IMG/VR virus record: IMGVR_UViG_3300047666_000499 | Location: 3,493 to 67,492 of that record | DNA: 64,000 nucleotides | Strand: one strand, 5' to 3' | From: a virus | Shown: positions 1-64,000 of the stretch, piece by piece | How the letters are laid out: every line of letters starts with the position of its first letter | Numbering within the stretch: position 1 is the first letter of the stretch | The notes under the pieces: model-generated | Seen by the model: only the letters and a program-made list of their open reading frames with translations | Database searches by the model: none | Told to the model about the DNA's origin: nothing | Made by a program: the position numbers and the translations under genes

Positions 1-42
1 GATGCCAGTGACCCGGACAACGTTGAGGTACATTATCAATAG
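1..42 (+). CDS. 3' end of upstream gene (possibly terminase large subunit)
   Basis: Frame 1 reads DASDPDNVEVHYQ-stop (TAG 40-42). Terminase identity is only a guess from crAss-like synteny, where terminase precedes portal. Confidence 0.3.
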   Translation, partial: DASDPDNVEVHYQ

Positions 43-45
43 TAC

Positions 46-76
46 CTTGACAAATAGTTTGCTTTTCGTATTATTA
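46..76 (+). promoter_or_regulatory. Putative promoter CTTG-N19-TATTATTA
   Basis: Matches the recurrent intergenic motif; Bacteroidota -33/-7 architecture. Confidence 0.6.
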
Positions 77-107
77 GCGCTATAAGTAATAAGTAAATAA
101 GAACAAT

Positions 108-701
108 ATGGAGAAAATGAAAGTTACGCCTCACTACGTAAATGTGCTGGCAGAAGTTACCGTATTACCAACAGAAGTTAATGGTGTATATGTAGGTGAA
201 CAGTCCGAGGGGACAATGACAAGAGCAGAGTTCTATTACGGAACAGCTTTGAAGAAAGGCCCTTTAGCGAACGAAAAAGATCAGTGTCCTGAACTAGAAG
301 AAGGAGATGGGATCATTTTTAACCAGTTTGCTGGACACCACGTTGCAACAGACGACGGTTTTTGTAAAGTCTTAAGAGGACATGATATAGTAGCAATTGT
401 AAGTGATTTAACGAATATGAACGAGGAAACAATTAAACCGACAGGTGACAGAATTTTAGTTAGAATTATTGGCGAGGAGCTAATCAGTGAGGATGGTGTG
501 TATGATGACACATCGGAAGATCCTAGAGATTTAGCAACACAGAAGGGATTAGTAATCTCTTGTGGGCCGAACGCAGAGCAAATTGAGGCAGGGACAACTA
601 TTTGTTTCGACCCATACTGCGGGAACTTAATCGTTAACGAAGCGAATAAGCAATTGAAAACTATAAATAGTTTTGATGTACTGTTTTCACTAGGTAAGTA
701 A
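108..701 (+). CDS. groES: Tandem (two-domain) GroES/Cpn10-like co-chaperonin
   Basis: Two Cpn10-like halves: KVTPHYVNVLAEV...LEEGDGIIFNQFAG...VLRGHDIVAIV and IKPTGDRILVRII...KGLVISCGP...IEAGTTICFDPYCG...INSFDVLFSL. Confidence 0.8.
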   Translation: MEKMKVTPHYVNVLAEVTVLPTEVNGVYVGEQSEGTMTRAEFYYGTALKKGPLANEKDQCPELEEGDGIIFNQFAGHHVATDDGFCKVLRGHDIVAIVSDLTNMNEETIKPTGDRILVRIIGEELISEDGVYDDTSEDPRDLATQKGLVISCGPNAEQIEAGTTICFDPYCGNLIVNEANKQLKTINSFDVLFSLGK

Positions 702-3061
702 TGAGTGTATTTGTAAACAACTATTATAACGTAGAAGATCTCTACACCACAGAGAAGGAAAAGAACACGTTCGATTACCTTAGCAAGTCTGTGGACTACT
801 ATATTACGTCGCTGGTCAACGAGAAACCGAGGATCAAGAAGGCGCGTAATCTGTATGAGGGTATTCGCGACAGAGAAGAGTTCAGGTACTTAGAGGAAAC
901 TTTTGGTATTGAGACTCCTATTGCTGTCAAGATGACTCCCCTTATTAAGACACGGATCGACGTGTTGTTAGGTCTTCTTCTTGATGAAGTGTTTACATAC
1001 AGAGTGTCAGTCAATGATAACAACACTCTAACCGATATTGAAAACAAAAAGAAGAACGAGAGAGCCGAGCGTATTATCGCTGGTTATCGTAAGCAAATGA
1101 ACGGTAACATAAACAAGCTGAAGCAGGGCCAACCGCCTGTAGCCGATGTTGTTACACAGAAGTTCTTGGATCGTATAGAGAAATCTATCAACGACGAGTT
1201 CATCAGCCAGTTCGAGATTGCCTGCCAGTCTCTTCTACAATTTTTTGAACAAGATAACACAATAGACCTCAAGCAAAAGGTCAAGCAATTCTTCTTAGAT
1301 CTATTAATCTCTGGTGAGGCGTTTTATCGCACTTACGTAGACCGATTGGGTGAAGATCCTAAGATAGAAATTTGCAAACCAGAGAACATATTCTTCTCTA
1401 AACGTACTGACCATCAGTTCCTATCTTCGGGTACACAGCCAAATGTAAACGCGGTCGTGCACCGTACCTACATGAAGCGTTCTGAGATCCTTAACAAATG
1501 GGGTCACTTGATGAATGAGACTGATAAGAAGCGCATCTTCGGGGATTACGACGGCACGGCCAGTCATAACCTCTATGATCCTAGAGCTTTAGATTACGTT
1601 TACAGGCAGGATAGCACTTCTGAAAGCATTCATAATCAGCATACGAATAACGACTTAGACACGCTGCCGGTTTACCACACAGAGTGGTTGGCTAACAACG
1701 TTGTCGAGCTCACTGATGATCGTAAGGACAGCCTGCGTAACGTGGAAGGTTCTACCATTTCTAAGAAGTGGTCTGACACACACGGTAAAGGAGCGGGTTC
1801 TGGTGCGGCTAAAAAGCACGGTTACAGATTAGATCGCTACGAGGGAGTTCGTATAGGTGATGACATTTACCTGAACATGGGAAAGAGCCGTTGGACACCA
1901 CGTTCTATCGGCCAGCCTTGGGTAACTACACTATCTTACAACGGCGTAGCGTACAACGACAGAAACGGAACTCCGTATTCTATCACGTTAGCCTTGAAAG
2001 ATTTACAAGATTCATATGACATTATACATTTTTTCCGTGATAATCTTATTGCTAATTCCGGCGTTGATGGTTCGCGTATTAACCTTGCGGCTATTCCAAA
2101 GGTACTTGGCCAAGATTATATGGAGCGTATCCTTAAGTTCATGGCTTTCCGTAAGCAGGGTGTCGAACTATATGACCCCACAGAAGACGGGGCGCACTTG
2201 TTCAACCATTACGGTGATTTTAAAGGATCACTCAACGGGCAGATTGTTGAATCTCTTAACTCCGTACTTGAGTCTATCGAAAGACAGGCCGACGTTGTTA
2301 CCGGGGTCAATAGACACATGTATGCTGCTGCAGAAGTTAGAGACGCTGTATCCAACGTCAAAGTTGGTCAACAGCAAACTAGTCTCATCACTAAAGATAT
2401 CTTTGAGTTAGTCTATACGTCTAGAAAGCACATGCTTACAGACTTGATTAACCAAGCAAAAATTACATACCGTAAAGGTAAACGAGGTTCATATATCGTG
2501 GGGCACAGAACTATCTTGTTCGACGCATTCCCGGAGCACTTCTGTTTCACCGATTACAATATTCATATTATCAACTCTAGCAAGGAAAACCTTAAACTAG
2601 AGAAGTTAAGCGCTATTATTCCTGAACTTGCAGCAGCTGGGGTGTTAGGACACGACGTTATCGTTAAGATGACGATGTCTGAGTCTCCAACTGAGATACT
2701 GAAGCTCATAGAGGATAGTATGGCCAAGCATGAGGAGTCTAACGACATTGCGGGTCAGTTGCAACAACAACTGGAACAAATGCAGGGCCAGCTCAAAGAA
2801 GTCGAAGGTCAACTGCAACAAGCTCAAAAGCAAGCTGATGCCGCGAGCGAACAAGAGGTGCAGCTTAAGGTTCAGAACCAAGAGATGCAAACTTACGAGA
2901 GCAGAAACAGAGTTCGCCAAGGGGACGAAAGGTTGGATCTGGATCGCTATTCTACCACAGAGGAGGTTAAGAAAGACCAAGAGATTGTACAACTGGAACG
3001 CGAGCAGCTGTATGCTGAGAACGCGCAAGGTAATTCCAAAGAAGTCAGAAATAATTTCTAA
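701..3061 (+). CDS. Portal protein (crAss-like)
   Basis: 786 aa; YNGVAYNDRNGTPYSITLALKDLQDSYDIIHFFRDNLIANSG and a Gln-rich C-terminal coiled coil; position upstream of the capsid genes. Confidence 0.85.
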   Translation: MSVFVNNYYNVEDLYTTEKEKNTFDYLSKSVDYYITSLVNEKPRIKKARNLYEGIRDREEFRYLEETFGIETPIAVKMTPLIKTRIDVLLGLLLDEVFTYRVSVNDNNTLTDIENKKKNERAERIIAGYRKQMNGNINKLKQGQPPVADVVTQKFLDRIEKSINDEFISQFEIACQSLLQFFEQDNTIDLKQKVKQFFLDLLISGEAFYRTYVDRLGEDPKIEICKPENIFFSKRTDHQFLSSGTQPNVNAVVHRTYMKRSEILNKWGHLMNETDKKRIFGDYDGTASHNLYDPRALDYVYRQDSTSESIHNQHTNNDLDTLPVYHTEWLANNVVELTDDRKDSLRNVEGSTISKKWSDTHGKGAGSGAAKKHGYRLDRYEGVRIGDDIYLNMGKSRWTPRSIGQPWVTTLSYNGVAYNDRNGTPYSITLALKDLQDSYDIIHFFRDNLIANSGVDGSRINLAAIPKVLGQDYMERILKFMAFRKQGVELYDPTEDGAHLFNHYGDFKGSLNGQIVESLNSVLESIERQADVVTGVNRHMYAAAEVRDAVSNVKVGQQQTSLITKDIFELVYTSRKHMLTDLINQAKITYRKGKRGSYIVGHRTILFDAFPEHFCFTDYNIHIINSSKENLKLEKLSAIIPELAAAGVLGHDVIVKMTMSESPTEILKLIEDSMAKHEESNDIAGQLQQQLEQMQGQLKEVEGQLQQAQKQADAASEQEVQLKVQNQEMQTYESRNRVRQGDERLDLDRYSTTEEVKKDQEIVQLEREQLYAENAQGNSKEVRNNF

Positions 3062-3210
3062 TGGAAGACAAGAGGTACATAATCAAGATCGATCGCAGAA
3101 CCGAATACAAGGTAATTGAGCATCAACTGTACAAGCCGAAATGGCTAGCGTACTTTGGTGGTATAGAGGGAGTGAGAGAATTTATTAAAAACTACGATAA
3201 CGAAAAGTAA
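3061..3210 (+). CDS. Small hypothetical protein (49 aa, not in ORF track)
   Basis: MEDKRYIIKIDRRTEYKVIEHQLYKPKWLAYFGGIEGVREFIKNYDNEK; TAATG stop/start overlaps at both ends. Confidence 0.7.
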   Translation: MEDKRYIIKIDRRTEYKVIEHQLYKPKWLAYFGGIEGVREFIKNYDNEK

Positions 3211-4361
3211 TGGACGTAAGAATTATAGAAACAGTAGCGACTAGCGGGGGATTGAACGACGCAGGATTCAGAGTTGATGGATCTGTGGAGAACATCTCCT
3301 TAGACTGGGATCACGCTAACCAGAGACTATCTGTTGTGGATTACAACATGAACTACAGCATCCTCCCTATACAGCTGTATAACGAGGGGGTAAAAAAAGT
3401 ATTCTTAACCTACAACGGTAAGAGTTGTGACACCGGCCAGTTTTTAGAGACTGTGGTTATGGAGTCCAGCGATGAAGATGATGTGAATCAGATTCCTTGT
3501 TATAACAACTCAAACGAGTGGTGGTATTCTCCGGCGGAGTTTACTTACCCAGATGAGGTTAGACAATTAACAAACCCTGCTGACTACGCAACAAAGCCGT
3601 ATGATTACAGAGAAGGGTTCACCGTAGTAAAGCAGTTCTTAACGTCTCAGGCAAACTTGTGTTTGTCAGAACAGGTAGAATACACAGCTTTCTACAGGGC
3701 ACCGACCTTGACATCGTTCATACCAGCTAACGTGGAAGCCAACCGAATCTACAAAGACGGGTGGTACACTTCTTATGCGTGTGTGGTTAGGGCACTTGAG
3801 ACAGTAACAACCACGGTTGGTACCGTCACTACAACGACATTGGTTACCCCGACTAACAGCGGTGGTACATTAGGTGTGGACACAGGAGACATCTTCTACT
3901 ACGCACCTACAAAGAGCTTCTACATAAACCTAACAGGTGCCATTGGTACCCTAGAGTTGTACAACACGACGTCAACGTTAGTGCATCCGGACTCAACGAA
4001 CTGGATGATAAACCCTACGTTCGACATGTGGCAAACTCTTATGAGAAACAACATAGGCCCTGCAATGGCAGATGATCCTATTTATTTCGCTGAGTCTCAA
4101 CATTTGGTTACTTGCGACATGAATATGGCTATCCGTAATGAGGTCAAAAACATCTGCGGTTGCTGTGACAGCACTACGTTCGGTGTTAGTAGAGTTATGA
4201 ACTACCAGAAACTAATGCAAAAACGCTTAGGGGCTTGGGTTAACTTCAACGAAGGCCTGTTCCATGAAGCAGCTTGCATACTACAGAACTCACGTAAGCT
4301 TTGCTACCAGTGTTTATACCACGGTGGTGAGTGTTTAACTAAACCTTCAGCATCATGCTAA
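3210..4361 (+). CDS. Putative virion structural protein with Cys-rich C-terminus (tail-hub-like)
   Basis: Beta-rich body, helical Cys-rich end (ICGCC...EAACILQ...LCYQC...EC...C); coupled to the portal operon. Confidence 0.45.
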   Translation: MDVRIIETVATSGGLNDAGFRVDGSVENISLDWDHANQRLSVVDYNMNYSILPIQLYNEGVKKVFLTYNGKSCDTGQFLETVVMESSDEDDVNQIPCYNNSNEWWYSPAEFTYPDEVRQLTNPADYATKPYDYREGFTVVKQFLTSQANLCLSEQVEYTAFYRAPTLTSFIPANVEANRIYKDGWYTSYACVVRALETVTTTVGTVTTTTLVTPTNSGGTLGVDTGDIFYYAPTKSFYINLTGAIGTLELYNTTSTLVHPDSTNWMINPTFDMWQTLMRNNIGPAMADDPIYFAESQHLVTCDMNMAIRNEVKNICGCCDSTTFGVSRVMNYQKLMQKRLGAWVNFNEGLFHEAACILQNSRKLCYQCLYHGGECLTKPSASC

Positions 4362-4783
4362 TACGATTTACAGATGACTACGTGGCCTTGATAAATTTGG
4401 GCTACGCAAAGATCGCGGATATCCACTGCACCCTTCACATGAAGGAGCCGTATGTGGGTGGTTCGCCAGCGTTGGATGGGTTATATGCCCATTCTATTGC
4501 TATCTCCGCTATTATCGATACTTTGTGTAACGATGATAACAGTGATCCCAAGTTCAACGAGGGCTTGTGGACATGTCTACGAGGTCTTGTAGCTAAGAAC
4601 ATCTGTTCCCCTCGTAAGAAGATATTAAAGAACGTAAGAAATTTACACGAGACTTCCCCAGTGAACGTCACAAGCACCGACGCTACAGGCCTCGTAAACG
4701 TATTCCCTTCCCAGCCTACAACGCCGGGTGAGGACACACCGTATATAGACGGTAATTCAGTATACCAACAAAATCAGAACTAA
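4355..4783 (+). CDS. Hypothetical structural protein
   Basis: 142 aa ORF overlapping its neighbours in the operon. Confidence 0.6.
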   Translation: MLIRFTDDYVALINLGYAKIADIHCTLHMKEPYVGGSPALDGLYAHSIAISAIIDTLCNDDNSDPKFNEGLWTCLRGLVAKNICSPRKKILKNVRNLHETSPVNVTSTDATGLVNVFPSQPTTPGEDTPYIDGNSVYQQNQN

Positions 4784-5256
4784 TGACACAAATCTTTGGA
4801 AATCAAATGCCTAATAATGTTTTAGGGACATCGACTACTAACCCAAACGCGTTAGTGAATGATGATGCACCGGATACTGACAGCCGTCTAGTTAAGGTAA
4901 CAAACGGAATTACAGAAGTTACACCAAACTTCATGCATGACCACACGCGTTATGAATACATCTCGCCGACCGGTAATTCGCAGACTGTGAACTGGTACGC
5001 TCCTTTGAACCAAGAGGATCGTAGCTTACACTGGTTGACCTTGGATAACTCTAACAACAGCACTGGTAAGTCCTTCGTATTCTCGGCGGATTACGTGTTT
5101 TTAGATGACTCTGATGTAGCTATCATACCGAACGTGAACACATTGACACTGAACACATACACTCTCCCTGCTGGGGAAGTTTACGTTTGGTGGGCGACTG
5201 TCGTGGACGGCAAGGTGTACCTAAGAGTTGCATCGTCAAGTGACCTAGCAATTTAA
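4783..5256 (+). CDS. Hypothetical beta-rich structural protein
   Basis: 157 aa; TAATG coupling to the previous gene. Confidence 0.6.
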   Translation: MTQIFGNQMPNNVLGTSTTNPNALVNDDAPDTDSRLVKVTNGITEVTPNFMHDHTRYEYISPTGNSQTVNWYAPLNQEDRSLHWLTLDNSNNSTGKSFVFSADYVFLDDSDVAIIPNVNTLTLNTYTLPAGEVYVWWATVVDGKVYLRVASSSDLAI

Positions 5257-5275
5257 GATTTTTTCTTTATATTTA
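5245..5275 (+). promoter_or_regulatory. Putative promoter CTAG-N19-TATATTTA
   Basis: Variant of the recurrent motif, upstream of the 5325 gene. Confidence 0.45.
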
Positions 5276-5324
5276 AAAAATGTCCCAAAAAGAGGGCGAT
5301 ATATTAATAAGTAAATAGAATGAT

Positions 5325-6593
5325 ATGGCTGAAGAGCAAACACTAGACACGTTGCATGACGACACAGAAGACACGCAACCAACAGGTACCGGGACGGGAT
5401 CTGAAGGAGCGGACGGAAAAGAAGGGGCAGATGGTATTGAACCAACTGGATCCGGAGCAGGAGCACCTAGCCCCAGAGCTGGCGGCGAACCCGCGCCAGA
5501 ACCTACAGCAGAAGATTTAGCGGCCACAGCGGCAGCGACATTAGAGGCTGAAACAGCAGCAGCAGCTACGACGGCGGCGGCAGAAGGAGGAGGAGAACCA
5601 GCACCAACAGATGGGGCGGAAGGTTCAGATCCACCAGTAGTTGCGTCAGGGGTAGAGCAATTCTTAGCACAGTTCGGTATTGCCGATGGGTTAATAACTT
5701 TTGAAGCTGAAGAAGGTGTAGAGGGTTCGGTTGCGCAAACAAAACACTATAACGATTTAACACAAGAAGAGCAGTTCAACATACTGTCTGACCTCGCTGA
5801 AGCGGGAGCTCCCTCTGCAGAAGAGAAGTACGGTTTGGAGCAGTCTGAAATAGGCCTGATCAATTTCGTAAGGGAGAATGGCGGAACCGTTGAGGAGGCT
5901 TTGAACAAGATGGCCCAAGAGCGTGTGGACCAGCTGCGTACGATGGAGACAGCGTCCGGGGTGGATTACGATGCGATGGGCAATGACTCTATGATGGCCC
6001 GTTACTTGAAAGATCAAGATCCTGAAGCTTCAGAGCAAGAGGTTACGGAAGAGGTCGCCAGAAGAAAGGAAGGAAGGTTCTACGAGAAGGATGTTGAATC
6101 TATCAGAGGAAGCTACAAAACGGAGGCCTTGGCCAAAGCTAATGAAGCTGAGAACACAGAGACCCTGGCTTTTGAAGCTGAGTTGGAAGTTCAGAGAGGT
6201 GTCATTGCTACAGCCGTAAATGAGGTTGAAAGCGTTGCCGGCTGGAAAGTTAATAACGACCAAAAGAATGAAGTATTGTCTGATTTGTTGGAGACCAACG
6301 ATGACGGTGATTCCAAGTTCATGGCCGACGTGTTCTCTGACCCCAAAGAGCTATTTAGAGTAGCTTGGTTGGCCAAGAACGCTGAGGCGTACATTGACGA
6401 ATTAGAGAAACACTACAAGCGTGAAAACGCAAACGAATATCAACGAGGGAAAGAGCATGGTATCAACGGATTGCCGTCTACACCGATCGGTAGCGGATCT
6501 TCTGCACCCAGCGGAACAGCGGCACCTGAAGCGCCCGCGGCCTCTCGTGAAGAAAAGGTGACTTCCACTTCAAACTTGTGGGATAACGATTAG
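5325..6593 (+). CDS. Acidic scaffold-like protein preceding the MCP
   Basis: Low-complexity acidic Gly/Ala/Pro N-terminus and helical body; the conserved pre-MCP position in crAss-like phages. Confidence 0.6.
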   Translation: MAEEQTLDTLHDDTEDTQPTGTGTGSEGADGKEGADGIEPTGSGAGAPSPRAGGEPAPEPTAEDLAATAAATLEAETAAAATTAAAEGGGEPAPTDGAEGSDPPVVASGVEQFLAQFGIADGLITFEAEEGVEGSVAQTKHYNDLTQEEQFNILSDLAEAGAPSAEEKYGLEQSEIGLINFVRENGGTVEEALNKMAQERVDQLRTMETASGVDYDAMGNDSMMARYLKDQDPEASEQEVTEEVARRKEGRFYEKDVESIRGSYKTEALAKANEAENTETLAFEAELEVQRGVIATAVNEVESVAGWKVNNDQKNEVLSDLLETNDDGDSKFMADVFSDPKELFRVAWLAKNAEAYIDELEKHYKRENANEYQRGKEHGINGLPSTPIGSGSSAPSGTAAPEAPAASREEKVTSTSNLWDND

Positions 6594-6601
6594 AAAACTT
6601 T

Positions 6602-6654
6602 ATCGACTTCCCCTTATGAATAGAAATCTATTTGGTATAGATGGGGAAGTTGAT
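6602..6654 (+). promoter_or_regulatory. MCP promoter (CTTA 6613-N19-TATAGATG 6636) enclosed in a long imperfect hairpin
   Basis: ATCGACTTCCCC...GGGGAAGTTGAT outer arms and an inner AATAGA-AA-TCTATT stem. Confidence 0.55.
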
Positions 6655-6714
6655 TAAAATTTAGTACCAATAACCAAGGGAGGGAAGCCTTCCATAAAAC
6701 AAAAACAGGAACAT

Positions 6715-8127
6715 ATGAAAATTGTAGACAGAAATACGGTATCTCAGCATTTGTCTGACACAAAGACCGTACAAAACTTTGGCCGCCTTTTAGGAGACAA
6801 GCCGCACAAGTTGGGACAGGTGGTAACACTTTACCCTCACTTAGCGATTTCGACACTGACGGATGCCTTGAAAAACGTGTATTACAATCCTAAAAAGGAT
6901 GCTAATTCATTCTCACCGATTAACTCAATGTGTATTGAGTGGAACATCGATGTTAACTTCATTAAGACAGTTAAGATTGTAGCGGATATTTCGGGAACTG
7001 GATACCGTAAGCACGTTGAAACGTTAATATTAGAAGAAAGATATTACGATCAAAACGACACATTCACTTTAGAGAACAAGCAACAACTATTCGTAGTTCA
7101 AGCTCCTCGTAAGATCTCTCAAAAGAGATGGGAATACCAAGTTCGTTTAGTTGGTAATGACTTGAACAAAGAAATAGATGTTAATTACGCTACGAACGGG
7201 AAGAAAACTCGTTACAGAAGTAATTACCACCCAGAGCTTTCTGAAAGAGGGTACACTAAGTGGATCTCAAACTCTGAGACTCACCGTAACTACCTTTCTC
7301 GCCATAGAGCGTCTGTAGATTGGTCAGCTGACTTCGCGATGAAAGAAGAAATGTTCATCCAAATCGGTAAAGATCCTAAGTCTACTGCGTCTTACTACAA
7401 GATGACGAAGAAAGAAAAAGAATGTATGGACGTTTTCTTGTTGTCAAGAGAGCAAGCTTGCCTCTTTGGTGAAACAAACTACGATGTAAACGGTAAGTGT
7501 TTAGATCAAGATGATCATGGTCGTGATATCCCTATGGGAGACGGTGTGATTTCTCAGATCGAGCGTTACTGTGATAAGTTCTCTTACTCGTACTTAAACT
7601 CTTATGTATTTGATGATGTTATGTCAGCTATGCGTGAGAAGTCTGATATGCCTACTGGAAACATGTATGCAGTTGTATGTAATGAGAGACTATACGATCA
7701 AATCCAACGTACTCTTCGTGAGGACGTAAGATTCCAAGCTAGTAATGATTCAGCTTACTTCTGGTCAAAATCTGCTGGTAAAGTTAAAGTTGGTGCAGAA
7801 TTCAATGCATACACTTTCTCAGGTAACACTGTGACTTTCATGCCAGACAGAGCGTTGTCTCAAGAGTACCCTGATCACGGTTACGGTATCTTCTTGGATA
7901 CAGGAGCTGATTTAGCTTCAGGTCGTCCAAACGTTGCAATGTTCACATTAGAGGGATCTGAAATCGTTTCAGGTAACTTGAAAGGAATGGGTCAAATGGA
8001 TGGTAAATCTTCAGGAGACGTTGCTACATCTGTACACGGATCTCAATACCACTTACTAGGTTACTCTGGTGCTTGTGTATTCAACCCTTACAAATCATTC
8101 ATCCTAGAAGAAGCGAGAGTTCTCTAA
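6715..8127 (+). CDS. Major capsid protein (HK97 fold, crAss-like)
   Basis: 470 aa; YHPELSERGYTK...ETHRNY, GRDIPMGDGVISQIE, GYSGACVFNPYKS. Codon usage looks strongly biased, and a terminator follows. Confidence 0.9.
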   Translation: MKIVDRNTVSQHLSDTKTVQNFGRLLGDKPHKLGQVVTLYPHLAISTLTDALKNVYYNPKKDANSFSPINSMCIEWNIDVNFIKTVKIVADISGTGYRKHVETLILEERYYDQNDTFTLENKQQLFVVQAPRKISQKRWEYQVRLVGNDLNKEIDVNYATNGKKTRYRSNYHPELSERGYTKWISNSETHRNYLSRHRASVDWSADFAMKEEMFIQIGKDPKSTASYYKMTKKEKECMDVFLLSREQACLFGETNYDVNGKCLDQDDHGRDIPMGDGVISQIERYCDKFSYSYLNSYVFDDVMSAMREKSDMPTGNMYAVVCNERLYDQIQRTLREDVRFQASNDSAYFWSKSAGKVKVGAEFNAYTFSGNTVTFMPDRALSQEYPDHGYGIFLDTGADLASGRPNVAMFTLEGSEIVSGNLKGMGQMDGKSSGDVATSVHGSQYHLLGYSGACVFNPYKSFILEEARVL

Positions 8128-8148
8128 TAGGAAGATAGAAATATTTGG

Positions 8149-8180
8149 AACCCCTTGGCTTAATTGTCAGGGGGTTTTTT
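8149..8180 (+). terminator. Intrinsic terminator after MCP
   Basis: AACCCCTTGGC-TTAATT-GTCAGGGGGTT stem followed by a T-tract. Confidence 0.8.
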
Positions 8181-8187
8181 ATTTTCC

Positions 8188-8219
8188 CTTGAAATTTCCA
8201 AAGGGTATTCTTATCATTG
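8188..8219 (+). promoter_or_regulatory. Putative promoter CTTG-N20-TATCATTG
   Basis: Recurrent motif immediately after the terminator. Confidence 0.5.
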
Positions 8220-8254
8220 GGGTACACAATATGTTTAATAATAAATAAGTAGAT

Positions 8255-9148
8255 ATGAACAGAAAAGGACACAACCGCTTCGAGGAGATCGAGCAGTTAG
8301 AAAACGGTAAAAGTACCGACAAAGTGGTTACACTGAAACAAGTATTTAAGCAAGGGAAGCACATCGTGCAGCCAGCTTACAACCCCGCACTATCTTGGTT
8401 CGCCGGTGTTGCTAGATTAAGCGACGAGGAGAAGAAAGAGAAGGCTTACTTTGTAACAGTCAGTAACGACCCGTTAAAAGCGCATTTGAATACAAAGTTC
8501 ACCCTGATTGATGGGATTGAGTTTGATTTGAATGACGAGATACAAGCGATCAACTGGGCGTGGATCAAACATCTACCCTGCGTTGCAATGTCGTTTGAAG
8601 AAGCACAGAGAGGTAAAGCTCTTTTCTACGTTCACATCGAGGGTAGAGAAGCAGAGAAAGATAACCAGAAGACTGAGTTAGCGTTTGATGCGCTTGCTTG
8701 CATCATGAATGATCCTATGACAAACTACGAGAACCGTGCGTTGTTACTAGGTACAGACATGGCAGGTGATACTCCAGCGAACGTTAAAAAGTTCCTCATG
8801 AACGAGGCTAAGAAAAACCCATCAAAGGTTTTGGCTGTTTACCGTAGCAAGTCTATGAAGATCAACCTTCTTTATGTGAAGGCAAAACAAATGGGACTTG
8901 TTACCCAAGGTTCAGACAACGTTGTGAAATACGGTGTTAATATCTTAGGTATGTCTGACGACCAAGCTATTGCTTACTTGCAGTTGCATGAGGACGTTAT
9001 GATGCTTCTTGAGAGAGAGGTTAATCCTGACTACTTCACAATGAGCACTCCGAACCCGGTTACAGCAGAGACTGTAGATACAGGGGACGACGAGGAAACC
9101 CCGGCTGCTAAAATGGCGAGAGTTCGTGACGCGAAGAAAAAAGACTAA
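8255..9148 (+). CDS. Conserved crAss-like post-MCP protein
   Basis: FDLNDEIQAINWAWIK and a helical C-terminus; synteny. Confidence 0.6.
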   Translation: MNRKGHNRFEEIEQLENGKSTDKVVTLKQVFKQGKHIVQPAYNPALSWFAGVARLSDEEKKEKAYFVTVSNDPLKAHLNTKFTLIDGIEFDLNDEIQAINWAWIKHLPCVAMSFEEAQRGKALFYVHIEGREAEKDNQKTELAFDALACIMNDPMTNYENRALLLGTDMAGDTPANVKKFLMNEAKKNPSKVLAVYRSKSMKINLLYVKAKQMGLVTQGSDNVVKYGVNILGMSDDQAIAYLQLHEDVMMLLEREVNPDYFTMSTPNPVTAETVDTGDDEETPAAKMARVRDAKKKD

Positions 9149-9158
9149 AACATAAACG

Positions 9159-9938
9159 ATGACTGACAAAGGCTGTTACGAGAATACATTACGCGAGTTG
9201 AGAAAGGTTAAATCCGCTTCTCTTCACTTGTCTGACTACAACTACTGGGGCAGTAAAGCCATTCAGGAGCTAGCAAACGAGCGTTACAATATTTTCGAAA
9301 CTACCCAGCAGTTGTCTGATGACTTACAAGCACTCACTACTTCGGCGTCCTTCACTGTGACGTCGGGGTTAGGAGGCTTACAAGGAGCTTGGACAGGTGG
9401 ATACACAGAAACTCCCGTAGGAATTGTCACTGGACAACGATACGGTTCTGGCTTCTACCAATTCTCCTCACCAGCGGACTACTGGCACATGCTAGGATCC
9501 CATGTTGGTGTGGTAAACCTACGTCCGCACAAATGCTATCCAGCAGGATACGAGATCAGCACGGTCTCTAAGAGACTGACAAGAGACATAGGAAATGGTA
9601 TCATAAACAACGCTTATTTGAAGCCCGACTTTAAGAGACCTTACCACCAGTTTATCGACGGCTCAGGGGGACAGGTTAAACCTGATCTTATCTACTTTGC
9701 TGGGGACTTGAACCAGTACGCTATTGGTTCCGTATACATTGATTACTTAAAAGAGCCCAGAGGTATAAACCTCACGGTTGCACAAAGAGACTTGCCACTA
9801 GACACTTCAGATGTTATGGAGTGGCCAGAGTACGTATGCCAAGAGATTGTCAAACGTATAGTCAAGCTAGTTCTAGAAGCTAGCTCTGACCCAAGATTGA
9901 ACACACACATACCCGTGAATCAGTCGATACAACCCTAG
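9159..9938 (+). CDS. Tail ring/tubular protein
   Basis: YNIFETTQQLSDDLQAL, NNAYLKPDFKRPY, IDYLKEP, EWPEYVCQEIV; typical crAss ring-protein motifs. Confidence 0.7.
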   Translation: MTDKGCYENTLRELRKVKSASLHLSDYNYWGSKAIQELANERYNIFETTQQLSDDLQALTTSASFTVTSGLGGLQGAWTGGYTETPVGIVTGQRYGSGFYQFSSPADYWHMLGSHVGVVNLRPHKCYPAGYEISTVSKRLTRDIGNGIINNAYLKPDFKRPYHQFIDGSGGQVKPDLIYFAGDLNQYAIGSVYIDYLKEPRGINLTVAQRDLPLDTSDVMEWPEYVCQEIVKRIVKLVLEASSDPRLNTHIPVNQSIQP

Positions 9939-10088
9939 AAATTAACAACTTTACCTGACTATATTAGTATAAATTAATATTCATGGTGAGACCATAACGG
10001 TCAAAGGCGGCGGATACCAGCTGTGGCCTTATTTTTTATAAAACTGTAATATTACACTGGTTTAAGTATTACTAAAACAAATTAAATT

Positions 10089-11162
10089 ATGTTTACATTA
10101 TCTGAAAAAATTAGAGTGATGAACTCTGCAGACGAGATCAAGGTATTAGACCCTGCTGTCGCTGAAACTGCTGCTGTACCGGGTGTACCTAGAGTAGCTG
10201 GAGCTTCTGCCGCTGGAGATAGATTACTCGTTGAAGGATTCGGAGATTTTGATACCGCGCGTATTAAGAAATTCAAGATGAGAAGAGCTACTATTGCTGT
10301 TCAAGATTCTAGCGACTACACTACTGTAGCGCCTGCTGGCCTTGCTATTGGTGATGTTATCGAGGTTATTGTTACTATCGATACTGGCCGTCAATCTGCT
10401 GAAGTATTAGCTGCTAACCGTATTAACGGTGGTCGTTCTTTCGTGTTCCAAACTGCTGCTCTTACGGTTACCACTCCTACTGCCATTGCTGCGGCAATCG
10501 TTGCTGGTATGGTTGCTTGGAAAGCACTTTTCAACATTGGTAACCCATTGATCAACGTGATCGCCGGGGCTGCTCCTACTGATATCATGGTAAATGGTAA
10601 CGTTGGCGGAGACATCGATATTGATCGTGTTGAGTTACGTAGAATCACACAAGGGGCTGCATTCGTTACTGCGCCAGTTACTTTGGCTGAGTCTGTAGTT
10701 AACGCTATTGGTTCTGAAGGGCATGGTACAGGTAAATTCCTTGAGGAGTCTATCAGAATGGCTAACGGTCTTAATACTGACATTTACGGAGTAGATAACG
10801 CTACTACACAAGTTGACATTAGAGGTTCTTACACAGAGCTATCTTTTGAATACGCGTCTAGCTACAGCTCAAACCTTGCAACTAATGCTGCCGATTACGG
10901 TAACAGTGGTTTAGGTGGGCCTGCTGTTGGTGGAGTTGGTGCTTGTCACTCATTCACATTGTTTGTCAACGAGACTACAATGGCTAGCTCTATGGAGATT
11001 TTAGCTGATCTTATGATCGCTAACCAAGCTGTTGCACCATTGTTGACTAACACGACATTGAACGTTATTGCTGCACCATTGACTGGGGCTCAAGAGCTTA
11101 TTGAAGGACTTATCATCACTGATAACAGTTCAGTTGCTACTTCTGCTGCTTTCATCGCGTAA
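10089..11162 (+). CDS. Abundant structural protein (auxiliary capsid-like)
   Basis: Ala/Val/Gly-rich with codon bias like the MCP; has its own leader and terminator; synteny. Confidence 0.55.
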   Translation: MFTLSEKIRVMNSADEIKVLDPAVAETAAVPGVPRVAGASAAGDRLLVEGFGDFDTARIKKFKMRRATIAVQDSSDYTTVAPAGLAIGDVIEVIVTIDTGRQSAEVLAANRINGGRSFVFQTAALTVTTPTAIAAAIVAGMVAWKALFNIGNPLINVIAGAAPTDIMVNGNVGGDIDIDRVELRRITQGAAFVTAPVTLAESVVNAIGSEGHGTGKFLEESIRMANGLNTDIYGVDNATTQVDIRGSYTELSFEYASSYSSNLATNAADYGNSGLGGPAVGGVGACHSFTLFVNETTMASSMEILADLMIANQAVAPLLTNTTLNVIAAPLTGAQELIEGLIITDNSSVATSAAFIA

Positions 11163-11185
11163 GACTTACAATTTTCATTACAAAG

Positions 11186-11212
11186 AAGGCTGCCCATTGG
11201 GTGGCCTTTTTT
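11186..11212 (+). terminator. Intrinsic terminator
   Basis: AAGGCTGCCC-ATT-GGGTGGCCTT followed by TTTT. Confidence 0.8.
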
Positions 11213-11214
11213 AC

Positions 11215-11245
11215 TTTACAGAGAAAATTTTTTTCCTTATAATTA
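11215..11245 (+). promoter_or_regulatory. Putative promoter TTTA-N19-TATAATTA
   Basis: Recurrent motif after the terminator. Confidence 0.55.
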
Positions 11246-11261
11246 GTCAAACTCAAGACAC

Positions 11262-11966
11262 ATGACTCACAATGAAATGGCTTCGGCTATCCGTAATAGA
11301 ATAGCAGACGGTCTGGATGGTAACATCGGAGATCAGGCTTTTAGCTTGGAGCAGCTGTACGCTGAGATTGATTTGCAACGAGCAGATTTTGCTCATAAGT
11401 ACGCTCTCTCTAAAAAACTTAATCCTAAGTTCTTAGTACAAGAATTGCCCTTGCAGCACCTAGTATGTGATAACCTAACGCCCGCTGTGGATTGTGTGGA
11501 AGACTTCTTGAAGGACCCAGACGCATCTATACCGCGTATCGAGATCCCTAAAGTATCTTCCCTGTTTGGCGTTGACCCTATCGAGTATATCGGTCTAAAC
11601 AACATGCGCCAATCGTTTAAGGTGTACTATCATCCGAACGAGATTCGCACACACAGCTTCCGAGTGAGGACAGGTGCTAAACCTTTTGTGTGGATTGACT
11701 TGGCCCCAAATATCAACGATAAGTTTGATGTGTGGTTCTTTAACATGAACCCTTACGACCCCTTAAAGTTTGTGAAGGTTAGAGCTATTTTTGATTCACC
11801 TAGTTACGTGGATCCAAACAACCCAGCTCACCTAGAGGAGGAGTACCCTGCCCCTGCGCACATGCAGATGGCTATCATAGATGCTCTAACAGAAAAATGG
11901 GTTAGATACTACCGCCAGCTTCAGATACCGAAGATGCCAAATACTCAAGAAGATAAAGTAACATAA
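11262..11966 (+). CDS. Tail ring protein
   Basis: MASAIRN...SLEQL, VKVRAIFDSP, YYRQ...PNTQ; crAss ring-protein pattern. Confidence 0.65.
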   Translation: MTHNEMASAIRNRIADGLDGNIGDQAFSLEQLYAEIDLQRADFAHKYALSKKLNPKFLVQELPLQHLVCDNLTPAVDCVEDFLKDPDASIPRIEIPKVSSLFGVDPIEYIGLNNMRQSFKVYYHPNEIRTHSFRVRTGAKPFVWIDLAPNINDKFDVWFFNMNPYDPLKFVKVRAIFDSPSYVDPNNPAHLEEEYPAPAHMQMAIIDALTEKWVRYYRQLQIPKMPNTQEDKVT

Positions 11967-11967
11967 T

Positions 11968-12735
11968 ATGTCTCAAGAACAAGCAGCAAACCCTTTTTAC
12001 GATTTCATGTACGGCAAGTATCTTATCCAAGATTACTTTGACCTACAGATGCACGAAGATGATTACGTGGAACGCGCTTACAATATCTTCCGGGATATTG
12101 GTAACATCGCTACTGCTATTCATGCCTTTGAGTTCGAGATTGGTAACTCTTGTGTTGTGGATCTACCATGTAACGTGGAGTTCATAGAGGCGGTTAGCAC
12201 TGGCCAAGAGTGGCGAGACGACTGCGGTGACAATATCATTCTGTTTCACGCGGATCATATGAACACACCTAATAACAACTTCTTTGCTGACGCTATAAGC
12301 AACCCTAGCGCCTCTCGTGTAAACCTGAGCACACAGACCAGCAACTTGCACCCTAAAGGGGAATTCATTCCGTATGAGCTCCAAGGTTCTGCAGGAGGAA
12401 GACGCTTGTCTTTCACTCAAGATTGTATTGGTACTAAGGGTGTAGTCATCTACAGAGGTATTTGTGTTGACCACGACGGCAACCCGCTTTTGGCCCGTAA
12501 AGAAGCTGAGGCTATAGCGTACAAACTGCAGTTCATGGATGTGCAAAAGAAGTCGTTTATGGGCGATCCTAACGCCAAGAGTATGTTGGAGTACATTAAG
12601 ACAGAAAGTGGTAGAAAGATGGCTGCCGCGAAGATACCAGAGTACATAACTCAAAATCACCTGAACCGCATGCTTTCTGCTATGACGAGACACGATAGAA
12701 AAGTGTTCGATTCTAGCTACAAGTCGATGCAATAA
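11968..12735 (+). CDS. Tail tubular/ring protein (P22 gp4-like)
   Basis: VDLPCNVEFIEAV, IYRGICVDHDGNPLL...EAEAIA; synteny. Confidence 0.7.
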   Translation: MSQEQAANPFYDFMYGKYLIQDYFDLQMHEDDYVERAYNIFRDIGNIATAIHAFEFEIGNSCVVDLPCNVEFIEAVSTGQEWRDDCGDNIILFHADHMNTPNNNFFADAISNPSASRVNLSTQTSNLHPKGEFIPYELQGSAGGRRLSFTQDCIGTKGVVIYRGICVDHDGNPLLARKEAEAIAYKLQFMDVQKKSFMGDPNAKSMLEYIKTESGRKMAAAKIPEYITQNHLNRMLSAMTRHDRKVFDSSYKSMQ

Positions 12736-13508
12736 TGGGTAGATACAAGTTCAACAAGAAGACTGGGAAGAGCACACGGGTAGCCGAGTATGATACTACT
12801 CTGATGATGACTCTCAAGGACGTCCTACCGGATGATCCTGCTATAGCTAGAAAATACCTAGAAAAGAAATCGAACGCCCCCAAGGGGAAACTTCAGCATT
12901 TGTACCACACACAGAGCAACAGCTCTTTGGTACGCAAAATATTCGTGACCTACATGAAAGCTGTCCTTATGGAAGTAGTCATGGGTCAGGGCAAATTTGT
13001 AATCCCTAACACCAGTGTTAACAAGCCTGAGATTTATATGGGCTGGATTGATGACAAAGCTGCCAAGGGTTTCCGTAAGAGCTACAAGTACCAGAAGTTT
13101 GATCTAATGCAGACGGACTACAAGATACCGATGGTGAAGTACAAAATAAAGGACTCCAAACAGGATCTGGGTGTTTATGTCAACAAACAGATTTTCGCTA
13201 AGTTACTGAAGCGCTCGAACTCCGGGAAAGGATTTAGCAAACTACCACGGGAGATAGAATATTTCTTGCCTGTAGTTTACGAGGAATTTTCCTATATTAA
13301 CGAGCGTAAGCTTCAGTCACTGATAAGACACTGCTTAAGAAGATTACACTACCACCTAAGACGTGGGGAAGAAGTACGCATTCTAGATGGGGACGGAGAG
13401 ATAAGATTCTACCGCCCTTTAGGACGTAAACACGACGAAATTATGAGGTCAGTTGTAAGAAAGCGAATGGCCCGCGATAGAAATAGAAAATATGGCAAAC
13501 TCAGTTAA
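12735..13508 (+). CDS. Basic IHF/HU-like DNA-binding protein
   Basis: Very Lys/Arg-rich; LRRGEEVRILDG resembles an HU/IHF arm; IHF-like genes occupy this region in crAss-like phages. Confidence 0.45.
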   Translation: MGRYKFNKKTGKSTRVAEYDTTLMMTLKDVLPDDPAIARKYLEKKSNAPKGKLQHLYHTQSNSSLVRKIFVTYMKAVLMEVVMGQGKFVIPNTSVNKPEIYMGWIDDKAAKGFRKSYKYQKFDLMQTDYKIPMVKYKIKDSKQDLGVYVNKQIFAKLLKRSNSGKGFSKLPREIEYFLPVVYEEFSYINERKLQSLIRHCLRRLHYHLRRGEEVRILDGDGEIRFYRPLGRKHDEIMRSVVRKRMARDRNRKYGKLS

Positions 13509-16500
13509 TACATTTACGGAATTAAATACTGATTCCCACCCGGTTAACACACAACCCACTGTGATGACGGATGCGATCAACGCTACCCTTACAACGAAGG
13601 GTGAGAATCAATTGATCCTGCAGAACATGGAGGGTAACCATCAAGTGGCCTCTCTTACAACCGGTTTCAGGCCGCTTGGTGTTGCGGTATTCAACGACAT
13701 CACATATATCGTGTCAGGTAATTTCGACGACGAGGGTGGTTTCTTGCGAGGAGAGGTAGGTACTTTCCCATCACCAGACTGGGCTAATTTGCTCGCTGGA
13801 ACCAACTTGGATCCAAATAACTACTTACCGCTACAAAACGTTTACTCGCCGCTGTACAATTTTTCTACATCTACAGATGAGACAATATTGGATAGTGACT
13901 TGAACTACGAGGAGCCATTCCGCACGCAGTTACTAAATTTCCGATCTGACCGGTTAATAGAAGTGGAGCTACAACCATCTTACGATGAGTCTGTTAACAT
14001 TGTGTTCACAGATGATTTCAACAACGTGCGACTAGTGAACAGCCGGTTCCGACTGGATGACTCAGGAAAGAACGCTTCCATAGCTGATCGTAGACAAGAC
14101 AGAGACACGAACGTCTATTCTGAGCTCAGGTTTGGGTACACAAGGTTGATTAGACAAGCACAAAAAATTGTTAACCTAGAATACTTAGGTGTGAATTCCG
14201 GTGGGCAACTAGATGCTGGTGGTTACAGATTTTACTTCAGATACACAGACAGTGATGGAGCCATCACAGATGTTGTTGAGGAGTCAAGGTTAGTTTCCGT
14301 AGGTTACAACGACCACGGTGGTATCACAGGGGAGATTACTGACAAGCTTGTGTCATTCCGATTAAGTAACCTAGACCGCAGCTTTAGTGGTGTTAGAGTG
14401 TACTACTCGGTCGCTAGTGGACAAACAGCTGCCTCGACAACAGTCAAAGAAATAGAAAACATTTACGATATCACAGGTGACTCTATTGAGATCACCATAT
14501 CTGGTATAGAAACAACAATAGATATTGATAGCGCGACGTTGAACCTAGACTACTCTAGCATCGACACGGTAAAGACTATAACACAGTACAACGACAGGCT
14601 GCTGTTGGGTAACATCACAAACGCTGCCCATGACTACACTGAACTTCAGGAGTTGTCTCAAAGGCTAAGAGTGCAGGAGTACACTGAGGATATGGCGATC
14701 AAGGAGTTAGGCTCTGGTTACGCCACGGCCGACAATGTGTACCACAAGCTGGGCTACTGGGCGGGGGAGACTTACGAACTTGCCATTGTCTATATATTGA
14801 AAGACGGTCAGGGTACAACACCAGCTTTCCCTATCAGGGGTGGGGACAACTACGCGAACAACTTCAGCTACTCAGGTATAAACCCAATCACAACCGCAGA
14901 TGGTTTTGTTAGTGGGGCTTCCTCAGAAAACAGATTAGGTGTCTACCGTACAGACAAGGACAGACGCAAACTAAAGGGTGTTGACAACCACATCACAGAG
15001 GTAAGATATTTCAAAATAAACGTCTCTTCTATAAAGAACCAAGCGTACATAACAGCAAACACAGACGGCTTCTTCTTTGTTCGTAAAGAGCGTAAGAAAG
15101 ATTGTGTCGTACAGGGCTACATCTGTAACGCACTCAAGGAGCCTATATCGCAAGGTATAATATCTAACCCGCCAAATTTAATAGTAGCTAACCCTACTTA
15201 TGACGGATCACCTAGAAACGATTGGCATGCAGCTCGTGCTACAATCACTCCCCTTTGGGAAGGTTTGGGTGTTTACGGCAAGGGTGGGTTAAACCATGTT
15301 TACGCGGGGACAACCGCTTTTGCTGAGTACCCAATTGGTGACTGCAAAATATTACCGGCACCGGGCCGAGCTTGGGACTTCATTCAGTACGAAGAGGACA
15401 TAAAGCCTACGCCTAAAACGTACCAAGGCGGCATTAACGGCCTTACGCTGAGTAACCCTATTGGGAATGAGTCAGATATAGGCATGTTCTGGTCGTTTTA
15501 TGCGTCAGACATGTTGTGCGACGCCCCTTTGTTTGCATCGATTTTTAACAACGGGTCTAAAGGTATGATGGTAGATTCCGATCCTGTCATCGCTAAAGCC
15601 CAATTCCCCGGGGTAACAATCTCCGGTCAAATATACGAAGTGCAAACCTTTGACCAGATGTTGACAGGCTTCGACTCCACCAACGCTGACCCGTTAAACC
15701 CAAACGGCTACCTATTCACAGTAGAATTGGTTTCTTCTACTGACACCCCAAACAACCTTGGGGGTGACATACTTTACACATTTACACCGCAGTCGGGTAA
15801 CCCTGACATTTTGGAGGGAACTATAAGAGTCAGAGTGCTCGGGGTAGACCCAAACATAGCTGGCTTGGAGGTGTTTACTGACATGGATGTCATTGTTGAC
15901 ATCTCCGATTTAAGCAACGTTTTGGTGACCTTCGCCATTTTACCCGTGGTAGGTGTTGATTTAACCATTCTTGTGGGTGGTACCGCGACAGGCACAATGT
16001 CACCAGGCTCCCTGACGCCAAACCCTGCTACTTGGGTTGATGCAAATCACCCTACCAGTCTTGCGTGGCGTACTTTCAACGTAGGCCCGTTCAACGGCAT
16101 ATCGGTGGAGAATAACACAATAAACATACCAGTTATAGAGAATGGCATGAATCTTGAGTGGCAAGAGTCCTCTTGGGATTTGACCGGAAACATAACAATA
16201 TCGGGGGGTGACGTTTGTTCAGTAAAACAAGTGGAGATGGAAGCTCACTATTTCAGACCGGCGCCGATGACGGAGCCCAGCTCTGTAGACCCAGACGAGA
16301 CAATCCGAAGAAGTTACATGCAGTACGTACTGCACGGCCAAGACGGCTACTCAAACGATCAGTTTGCTAGTAGAGCAGACCGAAACTTGTTCTACGGCTT
16401 TGGTGGCTCTTACTTCGACCCTGTTGCCGGCGCTGCTGGTGCTGCCAATGGCGGCTATTTATGGGATCCAACTGTGCTGTTTACTCAGGACAATTTAGCG

Positions 16501-19056
16501 GCTGGTTTCAACCCAACAGGCTATGGTTCAGCCGTAGGTGTAGTAGAGTTTGATCCAACTACAGTCGCGCCATCCTTGATGACACAAATGTGGCAAACAA
16601 ACGTAAACTTTGAGGACTACGTTGGTGTTAGATTGTCAGTATTTGAGCCTAAGTTCACGTTTGGGCTGCACAACGACTGGGCTGGGCACGCCCTAGATCA
16701 GGGCACACAAAACACACAAAACGGTATGGTTCAGAGATGGACTGTTGATGGTGTGAGATGGGCTGTTCAAACGAACATTTACAACGGGCAGTACGGCGCT
16801 TTGGACGCAGGAGAATGGAAAGTGAAGTACAACAACTTAAACACAAACGAGTCTTACCACGCGATCACAAAGAGATTCAGATGGGAAGACGTGTCGAACA
16901 ACAATATTGATATATACGCGGGAGATTGCTTTATGACATACACATACAAGAGAGTACAACGCCCTCTTGGCATCAGTGGTGTAGACACAGCTTCAGACTG
17001 GAGATTATATAATTCCAACAACAGAGCGGCGGGACTGGTGGAGCACGGTATTTGCTTCCCCATGATTTTAGAATGTAACTACAACACGGCTCAGAGAGCT
17101 TTTGAGGAAGTAGACGCAGTTGAAAGTCTGCTGTACGGAAAGGACAGATCGTTCTTCCCGGTGGATGACATCGACGACTTACGCTCTTCCAAACAGCCGG
17201 AATCGCATGGCTACAACCACGGCTACAGCTGGGGAGGGAGTGATAGAGTTTTCGCGGGTCTTAATGATCGCGCCCCTTCGCTGAACATAAACTACGGAAA
17301 CCGTGTTATGGTATCAGCGCCGTCAGTTTCTGGTAACTTCTTCAACGGTTACACAGACTTCAGCGGGTTGAACTTTAGAGACTACAACAAACAGCTAGGT
17401 GAGATCACATCGATCATCTCCCATAACGACGTTTGTTATGCCATATTTGAGACTGGTGTGGGTGTTGTCCCAGTGAACCAGCGTACCATGATCTCAGAGC
17501 AGACTGGGGGTGTGTTCTTAGATGATGCCCAGGTGTTGGCACAGAAAATGCAGGTGATATCTACTGAGTACGGTAGTGACCAGCAGTTCTCTATTATCAA
17601 AACAGACGAGTACGTCTACGGGGTGGATTTTAGTAAGAACAAGATCTGGCGTATTGTGTCAGGTGGTGGAGGGCACAGGTTAGAACTTATCTCTGACTTT
17701 GCTATACAGTCGATACTAAATGTATTCAAGACTAGACTACGTAGCAACCAGCTACGCGATGTGGTCAAATCTAACTACGATCGCAACAGGAATAATGTCA
17801 TCTTCTCGTACTACAACGAAGTATTCGGGCAGTACTTGACAGATTTCTACGACATTATAGTTGTGCCAGATGACCCAACTACCCCTGATCCAGACGACCC
17901 GACTGATGTTAACGCTTTTAGTAAGTATGTAAACGACCAAGTTGACCCAGACGGATCCCAAGCTTCGGCGAGAGCTAGCTACTTGGACAAAACTCCAGCG
18001 GTGCCGGGCAGAACACCTTCAGGCACAGTCCCAGTGGTGGTTATCATAACCGATCCAGAAGACCCTAATGTGGGCCAGCCTGCTACTAGCAACGATGATG
18101 GTACACTAGTGCCTATCAATCAAATTGATAATTTTGGCAACGACATATTCCAACTTATAAGGTCTAACGACCTAGGTTCAGTTTACTGGAACGAAACTTT
18201 GGGTAAATGGATCTCGAGATTGTCTTGGAATCCTATCTGGACTTTCAATGTAGAGAGCAACCTGTACAGTTTCAATTCTAACGCCGACCGTGAGATTATT
18301 TGGGAGCACTTCTCTGCGATAGTACCTTGGTGTCATTTCTACGGTAGACAGGAGAAATTCGTGTTTGAATTTATGATCGTGGATAATGCCAGTGCTCAAA
18401 AGATACTCGACAACATGATGTTTATTTGCAACAGAGCGTTCCCGGGCCGTGTAGACTACAATCTACTAGAAAACGATTTCGACTTTGAGCTTCAGGATGC
18501 TACAACAGCTGCCGGTGCCGGAGGAGTCGATAACGGTTACAGAGAACTTCTTAAGCAGAGACATGAGGCTAACCCCGCAACCGTTATGGGCAACAGCGAG
18601 ATAAACGCTTGGGACATTGTGACTACCACAGAGGTGGACATCGGCGGTTTGGGTACTCTCGTTACATCTTTCACTATGTCGGCCACCAACGGTGATCCTA
18701 TTTCGCAGTGCGAAAGTGAGAGAATAGCTGGAGGATATGTCACTTGGAACGGAGTTATATACATAATTGGCCCTAGCTTTGAAAATAACGGTATATTTTA
18801 CAACGAGGTTTGGGATCAAAATGGTAATAATATCGTTGGTCCACTTCCAGCAACTTGGGATTTCGATTCATTGGACTTTGGTATTATCCAGCAAAACATG
18901 GAGTATATTGAAGACCATTTATACGTTGAAGTTGGACAAGATGAAGACGAATCCAGAGTTCGCGATAAGGCAATAAGAGTAAGAGTTACGTATGAGGGGT
19001 ATGATTATTATACTATTCAATCAGTAATATCAAGTTTTGTTTATTCATTCGGCTAA
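13492..19056 (+). CDS. Tail stabilisation/muzzle protein (P22 gp10-like)
   Basis: NTF...DAINATL...LILQNMEGN, GEVGTFPSP, EIQPSYD-like motif...DDFNNVRLVNSRF, YGVD..KNKIWR, and a C-terminal RDKAIRVRVTYEG. Confidence 0.85.
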   Translation: MANSVNTFTELNTDSHPVNTQPTVMTDAINATLTTKGENQLILQNMEGNHQVASLTTGFRPLGVAVFNDITYIVSGNFDDEGGFLRGEVGTFPSPDWANLLAGTNLDPNNYLPLQNVYSPLYNFSTSTDETILDSDLNYEEPFRTQLLNFRSDRLIEVELQPSYDESVNIVFTDDFNNVRLVNSRFRLDDSGKNASIADRRQDRDTNVYSELRFGYTRLIRQAQKIVNLEYLGVNSGGQLDAGGYRFYFRYTDSDGAITDVVEESRLVSVGYNDHGGITGEITDKLVSFRLSNLDRSFSGVRVYYSVASGQTAASTTVKEIENIYDITGDSIEITISGIETTIDIDSATLNLDYSSIDTVKTITQYNDRLLLGNITNAAHDYTELQELSQRLRVQEYTEDMAIKELGSGYATADNVYHKLGYWAGETYELAIVYILKDGQGTTPAFPIRGGDNYANNFSYSGINPITTADGFVSGASSENRLGVYRTDKDRRKLKGVDNHITEVRYFKINVSSIKNQAYITANTDGFFFVRKERKKDCVVQGYICNALKEPISQGIISNPPNLIVANPTYDGSPRNDWHAARATITPLWEGLGVYGKGGLNHVYAGTTAFAEYPIGDCKILPAPGRAWDFIQYEEDIKPTPKTYQGGINGLTLSNPIGNESDIGMFWSFYASDMLCDAPLFASIFNNGSKGMMVDSDPVIAKAQFPGVTISGQIYEVQTFDQMLTGFDSTNADPLNPNGYLFTVELVSSTDTPNNLGGDILYTFTPQSGNPDILEGTIRVRVLGVDPNIAGLEVFTDMDVIVDISDLSNVLVTFAILPVVGVDLTILVGGTATGTMSPGSLTPNPATWVDANHPTSLAWRTFNVGPFNGISVENNTINIPVIENGMNLEWQESSWDLTGNITISGGDVCSVKQVEMEAHYFRPAPMTEPSSVDPDETIRRSYMQYVLHGQDGYSNDQFASRADRNLFYGFGGSYFDPVAGAAGAANGGYLWDPTVLFTQDNLAAGFNPTGYGSAVGVVEFDPTTVAPSLMTQMWQTNVNFEDYVGVRLSVFEPKFTFGLHNDWAGHALDQGTQNTQNGMVQRWTVDGVRWAVQTNIYNGQYGALDAGEWKVKYNNLNTNESYHAITKRFRWEDVSNNNIDIYAGDCFMTYTYKRVQRPLGISGVDTASDWRLYNSNNRAAGLVEHGICFPMILECNYNTAQRAFEEVDAVESLLYGKDRSFFPVDDIDDLRSSKQPESHGYNHGYSWGGSDRVFAGLNDRAPSLNINYGNRVMVSAPSVSGNFFNGYTDFSGLNFRDYNKQLGEITSIISHNDVCYAIFETGVGVVPVNQRTMISEQTGGVFLDDAQVLAQKMQVISTEYGSDQQFSIIKTDEYVYGVDFSKNKIWRIVSGGGGHRLELISDFAIQSILNVFKTRLRSNQLRDVVKSNYDRNRNNVIFSYYNEVFGQYLTDFYDIIVVPDDPTTPDPDDPTDVNAFSKYVNDQVDPDGSQASARASYLDKTPAVPGRTPSGTVPVVVIITDPEDPNVGQPATSNDDGTLVPINQIDNFGNDIFQLIRSNDLGSVYWNETLGKWISRLSWNPIWTFNVESNLYSFNSNADREIIWEHFSAIVPWCHFYGRQEKFVFEFMIVDNASAQKILDNMMFICNRAFPGRVDYNLLENDFDFELQDATTAAGAGGVDNGYRELLKQRHEANPATVMGNSEINAWDIVTTTEVDIGGLGTLVTSFTMSATNGDPISQCESERIAGGYVTWNGVIYIIGPSFENNGIFYNEVWDQNGNNIVGPLPATWDFDSLDFGIIQQNMEYIEDHLYVEVGQDEDESRVRDKAIRVRVTYEGYDYYTIQSVISSFVYSFG

Positions 19057-19066
19057 AACATAAAAA

Positions 19067-19804
19067 ATGGCTAAAAGTAATATATACGATTTACATCTTA
19101 GTGAAATTCTACTAAGAACGTGCTGTGATTTCAGCGGCAACGCTGGGGCTGGGGCTGCAGGGGCTAATGTGCCGAGTTTGGCACTATCAAGTTCCATAGG
19201 AGCAACTATGCCCGCCAGTCTAAGTACTCAGGCGTCCTTCACTTCAGAGGTTATAGGAATGCCCGCGTTTTACACTGTTCAAGGTGTAACCCATGTCATC
19301 ACCTACCCGGATTTGACCACTACGGTTGGATCTAGTACCCCTCTAACCGGCGCTCTGCAGACGGTGGTGTCAGGCCTTGTGGGCACAACTTACACGGTGA
19401 CTTCAACAGTAGTTATCGAGGACTTGGTCAACGCAATACCGGGGGTGGATATTACGCTTACAGCCACTATGGTGATCACAGCGGTCTTGCCTACATACTA
19501 CGGTGTAAAGGTGAGTGAAGCGATCCCCACGATCACGAGTCTATACCAGATCAGTAGCAGTAGCACTCAGTTCTCAATGACGACTTCGGTTGTCGGGCGT
19601 ATGTACGTGGTTATACCAACCGCTATTTCGTCTGTTACACCTATGCTGACGTTGGCAGGGCCAAACGGATTGACTTACCCAGCCAGTGACTTCGCTGTGT
19701 CTACTTTCGCCGTGGGAGCAAACAGCTATGATTACTACATTTTGAACTACGATACTCAGCTTACTGGAACGAACGTAAAAACATTCACGATTAATTTCTC
19801 TTAA
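19067..19804 (+). CDS. Fibre-associated beta-sandwich protein (paralog of 21393)
   Basis: Thr/Ser/Val-rich; C-terminal GRMYVVIP...YDYY...FTINF. Confidence 0.55.
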   Translation: MAKSNIYDLHLSEILLRTCCDFSGNAGAGAAGANVPSLALSSSIGATMPASLSTQASFTSEVIGMPAFYTVQGVTHVITYPDLTTTVGSSTPLTGALQTVVSGLVGTTYTVTSTVVIEDLVNAIPGVDITLTATMVITAVLPTYYGVKVSEAIPTITSLYQISSSSTQFSMTTSVVGRMYVVIPTAISSVTPMLTLAGPNGLTYPASDFAVSTFAVGANSYDYYILNYDTQLTGTNVKTFTINFS

Positions 19805-19830
19805 GGAGTCAGCTGTTTTTATTATAGTTA
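19800..19830 (+). promoter_or_regulatory. Putative promoter CTTA-N19-TATAGTTA
   Basis: Recurrent motif. Confidence 0.55.
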
Positions 19831-19849
19831 ACACAACAAAAAATTAAAT

Positions 19850-21391
19850 ATGTCAGTAGAAATTTACGATAATTACAAGGTTCAAAAGGCGGAGCATATT
19901 GATGCAAAGCTGGTATCTGCAGCCTCCGTGGCTAATCTGCCAGATCCTACGGTTGCTGGTAATTTCCTATACTTAGGCGCTTTAGCTTACGTGATTAATG
20001 AGAACGCTCATTATCGTGTAGAGCTGGTTGCTGCTGTTTGGACCTGGGTTTACTTCGCGGGTGCAGGGAACAACCTGATCACAGGTTACATGAACATCAC
20101 TCCTTCAACCACAACATTAGATTTATCCCTAGTTACTTCAGACGCCGCCGGCCTAGTTCCAGTGCCTGTGAGCACTTGTTACACCATAAAGGTGATCATA
20201 ACTTCCACAGGTGGGGGTACAACCGGTGCAACAATAGGGGCTATAACCAACTTCCCTTCTGGGGCGGACAGATTGTTGTCTTTCACCACAGAAGTTAATA
20301 ATGTGCTGACATTCACACACACAGGTTACGCTTCCGCCATAGCAACACAGGTTGTTATAGAGGACGGCTTTGACATGTCCTTAACCGGCAGATTAATAGG
20401 TAACGAGTGCTTGACATTAAAAGATCACTCAGGTGCGTTGTGCCAACATACTTCTGTGCAGTTTGTGGCGGCCTCTGAATGGCTGAACACAATCGCTTCA
20501 GCCTTAGTTTACAACGGCTTGGATTCAACAGACGGAACTATAGCCCTGTCAGCCCACCAAGGTAACATATTGAACCAACTTTTAGACACAAAGCAACAGC
20601 AACTAGTAGCAGGGGATAACATCACTTTGACCGCCGGCGCAACAACGACTTTAATAAAGGCAGACCCTTGGGCTTGGGTTCAAACTACGTATGACTCAAC
20701 CGTGGCAAATTTGTCCACAGCATTGGTATGGTTAGGCACTAACCCCTTTGGCGCAACAGCGGTGAATTACTTTCGTGTAATAGCTAGAAACGATGCGGGA
20801 GCACCAACTTTCTTGTTACCCCCGGGTTTAGCACCTGACATTTTGGGTAACTGGGTGTTGATATCAGAGGCGACGGTAAGAACTCAACACACTAAGTTCG
20901 GGCTGAACGCTCAAAACTTGGGGAGTAGCCCAGTTCTAACTGCACAGCACTTTGTGGAAATGGGGGTGTCCAACTACGTTGGTGACTTTTTCCCAACTTC
21001 TATAAACACAGGTTCCAACAACTTAAACGCAGTATCCGTTTTCTTCGCGGACGGTTTGTACAAGGTGGACATGACCTTGGTGGTTTTTACCACTAACCTT
21101 TCCGTGTTTAATGATATTGCGGCGACCTTATATTTAGTGTCAAGCGATGCCACTAACATAAACCCTTTGGGGACGGCGGCCGTCATGCCTATTTCATCAG
21201 ACCACGGGACTTACGATGCCAACGCAACAGCGGGGCAACAAACTTTTCACCTTACGGGAACATTTGAGGTAGGCAATACTGCTTACTCAGGATTTGCTGC
21301 CGCTTTTAACACACTCGGTGGAGCAGCTAGTCTGTCAGACTTCGACATGTTGAGCAGCGTGAGCAGTATACAAGTAACAAAAATTAGATAA
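19850..21391 (+). CDS. Tail fibre protein
   Basis: N-terminal HIDAK...LYLGALAYV module shared with 22103; LDSTDGTIALSAHQGNIL..L and LVAGDNITL fibre motifs. Confidence 0.7.
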   Translation: MSVEIYDNYKVQKAEHIDAKLVSAASVANLPDPTVAGNFLYLGALAYVINENAHYRVELVAAVWTWVYFAGAGNNLITGYMNITPSTTTLDLSLVTSDAAGLVPVPVSTCYTIKVIITSTGGGTTGATIGAITNFPSGADRLLSFTTEVNNVLTFTHTGYASAIATQVVIEDGFDMSLTGRLIGNECLTLKDHSGALCQHTSVQFVAASEWLNTIASALVYNGLDSTDGTIALSAHQGNILNQLLDTKQQQLVAGDNITLTAGATTTLIKADPWAWVQTTYDSTVANLSTALVWLGTNPFGATAVNYFRVIARNDAGAPTFLLPPGLAPDILGNWVLISEATVRTQHTKFGLNAQNLGSSPVLTAQHFVEMGVSNYVGDFFPTSINTGSNNLNAVSVFFADGLYKVDMTLVVFTTNLSVFNDIAATLYLVSSDATNINPLGTAAVMPISSDHGTYDANATAGQQTFHLTGTFEVGNTAYSGFAAAFNTLGGAASLSDFDMLSSVSSIQVTKIR

Positions 21392-21392
21392 A

Positions 21393-22103
21393 ATGGCCAT
21401 TAACGCAAGACAAGTTCACAACATATTAGTAAATAGTGTGGGTACAGATTCATCTTCTGCCAGAGCAGGGTTCATCTCGCCGATCGCTGCCTTTACTGTG
21501 TCACCAAACGGTTACAGCACAGTGCCAGCATCACTGTCGTTAGGTGGTACTATTGATTACAATAGCGCACAAAACCTAACATGGACGGTTACTTCTGATT
21601 TCTCTGCTAACATCTTAGCGAGCGGGACGAGTAATGTGGTTGCGGGTACAATTTTGGCCCCGGATATACCTAGTGCTCTAGGCAGTCACAACCATTATTT
21701 AAATTTAACATACCAAGATTCTTCAGGTAACACTTATAATGTGTCCTACATAGCGGTTGTGACAATGAGCGCAGAAGCTACAGCGGGGCAGTTACCGTTT
21801 AGTATTGATGTCTCCGCTGGTGATTTCGGCACTATCATCCCTCTTTACGAGGGCACGTTTGCGCCAGTGACGGAAACAGATTTGTTAACACAGTTCGACA
21901 TTGTGACCACAGTTCTCTCTACGGGTAGACTGGTTATCATTGTGCCTTACGCTATTGGAGCGGTTATCGATATAGAAGATAACACTAACGCTACCGTGTT
22001 GAACGAGTTCAGCAGATTCGCGGATATAGCAAACAGCAGAGAGATCTTCGTAACCACAGCTTCTGTAACACCGGGCACATACACTTATAAAGTTGTAGTA
22101 TAA
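21393..22103 (+). CDS. Fibre-associated beta-sandwich protein (paralog of 19067)
   Basis: C-terminal GRLVIIVP...EIFVT...YTYKVVV. Confidence 0.55.
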   Translation: MAINARQVHNILVNSVGTDSSSARAGFISPIAAFTVSPNGYSTVPASLSLGGTIDYNSAQNLTWTVTSDFSANILASGTSNVVAGTILAPDIPSALGSHNHYLNLTYQDSSGNTYNVSYIAVVTMSAEATAGQLPFSIDVSAGDFGTIIPLYEGTFAPVTETDLLTQFDIVTTVLSTGRLVIIVPYAIGAVIDIEDNTNATVLNEFSRFADIANSREIFVTTASVTPGTYTYKVVV

Positions 22104-22663
22104 TGGGACACATGACTAACAAGAAGGCCTTATCAGAGGGATTCAGCGTCAGATCGCAGTCTCCTATTGATGACAGGTTAGTGATCAGCACCGCTGCTGA
22201 TGTAGCTACTTTAGGTAGCTCAGACCCTTATCGGTTTTACGAGGGTATGCGTGTTTGGGTTATGGACACCAACACGGAGTACGTTTGGCGGGAGGTAATT
22301 GGTGGTGAGACAGGTGGTCTTGTGACGGTCGATTTCACCTACCCAGTTAGTGTGGAGGAAGCTGGTGTAATATACGATGGCCGAGTATTCAACTTCTTCG
22401 CTACAGGCACTGTTAGTGTACCGGTTGTCGGCACAGTAGCCGTTTTCGTGGCCACGGTGGCGCTGACTAACAATGTTGTCTTTCCCGTTGTAATGGGGGC
22501 AATAGGTACCGAAATAGTAAGTGTGGCGTTGTACGACTCAACTAATAAAGACATTTCCAATGGGGTTGATATAGAAATAGTTGACACTGGTTTAACAGTG
22601 AATCTAGAATCTAATGTCGACCTTGTGGGTATACAAGTAAAGGTAAGCTACGTGCCCCTATAG
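22103..22663 (+). CDS. Fibre adaptor protein
   Basis: N-terminal PIDDR...FYEGMRVWV module; C-terminal SVALYDS...ESNV small beta domain. Confidence 0.55.
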   Translation: MGHMTNKKALSEGFSVRSQSPIDDRLVISTAADVATLGSSDPYRFYEGMRVWVMDTNTEYVWREVIGGETGGLVTVDFTYPVSVEEAGVIYDGRVFNFFATGTVSVPVVGTVAVFVATVALTNNVVFPVVMGAIGTEIVSVALYDSTNKDISNGVDIEIVDTGLTVNLESNVDLVGIQVKVSYVPL

Positions 22664-22728
22664 TACAAAGAACTGCGGTACCAACCGCGTATTAATCGAC
22701 TAATAATTTTTAAAAAAAAAAAAACAAG

Positions 22729-23856
22729 ATGGCAACTAAAGACATTTACGTACATCAGAATCACAACGCGCAAGAGATACAAAATGTATCATTAGAGAGA
22801 TTAACAACAGCAGCAATCGTGGCTTTAGCCGGCGCTGGCCTGTTTGACGGGCGTATCGTTTATGACACTGACAAAAATCAAATTGTAACTTACAACGGGG
22901 CTATTTGGCAAGCAATTGCAAATTCTTCTGATTTAAATAAATTTGGGGCGCAAATTGGAGCTGTAAGTGCGGCTGCAGGATTACCTGATGGTGTCACTGT
23001 TGGCCAAGTTGGTTCTGGTGTTGATGAATTGGACGTACCTTTAACTACTGTCGCATCTATCCAAACAGGAGATACATGGATCGTTACTGCTGCTGGTGTA
23101 ATTGCTGGTATTGCTGGTAGTGATACATTGGGTGTAGGAGATTTATTGATGGCTACTGCCGATGGGGCAGTTGTTGCTGCTGACTGGGTAGGTATTCAAA
23201 TGAATATTAATGACCTTAACTTAGGCATCAATAACTGGTCTGCGTCCACTGTTTATGAAGCTAGCGCTGTTGTAACTGCAGTTTCACCTACAACTGGCCA
23301 CCAAACGATCTACCGTAGAATTGCCGCTGGTACTTCTACTGGTACATTCACAGCTGTTGAAGAAGCATTGCACTTAACTCTGTCTACTGCCGGTAAAACT
23401 GAGCACCATGTTGATAATACGTCATTGGCTGCTTTAGGGCTAGCAACTGCTGGTAATCCAACTATAGCTGAAATCGAAGCATGGGTAGCTTTAGCTGCTA
23501 ATGTGATCGCTGATGGTATCTTGTACTATACAGGCGATGATTTAACTGTATCCACCCCTACTTATGTTTACTGGATTGATGCTGCAGGTTCTGCGATAAA
23601 GTTATCAGGAGGTGCAAGTGGAGTGTTTGCTGCAGTTTTAGCCGCGCCGCTAGTTCCTGTAACACCGCTATCGTTTGCTGCTGCTATGGCTGCTACGACT
23701 CCTTTTGCTATGACGACTTTACGCTCAGTGCAGGTAATCAATGATGCTACTGGTGAGGACATTACTTCAGGAGTAAGAATTGATTGGACTGCTTTTGAAG
23801 TAGAATCTAACGTTGCAATTGCTGGCGTCACTATTACGATCCTGGGGGAGGATTAA
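22729..23856 (+). CDS. Tail/head fibre protein
   Basis: GRIVYDTD...YNGAIW and GDTWIVTAAG...GDLLMA fibre modules; C-terminal SVQVIND...ESNV domain. Confidence 0.6.
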   Translation: MATKDIYVHQNHNAQEIQNVSLERLTTAAIVALAGAGLFDGRIVYDTDKNQIVTYNGAIWQAIANSSDLNKFGAQIGAVSAAAGLPDGVTVGQVGSGVDELDVPLTTVASIQTGDTWIVTAAGVIAGIAGSDTLGVGDLLMATADGAVVAADWVGIQMNINDLNLGINNWSASTVYEASAVVTAVSPTTGHQTIYRRIAAGTSTGTFTAVEEALHLTLSTAGKTEHHVDNTSLAALGLATAGNPTIAEIEAWVALAANVIADGILYYTGDDLTVSTPTYVYWIDAAGSAIKLSGGASGVFAAVLAAPLVPVTPLSFAAAMAATTPFAMTTLRSVQVINDATGEDITSGVRIDWTAFEVESNVAIAGVTITILGED

Positions 23857-23876
23857 TAAACCTATAATTATCAAAC

Positions 23877-23906
23877 AGGTCACATTCTTCGGGGTGTGGC
23901 CTTTTT
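23877..23906 (+). terminator. Intrinsic terminator with UUCG tetraloop
   Basis: AGGTCACATTC-TTCG-GGGTGTGGCCT followed by TTTT. Confidence 0.8.
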
Positions 23907-23937
23907 GTGGTACAGAATGAAATTAAAATTTATCTTG

Positions 23938-26016
23938 ATGGCTGAGAAAAATCATTATATAGACATAGTACAGCATGACACGGCTGATACTACCACTATT
24001 TCTACAAGCACAGCTAATGCTGTGTTCAAAATATTATCCACTACTACGAGAATAGCTATAGGTAGTGGGACAGTTGTAGCAGGAGCAAATAGTGCTATAG
24101 CCATTGGAACTAGTGCATCTGTAGCAGGGAATAGTGGTGTTGGTATTGGGAGAGTAGTAAATGCTTCTGGTACAAACACAGTAGCTATTGGAACACAGGC
24201 TGCAGTGACTGGTGGGTCTAGTGGGGTAGCTATAGGAAATACTGCTAATGTAAACGAATCACAAGCAGTTGCCGTTGGTAACGCTGCAACAACAATCGGA
24301 GCTTCAGCTACAGCACTTGGGGATCAAGCCAAAGCAGGTGCAGCTCAAGGAGTCTCTATAGGATACAGAGCAGGACTTTCCACTGGAACCATAAACATAA
24401 GATCAGTTTCTATAGGTCCAGATGCAAATCAAGGGGCAGCAGATATAGGGAGTGGTGCTGTAGCTATAGGATACAGTTCACAATCGGCTGCAGGCAACTC
24501 GGTAGCACTAGGTTCATTCGCAGGAGCAACTACAGGAACATCTAATCAGGAATCAATATCAATTGGCCTTCAAGCCAACCAAGGAACATCTATTATAGGT
24601 AGATACGGAATAGCTATTGGAAATGGATCAAAGAGTCAAGGGACTGGTGAGATATCCATGGGCCGTCTTGCAGCAGCAACAACTGGCACAGTTGGAGTTC
24701 AGTCAACATCAATAGGATACTTAGCTAACTCTGGGACAGGTGATGTAGGATATCAATCAATCGCAATAGGTGCAAATGCTATGACTCGTGGAGCACTTAG
24801 TATCTCAATGGGTTTGAATGCAGGTAGTACTACTGGGACAGACGGAATAGGTGTTGTATCAATAGGACCATACGCAAACAATGGAACTCACAATATTGGC
24901 GCTGACTCTTGTGCCGTTGGATATTCGGCTGATAGTATTGGAGCGCAGAGTATTGCTATAGGTCGTGAAGCTGTTGGTGGAGGGTCCGGATCAGTATCCA
25001 TGGGATATAGATCAGGAAACACAACAGGCACTCAGGGATCCTATGCCATACAAATAGGTAGAGATGTAAATCAAGGATCAGGAGCAGTTGGCCCAGATTC
25101 TGTAGGCATAGGTCGTTCTGCTAAGTCTCCTTTGACTGGTTGTATTGCCATAGGATTACTAGCTGGCAACACCTCTGGCTCTGATGGGACTTTCTCAGTG
25201 TCAATGGGATATGGTGCTAACAGTGGTATTCACAACATAGGTTACGCTTCCTTAGCTATGGGATATTCGGCTGATAGTGCGGGAGGTAGTTCTGTTGCTT
25301 TAGGTGACACTGCCGTCTCCTCTGGTGCTTATGCCGTTGCAATAGGTCAAAACACCTCTGCTAGTGGTAATGGTACCATTGCGATAGGACAACAATCTGT
25401 TGCGAGTGGTATCACTAACGGGTCTGTTGCTATCGGTCGCCTAACCACAGCTTCTGGTTCTGGTGGTCTTGCCCTAGGTGGAGATTCCCGAGCTACTGCT
25501 GATAGCACAACTGCTATCGGGACAAGCTCTCGTGCTGAAGCTAATCAAGCTCTTGCGATAGGCTATAGAGCAGGAAACACCTCTGGAACCAAAGGTACTG
25601 CATCAGTCTCTATTGGACCAGATGCCAATCAAGGAACACAAGATATAGGATTTGAGTCAATCGGCATAGGCCTCAGTGCTGATAGTATAGGAGATAGTTC
25701 AGTAGCATTGGGAACATATACACAATCAATAGCTGATAACTGTATGATAGTATCAACTGCTGGTGCAACACCTACATCAAATACAATTGCTAATACACAC
25801 ACATTTCACACAACTGATGCCAATGCAGACTTCGGCATAAGAGCAGGAGTACCTGAAGCAACCGAATACACAGTAGCGACATTACCTGCAGTTGCTAACA
25901 GTAGAGTTAGTTTATCTGGATTCATTGTAGTATCGGATGAGATAGGTGGACGTACAATGGCTACTAGTGATGGAACAAATTGGAGAAGAGTGTCGGACGG
26001 TGCTATTGTATCATAG
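23938..26016 (+). CDS. YadA/Hep-Hag-like beta-roll adhesin fibre
   Basis: Dozens of (S/A)x(A/S)IG repeats and a C-terminal YTVATLP...SDGTNWRR fibre end. Start reassigned to ATG 23938 because the track start lies inside the terminator. Confidence 0.8.
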   Translation: MAEKNHYIDIVQHDTADTTTISTSTANAVFKILSTTTRIAIGSGTVVAGANSAIAIGTSASVAGNSGVGIGRVVNASGTNTVAIGTQAAVTGGSSGVAIGNTANVNESQAVAVGNAATTIGASATALGDQAKAGAAQGVSIGYRAGLSTGTINIRSVSIGPDANQGAADIGSGAVAIGYSSQSAAGNSVALGSFAGATTGTSNQESISIGLQANQGTSIIGRYGIAIGNGSKSQGTGEISMGRLAAATTGTVGVQSTSIGYLANSGTGDVGYQSIAIGANAMTRGALSISMGLNAGSTTGTDGIGVVSIGPYANNGTHNIGADSCAVGYSADSIGAQSIAIGREAVGGGSGSVSMGYRSGNTTGTQGSYAIQIGRDVNQGSGAVGPDSVGIGRSAKSPLTGCIAIGLLAGNTSGSDGTFSVSMGYGANSGIHNIGYASLAMGYSADSAGGSSVALGDTAVSSGAYAVAIGQNTSASGNGTIAIGQQSVASGITNGSVAIGRLTTASGSGGLALGGDSRATADSTTAIGTSSRAEANQALAIGYRAGNTSGTKGTASVSIGPDANQGTQDIGFESIGIGLSADSIGDSSVALGTYTQSIADNCMIVSTAGATPTSNTIANTHTFHTTDANADFGIRAGVPEATEYTVATLPAVANSRVSLSGFIVVSDEIGGRTMATSDGTNWRRVSDGAIVS

Positions 26017-26034
26017 AACAAAAAAATCATAAAT

Positions 26035-26097
26035 ATGCTAAAAACAAATTCAGAAATCATTATGCTAAAAACAAAGTCAGAAATCAGTATTCTAAAA
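26035..26097 (+). repeat. 27-nt tandem duplication of the start region
   Basis: atgctaaaaacaaattcagaaatcatt / atgctaaaaacaaagtcagaaatcagt / attctaaaa. Confidence 0.85.
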
Positions 26098-26442
26098 CCG
26101 GGAGCAGTCCTTCCGTCGGACACTCAACTAAGAGTGGTGCACGGTAAAATCACTAGAGTAGAGAATTCTTTTGAAGAGTTCATGGAGGGAGTCACTGTAA
26201 CTTACTCTTACTTCGTTCTGGATGTTATCAATGGGGGGGATAAAGAGGAGTACCGAGAAGTTACAATAGCGAGTGGGTTAAAAACTTTCTCTTTCGAGGA
26301 AGCACAAGCCATCAAAGACACTTTAACTATTCCTGAAGGGCTTAGTGAGAAGGACGAGATCTTATACAAATACAGTGAAGCACTTCGCATGAAGATGGCA
26401 GAAAGATTCCTTGTAGACGTGAAGGACATAATCGGCACATAA
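26035..26442 (+). CDS. Hypothetical protein (possible fibre chaperone); start may be 26062
   Basis: Directly follows the fibre gene; has two duplicated starts. Confidence 0.55.
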   Translation: MLKTNSEIIMLKTKSEISILKPGAVLPSDTQLRVVHGKITRVENSFEEFMEGVTVTYSYFVLDVINGGDKEEYREVTIASGLKTFSFEEAQAIKDTLTIPEGLSEKDEILYKYSEALRMKMAERFLVDVKDIIGT

Positions 26443-26464
26443 CACACGTTCAGGTTTTATCCAC

Positions 26465-26491
26465 AAGTGCTGCCCTAGGGTGGCATTTTTT
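26465..26491 (+). terminator. Intrinsic terminator
   Basis: AAGTGCTGCC-CTAG-GGTGGCATTT followed by TTT. Confidence 0.75.
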
Positions 26492-26496
26492 ATATC

Positions 26497-26527
26497 CTTA
26501 TGTTATGGAACAATATTCATATATATA
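26497..26527 (+). promoter_or_regulatory. Putative promoter CTTA-N19-TATATATA
   Basis: Recurrent motif after the terminator. Confidence 0.55.
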
Positions 26528-26549
26528 GGTTACAACAAATTTCGAAATT

Positions 26550-27800
26550 ATGTTAAGAGTAAACTCACCGTCACGTACTGGACAAGATTCATATGGCAAC
26601 TGGAATAGTAGCCTAGTTCCCAAGGGAAAAGTGAAATCAGCAACCGATTTAGTGGCGAAGCAAAAAGCAAAGAACTTTTCTAAGAGCTTAGACAACGCTG
26701 CGAACGCGGGTCGAACAGTTGGCGGCAACTCCGCTTTAGCTACTTCACAGGCTTATGATCAAATTCAGATCAACTCAGCCCAAATATCAAACAAGGAATA
26801 CGGGGCTAGTGACTTCATGGCGAGCGCCCCCGGAGCGGCCGCAGCGGGAATAAGCATGGCTACTGATCTCAAGGGTGCTGGCGTGGGCAAAACTGAGGCA
26901 GGCCTTATTGGCGGAGCCACAGCAGCTGCTGCTATAGGTGGGGACGCCTTAAACAAAACTGGAAACGAGACTGCTGGTGGTGCATTGAAAGGTGCTGCTA
27001 CAGGCGCTAGCTTAGGTATGGCCGCAGGTCCTTTGGGTGCTTTGGTTGGTGCTGGGGTTGGTGCTGTTGCGGGTGGATTATCTGGCAACAAAAAAGAGAA
27101 AGAGCGTGAAGCCTTTGAGAAATCAGAAAAAGAACGTGTTGATAAGGAAACAAAAGCATTCGATAAGGCGAGAACAGTGGCTATAGGTCAAGCAGCTGAT
27201 GTCGATAAGATGTATAGTCTAAACAAGGCAGCAGGGCGCAAACGTGGTCTTCTGTACAGGTCAGGCGGCAAGGTGGAAACACCAGAGGTAGAGGGCAAAG
27301 AAGAGGGTAAGCTCTCAGGCATGCCGTTTTTCCTTGGGGGAGGTGTGATGGATGTTTCTTTGAAAGAGCCGTCTAAGCAGCACAAGAAAACCAAAACACC
27401 GAAAATCTTCAAGAGAAAGAAGGGCGGCAAAGTTACTAGCTGCTCATCGGGTTGCAAGTGCACAAAATGTGGTAAGAAGCCAACTAACATACAAACAATC
27501 TTCCGTAGAGGTGGAGAGATCGACCTGTCTAAGGAGAATGTTATCGTGGACGGGGCTAGCCATGACGAGCTAAACAACACTGGCATAAAGGGGGACAAAG
27601 GTTTGCCCGTTGTTCAAAACGGCATAAAAGTTGCTGAGATTGAAAGTGACGAACTAGTCTTGAACTTGGCGGCTGTTGTGAAGATCGATGATTTAAGAAA
27701 GAAAGCCTCTACTGGGGACAAAGAAGCTGAGAAGAAACTCGGCGAGGTTTTGTCTGCAGAATTAGAGAACAACACATACGACTACTCAAACGTAATGTAA
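26550..27800 (+). CDS. Gly-zipper membrane-active cargo/ejection-type protein
   Basis: GGALKGAATGASLGMAAGPLGALVGAGVGAVAGG; several xGG motifs; C-terminal GASH...KGLPV...AEIESDELVL domain. Confidence 0.55.
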   Translation: MLRVNSPSRTGQDSYGNWNSSLVPKGKVKSATDLVAKQKAKNFSKSLDNAANAGRTVGGNSALATSQAYDQIQINSAQISNKEYGASDFMASAPGAAAAGISMATDLKGAGVGKTEAGLIGGATAAAAIGGDALNKTGNETAGGALKGAATGASLGMAAGPLGALVGAGVGAVAGGLSGNKKEKEREAFEKSEKERVDKETKAFDKARTVAIGQAADVDKMYSLNKAAGRKRGLLYRSGGKVETPEVEGKEEGKLSGMPFFLGGGVMDVSLKEPSKQHKKTKTPKIFKRKKGGKVTSCSSGCKCTKCGKKPTNIQTIFRRGGEIDLSKENVIVDGASHDELNNTGIKGDKGLPVVQNGIKVAEIESDELVLNLAAVVKIDDLRKKASTGDKEAEKKLGEVLSAELENNTYDYSNVM

Positions 27801-28460
27801 ATGAAATTATTTCCAGTTGATATACGAGGTAAAAGCTTTAAGGTGGCCATGGCCGACTCTGAGAGCTCACGCCATAAGGGTTTATCAGGTTTAGCTCGTT
27901 TAGCTCCTAACAGGGGTATGCTGTTTGTCTACCCTGAGAAGACACGTATGTACATGGTCATGCGAGACATGAATTTCGGTTTGGACTTCTTGTTCTTAGA
28001 CGAGAACTTCGAGATCGTGCAACTTGGTACAATGGAGGCTGATGACACCAGAGGGCTTGTAGCCCTGACGCCTTGTGTTATGGTGCTAGAGCTACCAAAG
28101 GGTACAATAAAAGAATTACAGCTATCAACGGATATGCGTATCGAACCTTCTGCACATTTGCATACTCACAGTAAGGGTGTTTCAAAGTTCAAGAGAGGTG
28201 GCCGCTTTGAGATGATAGGGGACAAAGTTTACCGCATAAAGGTGGACGATGTAAAACCTGAAGAGGGACGATTACAGATCCTGAACGAGGACGGGGAAGT
28301 TGTTGCGAATATCGACAGCGGGAGCCGTATATTCTCTAGGGAACACACGAAAGAATTAATCAAGCTGCACAAAGGTGGTGACATCACTGCCTTAGCCCAG
28401 TCTATGATAAAGATATTAGATATACAGGACTCACAAAAACAAGAACACGTAGATGGCTAG
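27801..28460 (+). CDS. DUF192-family protein with C-terminal cargo-type domain
   Basis: VAMADS..SRHKGL....L..NRGMLFVY...MRDMNFGLDFLFLD...VLELPKG. Confidence 0.8.
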   Translation: MKLFPVDIRGKSFKVAMADSESSRHKGLSGLARLAPNRGMLFVYPEKTRMYMVMRDMNFGLDFLFLDENFEIVQLGTMEADDTRGLVALTPCVMVLELPKGTIKELQLSTDMRIEPSAHLHTHSKGVSKFKRGGRFEMIGDKVYRIKVDDVKPEEGRLQILNEDGEVVANIDSGSRIFSREHTKELIKLHKGGDITALAQSMIKILDIQDSQKQEHVDG

Positions 28461-29193
28461 TTTCAAGAACCCCTTTGTTAGACCCAGATCTGGCCAAGGA
28501 CTTCTTTACGGAGGTCCGAGAAAAGCACAGCACAACGATAAGTTTGTTGAACGTCTTATAGGCGGAACTGGTGCTGCGGACTCTTCCCAGTTTAATGTGG
28601 ATAACATCCCGGCCAAATTCAACGGCTACACACCCACGGGTAACACGGCTATAGAAAAGCTTGTGAATGGTGCCCAAAAGGAGTGGAAAGCTTGGAGAGG
28701 CGATGGCGGTAAAGAGATCATAAAAGAAGGTGACAGCAGAACAGCAGGGCGTTTGAACTATTACTGGAGAACCGGTGGTTTGAAAACTAGCGACTGGGGC
28801 GGCGATGAAGACCAATGGAGCGCCGCGTTTGTGTCCGCAATGGTTAAGCAAGCTGGAATCGGTGATTTCAAGTTTTCGGCCTCACACAGTGATTACATAC
28901 GTCAAGGTGTTAAGAATAGAAAAAATGAAACAGGTAGCTTCAAGACTTACAAACCTTCGGAGGTTACAGTGGCGGTCGGGGATATCATAGGATACCCCAG
29001 AAAAGAGGGAGTTACATACGACACCGACGAGTACTACCCAAGTCATTCTGATATTGTGGTGGAAGTTGGTGAGGGCTATGTGAAGACAATAGGCGGGAAT
29101 CTCGGTAATTCCGTTTCTACTACAAAGGTAAGCATAGGGGCTGACGGTAAGATCACTGATAAGAAGTATCACGCTGTTATAAAGTTCGACTAA
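28453..29193 (+). CDS. DUF2272/CHAP-like putative peptidoglycan hydrolase
   Basis: WSAAFVS, FSASHSDYI, GDII, SHSDIVV, IGGNLGNSV. Confidence 0.75.
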   Translation: MASFKNPFVRPRSGQGLLYGGPRKAQHNDKFVERLIGGTGAADSSQFNVDNIPAKFNGYTPTGNTAIEKLVNGAQKEWKAWRGDGGKEIIKEGDSRTAGRLNYYWRTGGLKTSDWGGDEDQWSAAFVSAMVKQAGIGDFKFSASHSDYIRQGVKNRKNETGSFKTYKPSEVTVAVGDIIGYPRKEGVTYDTDEYYPSHSDIVVEVGEGYVKTIGGNLGNSVSTTKVSIGADGKITDKKYHAVIKFD

Positions 29194-29195
29194 CC

Positions 29196-29226
29196 CTTAT
29201 TATTAGGAAAAAATTTAGTATAAATT
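29196..29226 (+). promoter_or_regulatory. Putative promoter CTTA-N19-TATAAATT
   Basis: Recurrent motif; nearly identical to the 37509 copy. Confidence 0.6.
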
Positions 29227-29249
29227 TACAAAATTTAATACACAAGCAA

Positions 29250-29549
29250 ATGAGTTTAAATAGCATATTACTGGAGCTTAGAAAGCAAGGCACACCGCCA
29301 CTAGCTGTCCATGTTAATGGTACAGTTACTTACGTGATTTACGGGGCTACAACTATTTCTTCGAGCACCGGCTACCCAGTGTTACGAATTACAGAGCCCT
29401 CTGCAACACAAGTATACTTGGACAACGGATTTTTATCGGAAGCTGATAGGGTTGCCGGATCTAACGGATCTGCGCCTGGCGCGGACGTTAAAGTAGATTA
29501 CGCTGATGCTATTCTGCTGCTTACTGACCCTTTACTAACATACGGATAA
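29250..29549 (+). CDS. Small hypothetical structural protein
   Basis: 99 aa with an A-rich start, at the head of the fibre operon. Confidence 0.55.
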   Translation: MSLNSILLELRKQGTPPLAVHVNGTVTYVIYGATTISSSTGYPVLRITEPSATQVYLDNGFLSEADRVAGSNGSAPGADVKVDYADAILLLTDPLLTYG

Positions 29550-29550
29550 T

Positions 29551-30294
29551 ATGGGATTAGTTAAATTTGATTATATATTAGGGAAACTTAGGTTAAACGA
29601 TAATCCTGCGGCTGTTGCGCCCAGCACAATAAATTTAGTTGGGTTGAGCGCCACCTACGCAGGATTACCCGCTGTAGCTGACCCATTAAACGTAGGTAAG
29701 GTTGCTTTTCTTACCCAAGATGATGGGCTTAACGAGTCAGGGTTTTACATGTCTAACGGTGTAACTTGGTCTTTTGTTAATATTGATTTAACAGCTGTGT
29801 CTAGTACTATAGACCCAACTGTCAATGATGACGGCGCAGGCGGATACTTTGTGGGCCAATCTTGGATTAATACTACAGACGGCGCGGTTTTTATATCAAC
29901 AGACATATCTACTGGGGCGGCTAATTGGCAACCAGTCACTAATAACTTGGTAGATATTAAATCGGCATATGCTTCATTTGTGCCTGCTGCAAGTTATTCA
30001 GGCAAATTCGCAATACTAGACACAAGAGATGGTGTATATCCTTCCGGATTATACCAATCTAATGGAACTATATGGGAATACAAACCATTCTACTCTCATA
30101 CATATTCCGCTGTTACTTCACCATTAATTGTTAATGATAATGCTAATGGATACTATGTAAACGATTTATGGAATGATACAGTGCTGAAGAAATCACATAT
30201 ACTGACAGACAGTACTACTGGAGCTGCTGTATGGACGGAAATAGGGTCAAGTACTATTAAAAATGAAATGCTTTGGGGCGGTTACCCGGGTTAA
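29551..30294 (+). CDS. Fibre protein with two ~100-aa tandem repeats
   Basis: Each unit has SG(F/L)Y.SNG..W...P..ND...GY.V...W......TD..TGAA.W. Confidence 0.65.
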   Translation: MGLVKFDYILGKLRLNDNPAAVAPSTINLVGLSATYAGLPAVADPLNVGKVAFLTQDDGLNESGFYMSNGVTWSFVNIDLTAVSSTIDPTVNDDGAGGYFVGQSWINTTDGAVFISTDISTGAANWQPVTNNLVDIKSAYASFVPAASYSGKFAILDTRDGVYPSGLYQSNGTIWEYKPFYSHTYSAVTSPLIVNDNANGYYVNDLWNDTVLKKSHILTDSTTGAAVWTEIGSSTIKNEMLWGGYPG

Positions 30295-30307
30295 AAATAA
30301 AAAAGAA

Positions 30308-30943
30308 ATGTATACATTATTTAGCACAAATACTTTAAAATTCAACTTAGGGGCCGCAATCACCACTAATCAACTATCTTTCTCAGCTACTTATGCTGAT
30401 ATAACGGTAGCTGACAACGTGTGGAATGGCTTAACTACTGTAAAAGGTAATTCTAATAGTACTACTTTAGTAGACTTGGTTGCTGCACCTGCTGCAACTA
30501 ATAGATTAGACATTAAAACTCTGTCTCTACACAACTTAGATACAGTTGATCAAACAATAAACATTGAATTTGATGCTACTACAGTTATTAAATTAATTCT
30601 AAAGGCTGGCTATACTTTCCTTTATAATGATGGAATAGCTAGAGTTTTAAACAACTACGGTGTAGAAGATTCTTATGTGCAATCAACTTCATTTAGTAAA
30701 GCATTTGATGCTACTACAGATTGGGGAACTGCTGCTGGAGGTTACTACACATTAACTGTGTTAGAATCTGAGCACCAAATGGGTATTGCACCTAGCTCTG
30801 TTCAGTTGTTTGATACTACTACAGGAAACTCTGTAGATGTTGATGCTGATTCATTGAGTATTAATGGTACTGGAGATATAGATATAGTAGTAGTAGAGAT
30901 ACCTGATGGTAGGTTTACTGGAAAAATAAACATTATAAAATAA
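30308..30943 (+). CDS. Fibre-associated protein
   Basis: Start reassigned to ATG 30308 (A-rich leader); C-terminal HQMG..PSSVQLFD small beta domain. Confidence 0.55.
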   Translation: MYTLFSTNTLKFNLGAAITTNQLSFSATYADITVADNVWNGLTTVKGNSNSTTLVDLVAAPAATNRLDIKTLSLHNLDTVDQTINIEFDATTVIKLILKAGYTFLYNDGIARVLNNYGVEDSYVQSTSFSKAFDATTDWGTAAGGYYTLTVLESEHQMGIAPSSVQLFDTTTGNSVDVDADSLSINGTGDIDIVVVEIPDGRFTGKINIIK

Positions 30944-30991
30944 TAAATAGCTGGGGAGACCCTGTTGGCTTCGGCCTGTTAAAATTTAATT

Positions 30992-33900
30992 ATGGCAAGA
31001 AATATAAAAGGTGATTTAAACATTACAAGAGATTTAACAGCTGGTAGAAGAATCTCAGCTGATTTAGCATTAAATGCAACTGACTGGGCAACTGGAACAG
31101 ATTACTTGGTTAACGATTTAATTATAGACGGAGGATCTATATACATCTGTAAGGCCACACACACCTCAGCTGCTGCTTTGTCTACTGATATTAATAGTTG
31201 GGATGTGGTAGGGTCTAACAAGATTGTAGATCACTTGTTTGCTACAGGTGTAGGGTATGTGTTTGATGGAGACATTATGGACACTTTAATAGTTGAATCT
31301 ACTTCAGCATCAACAGGTAACGTGCTATCTGGGTCACCAACTAATATTACGGAGGGTAAAAGTTACATACTACACTTTAAAAACACAGACTCAGTTTCAA
31401 GGTCTATCGTACTCAGTGGTGCATACAGAGCTATAGGTGAAGATACTGGTATAGCATCTTTTGATATTGTTGCTGGTTATGAAAGAGTTATAGAGTTTGT
31501 TGGGTTAGTAGGCGGTTCTATGCAAGCACTAGCGGATAGTGGGTATTCAAATGTGTCGGGTATAGATGATGTATTGGCATTGGCACAACCTCTAACTACA
31601 AGCAGGACAGTTACACTAGCTGGGTCTACATGGAATTTTAGTGGTACTTCTATTACTAAGATTAAAGATAACGCATTAAATACAGCGGTAGAGTGGCAAA
31701 AAGAACAGACCACTCATGAAACTTCTGTAAGCGGATTAACCGTGAATATTGATTTGGCTCTGGAAGGGTTCAAAGTAATAAAGACTAATGATGCCAACAC
31801 AGGGGATGTTATAATTAACGAACCTACTAATAACGGAGCTAATAAGTTAAGTATAGGTATTGTCAATGAGGATTCTGTAAGTAGGAATTACATTTTTGAT
31901 ACATCTTACAAGGTAGAAGGAGGTTCATCAGACATAGGTACTATAACATTAGCGGCAGGAGAACTAAGATATATAGAACTGCAGGCGTTAGCAATTACTT
32001 CCCCATATAAATTAGTATCTATATACGATACTGGGGCAGTAGCCTCAACAGGAGAATCAGTTCAAGAATTAACTGCTGTAGCTAATGTTATTGATTGGGA
32101 CGTATCCAATGGTGGTTACGCTTTTCATGATGTTTCAGGAGGAACAACAACGATTAATACTCCTACAAATATGGAGAAGGGTAGATTATATACTCTAAAT
32201 ATAATAAATACATTTAACAACCCTACTATAAGCTTTAGCTCTGCCTACAGGGATTCTAGTGGAAATAGTTTAGTCAGTATTTCCCCAGAAAGCGGGCAAG
32301 ACTATACTTATCTATTTGCGGCTGTATCTACATCAGAGCTACAGACTTTAAATTACTCTAGCGATTTTCAATCTGTGGTTACAGGTTCTAGTATAGACCC
32401 CTCTTTTGGACGTGTTACAACTGTTTCTGCTTCGACAGGTACAGGTGGGTCAACCTTTCCCGTGGATAACGCATTTACTAAATACAGGTCTAGCAAAAAT
32501 AGTGGTAAGACCGTGCATCTTTATATAGAAGAAACTGAAGGGATAAACAAGACTATTACTTGGGGCAATGAATACATTGGTGTAGATGGTTCACAGAAGA
32601 CTGATGACGTATTGCTTACAGGTACGACTAAGTTCTTTAGGTTAATACCTAATAAAGACAATAATAAATTCATAGTAACCGATTTAGATGCTCCTAGTGA
32701 TGGTCTAGCTCAACAAGGTATCTTGGTAGCAACACTTACTGGTAAAGGTATTTACACAGCAGAGGGTACAAATGCAGCCTCAGCTTTATATGCAGCATCA
32801 GGTTCACAAGATAGAGTTTTAGTTAGCTCTACTTTAGCAGGTGTAGGAGCAGTGATTTCTGTGCAAGCGGGTGATTACTTAAACGGTATTCTTAACGGTA
32901 CTTATACTACCCAATCTGACGGGGAATTATTAGAATTCTTTGATAATGAAGCAGGTAAATGGGCTGTTCAAGTTATTGGCGCAAGTAAAGCTAATGGTTT
33001 AGTAATTTCTACATTGACTGTACCAGATACAAACTCATCTTTACAGACTTTAACTTCGGGTACTTCAGGTACTACTTACGCTGGAGCAAGAGTAATGACT
33101 TTTGGTAATACAGGAGAAGTTACAAATGATACTACAGGAATATTTGATGTAGTAAATGATTATATTGAATTTAAAAAAGCTGGTACATATAGAATTACAG
33201 CTAGAATAGACATAGAAGACGCGGGAGGTTCGGCGACATCAGGTTATATGTTCGTGGGAGATCAAACTAATATGGTTAGAACTTCTATTCTTACGACAGA
33301 TACTAACTGGTGGGGTAGATATTCATTTGACTTTATTGAAACTTATGCAATTGGAGATAAGTTAGACTTCAGGGCAACTCATAATGCCGGTGAAAATCAC
33401 GATTTGCGGAACATGGATATTATCGTTACTGAATTACCTACTACTGAAACAGTAATGGCAGGAATGGTTATTGCTAAAACACTAGCTTATACAGAAGTTG
33501 GAGTTACAAGTCCAACTGATGCAATTATAGCTCCTTTAGATACAATAGTTAGAGAAGATGTTGCAGGAGCAATATCTACAGATGGTTCAACACTTACAGT
33601 AAATGTTACAGGTGCTTTTGATATTGATGTTCACGCACCAGTAATAGCACTTGATCCTAACATTGTAATTAAAGTTAACGGTACAGTTGTCAAAACTTAT
33701 GTTGATAGCTCGCATCAAGGTAGAATGGTTCCATTTAGACACAACTTCACAACAGGAGATACATTAACAGTTGAAGATGGTGGTGGAGCACTTGCTAATT
33801 GGAATAGTGGAGCAAATAATCCAACTACAGATGCTAATTATACTCGAATTATTTTAAAACAATCAGGGACTCAAACAGTAATTAATACTGCTGACGTAGC

Positions 33901-34195
33901 TGTAAATGACCAAGCAGCTTCAGGTTACTTTGACATAGGGACTATGAGGATGCAATTTGGAGAAGCAGCAGCAGGTACAGCAGGAGTAGTTTCTGTCACA
34001 CTTCCGATAGCAATGGGTAATGCAAATTACAACATTCAATTCCAAACAACTGGAACTAACACAGCAGGTACATTTGCTTTTACTGATCCAATAAGAACAA
34101 CTACAGGGTTTACAATCAATAAAAGATTCAATAACTCATCTACTGTAGTTGATGCGGGTGAAGGCTTTATGTGGTCAGTTAAGGGGCTTCATTAA
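30992..34195 (+). CDS. Large multidomain tail fibre / receptor-binding protein
   Basis: N-terminal CBM5/12-like WATGTDYLVNDLI..GGSIYICKATHTS, about four repeated PTN...(Y/L)xL domains, and a C-terminal MQFG...VTLPIA gp53/H-lectin-like end. Confidence 0.7.
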   Translation: MARNIKGDLNITRDLTAGRRISADLALNATDWATGTDYLVNDLIIDGGSIYICKATHTSAAALSTDINSWDVVGSNKIVDHLFATGVGYVFDGDIMDTLIVESTSASTGNVLSGSPTNITEGKSYILHFKNTDSVSRSIVLSGAYRAIGEDTGIASFDIVAGYERVIEFVGLVGGSMQALADSGYSNVSGIDDVLALAQPLTTSRTVTLAGSTWNFSGTSITKIKDNALNTAVEWQKEQTTHETSVSGLTVNIDLALEGFKVIKTNDANTGDVIINEPTNNGANKLSIGIVNEDSVSRNYIFDTSYKVEGGSSDIGTITLAAGELRYIELQALAITSPYKLVSIYDTGAVASTGESVQELTAVANVIDWDVSNGGYAFHDVSGGTTTINTPTNMEKGRLYTLNIINTFNNPTISFSSAYRDSSGNSLVSISPESGQDYTYLFAAVSTSELQTLNYSSDFQSVVTGSSIDPSFGRVTTVSASTGTGGSTFPVDNAFTKYRSSKNSGKTVHLYIEETEGINKTITWGNEYIGVDGSQKTDDVLLTGTTKFFRLIPNKDNNKFIVTDLDAPSDGLAQQGILVATLTGKGIYTAEGTNAASALYAASGSQDRVLVSSTLAGVGAVISVQAGDYLNGILNGTYTTQSDGELLEFFDNEAGKWAVQVIGASKANGLVISTLTVPDTNSSLQTLTSGTSGTTYAGARVMTFGNTGEVTNDTTGIFDVVNDYIEFKKAGTYRITARIDIEDAGGSATSGYMFVGDQTNMVRTSILTTDTNWWGRYSFDFIETYAIGDKLDFRATHNAGENHDLRNMDIIVTELPTTETVMAGMVIAKTLAYTEVGVTSPTDAIIAPLDTIVREDVAGAISTDGSTLTVNVTGAFDIDVHAPVIALDPNIVIKVNGTVVKTYVDSSHQGRMVPFRHNFTTGDTLTVEDGGGALANWNSGANNPTTDANYTRIILKQSGTQTVINTADVAVNDQAASGYFDIGTMRMQFGEAAAGTAGVVSVTLPIAMGNANYNIQFQTTGTNTAGTFAFTDPIRTTTGFTINKRFNNSSTVVDAGEGFMWSVKGLH

Positions 34196-34212
34196 AAGCA
34201 TAAAAAATAAAT

Positions 34213-34253
34213 AACACCATCCTTAATTGGGTGGTGTTTATTAACTATAATAA
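34213..34253 (+). promoter_or_regulatory. Stem-loop (terminator-like) overlapping possible promoter CTTA-N20-TATAATAA
   Basis: AACACCATCC-TTAATT-GGGTGGTGTT. Confidence 0.5.
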
Positions 34254-34264
34254 TTTATAACAAC

Positions 34265-35464
34265 ATGCCAGCAGCAATTACAAATGGTTCAGTGGTATTA
34301 AATATCGCTGTAGATTATACAGAAGTAGATTTAGCAACTTTAACTGCATTAGTAGCGGGAGCTCCCGGAACATACAGTAAAAAAGTATTTAAAGCACTAG
34401 ACACTGGCATTTACCATTATGTTGATGGACAAGATAATGTTGGTGTTTACGCAAATGTAGCTAATGCGTCACACTTTTTTGCTCCTTACAACGAGTCTTT
34501 AGATGCTGACGCTTTTCCTACATTTGACACGGCAGTAGTTTTATCAGATTTGAATTTGATAATTACAGACTTAGAAGCCTTACCAACAACTCCCCATGCA
34601 AACGCTTTTCTTACGGAAACTTTATCTCCTGGTTCTTACATAACACCCGGAGCAGCAACACTGGCAGGGACGTTAACTTTAAACGGTGGGGGCATTACAG
34701 GAGCTACATTTGTAATAAGATCACCTGCAGCTATAACACCAGCAGCATCAGTAAATATTGTTTTAACAGGAGGTACACTTCCTGAAAATGTACATTTTTT
34801 AGCGACAGGCGCAATGGCTGTAGGCGCGGGATGTACAATAAATGGTAATATAATTTGTAAGGCTGGAGCGCCATCATTAGGTGTAGGATGTACATTAGTG
34901 GGTAGAATGTTGACATTAGCGGGAGCCGCTTCATCTGCTTCAAGTAACGCAACTTTACCAACAAGTGCTGGGGTTATAGATTATAGATCTTGTGCTGATA
35001 TGATTATGTTTACTGGAACAACTCCAGCAACAAATACAGGAGGAGCAGCGTCTTACTATGAAGGGGGTATCGCTAGTCATACTGGAACTGTAACTGGGTT
35101 TGGGTTAGCAGGAGGCGTATTTACTACCTACCCTAGCGGTAGTTCAATCCCACCTCAAAACAACTACCTACCTACTGAAACATCTGGGAGCGTAACATTT
35201 GGGAATGCTAATATTGTTTATATTTTCCCAGCTGCTAATCTAGATATTACAGGGTTTGACGCGGCAGGGTTTACAAATAATCAAATAATCACTATTGTTA
35301 ATTTGGGCGCAGGAGATGCGACCTTAAAAACATTAAGCCCGAACAGTACTAATGATAATAAAATAGCAGCCAACACCGATATAGTAATAAAGCAGTACCA
35401 AAGTAAAGATGTTACTAGAATAAATGGTGTTTTGAATAAATGGATAGTAAAAGGAAATAATTAG
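34265..35464 (+). CDS. DUF3494 (IBP-1) ice-binding-like protein, circularly permuted, with fibre-type C-terminal domain
   Basis: SDL..I..DL..L, ETLSPGSY, GTLTLNGGG..GATFVI, NIVLTGG..PENVHF, GNII, LVGRML; the normally N-terminal coil (MFTG...TNTG...GGI...GTVTGF) follows these. Confidence 0.8.
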   Translation: MPAAITNGSVVLNIAVDYTEVDLATLTALVAGAPGTYSKKVFKALDTGIYHYVDGQDNVGVYANVANASHFFAPYNESLDADAFPTFDTAVVLSDLNLIITDLEALPTTPHANAFLTETLSPGSYITPGAATLAGTLTLNGGGITGATFVIRSPAAITPAASVNIVLTGGTLPENVHFLATGAMAVGAGCTINGNIICKAGAPSLGVGCTLVGRMLTLAGAASSASSNATLPTSAGVIDYRSCADMIMFTGTTPATNTGGAASYYEGGIASHTGTVTGFGLAGGVFTTYPSGSSIPPQNNYLPTETSGSVTFGNANIVYIFPAANLDITGFDAAGFTNNQIITIVNLGAGDATLKTLSPNSTNDNKIAANTDIVIKQYQSKDVTRINGVLNKWIVKGNN

Positions 35465-35467
35465 ATT

Positions 35468-35866
35468 ATGGCACGAAATTTTTATATACAAGACACCGCA
35501 ATTGCACCTTCAGTAGTTTTTGAAAACTTCCACCCTGAAGGGTATTTATTAATAGGGGTAGATAGCCCTCTGATTGATAACTTAATTCAAAAAAAATATG
35601 ATGAGTACGCGCTTGCTGGTACAAAATACTTTAAGGATACAAGAGTAATGTTTGTTAAAATGCGAATGTTATCACAAATTACAGCAGATTATATTATTGA
35701 AATAGAAGGTGCACTAAAAGATGTTAAGTCAAATCTTGTTAGCGGTGATTGGAAAACTGCGGAACTAATTTTAATAAACCATATTACAAAAGGTGCGGTG
35801 GTATCAAATGAATTATACGATAAACTTTTATTTGATTTTCAAAAATACATACTAGATAATTATTAA
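35468..35866 (+). CDS. Hypothetical helical protein (possible chaperone of the preceding fibre)
   Basis: 132 aa, very AT-rich, 3 nt after the DUF3494 gene. Confidence 0.55.
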   Translation: MARNFYIQDTAIAPSVVFENFHPEGYLLIGVDSPLIDNLIQKKYDEYALAGTKYFKDTRVMFVKMRMLSQITADYIIEIEGALKDVKSNLVSGDWKTAELILINHITKGAVVSNELYDKLLFDFQKYILDNY

Positions 35867-36001
35867 CAAATAATTATAAGCTTGGGTACTTACTAGTAAA
35901 TGGTGGTTCTTGTGTAAGAGATAAACAACAAAAAGGTGTTTAGGTTAAAGGGGGAAAAAAGGAATGATACACATAGCCTTACGAATAAAGGCCTACAGAC
36001 C

Positions 36002-36032
36002 CTTGGGGTATGATTAATAAGTGGTATAAGTG
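36002..36032 (+). promoter_or_regulatory. Putative promoter CTTG-N19-TATAAGTG
   Basis: Recurrent motif upstream of the holin-like gene. Confidence 0.55.
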
Positions 36033-36063
36033 TAAAAACAATTTCAACACAAACACAACTTAG

Positions 36064-36432
36064 ATGATTTTAGAAGCAGCAGTAACAGGTATGGATTGGG
36101 TGAGCATCATAGCTGCCGTAGGTGGAATAGGCCTAGGTGGTTTCTTGCTTAAGTTCTACAACTCTTGGAAGGACAAACGTGACAAAGACAGAGCACATGA
36201 GGACGAGCCGGAGCAATTTATTCGTAACCTGTTAACAGACCAAGTAGATGACCTTATAGCAGATGTCAAGGACATGCGCGCACGCATGGAAGAATTGTTA
36301 GTGTCTAATGCACAGTTGGATTCAGAGAACAGAGCTTTGTTGTTGGCCAACCATGAGTTGATCAATAAAAATACCGAGCTTATAGAGATGAACCAGAAGC
36401 TTTTAGACAAAATTGATAGTCTAACATTGTAA
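36064..36432 (+). CDS. Holin-like membrane protein (one TM plus coiled coil)
   Basis: WVSIIAAVGGIGLGGFLLKFY followed by a basic stretch and a heptad coiled coil. Confidence 0.5.
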   Translation: MILEAAVTGMDWVSIIAAVGGIGLGGFLLKFYNSWKDKRDKDRAHEDEPEQFIRNLLTDQVDDLIADVKDMRARMEELLVSNAQLDSENRALLLANHELINKNTELIEMNQKLLDKIDSLTL

Positions 36433-36437
36433 AATAT

Positions 36438-36632
36438 ATGGGATTTTTCTTTAAACGTAAAAAGGTTACAGCCGAAGCTATCGTCGATATACAAGCGAAG
36501 ATCAATGGCATGGCAGACTGCATAGAGGTTATGAACGCCAAAATGGATGTTGTCTTGACAAAAGAAGCTTGTGGTCAGAACTGTGCAACCTGTACGAACA
36601 AAGACTGTCCTAAGCGAACAACGTCAGCTTAA
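36438..36632 (+). CDS. Small Cys-rich protein
   Basis: 64 aa with CGQNCATCTNKDCPKR. Confidence 0.55.
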   Translation: MGFFFKRKKVTAEAIVDIQAKINGMADCIEVMNAKMDVVLTKEACGQNCATCTNKDCPKRTTSA

Positions 36633-36635
36633 CCC

Positions 36636-36666
36636 CTTGTGGTTACAATTTTTATTTCTATTTTTG
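36636..36666 (+). promoter_or_regulatory. Promoter CTTG-N19-TATTTTTG (full match to Bacteroidota TTG-N19-TAnnTTTG)
   Basis: Perfect host-type -33/-7 boxes. Confidence 0.7.
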
Positions 36667-36703
36667 ACGAAGCAATATTGCGGATAACACAATAGATTTG
36701 AAT

Positions 36704-36910
36704 ATGACAGCAGACGAACAATTGGCTTTACCACTCAACATCACTTTAACAGTGGCTGAGGTAAACGCTATAATCAACGCTATGGACGAGATGGTACACA
36801 GAGTTGCCAGACCGATTATTGATTCCCTAAAGGCGCAAGCACAACCGCAGATACACAAAGCTGTGGAGGGGGCCAACGCTAAACCCAAGGTTGTAGAACC
36901 AGAATTATGA
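36704..36910 (+). CDS. Small hypothetical protein
   Basis: ATG 36704; ATGA overlap with the next gene. Confidence 0.55.
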   Translation: MTADEQLALPLNITLTVAEVNAIINAMDEMVHRVARPIIDSLKAQAQPQIHKAVEGANAKPKVVEPEL

Positions 36911-37503
36911 AGAACACATTAATAAAGATATCAACAGGTATAGTGCTAGGAGTTTTCTTGGTGCTATTCTTCCGTTGTGACCCTAAATGCCCAGAGGTAA
37001 GCACTAAGACTGCGACCGTGGTGGAAACAGATACTGTTTCAACGCGGGACATACAGATACAGTACGTACCGGGGCCAGAAAGGATTGTTTACATCACCGA
37101 GCCTGTTTACATAGAAGTGACAGAGAGCGGTGTATACCAAGAATTTAAGATCGATGAAGAGGACTTGCAAGCCACGGCCAGCATGATTTCCGTTGACACA
37201 GTTTCTGATTTCAAGCTGGACTACTCAGTCACAGCAAAAGAGACTTTGATTACAGATACCATTACAATCAACAACACTGTTACACACACAATCACCAACA
37301 CGATAGAGGCTAAGAGGAAAATGAATTTGTACTTAGGTACTAATGTCATATTCTCACCTAACAGCTTCAACGGGGTCAACTTTAATGTTGGCTTGAAGAC
37401 CAGAAAGGACTTCGTTTTTGAGGTGGGTTACAACGCCAGTTTCACAGGCGGGGACAGTTACGAAGCGGGTATAAAAATACCTCTCTTCCATAAGAAGAAA
37501 TAA
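36907..37503 (+). CDS. Spanin-like membrane protein
   Basis: N-terminal TM ending FFRC, a Thr/Val-rich linker, and C-terminal amphipathic beta strands. Confidence 0.5.
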   Translation: MKNTLIKISTGIVLGVFLVLFFRCDPKCPEVSTKTATVVETDTVSTRDIQIQYVPGPERIVYITEPVYIEVTESGVYQEFKIDEEDLQATASMISVDTVSDFKLDYSVTAKETLITDTITINNTVTHTITNTIEAKRKMNLYLGTNVIFSPNSFNGVNFNVGLKTRKDFVFEVGYNASFTGGDSYEAGIKIPLFHKKK

Positions 37504-37508
37504 TTACC

Positions 37509-37539
37509 CTTAGTTATTAGGGATTTATTGATATAAATT
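37509..37539 (+). promoter_or_regulatory. Putative promoter CTTA-N19-TATAAATT
   Basis: Recurrent motif at the head of the cargo operon. Confidence 0.6.
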
Positions 37540-37570
37540 TTTACATTAGTTATTTAACAAAACAAAGAAG

Positions 37571-37888
37571 ATGAAAAATTATCTAGAACAGTACGTTAAA
37601 GCTCCTGTTACTAAGCACCAAATGGGTGGAGAAGTTCCTGCTGGAGCTCCTGCTGCGCCTGCTGAAGGCGGAAGTGGCGGAGGTGACATGGCGTCTATGC
37701 TTGAGCAATTTGCACAAACGCAAGATCCTCAATTAGCAGTTCAAATCGCTAACATGTTATTAGAACAGTTAGGTGCTCAAGGTGGTGGAGGTGCCCCAGA
37801 AGGACAGCCTATGCCCGCCCAAGGTTACGGGGGTAGAGTCGCTATGAACAAACCTATGTTCCGTAAAGGAGGTAGATTAGCGGTATAA
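37571..37888 (+). CDS. Small Gly/Gln/Pro-rich internal virion protein
   Basis: KHQMGGEV ... MFRKGGRL motifs at both ends. Confidence 0.6.
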   Translation: MKNYLEQYVKAPVTKHQMGGEVPAGAPAAPAEGGSGGGDMASMLEQFAQTQDPQLAVQIANMLLEQLGAQGGGGAPEGQPMPAQGYGGRVAMNKPMFRKGGRLAV

Positions 37889-37900
37889 TACTATTCTTGA

Positions 37901-40897
37901 ATGTATAGATTAATTAAGAAATATCAGACTGGGGGGTTGATTGACACGGATGCTATGACGGCTGACGTTAAGAACGATTCTACATTTTTCAAAGATGGCG
38001 CATATACTGCCTCGGGACGTAAGCGCCTTACGGCTATTGTGCAGATCCAAGAAAACCAAGGACAAGGTCTTAGATATAACATTAATGACGATTCCAGTAG
38101 ATTCGAGATAGTAGATCCCACTGGCAAACAAGTAATTGACAGCGAGGGTAGAGGTATAGGGACTGCGGAAAACGCGGGAATATTCTATGGAACAGTTAAT
38201 CGTTACAAGAAATCCAAAAAAGAAGTATCCAAAGCCATCTCTACAGCCGGAAATTACATTATACAGCCAGCTGATACATTAAAACCTAAAGTCGCGACCC
38301 CTCAGAAGTCTGTTGAAACTCCCAACGATCCGGTGGAAACACCAGAATCGTCGAGTGATGCACCTAAGAGTTACGCTTCAGGTAGACTGGGCACACAAGT
38401 TACACCAGCAAGTACATTCCGCGCGAGTGGTTTGAAAGGAGCTACGCCTCATGACCTTTTAGGTACTTGGCAAGGTTTTGGTACAGGTAATGCTGGCGGA
38501 GCGGGAGGTGCAGGAGGCCCTGATGAAGTTCAATTGGATCCTGAGACTGGTCAACCAATACAGGTTGTTCAAGCTTTTGATTACACGATCTCGGAGGATA
38601 TGAAGCCTTGGGAGGAAAAAGTGAACACTAACATCAGTGGGCTACTTACAACTAACTGGAATCACAACATTAAGGACAGTGGTGGTTGGGGTAAGTTTGA
38701 TGAAACTTTCTTAAACGAAAGTCTTGTTCCCTTGAACGAAGTTTTACGTTTAAGAAACATAGGTGAACAAGATTTGAAGTTAGAGAAAAGTCTAGGGCTT
38801 GCGGAAGATCTTACTGACGAGGGCCTGTTGAAGGACATAGAGGGTAAAAAGACTTACCACACAAATGTGTACCGCAACCAGTTGTCTCACAACGTCACAG
38901 ATGCTACAACGTACATCGATGATGAGATAAAACGTCTGCAAGACACATCTTGGGCCAACGATTCTGACAGGCTTGCTGCTATACAGCACTTGCAGAAAAA
39001 CCGTCAGGACATAACAGATCGCTACGACAAGGCCTACGAAGCCGGCAACTCCAAGGGGTTCAGAGAATTCTACGGCGAGGATCTTCCTACACACTACAAT
39101 ACTTACTACGATACGACTAAGAAAGAGATCCACGGATCTTGGGCGTCTTACAATGGTTCTAAGAAGGAGCAGCAAACTATTGTTGATGCTGAAAAATTAG
39201 TAGGCTACCAGAAGGTTTTAACAAGCCAACTGGTCCACGGTACATCTGGTTTTAATGGTAATGGAAACATGCCAGCGGCTCTACTTGAGAATGGCTCTCG
39301 GGTGGATTTGTACATGATTCGTGACGCTATAGACGCAGCTACGACTGACGAGGAGCTTAAAAAGATCTACGTGCCAGTCCTTGTAAAGGGCACTAAGAGC
39401 AGCAACGGATCGGGAGCGGAGTACAAGCTTCAAACAGCGTACAACTTCGTGAACGGCAACCCGTGGTATGTGCATGTGAATTCAGAAACCAATAAGGGTG
39501 ATATCAAGAAGTTCCTTTGGAACTACGGGTACAACTCAGGTAAGAACAGCTATAAAGAGGGAGGAACTTTGAGAGTACCAAAAGCACAATCAGGCATGAA
39601 CCTGAACGTGGGCAGCATACAAGCTATCCAAGAACTGATCAGACAGCAGAAAGCCGGTGAGGTTATAAATCCTCCATCCGCTGGATCATGGTCAGACACA
39701 CCTAACACTGGGCCGTCTAACCCTTATGCTACCGGCACACCAGCTTACAACATTACAAGTCCTACTAGCCCATCACCAGCTTCGGCTTTGGTGGCTAAAC
39801 CAAGGTATAACCCAATAAGTGTAACTTCGACGAGTACAGCGGATTATGCGGGCTCACCTAGACCAGCAGACAGCAGGGTAACAGCAGTTAATGCGGTTGG
39901 GTCACCAAACAGATTCGCGTCAACAGGTACCGGCTCTGTAGGAGTGGGGACACCAGAAAAGACGGATGGGGATCAAATTAGTTTGGAAGGCACTGTCTAC
40001 AGACAGGACGATGATATGCCGGTCAACACAAACAAGATCTCAACAAACGGGCCTATTATCTCCCGTACAGGAATAAACACGCCTATTGGCGAAGTGCAGT
40101 ACAATGACATCCTTCAGTTAGGATTAGCACATAAAGCGTACAAAGAAAAAATTACGGAGATCCAGCCTTTCCAAAAGAAGTTCCAGCCCAAAGGGGCTAG
40201 ACATGTTCTCGCGGCAAGAGATTTGGACGCCGGTACCATAAATAAGGTGCAGAATGACATTGCTACAATGAGAAGCGGTTACCGTGGATCTGACCCAGTG
40301 ATGAGCGCGTTGTCAACTCTTATGACAAACGATCAAAGAGGTGTTGCTAAACGTGACTTCTTAGTTAAGCGTGGAGCTTACAGAAGAGAAGAAGAAGATC
40401 GTGTGGCAAACCAAATGGAAGAAAGAAGAGTACAATTATCAGCAGACACACAAGGTCAGCATATCACAAACGAAGAGAATCGATTCTTACGCTACCAAGG
40501 AGACTTGCAAGCGGCATCAGAAGAGAAACGTCGTAAAGATGAGTGGAGAGCTAACCTTGGGTCAACAGGCGCTGCCGTTCAGAGTAGATGGAATGGTGAA
40601 GCTGCGGCTGATAAACAATATAGAACTGGTCTTGTAGTGCAGGAACACCAACAAAAGGTGAACCAAGCTCAATCGGCCTACCAGATGGCTAAGAACTATT
40701 TGACGGATTACCAAGGTAATGGTCAAGCAGGAGTTTACGGTCAGGTAGATCCAACTGAGTTACAGTCTGCACAGCAAGCCGTACAGGATGCTTACAAGGC
40801 ATTAAACGAAATACAGACCACAAATATTTCCGACGCAGGGGCTGAGGCCGACAAGATAAATGCAGGAAGATCTATTATGAGGTGGCGGAGAGGATAA
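37901..40897 (+). CDS. Ejected cargo protein
   Basis: 998 aa; KKYQTGGLI and SYKEGGTL motifs; C-terminal coiled coil; precedes the RNAP block. Confidence 0.55.
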   Translation: MYRLIKKYQTGGLIDTDAMTADVKNDSTFFKDGAYTASGRKRLTAIVQIQENQGQGLRYNINDDSSRFEIVDPTGKQVIDSEGRGIGTAENAGIFYGTVNRYKKSKKEVSKAISTAGNYIIQPADTLKPKVATPQKSVETPNDPVETPESSSDAPKSYASGRLGTQVTPASTFRASGLKGATPHDLLGTWQGFGTGNAGGAGGAGGPDEVQLDPETGQPIQVVQAFDYTISEDMKPWEEKVNTNISGLLTTNWNHNIKDSGGWGKFDETFLNESLVPLNEVLRLRNIGEQDLKLEKSLGLAEDLTDEGLLKDIEGKKTYHTNVYRNQLSHNVTDATTYIDDEIKRLQDTSWANDSDRLAAIQHLQKNRQDITDRYDKAYEAGNSKGFREFYGEDLPTHYNTYYDTTKKEIHGSWASYNGSKKEQQTIVDAEKLVGYQKVLTSQLVHGTSGFNGNGNMPAALLENGSRVDLYMIRDAIDAATTDEELKKIYVPVLVKGTKSSNGSGAEYKLQTAYNFVNGNPWYVHVNSETNKGDIKKFLWNYGYNSGKNSYKEGGTLRVPKAQSGMNLNVGSIQAIQELIRQQKAGEVINPPSAGSWSDTPNTGPSNPYATGTPAYNITSPTSPSPASALVAKPRYNPISVTSTSTADYAGSPRPADSRVTAVNAVGSPNRFASTGTGSVGVGTPEKTDGDQISLEGTVYRQDDDMPVNTNKISTNGPIISRTGINTPIGEVQYNDILQLGLAHKAYKEKITEIQPFQKKFQPKGARHVLAARDLDAGTINKVQNDIATMRSGYRGSDPVMSALSTLMTNDQRGVAKRDFLVKRGAYRREEEDRVANQMEERRVQLSADTQGQHITNEENRFLRYQGDLQAASEEKRRKDEWRANLGSTGAAVQSRWNGEAAADKQYRTGLVVQEHQQKVNQAQSAYQMAKNYLTDYQGNGQAGVYGQVDPTELQSAQQAVQDAYKALNEIQTTNISDAGAEADKINAGRSIMRWRRG

Positions 40898-40927
40898 TTG
40901 ATTGTTGATTGTTGTTTACCCCGTGAG

Positions 40928-40958
40928 AACCCGTTTGCTTGATTGCGATCGGGTTTTT
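40928..40958 (+). terminator. Intrinsic terminator
   Basis: AACCCGTTTGC-TTGATT-GCGATCGGGTT followed by TTT. Confidence 0.65.
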
Positions 40959-40960
40959 AC

Positions 40961-40991
40961 ATTAATACTCTAGATTATTTTCTTATTATTA
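40961..40991 (+). promoter_or_regulatory. Putative promoter ATTA-N19-TATTATTA
   Basis: Variant of the recurrent motif after the terminator. Confidence 0.45.
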
Positions 40992-41012
40992 CACTATCAA
41001 AATTTTTGAAAT

Positions 41013-43049
41013 ATGCCAATTTTATATACTCCCAGCAGATTAAAGGCTTCCCGAATTGTCAAGAGACAGGACGGAGGTGTCATTCCAGTATACGGAACCT
41101 ACCAAGTGCAACACGCGCAGCAAGCCCCTTATAACCCAGCTGGGTTGTTAGCGAAGTATCAAACCCCACAAGCTGCACCGGGCGCAAAAGCTGCACCTGA
41201 GCCAGCGGAGTGGAGGAATGAGAATGAGATTGAGGGCCTAATTGGTGACTCTTCTAACTACATGGCCGAGCTTGAGCAGATCGAGGGAACTATAAGACAA
41301 GGTTTGTCTCGTAACCCAGACTTCTTCAACACAGAGTACGGCGCGGCGATCAAGAGTAAGTATGACCATTGGACTACCCACGAGTTGCACACTCTCAAAA
41401 AGAATGAGGAGCTCTACAAGGATGCTGTTTCTTCTATGAAGGAGAACAAATCAGATGAGAACTGGGTGTACGACAACGGCAAGGGCTATGTGTACCGCTA
41501 CGGCCAAGAAGGTAAGCTGGAAATTGAGGCTATGTCTCCATTGCAGCTGAAGGACGAGGTTGATGACGCGGGCAGACCAAAGTGGGAGCGACTTACTTAC
41601 GGTGAATTGGCTAAATTTCGTAGTAACTACGACTCAGATTCCTTTATAAAGAACCCTTATTTGGCCCAACTAATCGGAGACGGTATTGGTATGGCCAAGG
41701 TTCGTAAGGACTATGTGGAAAACGCATTCAACAGTATTGGGTACAACGCCCAAGACAACACTATCGAGACCGGTGGTCAAGTCATAGATGGCGAGACTAT
41801 CGAGAAAATGATGAGAGGTGACGCTAGTAAATCTAACGAACGCCAGCTTATAAACGCGGTGAACAGTCTTAAACGAGAAATAAAACACACACCAGCTTGG
41901 AACACTTTAGAGTCTGAAGCTTGGCAAGATCCGTCGGTGAACACAGCTGAGGATGCTTCAAAGTGGATCGATAATTACTTCTTAGATGTTATGTATTCTA
42001 AGCTTATCGGTGAGGAGTCTTACAAGCGCGCGGACATTTTGGATCGTGATGCTATTGACCCTTTAACTGGGGAGGGAGGGCCAGCCATAAAGCTAAAGGA
42101 ACTAAGCGAGTACAACTTTGCCCCGTTGGGTATAGGTACAGAAGTCGATTTCAAACTTGAAGCATGGCTAGGTAAAGTAAATGGACAGTACAAGACTTCT
42201 ACACAAAAGATTAAAGCTGTGGAAGCCAAGTATGTTTCTTCAGATATAAACGCGGCTATCAAGAAGGAGGACAAATCTAAGTTCCACGATGACCACCAAG
42301 TTAAGTTCAAGTCTTTCAACAAGCTCGGGTCGAGTCTGGGGAAACTGGCTGTGATGTCGGAGGCTCAACTTGCTTCTGGTAAAAAACTGAGTGAAACAAC
42401 GATTGCGTTCGAGAAGACCAGTGTACCAGCTGATGAGGCCATGGTAGTTTTCGAGGGTTCAGCTCATGTTGTTACAGCCTATGTTAACAAAGGGAATGGC
42501 GAGATTGTGCAATTGAAAGATCAGGACAAGTACAACAAGGAGGTAGAAAAACTCACAGGGCAATACAACAGCGGTTCAACATACCAAGAGTTTGCCGTAA
42601 AAGACAGCGATGTCGCGGAGCAAAAGTATATAGCTCTTGCCAACGCAATCTGGGACAAGCACTACGGTGACTTAGCAGAGAAGATCGAGAAGAGGCAGTT
42701 TTACACAGTCGAGGCAGTATTCCCTGCTATGAACTCTGAGAAAGATTATGTTTCCAGTTCGTCTTATCTAAACAACTTGCCTAAGCAAACGGTTTCCTTG
42801 GGCCAGCAGAACTCTTACTACTACAGTGATCAGTTCAAATCCAACATGGATTTCGATTTAAGTTTCAATAGAACAAACATATTTATACCAGTGGATCATG
42901 CTATGTACGCACAGGCCGCCGGAGCCAACGTTTACACTCAGGACGAAAATGTTAGAGATGTGAATATTATCAAAAACCTACAAGGTGCATCTAGTGTGGC
43001 AACACGAGCGGAACTGCAACAAGCAATTAACAAAAACTTTACACAATAG
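41013..43049 (+). CDS. Ejected cargo protein (RNAP-block associated)
   Basis: KRQDGGVI near the N-terminus; LTYGEL...R and GIGM motifs; synteny. Confidence 0.55.
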   Translation: MPILYTPSRLKASRIVKRQDGGVIPVYGTYQVQHAQQAPYNPAGLLAKYQTPQAAPGAKAAPEPAEWRNENEIEGLIGDSSNYMAELEQIEGTIRQGLSRNPDFFNTEYGAAIKSKYDHWTTHELHTLKKNEELYKDAVSSMKENKSDENWVYDNGKGYVYRYGQEGKLEIEAMSPLQLKDEVDDAGRPKWERLTYGELAKFRSNYDSDSFIKNPYLAQLIGDGIGMAKVRKDYVENAFNSIGYNAQDNTIETGGQVIDGETIEKMMRGDASKSNERQLINAVNSLKREIKHTPAWNTLESEAWQDPSVNTAEDASKWIDNYFLDVMYSKLIGEESYKRADILDRDAIDPLTGEGGPAIKLKELSEYNFAPLGIGTEVDFKLEAWLGKVNGQYKTSTQKIKAVEAKYVSSDINAAIKKEDKSKFHDDHQVKFKSFNKLGSSLGKLAVMSEAQLASGKKLSETTIAFEKTSVPADEAMVVFEGSAHVVTAYVNKGNGEIVQLKDQDKYNKEVEKLTGQYNSGSTYQEFAVKDSDVAEQKYIALANAIWDKHYGDLAEKIEKRQFYTVEAVFPAMNSEKDYVSSSSYLNNLPKQTVSLGQQNSYYYSDQFKSNMDFDLSFNRTNIFIPVDHAMYAQAAGANVYTQDENVRDVNIIKNLQGASSVATRAELQQAINKNFTQ

Positions 43050-43051
43050 TA

Positions 43052-46000
43052 ATGGCCGAAACAACTACAACTAAGGAGAGACCATTGTATGGTTCAGACC
43101 CAGACGCAACAAACGTTGACTGGTTCAAAGCTCGTAAAGACGGAACAATCCAAGGTTCGGATTACAAGGACATTTTCACTCAGATGGGTGGACAAAAAAC
43201 TGAACTTAAGACGTCTGCGGAATACTGGAATGACACTGGTCTTCGTACACAGTATGAAGAGCAGTATGGTGACAAGGCCAAAGAAGTCTTTGACAAGGAG
43301 TACACTGTTACGGCTGCTGACTTTCAGCAGTTCAACCAGTTTGATCACGGTATAAAGCAGTTTGCTACAAACCAAAGGAGACAATCGGCTAACGTAGTAG
43401 GAGGAGAATCTTGGGGTTACGATCCTGAGAATTTGAAGACTATGAGTCCTTCATTTGAAGAGCGTTATATGCGTTCAGACGGTGCTATGGATCAGGGTCT
43501 TGGTATGTCCGAGGCTGACAGAGATCCGAGAGAACTAGCTATGGAGTCCAGAAAGTTTCAGTCTTACGATGGTTCTATTCGTGACATGCCTACTTGGGAT
43601 GAAGTTCACGCCCAGTCAAACGGTACCGATTACGCGGAGGATTACCTTTCTTGGGGAGACTCATGGGGTAACAATGCCATGGCGTTCAATAATAATTACA
43701 CAGACGACAAAGGAAACCACATCACAGGATTTGGTTATCCACCGGAAATGCTCCAAGGAGACTACCGTGGGCCTCGTTACATCAAGGCTTTGTACGAAGG
43801 AGGTTACAGAGATTCTTTAGACTACGAAATAGTTAGTAAGTTTGATTATGCTGGTTTCACCAGTATGGATCGTAATGCAGGTTGGACATCTTTTGTTCCT
43901 CGTGTATTGGCTAACGGTATTACAAACATGTACAAAGGTGTTGGTACTCTAGCGGCAGCAGGATCTGCTATGTTAGGATGGAACGACTCAAAAGAATGGG
44001 TTGAAGATCACTGGTTGATGGGGGCTAATTCAGCCAAAGTTTCTGAGTACCTTAGTACACAGGAGAACGGTCTAGCGTCTTGGGATGGGGCTATGGGGTT
44101 CGTCGGAGACACACTTATGCAATTATTTGTGGGTGCTGGTATCGGTAAGGCCGGTGCAGCTAGTTCCACAGTGTTAGGTGCTGGTGTTAAGATGTCCGGC
44201 AAAGTAGGTAAATACTCATCTTTGATGGCTATGACAGCATACGGGGCGGCTGATTCTTATGACAGTGCTCTAAGAGCGGGTTATACAGACAAGCAAGCTG
44301 GTGTATTCTACATGACCAATATGGCGGCATTATTCGCTGTGAACAAACGATTTAACGTGTTGGAGGACGCTTTTGCGACTAACAAGATGATGAAAGAGTC
44401 TAGCAAGCTATGGACTAAAAATATGGCATACGCTGCCCCGGCCCTTAAGAAGGCTGTTGCTGCTGGGGACGATAAAGCGGCTCAGACCATCATGAAAACG
44501 TATACACAAAAGATGTATAACGGCCTTTCAAAAGTGGCTACAAAAATTAAGAAATTAGAGGGATACCCTAAAGCTATGCTTACTGAAGCGGCTGAAGAGA
44601 TTGCAGAAACAGTATCACAGAAGACTTTAGAACAGGCTTTCAACGCTACAACTGCAATGGGTATCACAGACGGTAACTTCAAGTCTATGTACGATGAAGG
44701 CTACTGGGAAGAATATGGGCAGGAGTTGTTACTATCTGCTGCTGGTGGTGCTCTAGGTGGGGCATTCGCTAAGACGTTCTACCACAAAAGAGATGACGGC
44801 AAGAAGCGTGAGTTCCTTGACATGGTGATGGATGATGACGGGTCTATGTTAGACCAGTTGGATGAGTTACACAAATCAGGGGCTTTAGGTTCTTTCGTTG
44901 ATTCCACTGAGTGGGACGCTGATGAAAAGAGATACAAAACTATGGTAGAGGCAGGCGAAACCGCTATGTCTATGGCTGACGCTAACAAGCAAGTTTTACA
45001 ACAAGAGTACGCTTACGTAAAGGGTATTGTTGACACATTAGGGTCAAAAGATGCTGTGAAAAACATGACTGAGAAGCACCCGGGATTAGCGAGTGCTATC
45101 AACAACATGCAAGTAGTAAACGACGTCAAAGCGCTTACGAAGCAATACACCGACTTGCACGGGGAACATGAGAACATGGCCACAGAAGCTATACCTAGAA
45201 CTCCGGAAGATATGGAGGAAGGTAGTGAGGAAGAGGCTAAGTTCATCAAGAAGGAATCAGATAACTCTGGTTTAACTCCTGAAGTTACTAAGCAAGTAGC
45301 AGATATAAAGGCCAAGATTGACGACATATCATCTGGTAAATCTGCGGAGAAATACTTCATGAAAGCCGCTGCCCGTGGCACTTTGTTTGACACAGAGAGC
45401 GACTTGGGTCGTGCTTACGCGGAATACGGTGACGATTTCTTACACGAGCTGATGAAGGTGAGTGGGGAATCATCTGTTGATGTAGAAGAGAAATCAAAGA
45501 AGAACCTTGAGAGAATAGGGGAAAGCGGTAAAGTGCTTGCTTCTTTGGAGAAGGATCTCAGCAACATCGACGAAGTAGCCGACAAGCTTATGTCTGGTGA
45601 TCGTATGTACATCTCAGACCAAGTAAAAGAGAAAATAGAGAAGTTGTACGAGGAACAAAAGGTCCCAAACGACAAGCTCTCGGAGCTTCAAAAGAAGATA
45701 CAGGAGCAAGTGGTTGCTGATGGTAAGTATGAACTGTCTACGATCGTTAGCTCAGAGGAGTTTAAGGCTCTACGTAAGACCAACCCCGAGAAGGCAGACA
45801 AATACGCAGCATTCCTATCGTCGTTCTTGAAGACCAAGTTCGATGAGAAGCTTAACGCGGTTAAGACTATGGATGATATCCGTAACCTTGACTTTGAGTC
45901 TAACATATCTTTGGAGGACATCTTATATACAATACAAGAGCAAGAATTCGATTTCTCCTTGGAATCAATGACAGGTGGGGAACAAGACATCCACGGTCAC

Positions 46001-49000
46001 TTTGATGCTAAGACAGAGGAAGAATTAGTAGTTATAGGTGAAAAACTAGGGAAGATCTTCGCTCAAAACGAGGATGCTTACAAGTTTGATATCGGGTCGG
46101 AGTCTTTCTCTAACCTTACAACTTCTGAATTTAGCGAGCATGTTGCAGATCTAATGAAGAACTTCAACAAACTTTCTGAGCTGTATGACCTGTCTAAGAA
46201 TGCACCTACTGAAGAGGAAGTGGCATTTGACAGAACAAAGGCTGATTTCTTGTTGAACGGGTTTGCCCAAGACGAGCATGCTGGCCTTATGGACAGTGGT
46301 AATCTAGGGAACCAGATGGCTGCTATACTCTATCAAATCGAGAAACAAAAGCTTAGTGATGATGACGACTTTGGTACGTACAACAATTCAGATGAGCCTG
46401 AGAACATTCTTAAGCAAGCTGAGGCCCGTGCCAAACAAATTGACATGCTGTTGTTCGCCTTAAGAGTGGACAATAAAGACGGTGGTGTTTCTTACAACCC
46501 TCTAGTAGAGCAATCAGGAGCAGCAGATATCGCTGCTCTTAGAGTAAGACAAGAACGTATTAATTCAAAACCGAAAGCGAAATCGAGGGACATTATTCTT
46601 GGTGCTGTTACTGCGGCCGAAACATCTGGAACACATTCTGAGTTCTTTAACAAAATGGGGTTAAACCCGGTTATGTGGAGAGACTTGAATTCTCGTAAAG
46701 ATGAGTTGAGCGCAGAAGAGGTGGAAATGCACAAGGAGTACAGTGACACCTTGGGTAACGTTATTGAAGCTAAAGTTGCTCTAGAAGGTATCGTAACAGA
46801 CGCTAAGAAAGCGATCAGCATTGCGAAACACAACCAAGATTCAAAGAACATTGTTAACAACCAACGTGAGGCTATATCTGCGAACATCAAGCATGAAGCT
46901 GACATCTTGGACAAAGTTATCAACCACGCTGATATGGAGGATGTAGAGGAATTAGAATTCTTCCACACTCACAACTTCAACGATAGTTCAGATGCTGGTG
47001 TGGTGAAATCTTTCAACGTCCTATTGGACGCTAAGAGGCTCATATACTCAGCTTTAAAAGATAAAGACGACAAAATAGAAGAGATATTAGACGCCCTGTT
47101 TGCTAACCTGAATGGTATTGCGAACGGCCGCCGTGTAGCTAATGATGTTTCCAGAGCGGCAACTATGCTTACTTTTGACGAGGCATCATTCTACGCTAGA
47201 TACAAATCAATATTAGCTGACTTCGACCTAGGTGGTTCACCTACAGTGGAGCAGGAACAAGTTGGTTTGTCTATCATGTCTCACATGATGGGTAACGGAT
47301 CCAACGTTGTGAACGACGTGCTGGGAGCGAATGTTACTAACACAGTGGTTATCAATGGCCGTCAAGGTACGGGTAAATCAACATTCGCCTTAGGGGTGGG
47401 TGTGGCTAGTGGTCAGGCCGAACAAATCGAAAAGTTCGGCGAGGACAAGTCTCGAGTTCTGCTTTCAGCAAACACACCGAAGCAAGTTTCCACGTTAGTG
47501 AAGACAGCCGAGAAGTTTGGTATCAACATAAAGAGATTTGGGACTGCAAACGGGTTAACTTCTGTTAGGGAGTCTGACTCTTCTATGCAGAGACCACTGG
47601 ATCTTATACAGAAACTAGAGGAGAATAAAGACATTGATGATGTGAGTACAATCGTATTCGATGAGGCATCATTTATACAATATGAAGGCTCTGAGCCATC
47701 TGACTTGAAACGTATCATGGATGCGATCAGTAAGATAAACAAGGGCAGAGACGGTATCAACACGCCTAAAATGAGCCTAGTGCTTATGGGGGACAGCGGG
47801 CAAAACGGCCACCGTGATGCAGATGGGGCTGTTAGTAACATCTTCGTGGAAGATCGTGTATACGGACCGAGAGAATTAACTTTGAGCCATAGAGCCAAGG
47901 TTTTGGCTATTACAGACGCTACTGCGCAGATTGAGAAGGACAGACGTAATTTGAAGATCAAGACGGAGTGGGGGACAGCTGATGAGGTTTCCAAGGGTCT
48001 CTTGGCGGGTGTACGAGTTAGACCGACTTCGGACAACGTGTTTGATGACAACGATTTGGTTAGCAACATTCGCCAGCAAATCGAAGAAAGAATAGGGTTA
48101 CCTAACACAGATCCTTTTGAGGTGGGTGTTATATTGCCAGCTGGTGAGGTTATGCCAACAGGTAGTTTGATGGAAGTGCTAAGAGTACAATACCCAGATA
48201 ACTTCCGTGTGACTGACCACGTTGACGTACAAGGTGATGAGTTCGACTATGTTATCGCAAGAATGACAGCCAACGAGATTGGTGAGAGCGCAGAACAGTA
48301 CGGGGCTAAACAGCACCTTATGGTAGCTGCTGCTAACAAACTGTCCACAACTATAGGTCGTGGGAGATACTTTATTACACTTATCAACGACACACAGCGT
48401 CCTCTATCTAGCGATGGCCCTACGAAGATAACAATCGTGGAGTCAGCTATGAACGAGATCGTAGCGGCACAGGTGCTTGAACTTAAGATGGAAATGTTAG
48501 GTTTGGAAGCTAAGCCAGTTGACAAAGAGGTGTTAGAGAAGACTGATAAAGAATTAGAACGTAAAGCCCGCGTTGACCAAGACGAGGTTGACGAGGTTGC
48601 CAAGCGTGTTGAAGAAGACAAAGACAGAAACATTATCCTTAAAGAGGAAGAAGGTGACGCCGTGAATATCGAAAACGTTCGAGTGGCCGGTTTGTACGAG
48701 CTGTTGCTGTTCAACCACAAGGACAAAGTGCATGAGTTTCAAACGGCAGAAGAGCAATCTGAGTACATAAACCGTATGGCTCCTGTGGACAACCCAGAGC
48801 AGGCAAAAGGGATCAACGAATTAGCTGATGCAAAATTGGCATTGTTAGATTCTCAGGATTACGCTACTTTGGTTGCGGCCACTATGAAGTATGAGGACTC
48901 TGATAATGCGGAATTTAACGATGACGTCATCAGCTCTGTTCAGCAGACTATAGACACCCACTTTGAGGGTGTTCCAGTGGGGACAGACATTACTGAAGCT

Positions 49001-52000
49001 GGTGAAGAGGTGTTCAACTTAAAACGAATTTATGATTCTGTTTCTAAGAAAATAAACACAGATTCTGTTGTTCAGGATATCAACATTGCTACCCCGGAAC
49101 AACAAGAGAGTCTGGACAAGGCTGTGCTGAATAAGGCGGCCGAAACAGTTGCGCACCTACAAGACAGTGTTGAGCTTACAAGCAAAGATGTCACTGACCT
49201 GAAGGAGCAAGCTACAATTATAGCTAACAAAATTGAGAGCAAAGAGGCTACCAAGGAAGACCTTATCGATCTTATGGAGCAGATAGCTCTATTAGAGTCT
49301 GGTGAGATAATGGATGCCGCTGAAGATAAAGACGACGTTACGCCGGATCACAACCCTGTATTTGCTGAGTCAATGGCTAGCAAGAATAAGGTTGCACCAG
49401 AAAACGAAACATGGGAACAAAGAAGAACACGTACAAATAAGGAACGTGAGATGGCAGTTCAAATTTTGGAAACTGCTGGTTACCTCATGGCTTACCCTAA
49501 CAACGATGGTAACTTCGAAGGCAAGAAGGGCTACGAGTTAGAGAAAGCAAATGTGGCTCGATTATTCCCGGGAGAACCTACTCCTACTACCAAGGAAGCT
49601 TACGACCTTGAGCAACTTAGAGCGTTAGACCTTAAGAACGGCTATAGCGTGGGTGACTACGATTACTCTTTGGTTGCTACGAAACGAGGTTCGTTTGTGG
49701 AAATGCTGGTTACTGCTAAGAACCGAAAAACGAAAGAGCGTGAGCGTGTTGTTGTGGGTGGTGTTTACTACATACAATTACTACGTGACAACGGTAGAGC
49801 GGGTGGAGACATGCTGGCACAATTGGAAAACGCTATCAGCCAAACAGCTGTGAATCGTATTGATCTTGCCATAGATGACCCGAGAATTTTGTTGAACTTG
49901 AAGTCATTGTCACCGGGTTCTCTTACAGACAACAAGGCTAAAAAGGTTGTGTTGTCAGACTGGAGAAAAGAAGTAGATTTGGGTACCGCTAAGGTGTCAA
50001 AGAAAGTGTTCATCGATACTCGTAAGAATCTTGAGGATGGAACATTGAACCCGCACAGGGGAGATGCTTTCCTTTTGTATTCACACGATGACAAGATGCA
50101 ATTCACTGAGAGAGATGTTAGAGAGATCTTGGCAACTGGTTTACCATTGCACGGAGATGCTGCCTTGTCAGGATTTAAGAGAGGGATCGGTATCCTTCAC
50201 TTGGATAACAAGCCTTCGTCTCTTACGCAGTTAGTTGACTTGTTCAACGACGAGGTTTTCAGCCGTGCTACAGAATTGTATAAAGTTGTCAACCCAAATA
50301 AGGGGCAGGATCGAATGGTTACTGCTATAGCGCAAATGCGTGAGGTTTTAGCTGGGGTGGAAGGTCTACCTATGCCGGGCAGAATGGCTAATTTCTTGGA
50401 GGGCAACAAAAAGTTAGAATACTCAAAAGAGTCTGACGGGGAAGACCCTTCTCCTTATGATGTTCTGTACGACGAGATAGCAGCTTTCAAAGAGCTCGAA
50501 TCGAAAGATCCTAAAGATCCTAGTAAGCCGGGGGCTTATCAGGCGTTTGTAGAGATCATAAAAACTATCACAGACGAGAGATCCTTGGGCCAGTTTGGTC
50601 GCACAGCGGATAACAACTTTTCGGTGAAGACAAATGAGACCACCGGTAAAGAGAGACCAGTAGCTGTTAATGATCGTGCTAATCCTATCACCCTATTAAA
50701 CAGTAAAGATCTAACAGACTCTGTAACAGAATTGCCAGAGGGGGCTGAGATTGAAGACACAATTCAGTTCAACATGGACAGCTTCATAGAGGTGATACAA
50801 AGTATTTCTAAATTCAATGGTATAAACCCAAAGTCTATCACTGCCCTTATGGACGGTATGTTGGGCAAATCCCAGCACTTCAAATCAGGTTTCTTTATGA
50901 GACCATTGATTGCATCACGCACAGGATCACAGAGAGACTTCGCTACGTTGGAGCCAATCCCGGGGTTAGAAGACAACTTCCTTACCAATGTAATTGGTAT
51001 TAAACCGCCAGTGATTCGCTTTGATATTGCGAGCATGAGTGGACTTATAGAGAACGGTAAAGCTCCAGCGGATGACACTCCTTTCAACCCGTTTGGGAAC
51101 GAAAAGAGCACCGTTGTTTTAGCAGAAGAGATCACTAAGGAAATTAAGGACACTAGTGTTTTCACAGCTCCTTTTGTTGAGGCTAAGACTGAGGCGCAGG
51201 CCCGTAAAGCTTACGCGGAATTCAAGACAGCCTTTGCTAGACTTACAACTCTTGCTAGAGACGTGCGTGGATCAGAGGGTACTAAGGTCAAAAATGCCTT
51301 GAGTAACATCAAGAAAATGACCGATTCTGCCTACAAGATTTCAAAGAAACGTATCAAGGAGTCTACTCCTGATCGTGTGGAGAACACAAAGGAATCATTA
51401 CAGCTGAGTATCGCTGACCTAGTGAACAACGAAGCAAGCGTGATAGCAGAAATGGAAGTTATCAAGAAACAAGCTGCCAAGGACAAGAACTTCATGAAAG
51501 CACCAAACGGCCAGCCTACCAAGTTGTCGGAAGAACAATGGTTGTACTCACGTACGAGCACCTTCAAAAACTGGGTTGGGGACTGGGATACTGCGGACGC
51601 CCGTGATATCTCTACTCTTTTGGATGCAGAGACTAAGGAGCCTGTTGTTTTCTTCTACGGATCATTGAAAGGTGAGGAAGATCCATTCACTACCCAAGAG
51701 GAAGTTATCTTCACAAACAACAAGGTGGTTGCAGACAGTCGTGTGAACGAGGGTGGCATATTGTACTCTATGTTTGTTAGAACTGAGGATTCTCAGTCTG
51801 TGAAGTATGGTGAAATGGCAGAACCGTTCGAGGAAACTCAGGACAGCTGGCATACTGTACACCCGGACGGATCCTTGACTATCTCTGTGCCAACCTCTGA
51901 TCAGCTTAGAGTTATGGAAGGTGATGATTATCTACGCGCAGAAACTAACCCAGACGAGAGCCCAGAGATGACCGAGCTTAAGAAGAGTTTAGCTGACTTG

Positions 52001-53266
52001 AGCAACATGTTTGTTCAAAGAAGCCCATTCGTGTTCTCGCAAGTTGACCTAGATGATTTCCACTTACAACTGCAAACGCTGACGAAATCGGATGCTGCGG
52101 CTATCGTGGAGATTCTGGAAGCGGACTCAGATGACAAATTGGCTAGTGACAAGGTTATATCTAACCTTAAGGCTGCTATAGACGAGCTAGAGAAAAGAGT
52201 AGCTGCTCCGGCAGAAGAAATAGAGAAGGCTATAAAAGAGAATATGGCCCGAGAGTACAAAGAGAGTGATCTACCTACGTCTATCCCAGCTGTTTTGGCT
52301 ACAGATAGCTTAAGCGGATTGCTAGTGAAATTCCATGTGGCAAAAGCTGGTGGTTCTGATGTAACACCGTACGAGCAAGAAATAGGAAGACGTTACCTTT
52401 CTGAGTCTAAATCTGACGTAACACAAGTGAAGGAGAGTTTAATCGCCACTCCTATTACTTCAAACGAAGATTACAAGGCCAGAGCGGAGCAACTGAGGGC
52501 TTTGAAGCTACCTACTAACGAGGCTGCAGAAGTAGCGCGTGAGCTAGTACAGTTGAGAAAAGAATCTAAGGAGTACGCTAAAATAGCATCTCTGGCTGCA
52601 GAGGCGGGACTCACTATCGAGGATGTCAATGAGTTAAAAGATTCTGACTTCAAAACTTTGCTAACAGATTCGTTAAGTGAAGAGGGTGAGACTTTAGATG
52701 GTAGTTTAACACCGGATGCCCAAAAAATTATCGATAGTACATGGAGCGACGTAGAAAATTTATTATCATTGCCATTAGATAATTCAGCGTCTATTGCCAA
52801 AGTAGCGGAGAGTTTAGAACAAACTTTAGCTGCGACGGATGCACGTATGAGTTTGATGAAACAGTTTATAACTGACAGTTTCAAGAAGCAAGTAATAGAT
52901 ACCAAATACGACGAAATGAAGACACAAGTTTTAGAAAGAGTAGCAGAGGCACAAGCAGAAAACGCTGCCCAAGCTGCTAACGTTGACACCACAATTGCAT
53001 CAAAGGAGAATCTTTTCCCTACGTTTGTGGACTCAACATTGAAAGTTGCATTAGACCCAGCGGTTGAAGAAGCTGTTAGAGGTTTGGAGGCATCAGAGAT
53101 TTCTACTTGGGTTGAACTAGTTAACGGTATGTTGCTGGATCCTTCTACAGAATCAACAAAGGGTAAATTGTACTCTGCGTTACGTAAGAAGGTATCTCGT
53201 GATGCTTACAAGACTGCGTTAGACTATATGACTAAGAAACAAAAAGATTCAATATGTAGAGGCTAG
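43052..53266 (+). CDS. Giant virion polyvalent protein (membrane segment, SF1 helicase-like NTPase, ART-PolyVal-like domain)
   Basis: 3404 aa; Gly/Ala hydrophobic region at about 43900-44780; GRQGTGKST, DEAS, GDSGQ, VQGDEFD, TTIGRG; KAPNG...FKNWVGDW. Confidence 0.75.
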   Translation: MAETTTTKERPLYGSDPDATNVDWFKARKDGTIQGSDYKDIFTQMGGQKTELKTSAEYWNDTGLRTQYEEQYGDKAKEVFDKEYTVTAADFQQFNQFDHGIKQFATNQRRQSANVVGGESWGYDPENLKTMSPSFEERYMRSDGAMDQGLGMSEADRDPRELAMESRKFQSYDGSIRDMPTWDEVHAQSNGTDYAEDYLSWGDSWGNNAMAFNNNYTDDKGNHITGFGYPPEMLQGDYRGPRYIKALYEGGYRDSLDYEIVSKFDYAGFTSMDRNAGWTSFVPRVLANGITNMYKGVGTLAAAGSAMLGWNDSKEWVEDHWLMGANSAKVSEYLSTQENGLASWDGAMGFVGDTLMQLFVGAGIGKAGAASSTVLGAGVKMSGKVGKYSSLMAMTAYGAADSYDSALRAGYTDKQAGVFYMTNMAALFAVNKRFNVLEDAFATNKMMKESSKLWTKNMAYAAPALKKAVAAGDDKAAQTIMKTYTQKMYNGLSKVATKIKKLEGYPKAMLTEAAEEIAETVSQKTLEQAFNATTAMGITDGNFKSMYDEGYWEEYGQELLLSAAGGALGGAFAKTFYHKRDDGKKREFLDMVMDDDGSMLDQLDELHKSGALGSFVDSTEWDADEKRYKTMVEAGETAMSMADANKQVLQQEYAYVKGIVDTLGSKDAVKNMTEKHPGLASAINNMQVVNDVKALTKQYTDLHGEHENMATEAIPRTPEDMEEGSEEEAKFIKKESDNSGLTPEVTKQVADIKAKIDDISSGKSAEKYFMKAAARGTLFDTESDLGRAYAEYGDDFLHELMKVSGESSVDVEEKSKKNLERIGESGKVLASLEKDLSNIDEVADKLMSGDRMYISDQVKEKIEKLYEEQKVPNDKLSELQKKIQEQVVADGKYELSTIVSSEEFKALRKTNPEKADKYAAFLSSFLKTKFDEKLNAVKTMDDIRNLDFESNISLEDILYTIQEQEFDFSLESMTGGEQDIHGHFDAKTEEELVVIGEKLGKIFAQNEDAYKFDIGSESFSNLTTSEFSEHVADLMKNFNKLSELYDLSKNAPTEEEVAFDRTKADFLLNGFAQDEHAGLMDSGNLGNQMAAILYQIEKQKLSDDDDFGTYNNSDEPENILKQAEARAKQIDMLLFALRVDNKDGGVSYNPLVEQSGAADIAALRVRQERINSKPKAKSRDIILGAVTAAETSGTHSEFFNKMGLNPVMWRDLNSRKDELSAEEVEMHKEYSDTLGNVIEAKVALEGIVTDAKKAISIAKHNQDSKNIVNNQREAISANIKHEADILDKVINHADMEDVEELEFFHTHNFNDSSDAGVVKSFNVLLDAKRLIYSALKDKDDKIEEILDALFANLNGIANGRRVANDVSRAATMLTFDEASFYARYKSILADFDLGGSPTVEQEQVGLSIMSHMMGNGSNVVNDVLGANVTNTVVINGRQGTGKSTFALGVGVASGQAEQIEKFGEDKSRVLLSANTPKQVSTLVKTAEKFGINIKRFGTANGLTSVRESDSSMQRPLDLIQKLEENKDIDDVSTIVFDEASFIQYEGSEPSDLKRIMDAISKINKGRDGINTPKMSLVLMGDSGQNGHRDADGAVSNIFVEDRVYGPRELTLSHRAKVLAITDATAQIEKDRRNLKIKTEWGTADEVSKGLLAGVRVRPTSDNVFDDNDLVSNIRQQIEERIGLPNTDPFEVGVILPAGEVMPTGSLMEVLRVQYPDNFRVTDHVDVQGDEFDYVIARMTANEIGESAEQYGAKQHLMVAAANKLSTTIGRGRYFITLINDTQRPLSSDGPTKITIVESAMNEIVAAQVLELKMEMLGLEAKPVDKEVLEKTDKELERKARVDQDEVDEVAKRVEEDKDRNIILKEEEGDAVNIENVRVAGLYELLLFNHKDKVHEFQTAEEQSEYINRMAPVDNPEQAKGINELADAKLALLDSQDYATLVAATMKYEDSDNAEFNDDVISSVQQTIDTHFEGVPVGTDITEAGEEVFNLKRIYDSVSKKINTDSVVQDINIATPEQQESLDKAVLNKAAETVAHLQDSVELTSKDVTDLKEQATIIANKIESKEATKEDLIDLMEQIALLESGEIMDAAEDKDDVTPDHNPVFAESMASKNKVAPENETWEQRRTRTNKEREMAVQILETAGYLMAYPNNDGNFEGKKGYELEKANVARLFPGEPTPTTKEAYDLEQLRALDLKNGYSVGDYDYSLVATKRGSFVEMLVTAKNRKTKERERVVVGGVYYIQLLRDNGRAGGDMLAQLENAISQTAVNRIDLAIDDPRILLNLKSLSPGSLTDNKAKKVVLSDWRKEVDLGTAKVSKKVFIDTRKNLEDGTLNPHRGDAFLLYSHDDKMQFTERDVREILATGLPLHGDAALSGFKRGIGILHLDNKPSSLTQLVDLFNDEVFSRATELYKVVNPNKGQDRMVTAIAQMREVLAGVEGLPMPGRMANFLEGNKKLEYSKESDGEDPSPYDVLYDEIAAFKELESKDPKDPSKPGAYQAFVEIIKTITDERSLGQFGRTADNNFSVKTNETTGKERPVAVNDRANPITLLNSKDLTDSVTELPEGAEIEDTIQFNMDSFIEVIQSISKFNGINPKSITALMDGMLGKSQHFKSGFFMRPLIASRTGSQRDFATLEPIPGLEDNFLTNVIGIKPPVIRFDIASMSGLIENGKAPADDTPFNPFGNEKSTVVLAEEITKEIKDTSVFTAPFVEAKTEAQARKAYAEFKTAFARLTTLARDVRGSEGTKVKNALSNIKKMTDSAYKISKKRIKESTPDRVENTKESLQLSIADLVNNEASVIAEMEVIKKQAAKDKNFMKAPNGQPTKLSEEQWLYSRTSTFKNWVGDWDTADARDISTLLDAETKEPVVFFYGSLKGEEDPFTTQEEVIFTNNKVVADSRVNEGGILYSMFVRTEDSQSVKYGEMAEPFEETQDSWHTVHPDGSLTISVPTSDQLRVMEGDDYLRAETNPDESPEMTELKKSLADLSNMFVQRSPFVFSQVDLDDFHLQLQTLTKSDAAAIVEILEADSDDKLASDKVISNLKAAIDELEKRVAAPAEEIEKAIKENMAREYKESDLPTSIPAVLATDSLSGLLVKFHVAKAGGSDVTPYEQEIGRRYLSESKSDVTQVKESLIATPITSNEDYKARAEQLRALKLPTNEAAEVARELVQLRKESKEYAKIASLAAEAGLTIEDVNELKDSDFKTLLTDSLSEEGETLDGSLTPDAQKIIDSTWSDVENLLSLPLDNSASIAKVAESLEQTLAATDARMSLMKQFITDSFKKQVIDTKYDEMKTQVLERVAEAQAENAAQAANVDTTIASKENLFPTFVDSTLKVALDPAVEEAVRGLEASEISTWVELVNGMLLDPSTESTKGKLYSALRKKVSRDAYKTALDYMTKKQKDSICRG

Positions 53267-53290
53267 CGATTAGCTTCTACTTAAATTTTT
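53256..53290 (+). terminator. Hairpin over the stop codon between the giant genes (attenuator/terminator-like)
   Basis: GTAGAGGCTA-GCGAT-TAGCTTCTAC followed by TTAAATTTTT. Confidence 0.45.
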
Positions 53291-53293
53291 ATT

Positions 53294-56200
53294 ATGGCGA
53301 TTAAATGTTCTCTAGAGCCTGCTTTGGCAAGTGCTCTTATCAATGACTACCTATACTTCAATCCTAAGCCACAAAGCTTACCGACATTTTACAAAGATAT
53401 TGCAAAGATTCTCTTCGACGCCGAGGGGGATCTTCGTAGTGTTGTAGGCGACTATAAGGTTGGTGACGAAACTTCCAACTTTGGTTCTTACTTGCGCCGC
53501 CTTTCGGGTGTGGTAAAAGGGCAGATCGCAGTGCTCGGATCAGAATTTGAGCGTGGTGAATCTGACTACGATACTGTTGATGTTAACGCTTACACGTTGG
53601 CCGATAATATAGGACGCTCAGTGATGGATAAGATCGCTAGAGAGGACGACTCGCTTATATCTGAGGATATCGCTGAATTAGCACAAGAGGAAAAGGCTCC
53701 GGTCCCAGATCCTATTGAGGCTGTTGAAGTTGTATCTTCACAAAGAGAACACGCTATTAGCTTCGGAAAATCCACTGCTGAATTTTACGACTTCGTTGCT
53801 AGTTACAAAAAGACTAGGCTGCAGAAGGACGACCTAGATTTTGAAACATTCGCGGATACTTACTTTGGTGGGGATCTTATTACATTGTTTGATGACTTCA
53901 AGGCTCACTTCTTGAACAACTTCTCTGATGCACTTATCGACACCAGAGTTGTGAACGGTCAGGCCCGAGGTTACAATGACAATATTATCTCTGTACTGGA
54001 GAACCTTAAGCTAGCTGTTGAGGACGCAGTGGATGAGGATCTATTAGAGTCTACAGAAGCATCTAGCCTATTGGATACAAATCCAGCAACACGTAGAGCT
54101 TACTTTAACAAGGTCATCGCAAACAACTTTGATAACGTTGTTAAATTATACTTGGATGGTGTGAACATTGGTGAAGGATTAGACAAAGCTACTTTAGACA
54201 TCGCTGAGGGCCGTAAGGGTTTCACTGATTTCGATGGTGGGCACAGTGGTTTGGCTACTGAGTCTGATGCTATGAAAATGTTAATCTACACTACTCCGCG
54301 TCTTACAAAGGATGAGCACGGTAACATTGTTCAGGATGACAACAAACCTACTTTGGGTGACCACGAGGTTAAAGCCGTGGCTAACGTATTGAACTCTTTC
54401 CCCAGAACTGCGGAAGGATTCAGAGACAAATTAGAGAACAGAATGAACTCAAAGGATATCAATGCTGATATCTACCGTTCTTTACACCACCGTTTCTTCT
54501 CAGACGAGAATTACACAGTTGATGGTGTAACACGTAAATCTGTTTACGCTATATTCCGGGATAACAACGACAAGAACGCCAACAACATGGTGTCTTTGTT
54601 AATGACATCTTTTCACTCACAACAACACCTTAGTTACATCATCGCTAAAAACGGTAACGTAACAAGAACGAACCCAGCTACGGATCAGTTATCTTCTTCT
54701 TTAAAGGAGGACTTCACTAGGCGCATCTCGGACGTTCATAACAAATCTGAATTAGATCCTACAATAGCAGACAAAATATCTGTGGAAGACGTAGATGGTG
54801 TGCCACACATCAAGATAGCTAATGGTAAAGGGCAATTCGTATCTTTCGGGTTTGAAGTTTTATCTACTAAGAAATCTGATGGTATCCCAGTACGTATTGA
54901 TGAAGAAGGGTTTAAAGAATACTCTAACGAGACTAAGGCTCTTAATGCTTTGCACATTTTAGGTTTCCCGCCTTCGTTAACTAGTAACTTTATCAAGCAC
55001 TACAAGCAGCACATTGGTGCTTATGCGGCTCAGAGTACTATCGGAACGGAAAGAGACTTATCTCTACCTAATATGATCGCGAACATGGCATACATGATCG
55101 CTATGAACAAGCCGGAAGCTCTCGAAAAGATGGTTGACATGAAAGTGGCCCTTCCAAAGGAACACAAGTCAACAGAAGAAAGCACATTAGCTTTTCCACC
55201 TATGGATTCTGCCCATAGATTTGTAGCTCCTATAAAGGAGTTCATCGCTATTGCAGAAGGCGCGGGTGTGAAGAAAAAGCACATGGATAACAACGGTAAC
55301 TTCGTGAGTAACATCGGAGTTAAAGCACGTATCCACGACACAGAAAATAATATCTCAGATATAAGAGACAGATTGAGCAACGGTGAGACCACTGTTCATG
55401 CACGAAACGTCTTGGTTAGCGAGAAATATGATATCCTAGGCACCAGTTACAAGGATGGTTTTGAAATTATGGGTAACGTACGTAGCAATAGCTCTATGTC
55501 GAAGGCGGAGCAATACCGTTACATCATCGAGGACTTATACGTTAAGATCGGTGCCCAAGAAGGATTTAAGGTGGCTAACTTCCAGTCGGCAGTTATGTCG
55601 GATCGTAGTCGTGTTGAGACAATGATCACACGTAAGAATCAAGGTGAATACTTAGACCCGCACAAATTAGATACTGCTCGTTCTAGTATGATCGAAGCAC
55701 AAAAGGATTTCCATAACGATTTGGCTTCGGCTATAACAACTTCATGGGTTACTCAGTTACAAGAGTGGTCTAAGAAAGGGAATAGCTTTGCTACATGGAA
55801 CGGTGCTGAAGTTGATGCTATCTCCACGATCGAAGAGCTTAACACGCACCTTGCGAAGTACCCTGTACCAATTGCTGCTGCTAAAGCTGGTAGACACTTG
55901 GCTAACAGAGTGATGTATGTTGCGGACGAAAACAAGAATGCTAAGATCAAGGATGTGTTCATGTACATGCGTGATACTTTCAATGACCCGAACAGAGCCG
56001 ATAAGTTCGTTCAGGATCAGTTGAGAAAGTTCAGAAACCAACTTAAGAAAGAGGGTTACACTCCTAAGACTATGAGTGATGACGTTACAAAGATCCTTAG
56101 AAACCGTTTTGGTCAGTCTAAGAACTACAAGATTTACGACATGATGTTGGAATCATTCTTTTTTGAGTCTAACATCATTGCCAATGCTGCAACATCTCTT

Positions 56201-59200
56201 TCTATGGGATCTCTGTACCAGTTCAAAGGGGATATGGATCACACAAAAGAGATGGATTTCGCTACGGATCTTGTTCAAAGATTTGCAGAGCGTAATGATG
56301 AGCAGTTAACTACAGACCAAGTAAGAGAACGTGCTACCGTGAAAGCTAAAGAGATAGCTTCTGGCCGTGCTTTGAACTCTATGTTTGTTGATCAAGCCAA
56401 GCGTAATGCTGGTTTAGGTTCAGGATTCCACCACCCTCGTTTGTTCTCAAGCTTTGAGACAGGCACAGGTCTAGATGAATTCACGAACACAGCTGTTATC
56501 GATGACCCGGAAATAGCGGTTGACATCTTAGGTACACTAGGACAAAATGGACAAGAGGTATACGATGCCGCTCAGTTCGCTCACCCTTTGTACTTCTTGA
56601 AACTGAATAACTCATTGGGTAACGAAATGTCTCAGTACATGACCCAAGGTGGAGCAGTGAAAGATATTTCTAACGAGCTTGATCCTGTTACAGGTGTTCT
56701 TCGTTTCCAAAAGAAAGCGACGTTCAACCAGTTCTCTACAGAGATGCTGACTAAAGGTACGCCAGAGTTGGCGCGTTTGTTCCGTAAAATGAACTCTTCT
56801 ATCACATTCAAGGGGGAGATCACTTACAAGGGAGAGACTATACCGGTTAAGAATTTACAAGAATTATGGGAGCACTTTGGTGCTACTAAAGAATCTCACC
56901 CTAACAGAATAGGTGAGGATAAATATGCTAACGCTTGGGAGAGTGTTCTAGAAGTTCTAGGGCAAAACCCGGAGAACCGTTCAGCTTACATCGAGAAAGT
57001 AGGTTTTACTTCTGGTGAAAAGACTGGGTCTCGTGCGTTAAACAAGACTGATGTTTGGTCTACGGACGGTGCGCCATTGAAATACACTAAGTTCTCTAAC
57101 GAGCAACACGGTGTAATTTTGAACGCGGATCACGATCCAGATTCTACACACACAGAACACGGTGAGAAGTCTTTGATGACTCAAGCTATTTCTGCAGCGG
57201 TATTCCAAGGTGAAAGCTTCGGTATAGCTGAGAACATAAACGATGCACTTCTGTCTTTATCAGAAGCGTCCCTAGATCGTATTAAGACTGAGATTGACGA
57301 GAAAGCAGTTGATTTGCTGAGAAAGATGGCGAATACCAACCACCCTACTTTAAAGGGCCAAGGTCTAGCTGTGCAAGCTCTTACAAACAACTCTGACCGT
57401 TCAGATGCTGAGGAGCAACAAGTTCAATCCTTGATCATAGAGACAGGCTTGGATAAGACGGCCATGAAGGAGTACGCTCTGGATTTGACTAAAGATGCTT
57501 TGGTTAGTAAAGACACGTTCAACATTGTTAGTAAAATCGCCAACCACCAAGAGTACGATGGTATGGACACTATGCAATTGCAGAATGAAGTACACAGGGC
57601 AGTTATGGCTCACTTGAACCGCGAAACTGTTCGTATCAAGTTCAAGGGCCAAGAGTTCGTAGTTTCTACTGCGCATGACTTTGCTAAATTATACGAATTA
57701 CCTAATGGTAACGTGGTATCCCGTGATGACTTCATGAAGTCCACGCAAGTTAAATTTGATGAGATCACTAACACAGATGATCTTAAGGCCACTACAGATT
57801 ACGATATCATTGAATTCAATGGTGTTGAGATGCAACTGTGGGAGGCAATCGCTATGAAAGGTGACCGCAAGTCGGTTATGGATGGTAACACAGTGGGTAT
57901 CAAAAGATTACCAGCTAAAGACAAACAGCGTAACCTTAAATGGTTGGGTTACAACGGGGTTAGTCCTACAACAGGAGAGCCTGTTAAATTGACAGACACT
58001 AGTGAATTCAAGGATCTTAAAGCTAACGGTAAAGAGTTGGCCAATCGTGAAACCACTACAGAGAGACAAAAAGAATTATTGGCCGACAGAGTTCCTTTGG
58101 AATTAGCTTTCAAAGAACTGATGAACAATACAGCGTACCAGTGGGAAACCGAGGATGCTGAGTTCTACATGCCGCAAACACACATGGCTGCCTTCAACTT
58201 GGATATAAACTCCAATATCAGCGAGATCATGGGTGACTTGCTTACTGGTGAACAGATTTCTGTTGACGGTGGAGAGGTTGTTTATGAGTCGCAATTAGCA
58301 AGCATGAGAGCTTACTTTGAGGATCAGATTTATGATGTAATAGATACTAAGAAAGAATACAGGGACATCTTCAACTTCACCAAGTCTTACGATGAATTGA
58401 CTATCGGCGGGTTAGATAAGATCTCGAGAGCTGCGGCTAGAAAATTGTCAAGCATTGATCCAAACAGCGAGTTAGCTTCCACTCTGGAAGATGAGTTAGA
58501 ACACGTTAAGCAGATCATGGCGGAAGCTTTACAAGGGGCTGAAGTAACAGAGGACAACTCGAACGGCAACTTGGATAACAATCTTTTGGATAAGTTCAAT
58601 ACTTTCCGTGAGAGCAACCGCAAAATGTTTGTTGAGGATTTGGCAAACAGACAAGCTAAGAGTTTCCCGAAAACATTGAAGATACTTGCCGCTCGTATCC
58701 CGGGTACAGGTAAGCAGTCTTATGTTGCTGGTAAAGTGAAGGGCTTTATTACTAGCCAACGTAACGGAATCTGGGGGCCAGCAGAGATGCTGACTATTAC
58801 AGGGGCGGATCATGATATTGATAAGGCTCACGTACTTGTTTACTCTGTGGATTCGGAGGGTGTTGTTTACTCTTACGACAGCTACTTAGATGCTTCTGGT
58901 AAAATCTCTAGAGAGGTATACGGGAAGAACCTAGCAAACAAAATTGAAATTCACAAGAAGCGTCTATCTGAAGCTGGTAAATCACCACGCCAAGTAGATT
59001 CTATTATCAGTGAGTTCCGTAAGAACGAGAACCTTAAATTCAAAGAGGCAATCAAGAACTATATTATCGACGGCCTACGTACAACATCTTTAGATCCTAG
59101 AAACGCAGTAGAATCTGCAACACCGGTATCTTTGGAGAAATTGAAGAAGGCTATCAAGACTATTGAAAAAGAAGAGAAGAGTGAAGAACAAGACGAGGAC

Positions 59201-62200
59201 GGTAGTGTTATTACAGGTGGGCAATTCATGTCACCCTTTAATCCAGCTTCGATTCCTAACTTGGAGATCATTAACGCTGTTGGTAAGCAAGCAGTAGGTG
59301 TGTACGCTACAGGTCTGAAAGGATACGCAGCGATCTACACTGCCTCACTGAAAGACATGACCAGCGAGCATATCAAATTCCCTGACTTCACGCGAGGATT
59401 GTTTGCTTCAGACGACAAAGCTGCCGTTGGCATCGCCCAAGATCTGTTCAAAAAATTCTACGGTAGAGATTCAGAGGGTAACGCTATTTCTAACAACACG
59501 TTGAACTTGTTCGTTACAGATGGTAAGGGTGTAAAAGAACGCCACCACCGTAGCTTGATTGCGAACACAGATAAATGGGCTGAAGGAGTAAACCCAGATG
59601 ATCCTAAATTCAAGGAGCAAGCGCAAGCATGGGCGGATATTTCAGAGCTTACCAATGCTGCGACCGATAACGCCAAAGAGTTGATCTTGGGACGTATTGG
59701 AGCGGATGGTAACACGAACGGTCTTATTGCAGCTGCTGTAACCGCAGGGTTTGATTTAACACATGTGTTGGCTCTTTTACAAGATCCAGATGTTAAAGAT
59801 GTGTTGAAAGCAGTTGAGAGAGGTTCAGATACAGTGAACACTCAGCCTGAGCTTCCATTGAAGTTTGCTATCAACGACCACATGAGAAGAAAATTCGGAT
59901 GGTTCAACAAAGGGTTTTACTCTTCTGTTAAGTCTCTACAGGGCACTATAAAAGCCTTAGAGGGAACTAGACCAGACGCGTTCAAATCAGCGGAAATAGC
60001 GATATTAGATATCGGTACTACAAACATAGAGGATTTAAAGATACTTGCGGGTGGTGCGTATTCAACTAACGATTACGACCTAGCTACAACAAACGTTGAG
60101 AGTTCAACACCAACTGACTTGGAGTTAAGCACTCTTCAGAGATTGGCAGCGGCTTCAGGCACTGACTTCAATACTTTAAACAAATCGAAAGCTACAGCTA
60201 TGTTGCGTTCGTTCACGGATAGTAAGACTCTTATTATACCAACGGACCAAAACTTAAGCTCAGTAAATATTAGATTGGCTGCGGCTTATGCTGCGTCTAC
60301 GAAGAAGGAATTATTCCAAATTCAGCCAGATGGTTCTTGGAGTAAGTTCGATGGGGACATGTTTATGCCCTCTAAGAACACACCTTTGTTCACTAAGAGC
60401 ACTGCTATATTCACGAACTCTAAGCTGTCGGCTCCGGCCCGCGCTAGCATCAAGAGAGCAATCTCTGAAACTAAGATGGCTATCGCTAACCCAGCGGAGT
60501 ACAACAAGACAATTTCGACTCGTCGTAAGGGAGCTCACAAAAGTAAGCTAGCCAACGCGGATCAAGCATTGAAAGACAAAATGGAAGAGTTCGTTGGTGA
60601 CGGGCCTCGTCAACTATTGATGTTGATGAATATGGCAAAGGAGAACCGCGCGGTTACTTCGTTACTTGCTATAAACCAGTCTATTCCTAATGGGGATTAC
60701 GATGTGTACAAATACTTCAATGCGTTTATCAAGAACGTTAACGGTGCTGCTGGCGGGCCTTTCATAGGTCTAGATGAATTGTACAAGTTCATTAGCGATT
60801 TACAAAGCCCGGAAACTATGCCAGAAGCGGACGCTCTTATTGAGCAGTACGAAGGGCACAAAACTGCGGTTAACCCATTCTACGTTATCAAGCAAAACTC
60901 TCACTACTTCGGGTACATAAAGTCGTTGAAGTTGGGTATGGAGCTAGTGCGTAGCGGGACGTTCACCAACAAAGCTATCGAGGAATTAATTAAGAAATTC
61001 ACTGATGGTAACGTAGACGAAGAAGCGTACTCAAGCATTAAGAATATGGTATACGGTATTGGAGTGGAGCAATTCTTCCAAAAACGTGGGCCTCTTAGAG
61101 TTGCGGGTACTGACTATGATTTAGGAACTAACGATGGCCGTGCTGACTTCATGTCGGAAATGGTGAACATCACTAAGAAGGTTCAGAGAGAAGAGTCACT
61201 GGAAAACAACCCGTTCGTGAAAGCGTTATGGTTGGATGAGATCAAAGATGTTCAGCTGCGTGATTTCTTTACTGTTGTTCGTACAAACGACATCGGTAAC
61301 ATGGAGCCACATACTATCGCTAAATTGCGTGTAGGTCTTAATAACTTGAGAGAGTCACACCCAGAATTCCACGATGCTTTGTTCTACTATTCTTTAGTTC
61401 TTCACAAGGGAGCGAAAGGAAAGAACTCATTTGCATCTTTATTCGATGCCAACATTGACGGATTCAAGGATTACGTGAAGTTCCTAGACGGAATGGACGC
61501 TAAGAACATTATGGATGCCGTGGCTAAGATGCATGGTTCTAGAGCAGGAGGTGACGCTATTGATGGTGTAGCTTTTAGCTTGATCAACCGTACTATGAAG
61601 AGAATGGACACGAGACCTAAGTCAGGTTACAAAGGTGCAGGATCTAACTCAGTACACGATCAACACTATGTTCTTCCGAACCCAGAAGCTAAGAAAGCTC
61701 CGAGCATGTTCATGTCGAAGCAAACAGGTAAGATATACCACAAAGTTACAGAGATCATGTTCAACGGTAAGCCGTTAGACTACGTTGTTGTAACTTCTAA
61801 ATATCCTGTAAAAGGTATCCCGTACACTACTTCAGAAATGGGTGTAGAAGCTGCTGGTTACCAATACGGGGAGACTGCTGAATTAAGCGGTACCAAAGTG
61901 CAAGTGTTGAAATACCAAGATTTTGAGAAGAACTACTTGGTGGACATGGGTAACGGTGTTATTGTAACTGTGAACCGTGATACACTTGAGGAAAATAACC
62001 CTGACATGATCTTCTCTGGTCGTAACTTCGGGCCTATCGTTAAAAAAGATAGATTGAACCCTGACTTCGATCGTACTGCGATTTTGACTAAGCCTAACGT
62101 ACAAGATTGGCCTGTCTCTTTTAAAGAGGTAGAAGAAATAGAAGCGTACAGCATGAAGTACCAAGTGATAACTGACGTCCCAGAAGGCGCAGAGCCGGGG

Positions 62201-64000
62201 AAAGTTATAGGTTACGCTGAACGTGGTGGCTTCAAGGCTAGAGTGCGTTACTTAGGGAACATGGGGTACAAGAGACATATTGCTATGGGTCTTGCGTCTA
62301 AGAAAGATAAGGCGGCCTACGCTTACTTTAACGAGGAAGTTGATGGAGCTCATATCGTTGAATTCGAGCCTGTGTCTACTCCCAACAAACCAGTGATTGC
62401 TTTGGACTCTGTTAAAAAGAGACCGGGTGGATCTATTCTTACACGAGTTGGTTACGGCAGAGCGGTTAACTTCGCATCTACAGAAGATATCGACGTGGAA
62501 GAAGGAGAAACTAAACTTATGGAGGTTCGCCACCCTAAGACTAAAGCGACTCAGTTCTTCAAAGTGACTAACGTTGGGCCTTCTGTGAAGTACATAGGAG
62601 AGCAAGGGATATTACCAGAAGAAATGCACGATCGCATGGGTTACACTGGAAAATCAGGCTTCAACACGATTCGTAAGATTATGGCGCCATCGTCAGAATT
62701 CACTATGTACACAGTCGAGCCTTACAACGGTAAACAAGATAACACAAACTCACACTTGGAATACAGATTCTTGAGTGATGAAGCTACACCTATCAATGAT
62801 GTTCAAATCAACTTGGTAGGGGCAACAAACAACCATGTCAACGCAGATATTATCGCTAAGATGGGTGAGTTTGGTGTGAGCGCAATAAATGAGGAAGAAG
62901 AAACATTTGTAACAGACGAGAAGTTCTTAGAAGAGTCTATGCTTGAACTGGGTAAAGTTTACCCTAACGCGGCAAAGTCTACTAGTGACTACTACAAGAA
63001 ATCAGCTAACGTTGTTTTGAACTCGGATATGACAATCATTGTTTCGGACTTTGACCGTCTTACGAGTGACGAACAAGAAGCAGCTAACTACGATCCATCG
63101 TCTTACTTAGACAAGGAACTAGAAAAGTTGGTTAAGATTGTTGGTGACAACTTTGAGGGTGACGTTACAGACAGTCTAGATAAGATTGTGGCAGATATTC
63201 AAGCTGGTACATTGTCTACACTAGACGGTAACAAATTGAGAAGATATTCTACGGATTTGGCTAAACTAAGAAGAGATTCTGGTAAGGCTAGTGTAGTACG
63301 TAAGAACCCGGGATCCGCTCCAGCGAGTGTGAAAACGAAAACTTTCAAGAACTTTGTTGCTGCTCAGGTAGCTAAACATGCTGGGAAGAACTTACATATT
63401 TACTCTCCGTCAAGACAACAGTGGTTCCAATACGAACCAAACACAGGTGAATATATACCTACATCTATTCCAATCATGGAGGGTACGGTTGCGTACTTTG
63501 ATGATAAGCCGAATGATGACATAGGGAAGCAAGGTCTTGACTCTCTATTGAAGAAGACAGCAGTATTCGCCAGACAACAAGATGGAGGTCTTGGTACTCT
63601 TAAACGTCCTGCTAACTTGACTTTCGGGTCAGAGCCAGATTCAGAGTTAAACACACCTACTCTTTCTCCTAGCCCGTTGTCTAACGTTAACGGGATCAGC
63701 GAGATTGAATTAGACGGCCAAGTAGTTGTTGATGGTATTGTTTACAAAGGAACAGAGATCAATGGTGAGACTTATACTAAGAACCACTTCACTGATTTTG
63801 AAAATGCTACTGTGAACGAGATGCCTGATGGTTCTATTACTATCGAGAGCACTACAACCGGTGGTGATGCATTCTTCTGGGCTGCTTTCCCTGATGCTAA
63901 CGTACGTAAGAATTACGCTAACTTCACTGGAGACAGCGTGAAAGAGGACTTCAAGGTTCAGATCGATGGTAAGTACTACATCTTTGATGAGTTACACCGC
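53294..64000 (+). CDS. Virion-packaged DNA-dependent RNA polymerase (crAss-type, double-psi barrel), 3'-truncated by the window
   Basis: ATG 53294. The frame is inferred open to the window end (at least 3569 codons) because the track lists no closed ORF in it; spot translations agree. ARIPGTGKQS and the catalytic GADHDIDK (DxDxD at 58808-58822) are present. Confidence 0.9.
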   Translation, partial: MAIKCSLEPALASALINDYLYFNPKPQSLPTFYKDIAKILFDAEGDLRSVVGDYKVGDETSNFGSYLRRLSGVVKGQIAVLGSEFERGESDYDTVDVNAYTLADNIGRSVMDKIAREDDSLISEDIAELAQEEKAPVPDPIEAVEVVSSQREHAISFGKSTAEFYDFVASYKKTRLQKDDLDFETFADTYFGGDLITLFDDFKAHFLNNFSDALIDTRVVNGQARGYNDNIISVLENLKLAVEDAVDEDLLESTEASSLLDTNPATRRAYFNKVIANNFDNVVKLYLDGVNIGEGLDKATLDIAEGRKGFTDFDGGHSGLATESDAMKMLIYTTPRLTKDEHGNIVQDDNKPTLGDHEVKAVANVLNSFPRTAEGFRDKLENRMNSKDINADIYRSLHHRFFSDENYTVDGVTRKSVYAIFRDNNDKNANNMVSLLMTSFHSQQHLSYIIAKNGNVTRTNPATDQLSSSLKEDFTRRISDVHNKSELDPTIADKISVEDVDGVPHIKIANGKGQFVSFGFEVLSTKKSDGIPVRIDEEGFKEYSNETKALNALHILGFPPSLTSNFIKHYKQHIGAYAAQSTIGTERDLSLPNMIANMAYMIAMNKPEALEKMVDMKVALPKEHKSTEESTLAFPPMDSAHRFVAPIKEFIAIAEGAGVKKKHMDNNGNFVSNIGVKARIHDTENNISDIRDRLSNGETTVHARNVLVSEKYDILGTSYKDGFEIMGNVRSNSSMSKAEQYRYIIEDLYVKIGAQEGFKVANFQSAVMSDRSRVETMITRKNQGEYLDPHKLDTARSSMIEAQKDFHNDLASAITTSWVTQLQEWSKKGNSFATWNGAEVDAISTIEELNTHLAKYPVPIAAAKAGRHLANRVMYVADENKNAKIKDVFMYMRDTFNDPNRADKFVQDQLRKFRNQLKKEGYTPKTMSDDVTKILRNRFGQSKNYKIYDMMLESFFFESNIIANAATSLSMGSLYQFKGDMDHTKEMDFATDLVQRFAERNDEQLTTDQVRERATVKAKEIASGRALNSMFVDQAKRNAGLGSGFHHPRLFSSFETGTGLDEFTNTAVIDDPEIAVDILGTLGQNGQEVYDAAQFAHPLYFLKLNNSLGNEMSQYMTQGGAVKDISNELDPVTGVLRFQKKATFNQFSTEMLTKGTPELARLFRKMNSSITFKGEITYKGETIPVKNLQELWEHFGATKESHPNRIGEDKYANAWESVLEVLGQNPENRSAYIEKVGFTSGEKTGSRALNKTDVWSTDGAPLKYTKFSNEQHGVILNADHDPDSTHTEHGEKSLMTQAISAAVFQGESFGIAENINDALLSLSEASLDRIKTEIDEKAVDLLRKMANTNHPTLKGQGLAVQALTNNSDRSDAEEQQVQSLIIETGLDKTAMKEYALDLTKDALVSKDTFNIVSKIANHQEYDGMDTMQLQNEVHRAVMAHLNRETVRIKFKGQEFVVSTAHDFAKLYELPNGNVVSRDDFMKSTQVKFDEITNTDDLKATTDYDIIEFNGVEMQLWEAIAMKGDRKSVMDGNTVGIKRLPAKDKQRNLKWLGYNGVSPTTGEPVKLTDTSEFKDLKANGKELANRETTTERQKELLADRVPLELAFKELMNNTAYQWETEDAEFYMPQTHMAAFNLDINSNISEIMGDLLTGEQISVDGGEVVYESQLASMRAYFEDQIYDVIDTKKEYRDIFNFTKSYDELTIGGLDKISRAAARKLSSIDPNSELASTLEDELEHVKQIMAEALQGAEVTEDNSNGNLDNNLLDKFNTFRESNRKMFVEDLANRQAKSFPKTLKILAARIPGTGKQSYVAGKVKGFITSQRNGIWGPAEMLTITGADHDIDKAHVLVYSVDSEGVVYSYDSYLDASGKISREVYGKNLANKIEIHKKRLSEAGKSPRQVDSIISEFRKNENLKFKEAIKNYIIDGLRTTSLDPRNAVESATPVSLEKLKKAIKTIEKEEKSEEQDEDGSVITGGQFMSPFNPASIPNLEIINAVGKQAVGVYATGLKGYAAIYTASLKDMTSEHIKFPDFTRGLFASDDKAAVGIAQDLFKKFYGRDSEGNAISNNTLNLFVTDGKGVKERHHRSLIANTDKWAEGVNPDDPKFKEQAQAWADISELTNAATDNAKELILGRIGADGNTNGLIAAAVTAGFDLTHVLALLQDPDVKDVLKAVERGSDTVNTQPELPLKFAINDHMRRKFGWFNKGFYSSVKSLQGTIKALEGTRPDAFKSAEIAILDIGTTNIEDLKILAGGAYSTNDYDLATTNVESSTPTDLELSTLQRLAAASGTDFNTLNKSKATAMLRSFTDSKTLIIPTDQNLSSVNIRLAAAYAASTKKELFQIQPDGSWSKFDGDMFMPSKNTPLFTKSTAIFTNSKLSAPARASIKRAISETKMAIANPAEYNKTISTRRKGAHKSKLANADQALKDKMEEFVGDGPRQLLMLMNMAKENRAVTSLLAINQSIPNGDYDVYKYFNAFIKNVNGAAGGPFIGLDELYKFISDLQSPETMPEADALIEQYEGHKTAVNPFYVIKQNSHYFGYIKSLKLGMELVRSGTFTNKAIEELIKKFTDGNVDEEAYSSIKNMVYGIGVEQFFQKRGPLRVAGTDYDLGTNDGRADFMSEMVNITKKVQREESLENNPFVKALWLDEIKDVQLRDFFTVVRTNDIGNMEPHTIAKLRVGLNNLRESHPEFHDALFYYSLVLHKGAKGKNSFASLFDANIDGFKDYVKFLDGMDAKNIMDAVAKMHGSRAGGDAIDGVAFSLINRTMKRMDTRPKSGYKGAGSNSVHDQHYVLPNPEAKKAPSMFMSKQTGKIYHKVTEIMFNGKPLDYVVVTSKYPVKGIPYTTSEMGVEAAGYQYGETAELSGTKVQVLKYQDFEKNYLVDMGNGVIVTVNRDTLEENNPDMIFSGRNFGPIVKKDRLNPDFDRTAILTKPNVQDWPVSFKEVEEIEAYSMKYQVITDVPEGAEPGKVIGYAERGGFKARVRYLGNMGYKRHIAMGLASKKDKAAYAYFNEEVDGAHIVEFEPVSTPNKPVIALDSVKKRPGGSILTRVGYGRAVNFASTEDIDVEEGETKLMEVRHPKTKATQFFKVTNVGPSVKYIGEQGILPEEMHDRMGYTGKSGFNTIRKIMAPSSEFTMYTVEPYNGKQDNTNSHLEYRFLSDEATPINDVQINLVGATNNHVNADIIAKMGEFGVSAINEEEETFVTDEKFLEESMLELGKVYPNAAKSTSDYYKKSANVVLNSDMTIIVSDFDRLTSDEQEAANYDPSSYLDKELEKLVKIVGDNFEGDVTDSLDKIVADIQAGTLSTLDGNKLRRYSTDLAKLRRDSGKASVVRKNPGSAPASVKTKTFKNFVAAQVAKHAGKNLHIYSPSRQQWFQYEPNTGEYIPTSIPIMEGTVAYFDDKPNDDIGKQGLDSLLKKTAVFARQQDGGLGTLKRPANLTFGSEPDSELNTPTLSPSPLSNVNGISEIELDGQVVVDGIVYKGTEINGETYTKNHFTDFENATVNEMPDGSITIESTTTGGDAFFWAAFPDANVRKNYANFTGDSVKEDFKVQIDGKYYIFDELHR

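What the first reader, a model, noticed from the sequence alone, without database searches (positions are those of the whole stretch)
34265..35464. Circularly permuted DUF3494 ice-binding domain built into a phage fibre protein
Seen: the DUF3494 helix and beta-solenoid motifs (SDLNLIITDLEAL, ETLSPGSY, TLTLNGGG, NVHF, LVGRML) run from about 34529 to 34915. The segment that normally starts the domain (DYRSCADMIMFTG..TNTG...GGIAS.TGTVTGF, about 34979-35101) comes after them. Known: canonical IBP-1/DUF3494 is a discontinuous solenoid whose first coil packs beside the last, and Bacteroidota carry tandem DUF3494 proteins. Inference: the phage captured a window spanning two tandem host domains, giving a continuous permuted solenoid. 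That solenoid is fused to a fibre-type C-terminal domain (ITGF...IVNLG...KWIV) inside the fibre block. Virions may bind ice or be protected from freezing, which would keep them with ice-associated flavobacterial hosts.
Basis: partly seen in the sequence, partly recalled or inferred. Interest (0 to 1): 0.9.

Follow-up and report, generated by a model that had tools for sequence, protein, structure and literature searches.

The report
Rearranged ice-binding fold on phage fibre
A phage found in ice samples has a probable three-part fibre protein carrying the microbial ice-binding fold with its first coil moved to the end; whether it grips ice or the host cell is untested.

Summary
ORF 34265-35464 (399 aa) matches Pfam PF11999 over profile positions 62-199 only. 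The segment after the solenoid (residues 238-290) is homologous to the canonical first coil. A profile of that segment hit 205 sites in other DUF3494 proteins, and 171 of them lie just upstream of a helix+solenoid unit. Controls gave 0 hits in shuffled and 1 in reversed copies.

The family profile aligns without a break across the domain boundary of the two-domain antifreeze protein IBPv, PDB 5UYT. A confident AlphaFold model (pLDDT 86) has the displaced coil continuing the beta-helix.

The rearrangement is not this phage's invention. It is shared with many Bacteroidota chromosomal genes and other viral contigs. This scan has noted it before on other phage DNA.

The C-terminal domain is phage-fibre-like and is predicted to form a trimer. 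All three sequencing runs that hold the DNA are labelled ice metagenome. Positions matching the IBPv ice-binding face keep small Ala/Ser/Thr residues.

Ice binding and virion location remain untested. Verdict: a new variant of a known kind, moderately to highly interesting.

The parts
34265..35464 (+). Whole gene, 399 codons plus stop
   Evidence: ORF list and translation. A contig of a second ice-metagenome run, X2, covers 34211-35765 with 0 differences.
34265..34495 (+). N-terminal variable part, residues 1-77. Presumed adaptor to the virion (inferred).
   Evidence: It is not conserved among the 11 close homologues, where the stretch before the helix varies from about 10 to about 210 residues. 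It has no PF11999 match and no first-coil profile match. It was poorly modelled.
34496..34942 (+). Long alpha-helix (residues 89-105, 34529-34579) followed by the solenoid coils that match canonical coils 2-6 (residues 78-226)
34976..35134 (+). Displaced first coil, residues 238-290. It is homologous to the N-terminal coil of canonical DUF3494 but placed after the last coil.
34502..35155 (+). The transferable permuted DUF3494 module as a whole, residues 80-297
   Evidence: hhalign of A1 against A3 (bacterial-type permuted class): probability 100, E 6e-53, 43% identity. The alignment covers exactly residues 80-297 and stops at both flanks.
35150..35461 (+). C-terminal beta-rich domain, residues 296-399. 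The predicted trimer interface lies in residues 316-399 (35210-35461).
   Evidence: Atlas structure matches to mostly viral clusters, TM 0.79-0.84, including gp53-like tail-fibre C-terminal and PTL_trimer clusters. Homotrimer model ipSAE 0.64 against a best control of 0.00, with all confident contacts at model residues 239-322 apart from model residue 1. No Pfam, PHROG or PDB sequence match.
35468..35866 (+). Downstream 132-aa gene, a conserved neighbour. It may be an assembly factor (inferred only).
   Evidence: The gene after the homologue in metagenome locus L001 is 25% identical, E 6e-9. There it is followed by an Amidase_2 lysin. No family or Atlas lead.
30992..34195 (+). Upstream 1067-aa repetitive protein of the same low-GC block. 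Presumed fibre (inferred).
   Evidence: GC is 0.37 over 30-36 kb against 0.42-0.48 elsewhere. Only a weak CBM_5_12 match below cut-off. No PHROG hit. One short tblastn match to a hypothetical phage protein.

Best explanation
What the gene encodes (supported in silico, about 0.85). It is a late structural protein of a crAss-like phage of Bacteroidota. It has three parts: a variable N-terminal adaptor, a circularly permuted IBP-1/DUF3494 beta-solenoid, and a C-terminal domain that forms a trimer.

In the canonical fold, the chain makes coil 1, runs up a long helix, and stacks coils 2-6 back down until the last coil lies on coil 1. Here the chain starts with the helix, stacks the coils, and ends with the coil-1 equivalent. 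The solenoid is therefore continuous.

Inferred from the canonical coil-1-to-helix connection: the module's two ends lie side by side. This is what lets it be spliced as a cassette between other domains.

Inferred origin: the order is what results from cutting a tandem DUF3494 array one coil out of register (duplication then truncation). It arose before this phage family.

Proposed function (about 0.4-0.45). Each fibre displays three free solenoids. Their flat face keeps the row of small Ala residues and the neighbouring Ser/Thr row that form the ice-binding site of IBPv. I propose that this face orders ice-like water and binds ice. Three-fold display would add avidity. Virions in ice would then stick to ice surfaces or brine-channel walls beside ice-associated Bacteroidota hosts, or be buffered against recrystallising ice.
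For: Permutation:
- Pfam covers profile positions 62-199 only.
- Several homologues have only 10-15 residues before the helix, so there is no room for an upstream coil.
- The C1 profile finds canonical first coils, 171 of 205 hits, with 0 and 1 hits in the controls.
- There is a contiguous alignment across the 5uyt domain boundary.

Fold:
- AlphaFold model on a 44-row alignment: pLDDT 86, residues 87-292 at 92 or more.

Canonical topology: abstract of PMC11645318. In PMC5673226 the IBPv ice-binding row is listed Ala41-Ala212-Ala193-Leu174-Ala147, so coil 1 lies next to the last coil.

Phage and structural role:
- Portal and major head PHROG hits, with all genes on one strand.
- The portal is related to crAss-like, Flavobacterium, Cellulophaga and Bacteroides phages at 20-31% identity.
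- G000 is a virus record.
- No signal-peptide-like N-terminus in the family, judged by eye.
- The C-terminal domain resembles phage-fibre C-terminal domains.
- Trimer model score 0.64 against best control 0.00. That mark was reached by 20 of 30 solved homo-pairs and 1 of 23 single chains. The runs agree in at least 75% of contacts and the partner pLDDT is at least 80.

Ice:
- All 3 of 3 listed runs that hold the DNA are labelled ice metagenome. One may be the source.
- The gene is identical in X2.
- The best solved relative is a proven antifreeze protein.
- Positions equivalent to the ice-binding site are A156, A183, A202, A221 and P254 (row 1) and T158, A185, S204, S223 and T256 (row 2). Row 1 is Ala in 11-12 of the 12 family members for the four solenoid coils.
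Against: - Pfam itself does not see the displaced coil.
The good model rests on an alignment that I chose from permuted proteins only.
- I had no coordinates, so the coil was not superposed on canonical coil 1. Its position is inferred from aligned ranges.
- No PHROG or Pfam tail-fibre family matches this gene or its neighbours. The virion role therefore rests on position, the C-terminal domain and a predicted trimer.
- The trimer job used my own alignment and three copies, unlike its calibration.
- The small residues on the putative ice face are just as conserved across the wider permuted class (38-40 of 44 rows). PMC5673226 says turn regions are conserved in the fold for structural reasons. 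They are therefore not diagnostic of ice binding.
- DUF3494 occurs in hundreds of bacteria of unknown function and may bind other surfaces (PMC11645318 introduction).
- Unchecked notes of this scan report the same permuted module on soil-type and freshwater phages.
- The three runs all date from 2024 and may be one campaign.
- The default job of a fibre is host recognition.
Confidence: 0.45

Rival explanations
1. The anatomy is the same, but the solenoid is the receptor-binding part of the fibre. Its conserved flat face binds a host surface polymer (capsule, EPS or glycan) of a Bacteroidota host. The link with ice is only that the host lives there.
For: - The gene lies at the end of the structural block. 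In locus L001 the homologue is followed by a small conserved gene and a lysin, which is the usual place of receptor-binding proteins.
- Variable N-termini on a conserved distal part are the usual pattern of swapped receptor-binding modules.
- The permuted module is widespread in Bacteroidota genomes of many habitats.
- PMC11645318 suggests non-ice surfaces for many DUF3494 proteins.
Against: - No catalytic or sugar-binding family matches.
- The face that would bind is nearly invariant in family members that are 56-71% identical. Receptor faces usually vary.
- All three listed holders are ice metagenomes.
- The best solved relatives are all ice binders.
Confidence: 0.35
2. It is an auxiliary gene. 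It is made in the infected cell and released to protect the host, and so the phage yield, from freezing. This is how PF11999 genes on Arctic viral contigs have been read.
For: PMC11515562 (passages read) reports three PF11999 genes on viral contigs and reads them as host cryoprotection. The DNA occurs in ice metagenomes.
Against: - No signal-peptide-like N-terminus in any of the complete family members, by eye. No predictor was run. Bacterial IBPs such as IBPv are secreted: its signal peptide was removed for expression.
- It has a phage-fibre-like trimerising C-terminal domain.
- It sits within a one-strand block of structural genes.
Confidence: 0.07
3. It is a decaying fragment of a tandem DUF3494 gene with no function of its own.
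For: The order is collinear with an off-register cut of a tandem array.
Against: - The frame is open.
- There are 11 close homologues conserved from residue 78 to the last residue.
- The sequence is identical in a second run.
- The model is confident.
- A large clade shares the same order.
Confidence: 0.03

Closest known systems
IBPv, the two-domain DUF3494 antifreeze protein of a Flavobacteriaceae isolate (PDB 5UYT; PMC5673226)
   Different: IBPv has two complete units in canonical order and is secreted. The phage protein has one unit that starts at the helix and ends with the first coil. It has no signal peptide and carries a trimerising C-terminal domain.
Single-domain IBP-1/DUF3494 ice-binding proteins with solved structures (AnpIBP 7BWX/7BWY, EfcIBP 6EIO, ColAFP 3WP9, FfIBP 4NU2, SfIBP_1 6BG8, LeIBP 3UYU, TisAFP 3VN3)
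   Different: Their chains end where model residue ~157-160 lies. Their first coil precedes the helix, whereas here it follows the last coil.
Non-canonical DUF3494 proteins (Raymond 2024, PMC11645318; abstract, introduction and methods read)
   Same: They are a variation on the DUF3494 theme that standard domain models recognise poorly or not at all.
   Different: [quoted passage not shown] It is not a change of order, and it is bacterial only. In the parts I read there is no permutation and no phage.
PF11999 'ice-binding-like' auxiliary genes on Arctic viral contigs (PMC11515562; passages read)
   Same: It is the same Pfam family on a viral contig from a cold habitat.
   Different: They are read there as host-protective metabolic genes. 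No fibre context or permutation appears in the passages read. The supplements, which may list the genes, were closed.
The permuted DUF3494 class of Bacteroidota and other viral contigs found here (A3; loci L004-L056 and others)
   Same: It has the same module in the same order, 43% identity by profile over residues 80-297. It forms a common clade that the data do not reject.
   Different: The flanks differ. Those proteins have conserved segments before the helix and after the displaced coil. Often they also have a signal peptide, collagen repeats or N-terminal repeats. The phage family has a short adaptor and its own C-terminal domain, which my CT profile found only in 17 proteins of the 162.
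Phage tailspikes with parallel beta-helix bodies (for example CBA120 TSP2/TSP3, cyanophage Pam1 tailspike)
   Different: There is no sequence relation. Those helices pack into the trimer axis and are often enzymes. Here the predicted contacts lie only in the C-terminal domain.

Membership tests
Pfam PF11999 Ice_binding (DUF3494, IBP-1 fold) | Score above the curated cut-off | tested here: met
   57.2 bits against 28.7, E 2.4e-15. Also 60 bits in the genome search.
Pfam PF11999 Ice_binding (DUF3494, IBP-1 fold) | Right-handed triangular beta-solenoid with a long helix alongside | tested here: met
Pfam PF11999 Ice_binding (DUF3494, IBP-1 fold) | Canonical order: first coil, then helix, then remaining coils | tested here: not met
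   There is no match to profile positions 1-61 upstream. The first-coil homologue lies at residues 238-290, after the last coil.
Pfam PF11999 Ice_binding (DUF3494, IBP-1 fold) | Complete set of coils, including the one that caps the last coil | tested here: met
   The C1 segment is present, conserved and modelled as a continuation of the helix. Its exact superposition on coil 1 was not computed.
Functional ice-binding / antifreeze proteins | Flat face with aligned small and hydroxyl residues | tested here: inconclusive
   Positions equivalent to the two IBPv rows are Ala/Pro and Thr/Ser/Ala and are conserved. They are equally conserved in the wider class and may be structural.
Functional ice-binding / antifreeze proteins | Thermal hysteresis, recrystallisation inhibition or ice shaping | not testable with these tools
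   This needs recombinant protein.
Phage tail fibre / tailspike proteins | Sequence membership in a known fibre family | tested here: inconclusive
   No PHROG or Pfam fibre family at the thresholds used. The Atlas gives leads only: gp53-like_C, PTL_trimer and Phage_depo_C clusters.
Phage tail fibre / tailspike proteins | Homotrimer | tested here: met
   Prediction only: ipSAE 0.64 against best control 0.00, with the interface in residues 316-399.
Phage tail fibre / tailspike proteins | Gene within the virion structural module; protein in virions | tested here: inconclusive
   It is on the same strand and downstream of the portal and major head genes, and upstream of the giant proteins. The neighbours are unannotated.
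Secreted host-protective IBP (auxiliary gene) | N-terminal signal peptide | tested here: not met
   By eye only: none of the complete N-termini has a basic-then-hydrophobic leader, and some leave only 10-15 residues before the helix. No predictor was run.

The most novel reading that the evidence does not exclude
Virions of an ice-dwelling crAss-like phage carry fibres that each display three permuted ice-binding solenoids, and they physically attach to ice. This would make it a virus that uses ice itself as a docking surface to stay in brine channels next to ice-attached Bacteroidota hosts. The permuted cassette, whose two ends lie side by side, would be the form in which the ice-binding fold travels between bacterial surface proteins and phage appendages.
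Probability: 0.3. Interest if true: 0.85.

Novelty: new variant of a known kind. Interest (0 to 1): 0.68.

Why it matters
The IBP-1 fold is the most common microbial ice-binding fold, and it has been described as nearly invariant in chain order. I found no paper on a natural circular permutant. Here such a permutant is widespread in the fetched loci: 55 of 78 genome loci and 11 of 28 viral loci. Standard domain models see only part of it, so surveys of ice-binding genes in cold microbiomes and viromes probably misjudge these proteins.

The permuted form is inferred to have its two ends adjacent. That would explain how the fold can be spliced into fibres and other proteins.

This phage occurs in ice metagenomes. 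If the domain binds ice on a virion, that would be a new kind of virus-environment interaction. It can be tested directly with one recombinant protein, and the trivalent, self-assembling scaffold may be useful for cryopreservation work.

Tried and rejected
- Pfam on the C-terminal part alone (residues 222-399) and the N-terminal part alone (1-86): no PF11999 hit at E <= 10.
- First AlphaFold job on the 12-row alignment: pLDDT 55, with the displaced coil unmodelled. It was superseded by the 44-row job.
- tblastn of the protein against 50,697 phage records: no match.
- IMG/VR and species genomes searched with the close family A1: no relatives. The metagenome scan gave 2 loci.
- PHROGs on this gene and on 4 neighbours: one unknown-function hit only. 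tblastn of the 1067-aa and 247-aa neighbours: one short match and none.
- PDB sequence search with the C-terminal domain: nothing below E 0.1. The fold lists are filled by the solenoid, so the C-terminal fold was not tested against PDB.
- Atlas on the 132-aa neighbour: no usable lead.
- N-terminal 86 residues against the 247-aa upstream protein: no significant similarity.
- Neighbours of two other viral permuted genes (L091, L094): not clearly tail modules. One weak baseplate hit and a ribonucleotide reductase. I therefore make no claim that those are fibres.
- For locus L008, Pfam aligned profile positions 9-203 although my profiles call it helix-first. An upstream coil-like stretch in that subgroup is not excluded.
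- The sigma-70 and terminator scan of 29000-37000 found nothing above shuffles.
- No RNA holder is listed for the stretch.
- The FastTree and quick IQ-TREE trees rest on about 140 columns and leave many forks open. For the AU test I used 45 of the 232 canonical units, drawn at random, plus all 42 permuted units of at least 110 profile positions.
- Supplementary files of PMC11515562 and PMC11645318 were not seen. They may list viral PF11999 genes or structures that bear on novelty.
Full report
THE GENE. ORF 34265..35464 (+) encodes 399 residues. Pfam PF11999 (Ice_binding, DUF3494) matches at E 2.4e-15, 57.2 bits against a cut-off of 28.7. The match covers residues 86-221 and profile positions 62-199 of 208. 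The first ~60 profile positions, which are the first coil of the fold, have no counterpart upstream. The N-terminal 86 residues alone give no PF11999 hit.

IS THE DOWNSTREAM SEGMENT THE MISSING COIL? Pfam alone says nothing: residues 222-399 gave no family at E <= 10. More sensitive profiles settle the question.
- The word-indexed protein search gave 11 close homologues, 56-71% identical. Aligned as A1, they are conserved from residue ~78 to the C-terminus, with variable N-termini.
- The A1 profile against PDB sequences finds 16 chains at E <= 1, all DUF3494 proteins. The best is 5uyt_A (IBPv, a two-domain antifreeze protein) at E 1.5e-41.
- Profile positions 39-240 align in one piece with 5uyt 57-267. 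That is the helix and solenoid of domain A continuing into the first coil of domain B.
- Positions 195-235 also match the first coil of domain A. This match is weak, i-E 1.5.
- I then built three profiles from A1: helix+solenoid (HS, residues 78-226), post-solenoid segment (C1, 236-290) and C-terminal domain (CT, 296-399). I ran them on the 162 proteins held.
- Outside the training family, C1 hit 205 sites. Of these, 171 lie within 60 residues upstream of an HS unit, so they are canonical first coils. The other 34 have no HS after them.
- Shuffled copies gave 0 hits and reversed copies gave 1.
- Several family members have only 10-15 residues before the helix. They cannot hold an upstream coil.

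The domain is therefore circularly permuted at the sequence level.

STRUCTURE. [quoted passage not shown] In PMC5673226 the IBPv ice-binding row is listed Ala41-Ala212-Ala193-Leu174-Ala147, which again puts coil 1 beside the last coil.

A first AlphaFold run on 12 sequences left residues 220-315 unmodelled. A second run used residues 78-399 with 43 other helix-first proteins (A2). It gave pLDDT 86 and pTM 0.68, with protein residues 87-292 at 92 or more.
- Foldseek lists only IBP structures in the rows shown at ranks 1-31.

So the displaced coil is modelled as a continuation of the same solenoid. I could not superpose it on canonical coil 1 because coordinates are not exposed. That step is inferred.

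ORIGIN. The order equals an off-register window over a tandem array, and such arrays abound. Of the 150 proteins outside the family, 68 start C1-HS and many repeat it. But the event is not this phage's.
- 33 of the 150 are single-unit helix-first proteins.
- The permuted module, residues 80-297, aligns by hhalign with a class that carries other flanks at 43% identity, E 6e-53. The alignment stops at both module ends.
- That class was found in 167 genome stretches. Of the 78 loci kept, 55 hold 99 helix-first frames, and 54 of those 55 have Bacteroidota titles. Several are cold taxa such as Aequorivita antarctica, Bizionia saleffrena, glacier Flavobacterium strains and a sea-ice MAG.
- In A. antarctica the gene sits among ordinary chromosomal genes.
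- In IMG/VR, 11 of 28 DUF3494 loci are helix-first, 3 are canonical, and 14 show no first coil with my profile.
- In a quick IQ-TREE tree (42 permuted units plus 45 of 232 canonical units drawn at random), the window lies in a set of 19 rows, all permuted, with SH-aLRT 97.
- Holding all 42 permuted units together gives a better likelihood than the free search found, p-AU 0.70. FastTree on all 274 units needs 8 changes of the label.

One or a few old origins fit best. The direction of transfer is open.

IS IT A FIBRE PROTEIN OF A PHAGE?
- The window is 64 kb of a 67.5-kb virus record, which CheckV estimates at 38% complete.
- It has portal and major-head PHROG hits, and all long ORFs lie on one strand.
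- The portal is 20-31% identical to portals of crAss-like, Flavobacterium, Cellulophaga and Bacteroides phages. A Bacteroidota host is therefore inferred.
- The gene lies in a low-GC block, 0.37 against 0.42-0.48. The block also holds a 1067-aa repetitive protein and a 132-aa gene.
- The homologue of that 132-aa gene follows the DUF3494 homologue in metagenome locus L001, and a lysin comes next.
- No known fibre family matches.
- The C-terminal domain resembles mostly viral Atlas clusters, including tail-fibre C-terminal ones, at TM 0.79-0.84. These are leads only.
- A three-copy model passed. ipSAE was 0.64, 0.65 and 0.44 in the three runs, against a best control of 0.00.
- That mark was reached by 20 of 30 solved homo-pairs and 1 of 23 single chains. 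The runs agree in at least 75% of contacts and the partner pLDDT is at least 80. My own alignment and three copies differ from the calibration.
- No family member has a signal-peptide-like start (by eye).

Together this favours a trimeric virion appendage with three free solenoids. It is not shown.

WHAT DOES IT BIND? For ice:
- All three listed runs that hold the stretch are labelled ice metagenome. X1 may be the source. X2 holds 0.96 of the sampled words and X3 holds 0.42. They carry three study codes, all from 2024.
- A contig of X2 covers the whole gene without a difference.
- The nearest solved relatives are all proven ice binders.
- I mapped the two IBPv ice-site rows through the alignment. 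The Cys positions show that paper numbering is the SEQRES index plus 21.
- The mapping gives A156, A183, A202, A221 and P254 for the small-residue row, and T158, A185, S204, S223 and T256 for the hydroxyl row. Ala is kept in 11-12 of 12 family members in the four solenoid coils.
- None has a bulky residue such as the Leu174 that weakens IBPv domain A.

Against ice:
- The same positions are as conserved in the wider class, 38-40 of 44 rows. Turn regions of the fold are conserved for structural reasons.
- Many DUF3494 proteins occur outside ice with unknown ligands.
- A fibre's usual task is host binding.

I put ice binding as the biological role at about 0.4-0.45, host-surface binding at about 0.35, and a secreted host-protective role at below 0.1.

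WHAT IS KNOWN.
- PF11999 genes on viral contigs from the Arctic have been reported as auxiliary genes for host cryoprotection (PMC11515562, passages read). Giant-virus DUF3494 proteins appear in BFVD.
- Raymond 2024 describes non-canonical DUF3494 proteins with extra coils, not a changed order (abstract, introduction and methods read).
- Full-text searches returned no paper on a permuted DUF3494. I searched DUF3494 with 'permut', ice-binding with 'circularly permuted', and DUF3494 or ice-binding protein with 'circular permutation'.
- DUF3494 with 'phage' returned one unrelated preprint. These cover only the held library.
- Within this scan the same rearrangement has been noted before on other DNA: 14 findings in at least 9 genomes. 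They are on fibre tips inside a TNF/C1q-like head and on tail sheaths (unchecked notes).
- My own data agree in part. The wider class has conserved segments on both sides of the module.
- This gene differs in three ways: the module is not inserted in such a head, it is followed by its own trimerising domain, and the phage occurs in ice.

VERDICT. It is a new variant of a known kind.

Noticed in passing
loci L004-L063 (genome contigs), e.g. L017:5923-7257: Helix-first (permuted) DUF3494 genes are common in Bacteroidota genomes: 99 frames in 55 of 78 fetched loci, often two or more per locus. Some have signal peptides, collagen repeats or a T9SS sorting domain next door. Conserved segments lie before the helix and after the displaced coil, which suggests the module is inserted in another beta domain.
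   Followed up: partly
loci L082-L095 (IMG/VR): 11 of 28 viral contigs with a DUF3494 relative have the helix-first order, and L091 has two such genes in tandem. Their neighbours are not clearly tail genes: a ribonucleotide reductase and one weak baseplate hit.
   Followed up: partly
window 30000-36000: GC falls to 0.37 over the 226-aa, 1067-aa, DUF3494 and 132-aa genes, against 0.42-0.48 elsewhere. This suggests the block was acquired as a cassette from a lower-GC source.
   Followed up: no
window 32960-33440 and 34204-34435: Contigs of the three ice-metagenome runs carry many variant letters in the C-terminal third of the 1067-aa gene. They also have loose ends at 34204, 34244, 34403 and 34435, at the start of the DUF3494 gene. 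This looks like strain variants or module swapping at the fibre genes.
   Followed up: no
window 34213-34262: A hairpin (arms 34213-34219 and 34232-34238, seen by eye) follows the 1067-aa gene, but the terminator scan did not call it.
   Followed up: partly
window 34889-34891 and 34991-34993 (Cys209, Cys243): Cys209 is invariant and Cys243 nearly invariant in the close family. Cys243 lies two residues from the position of IBPv Cys244, which forms a disulfide tying the first coil of domain B to its C-terminal end. A disulfide pinning the displaced coil to the solenoid is possible but untested.
   Followed up: no
window 35468-35866 and L001:3792-4193: A ~132-aa gene of no known family follows the DUF3494 gene in both loci (25% identity, E 6e-9). 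In L001 an Amidase_2 lysin comes next. It may be a fibre assembly factor.
   Followed up: partly
window 36064-36432: A 122-aa protein with a hydrophobic N-terminal segment followed by a long charged helical region, seen by eye. It looks holin-like or spanin-like, and it lies just after the fibre block.
   Followed up: no
window 43052-64000: Two giant ORFs, 3404 aa and more than 3569 aa (open at the window end). These are typical of crAss-like and N4-like phages that package very large proteins.
   Followed up: no
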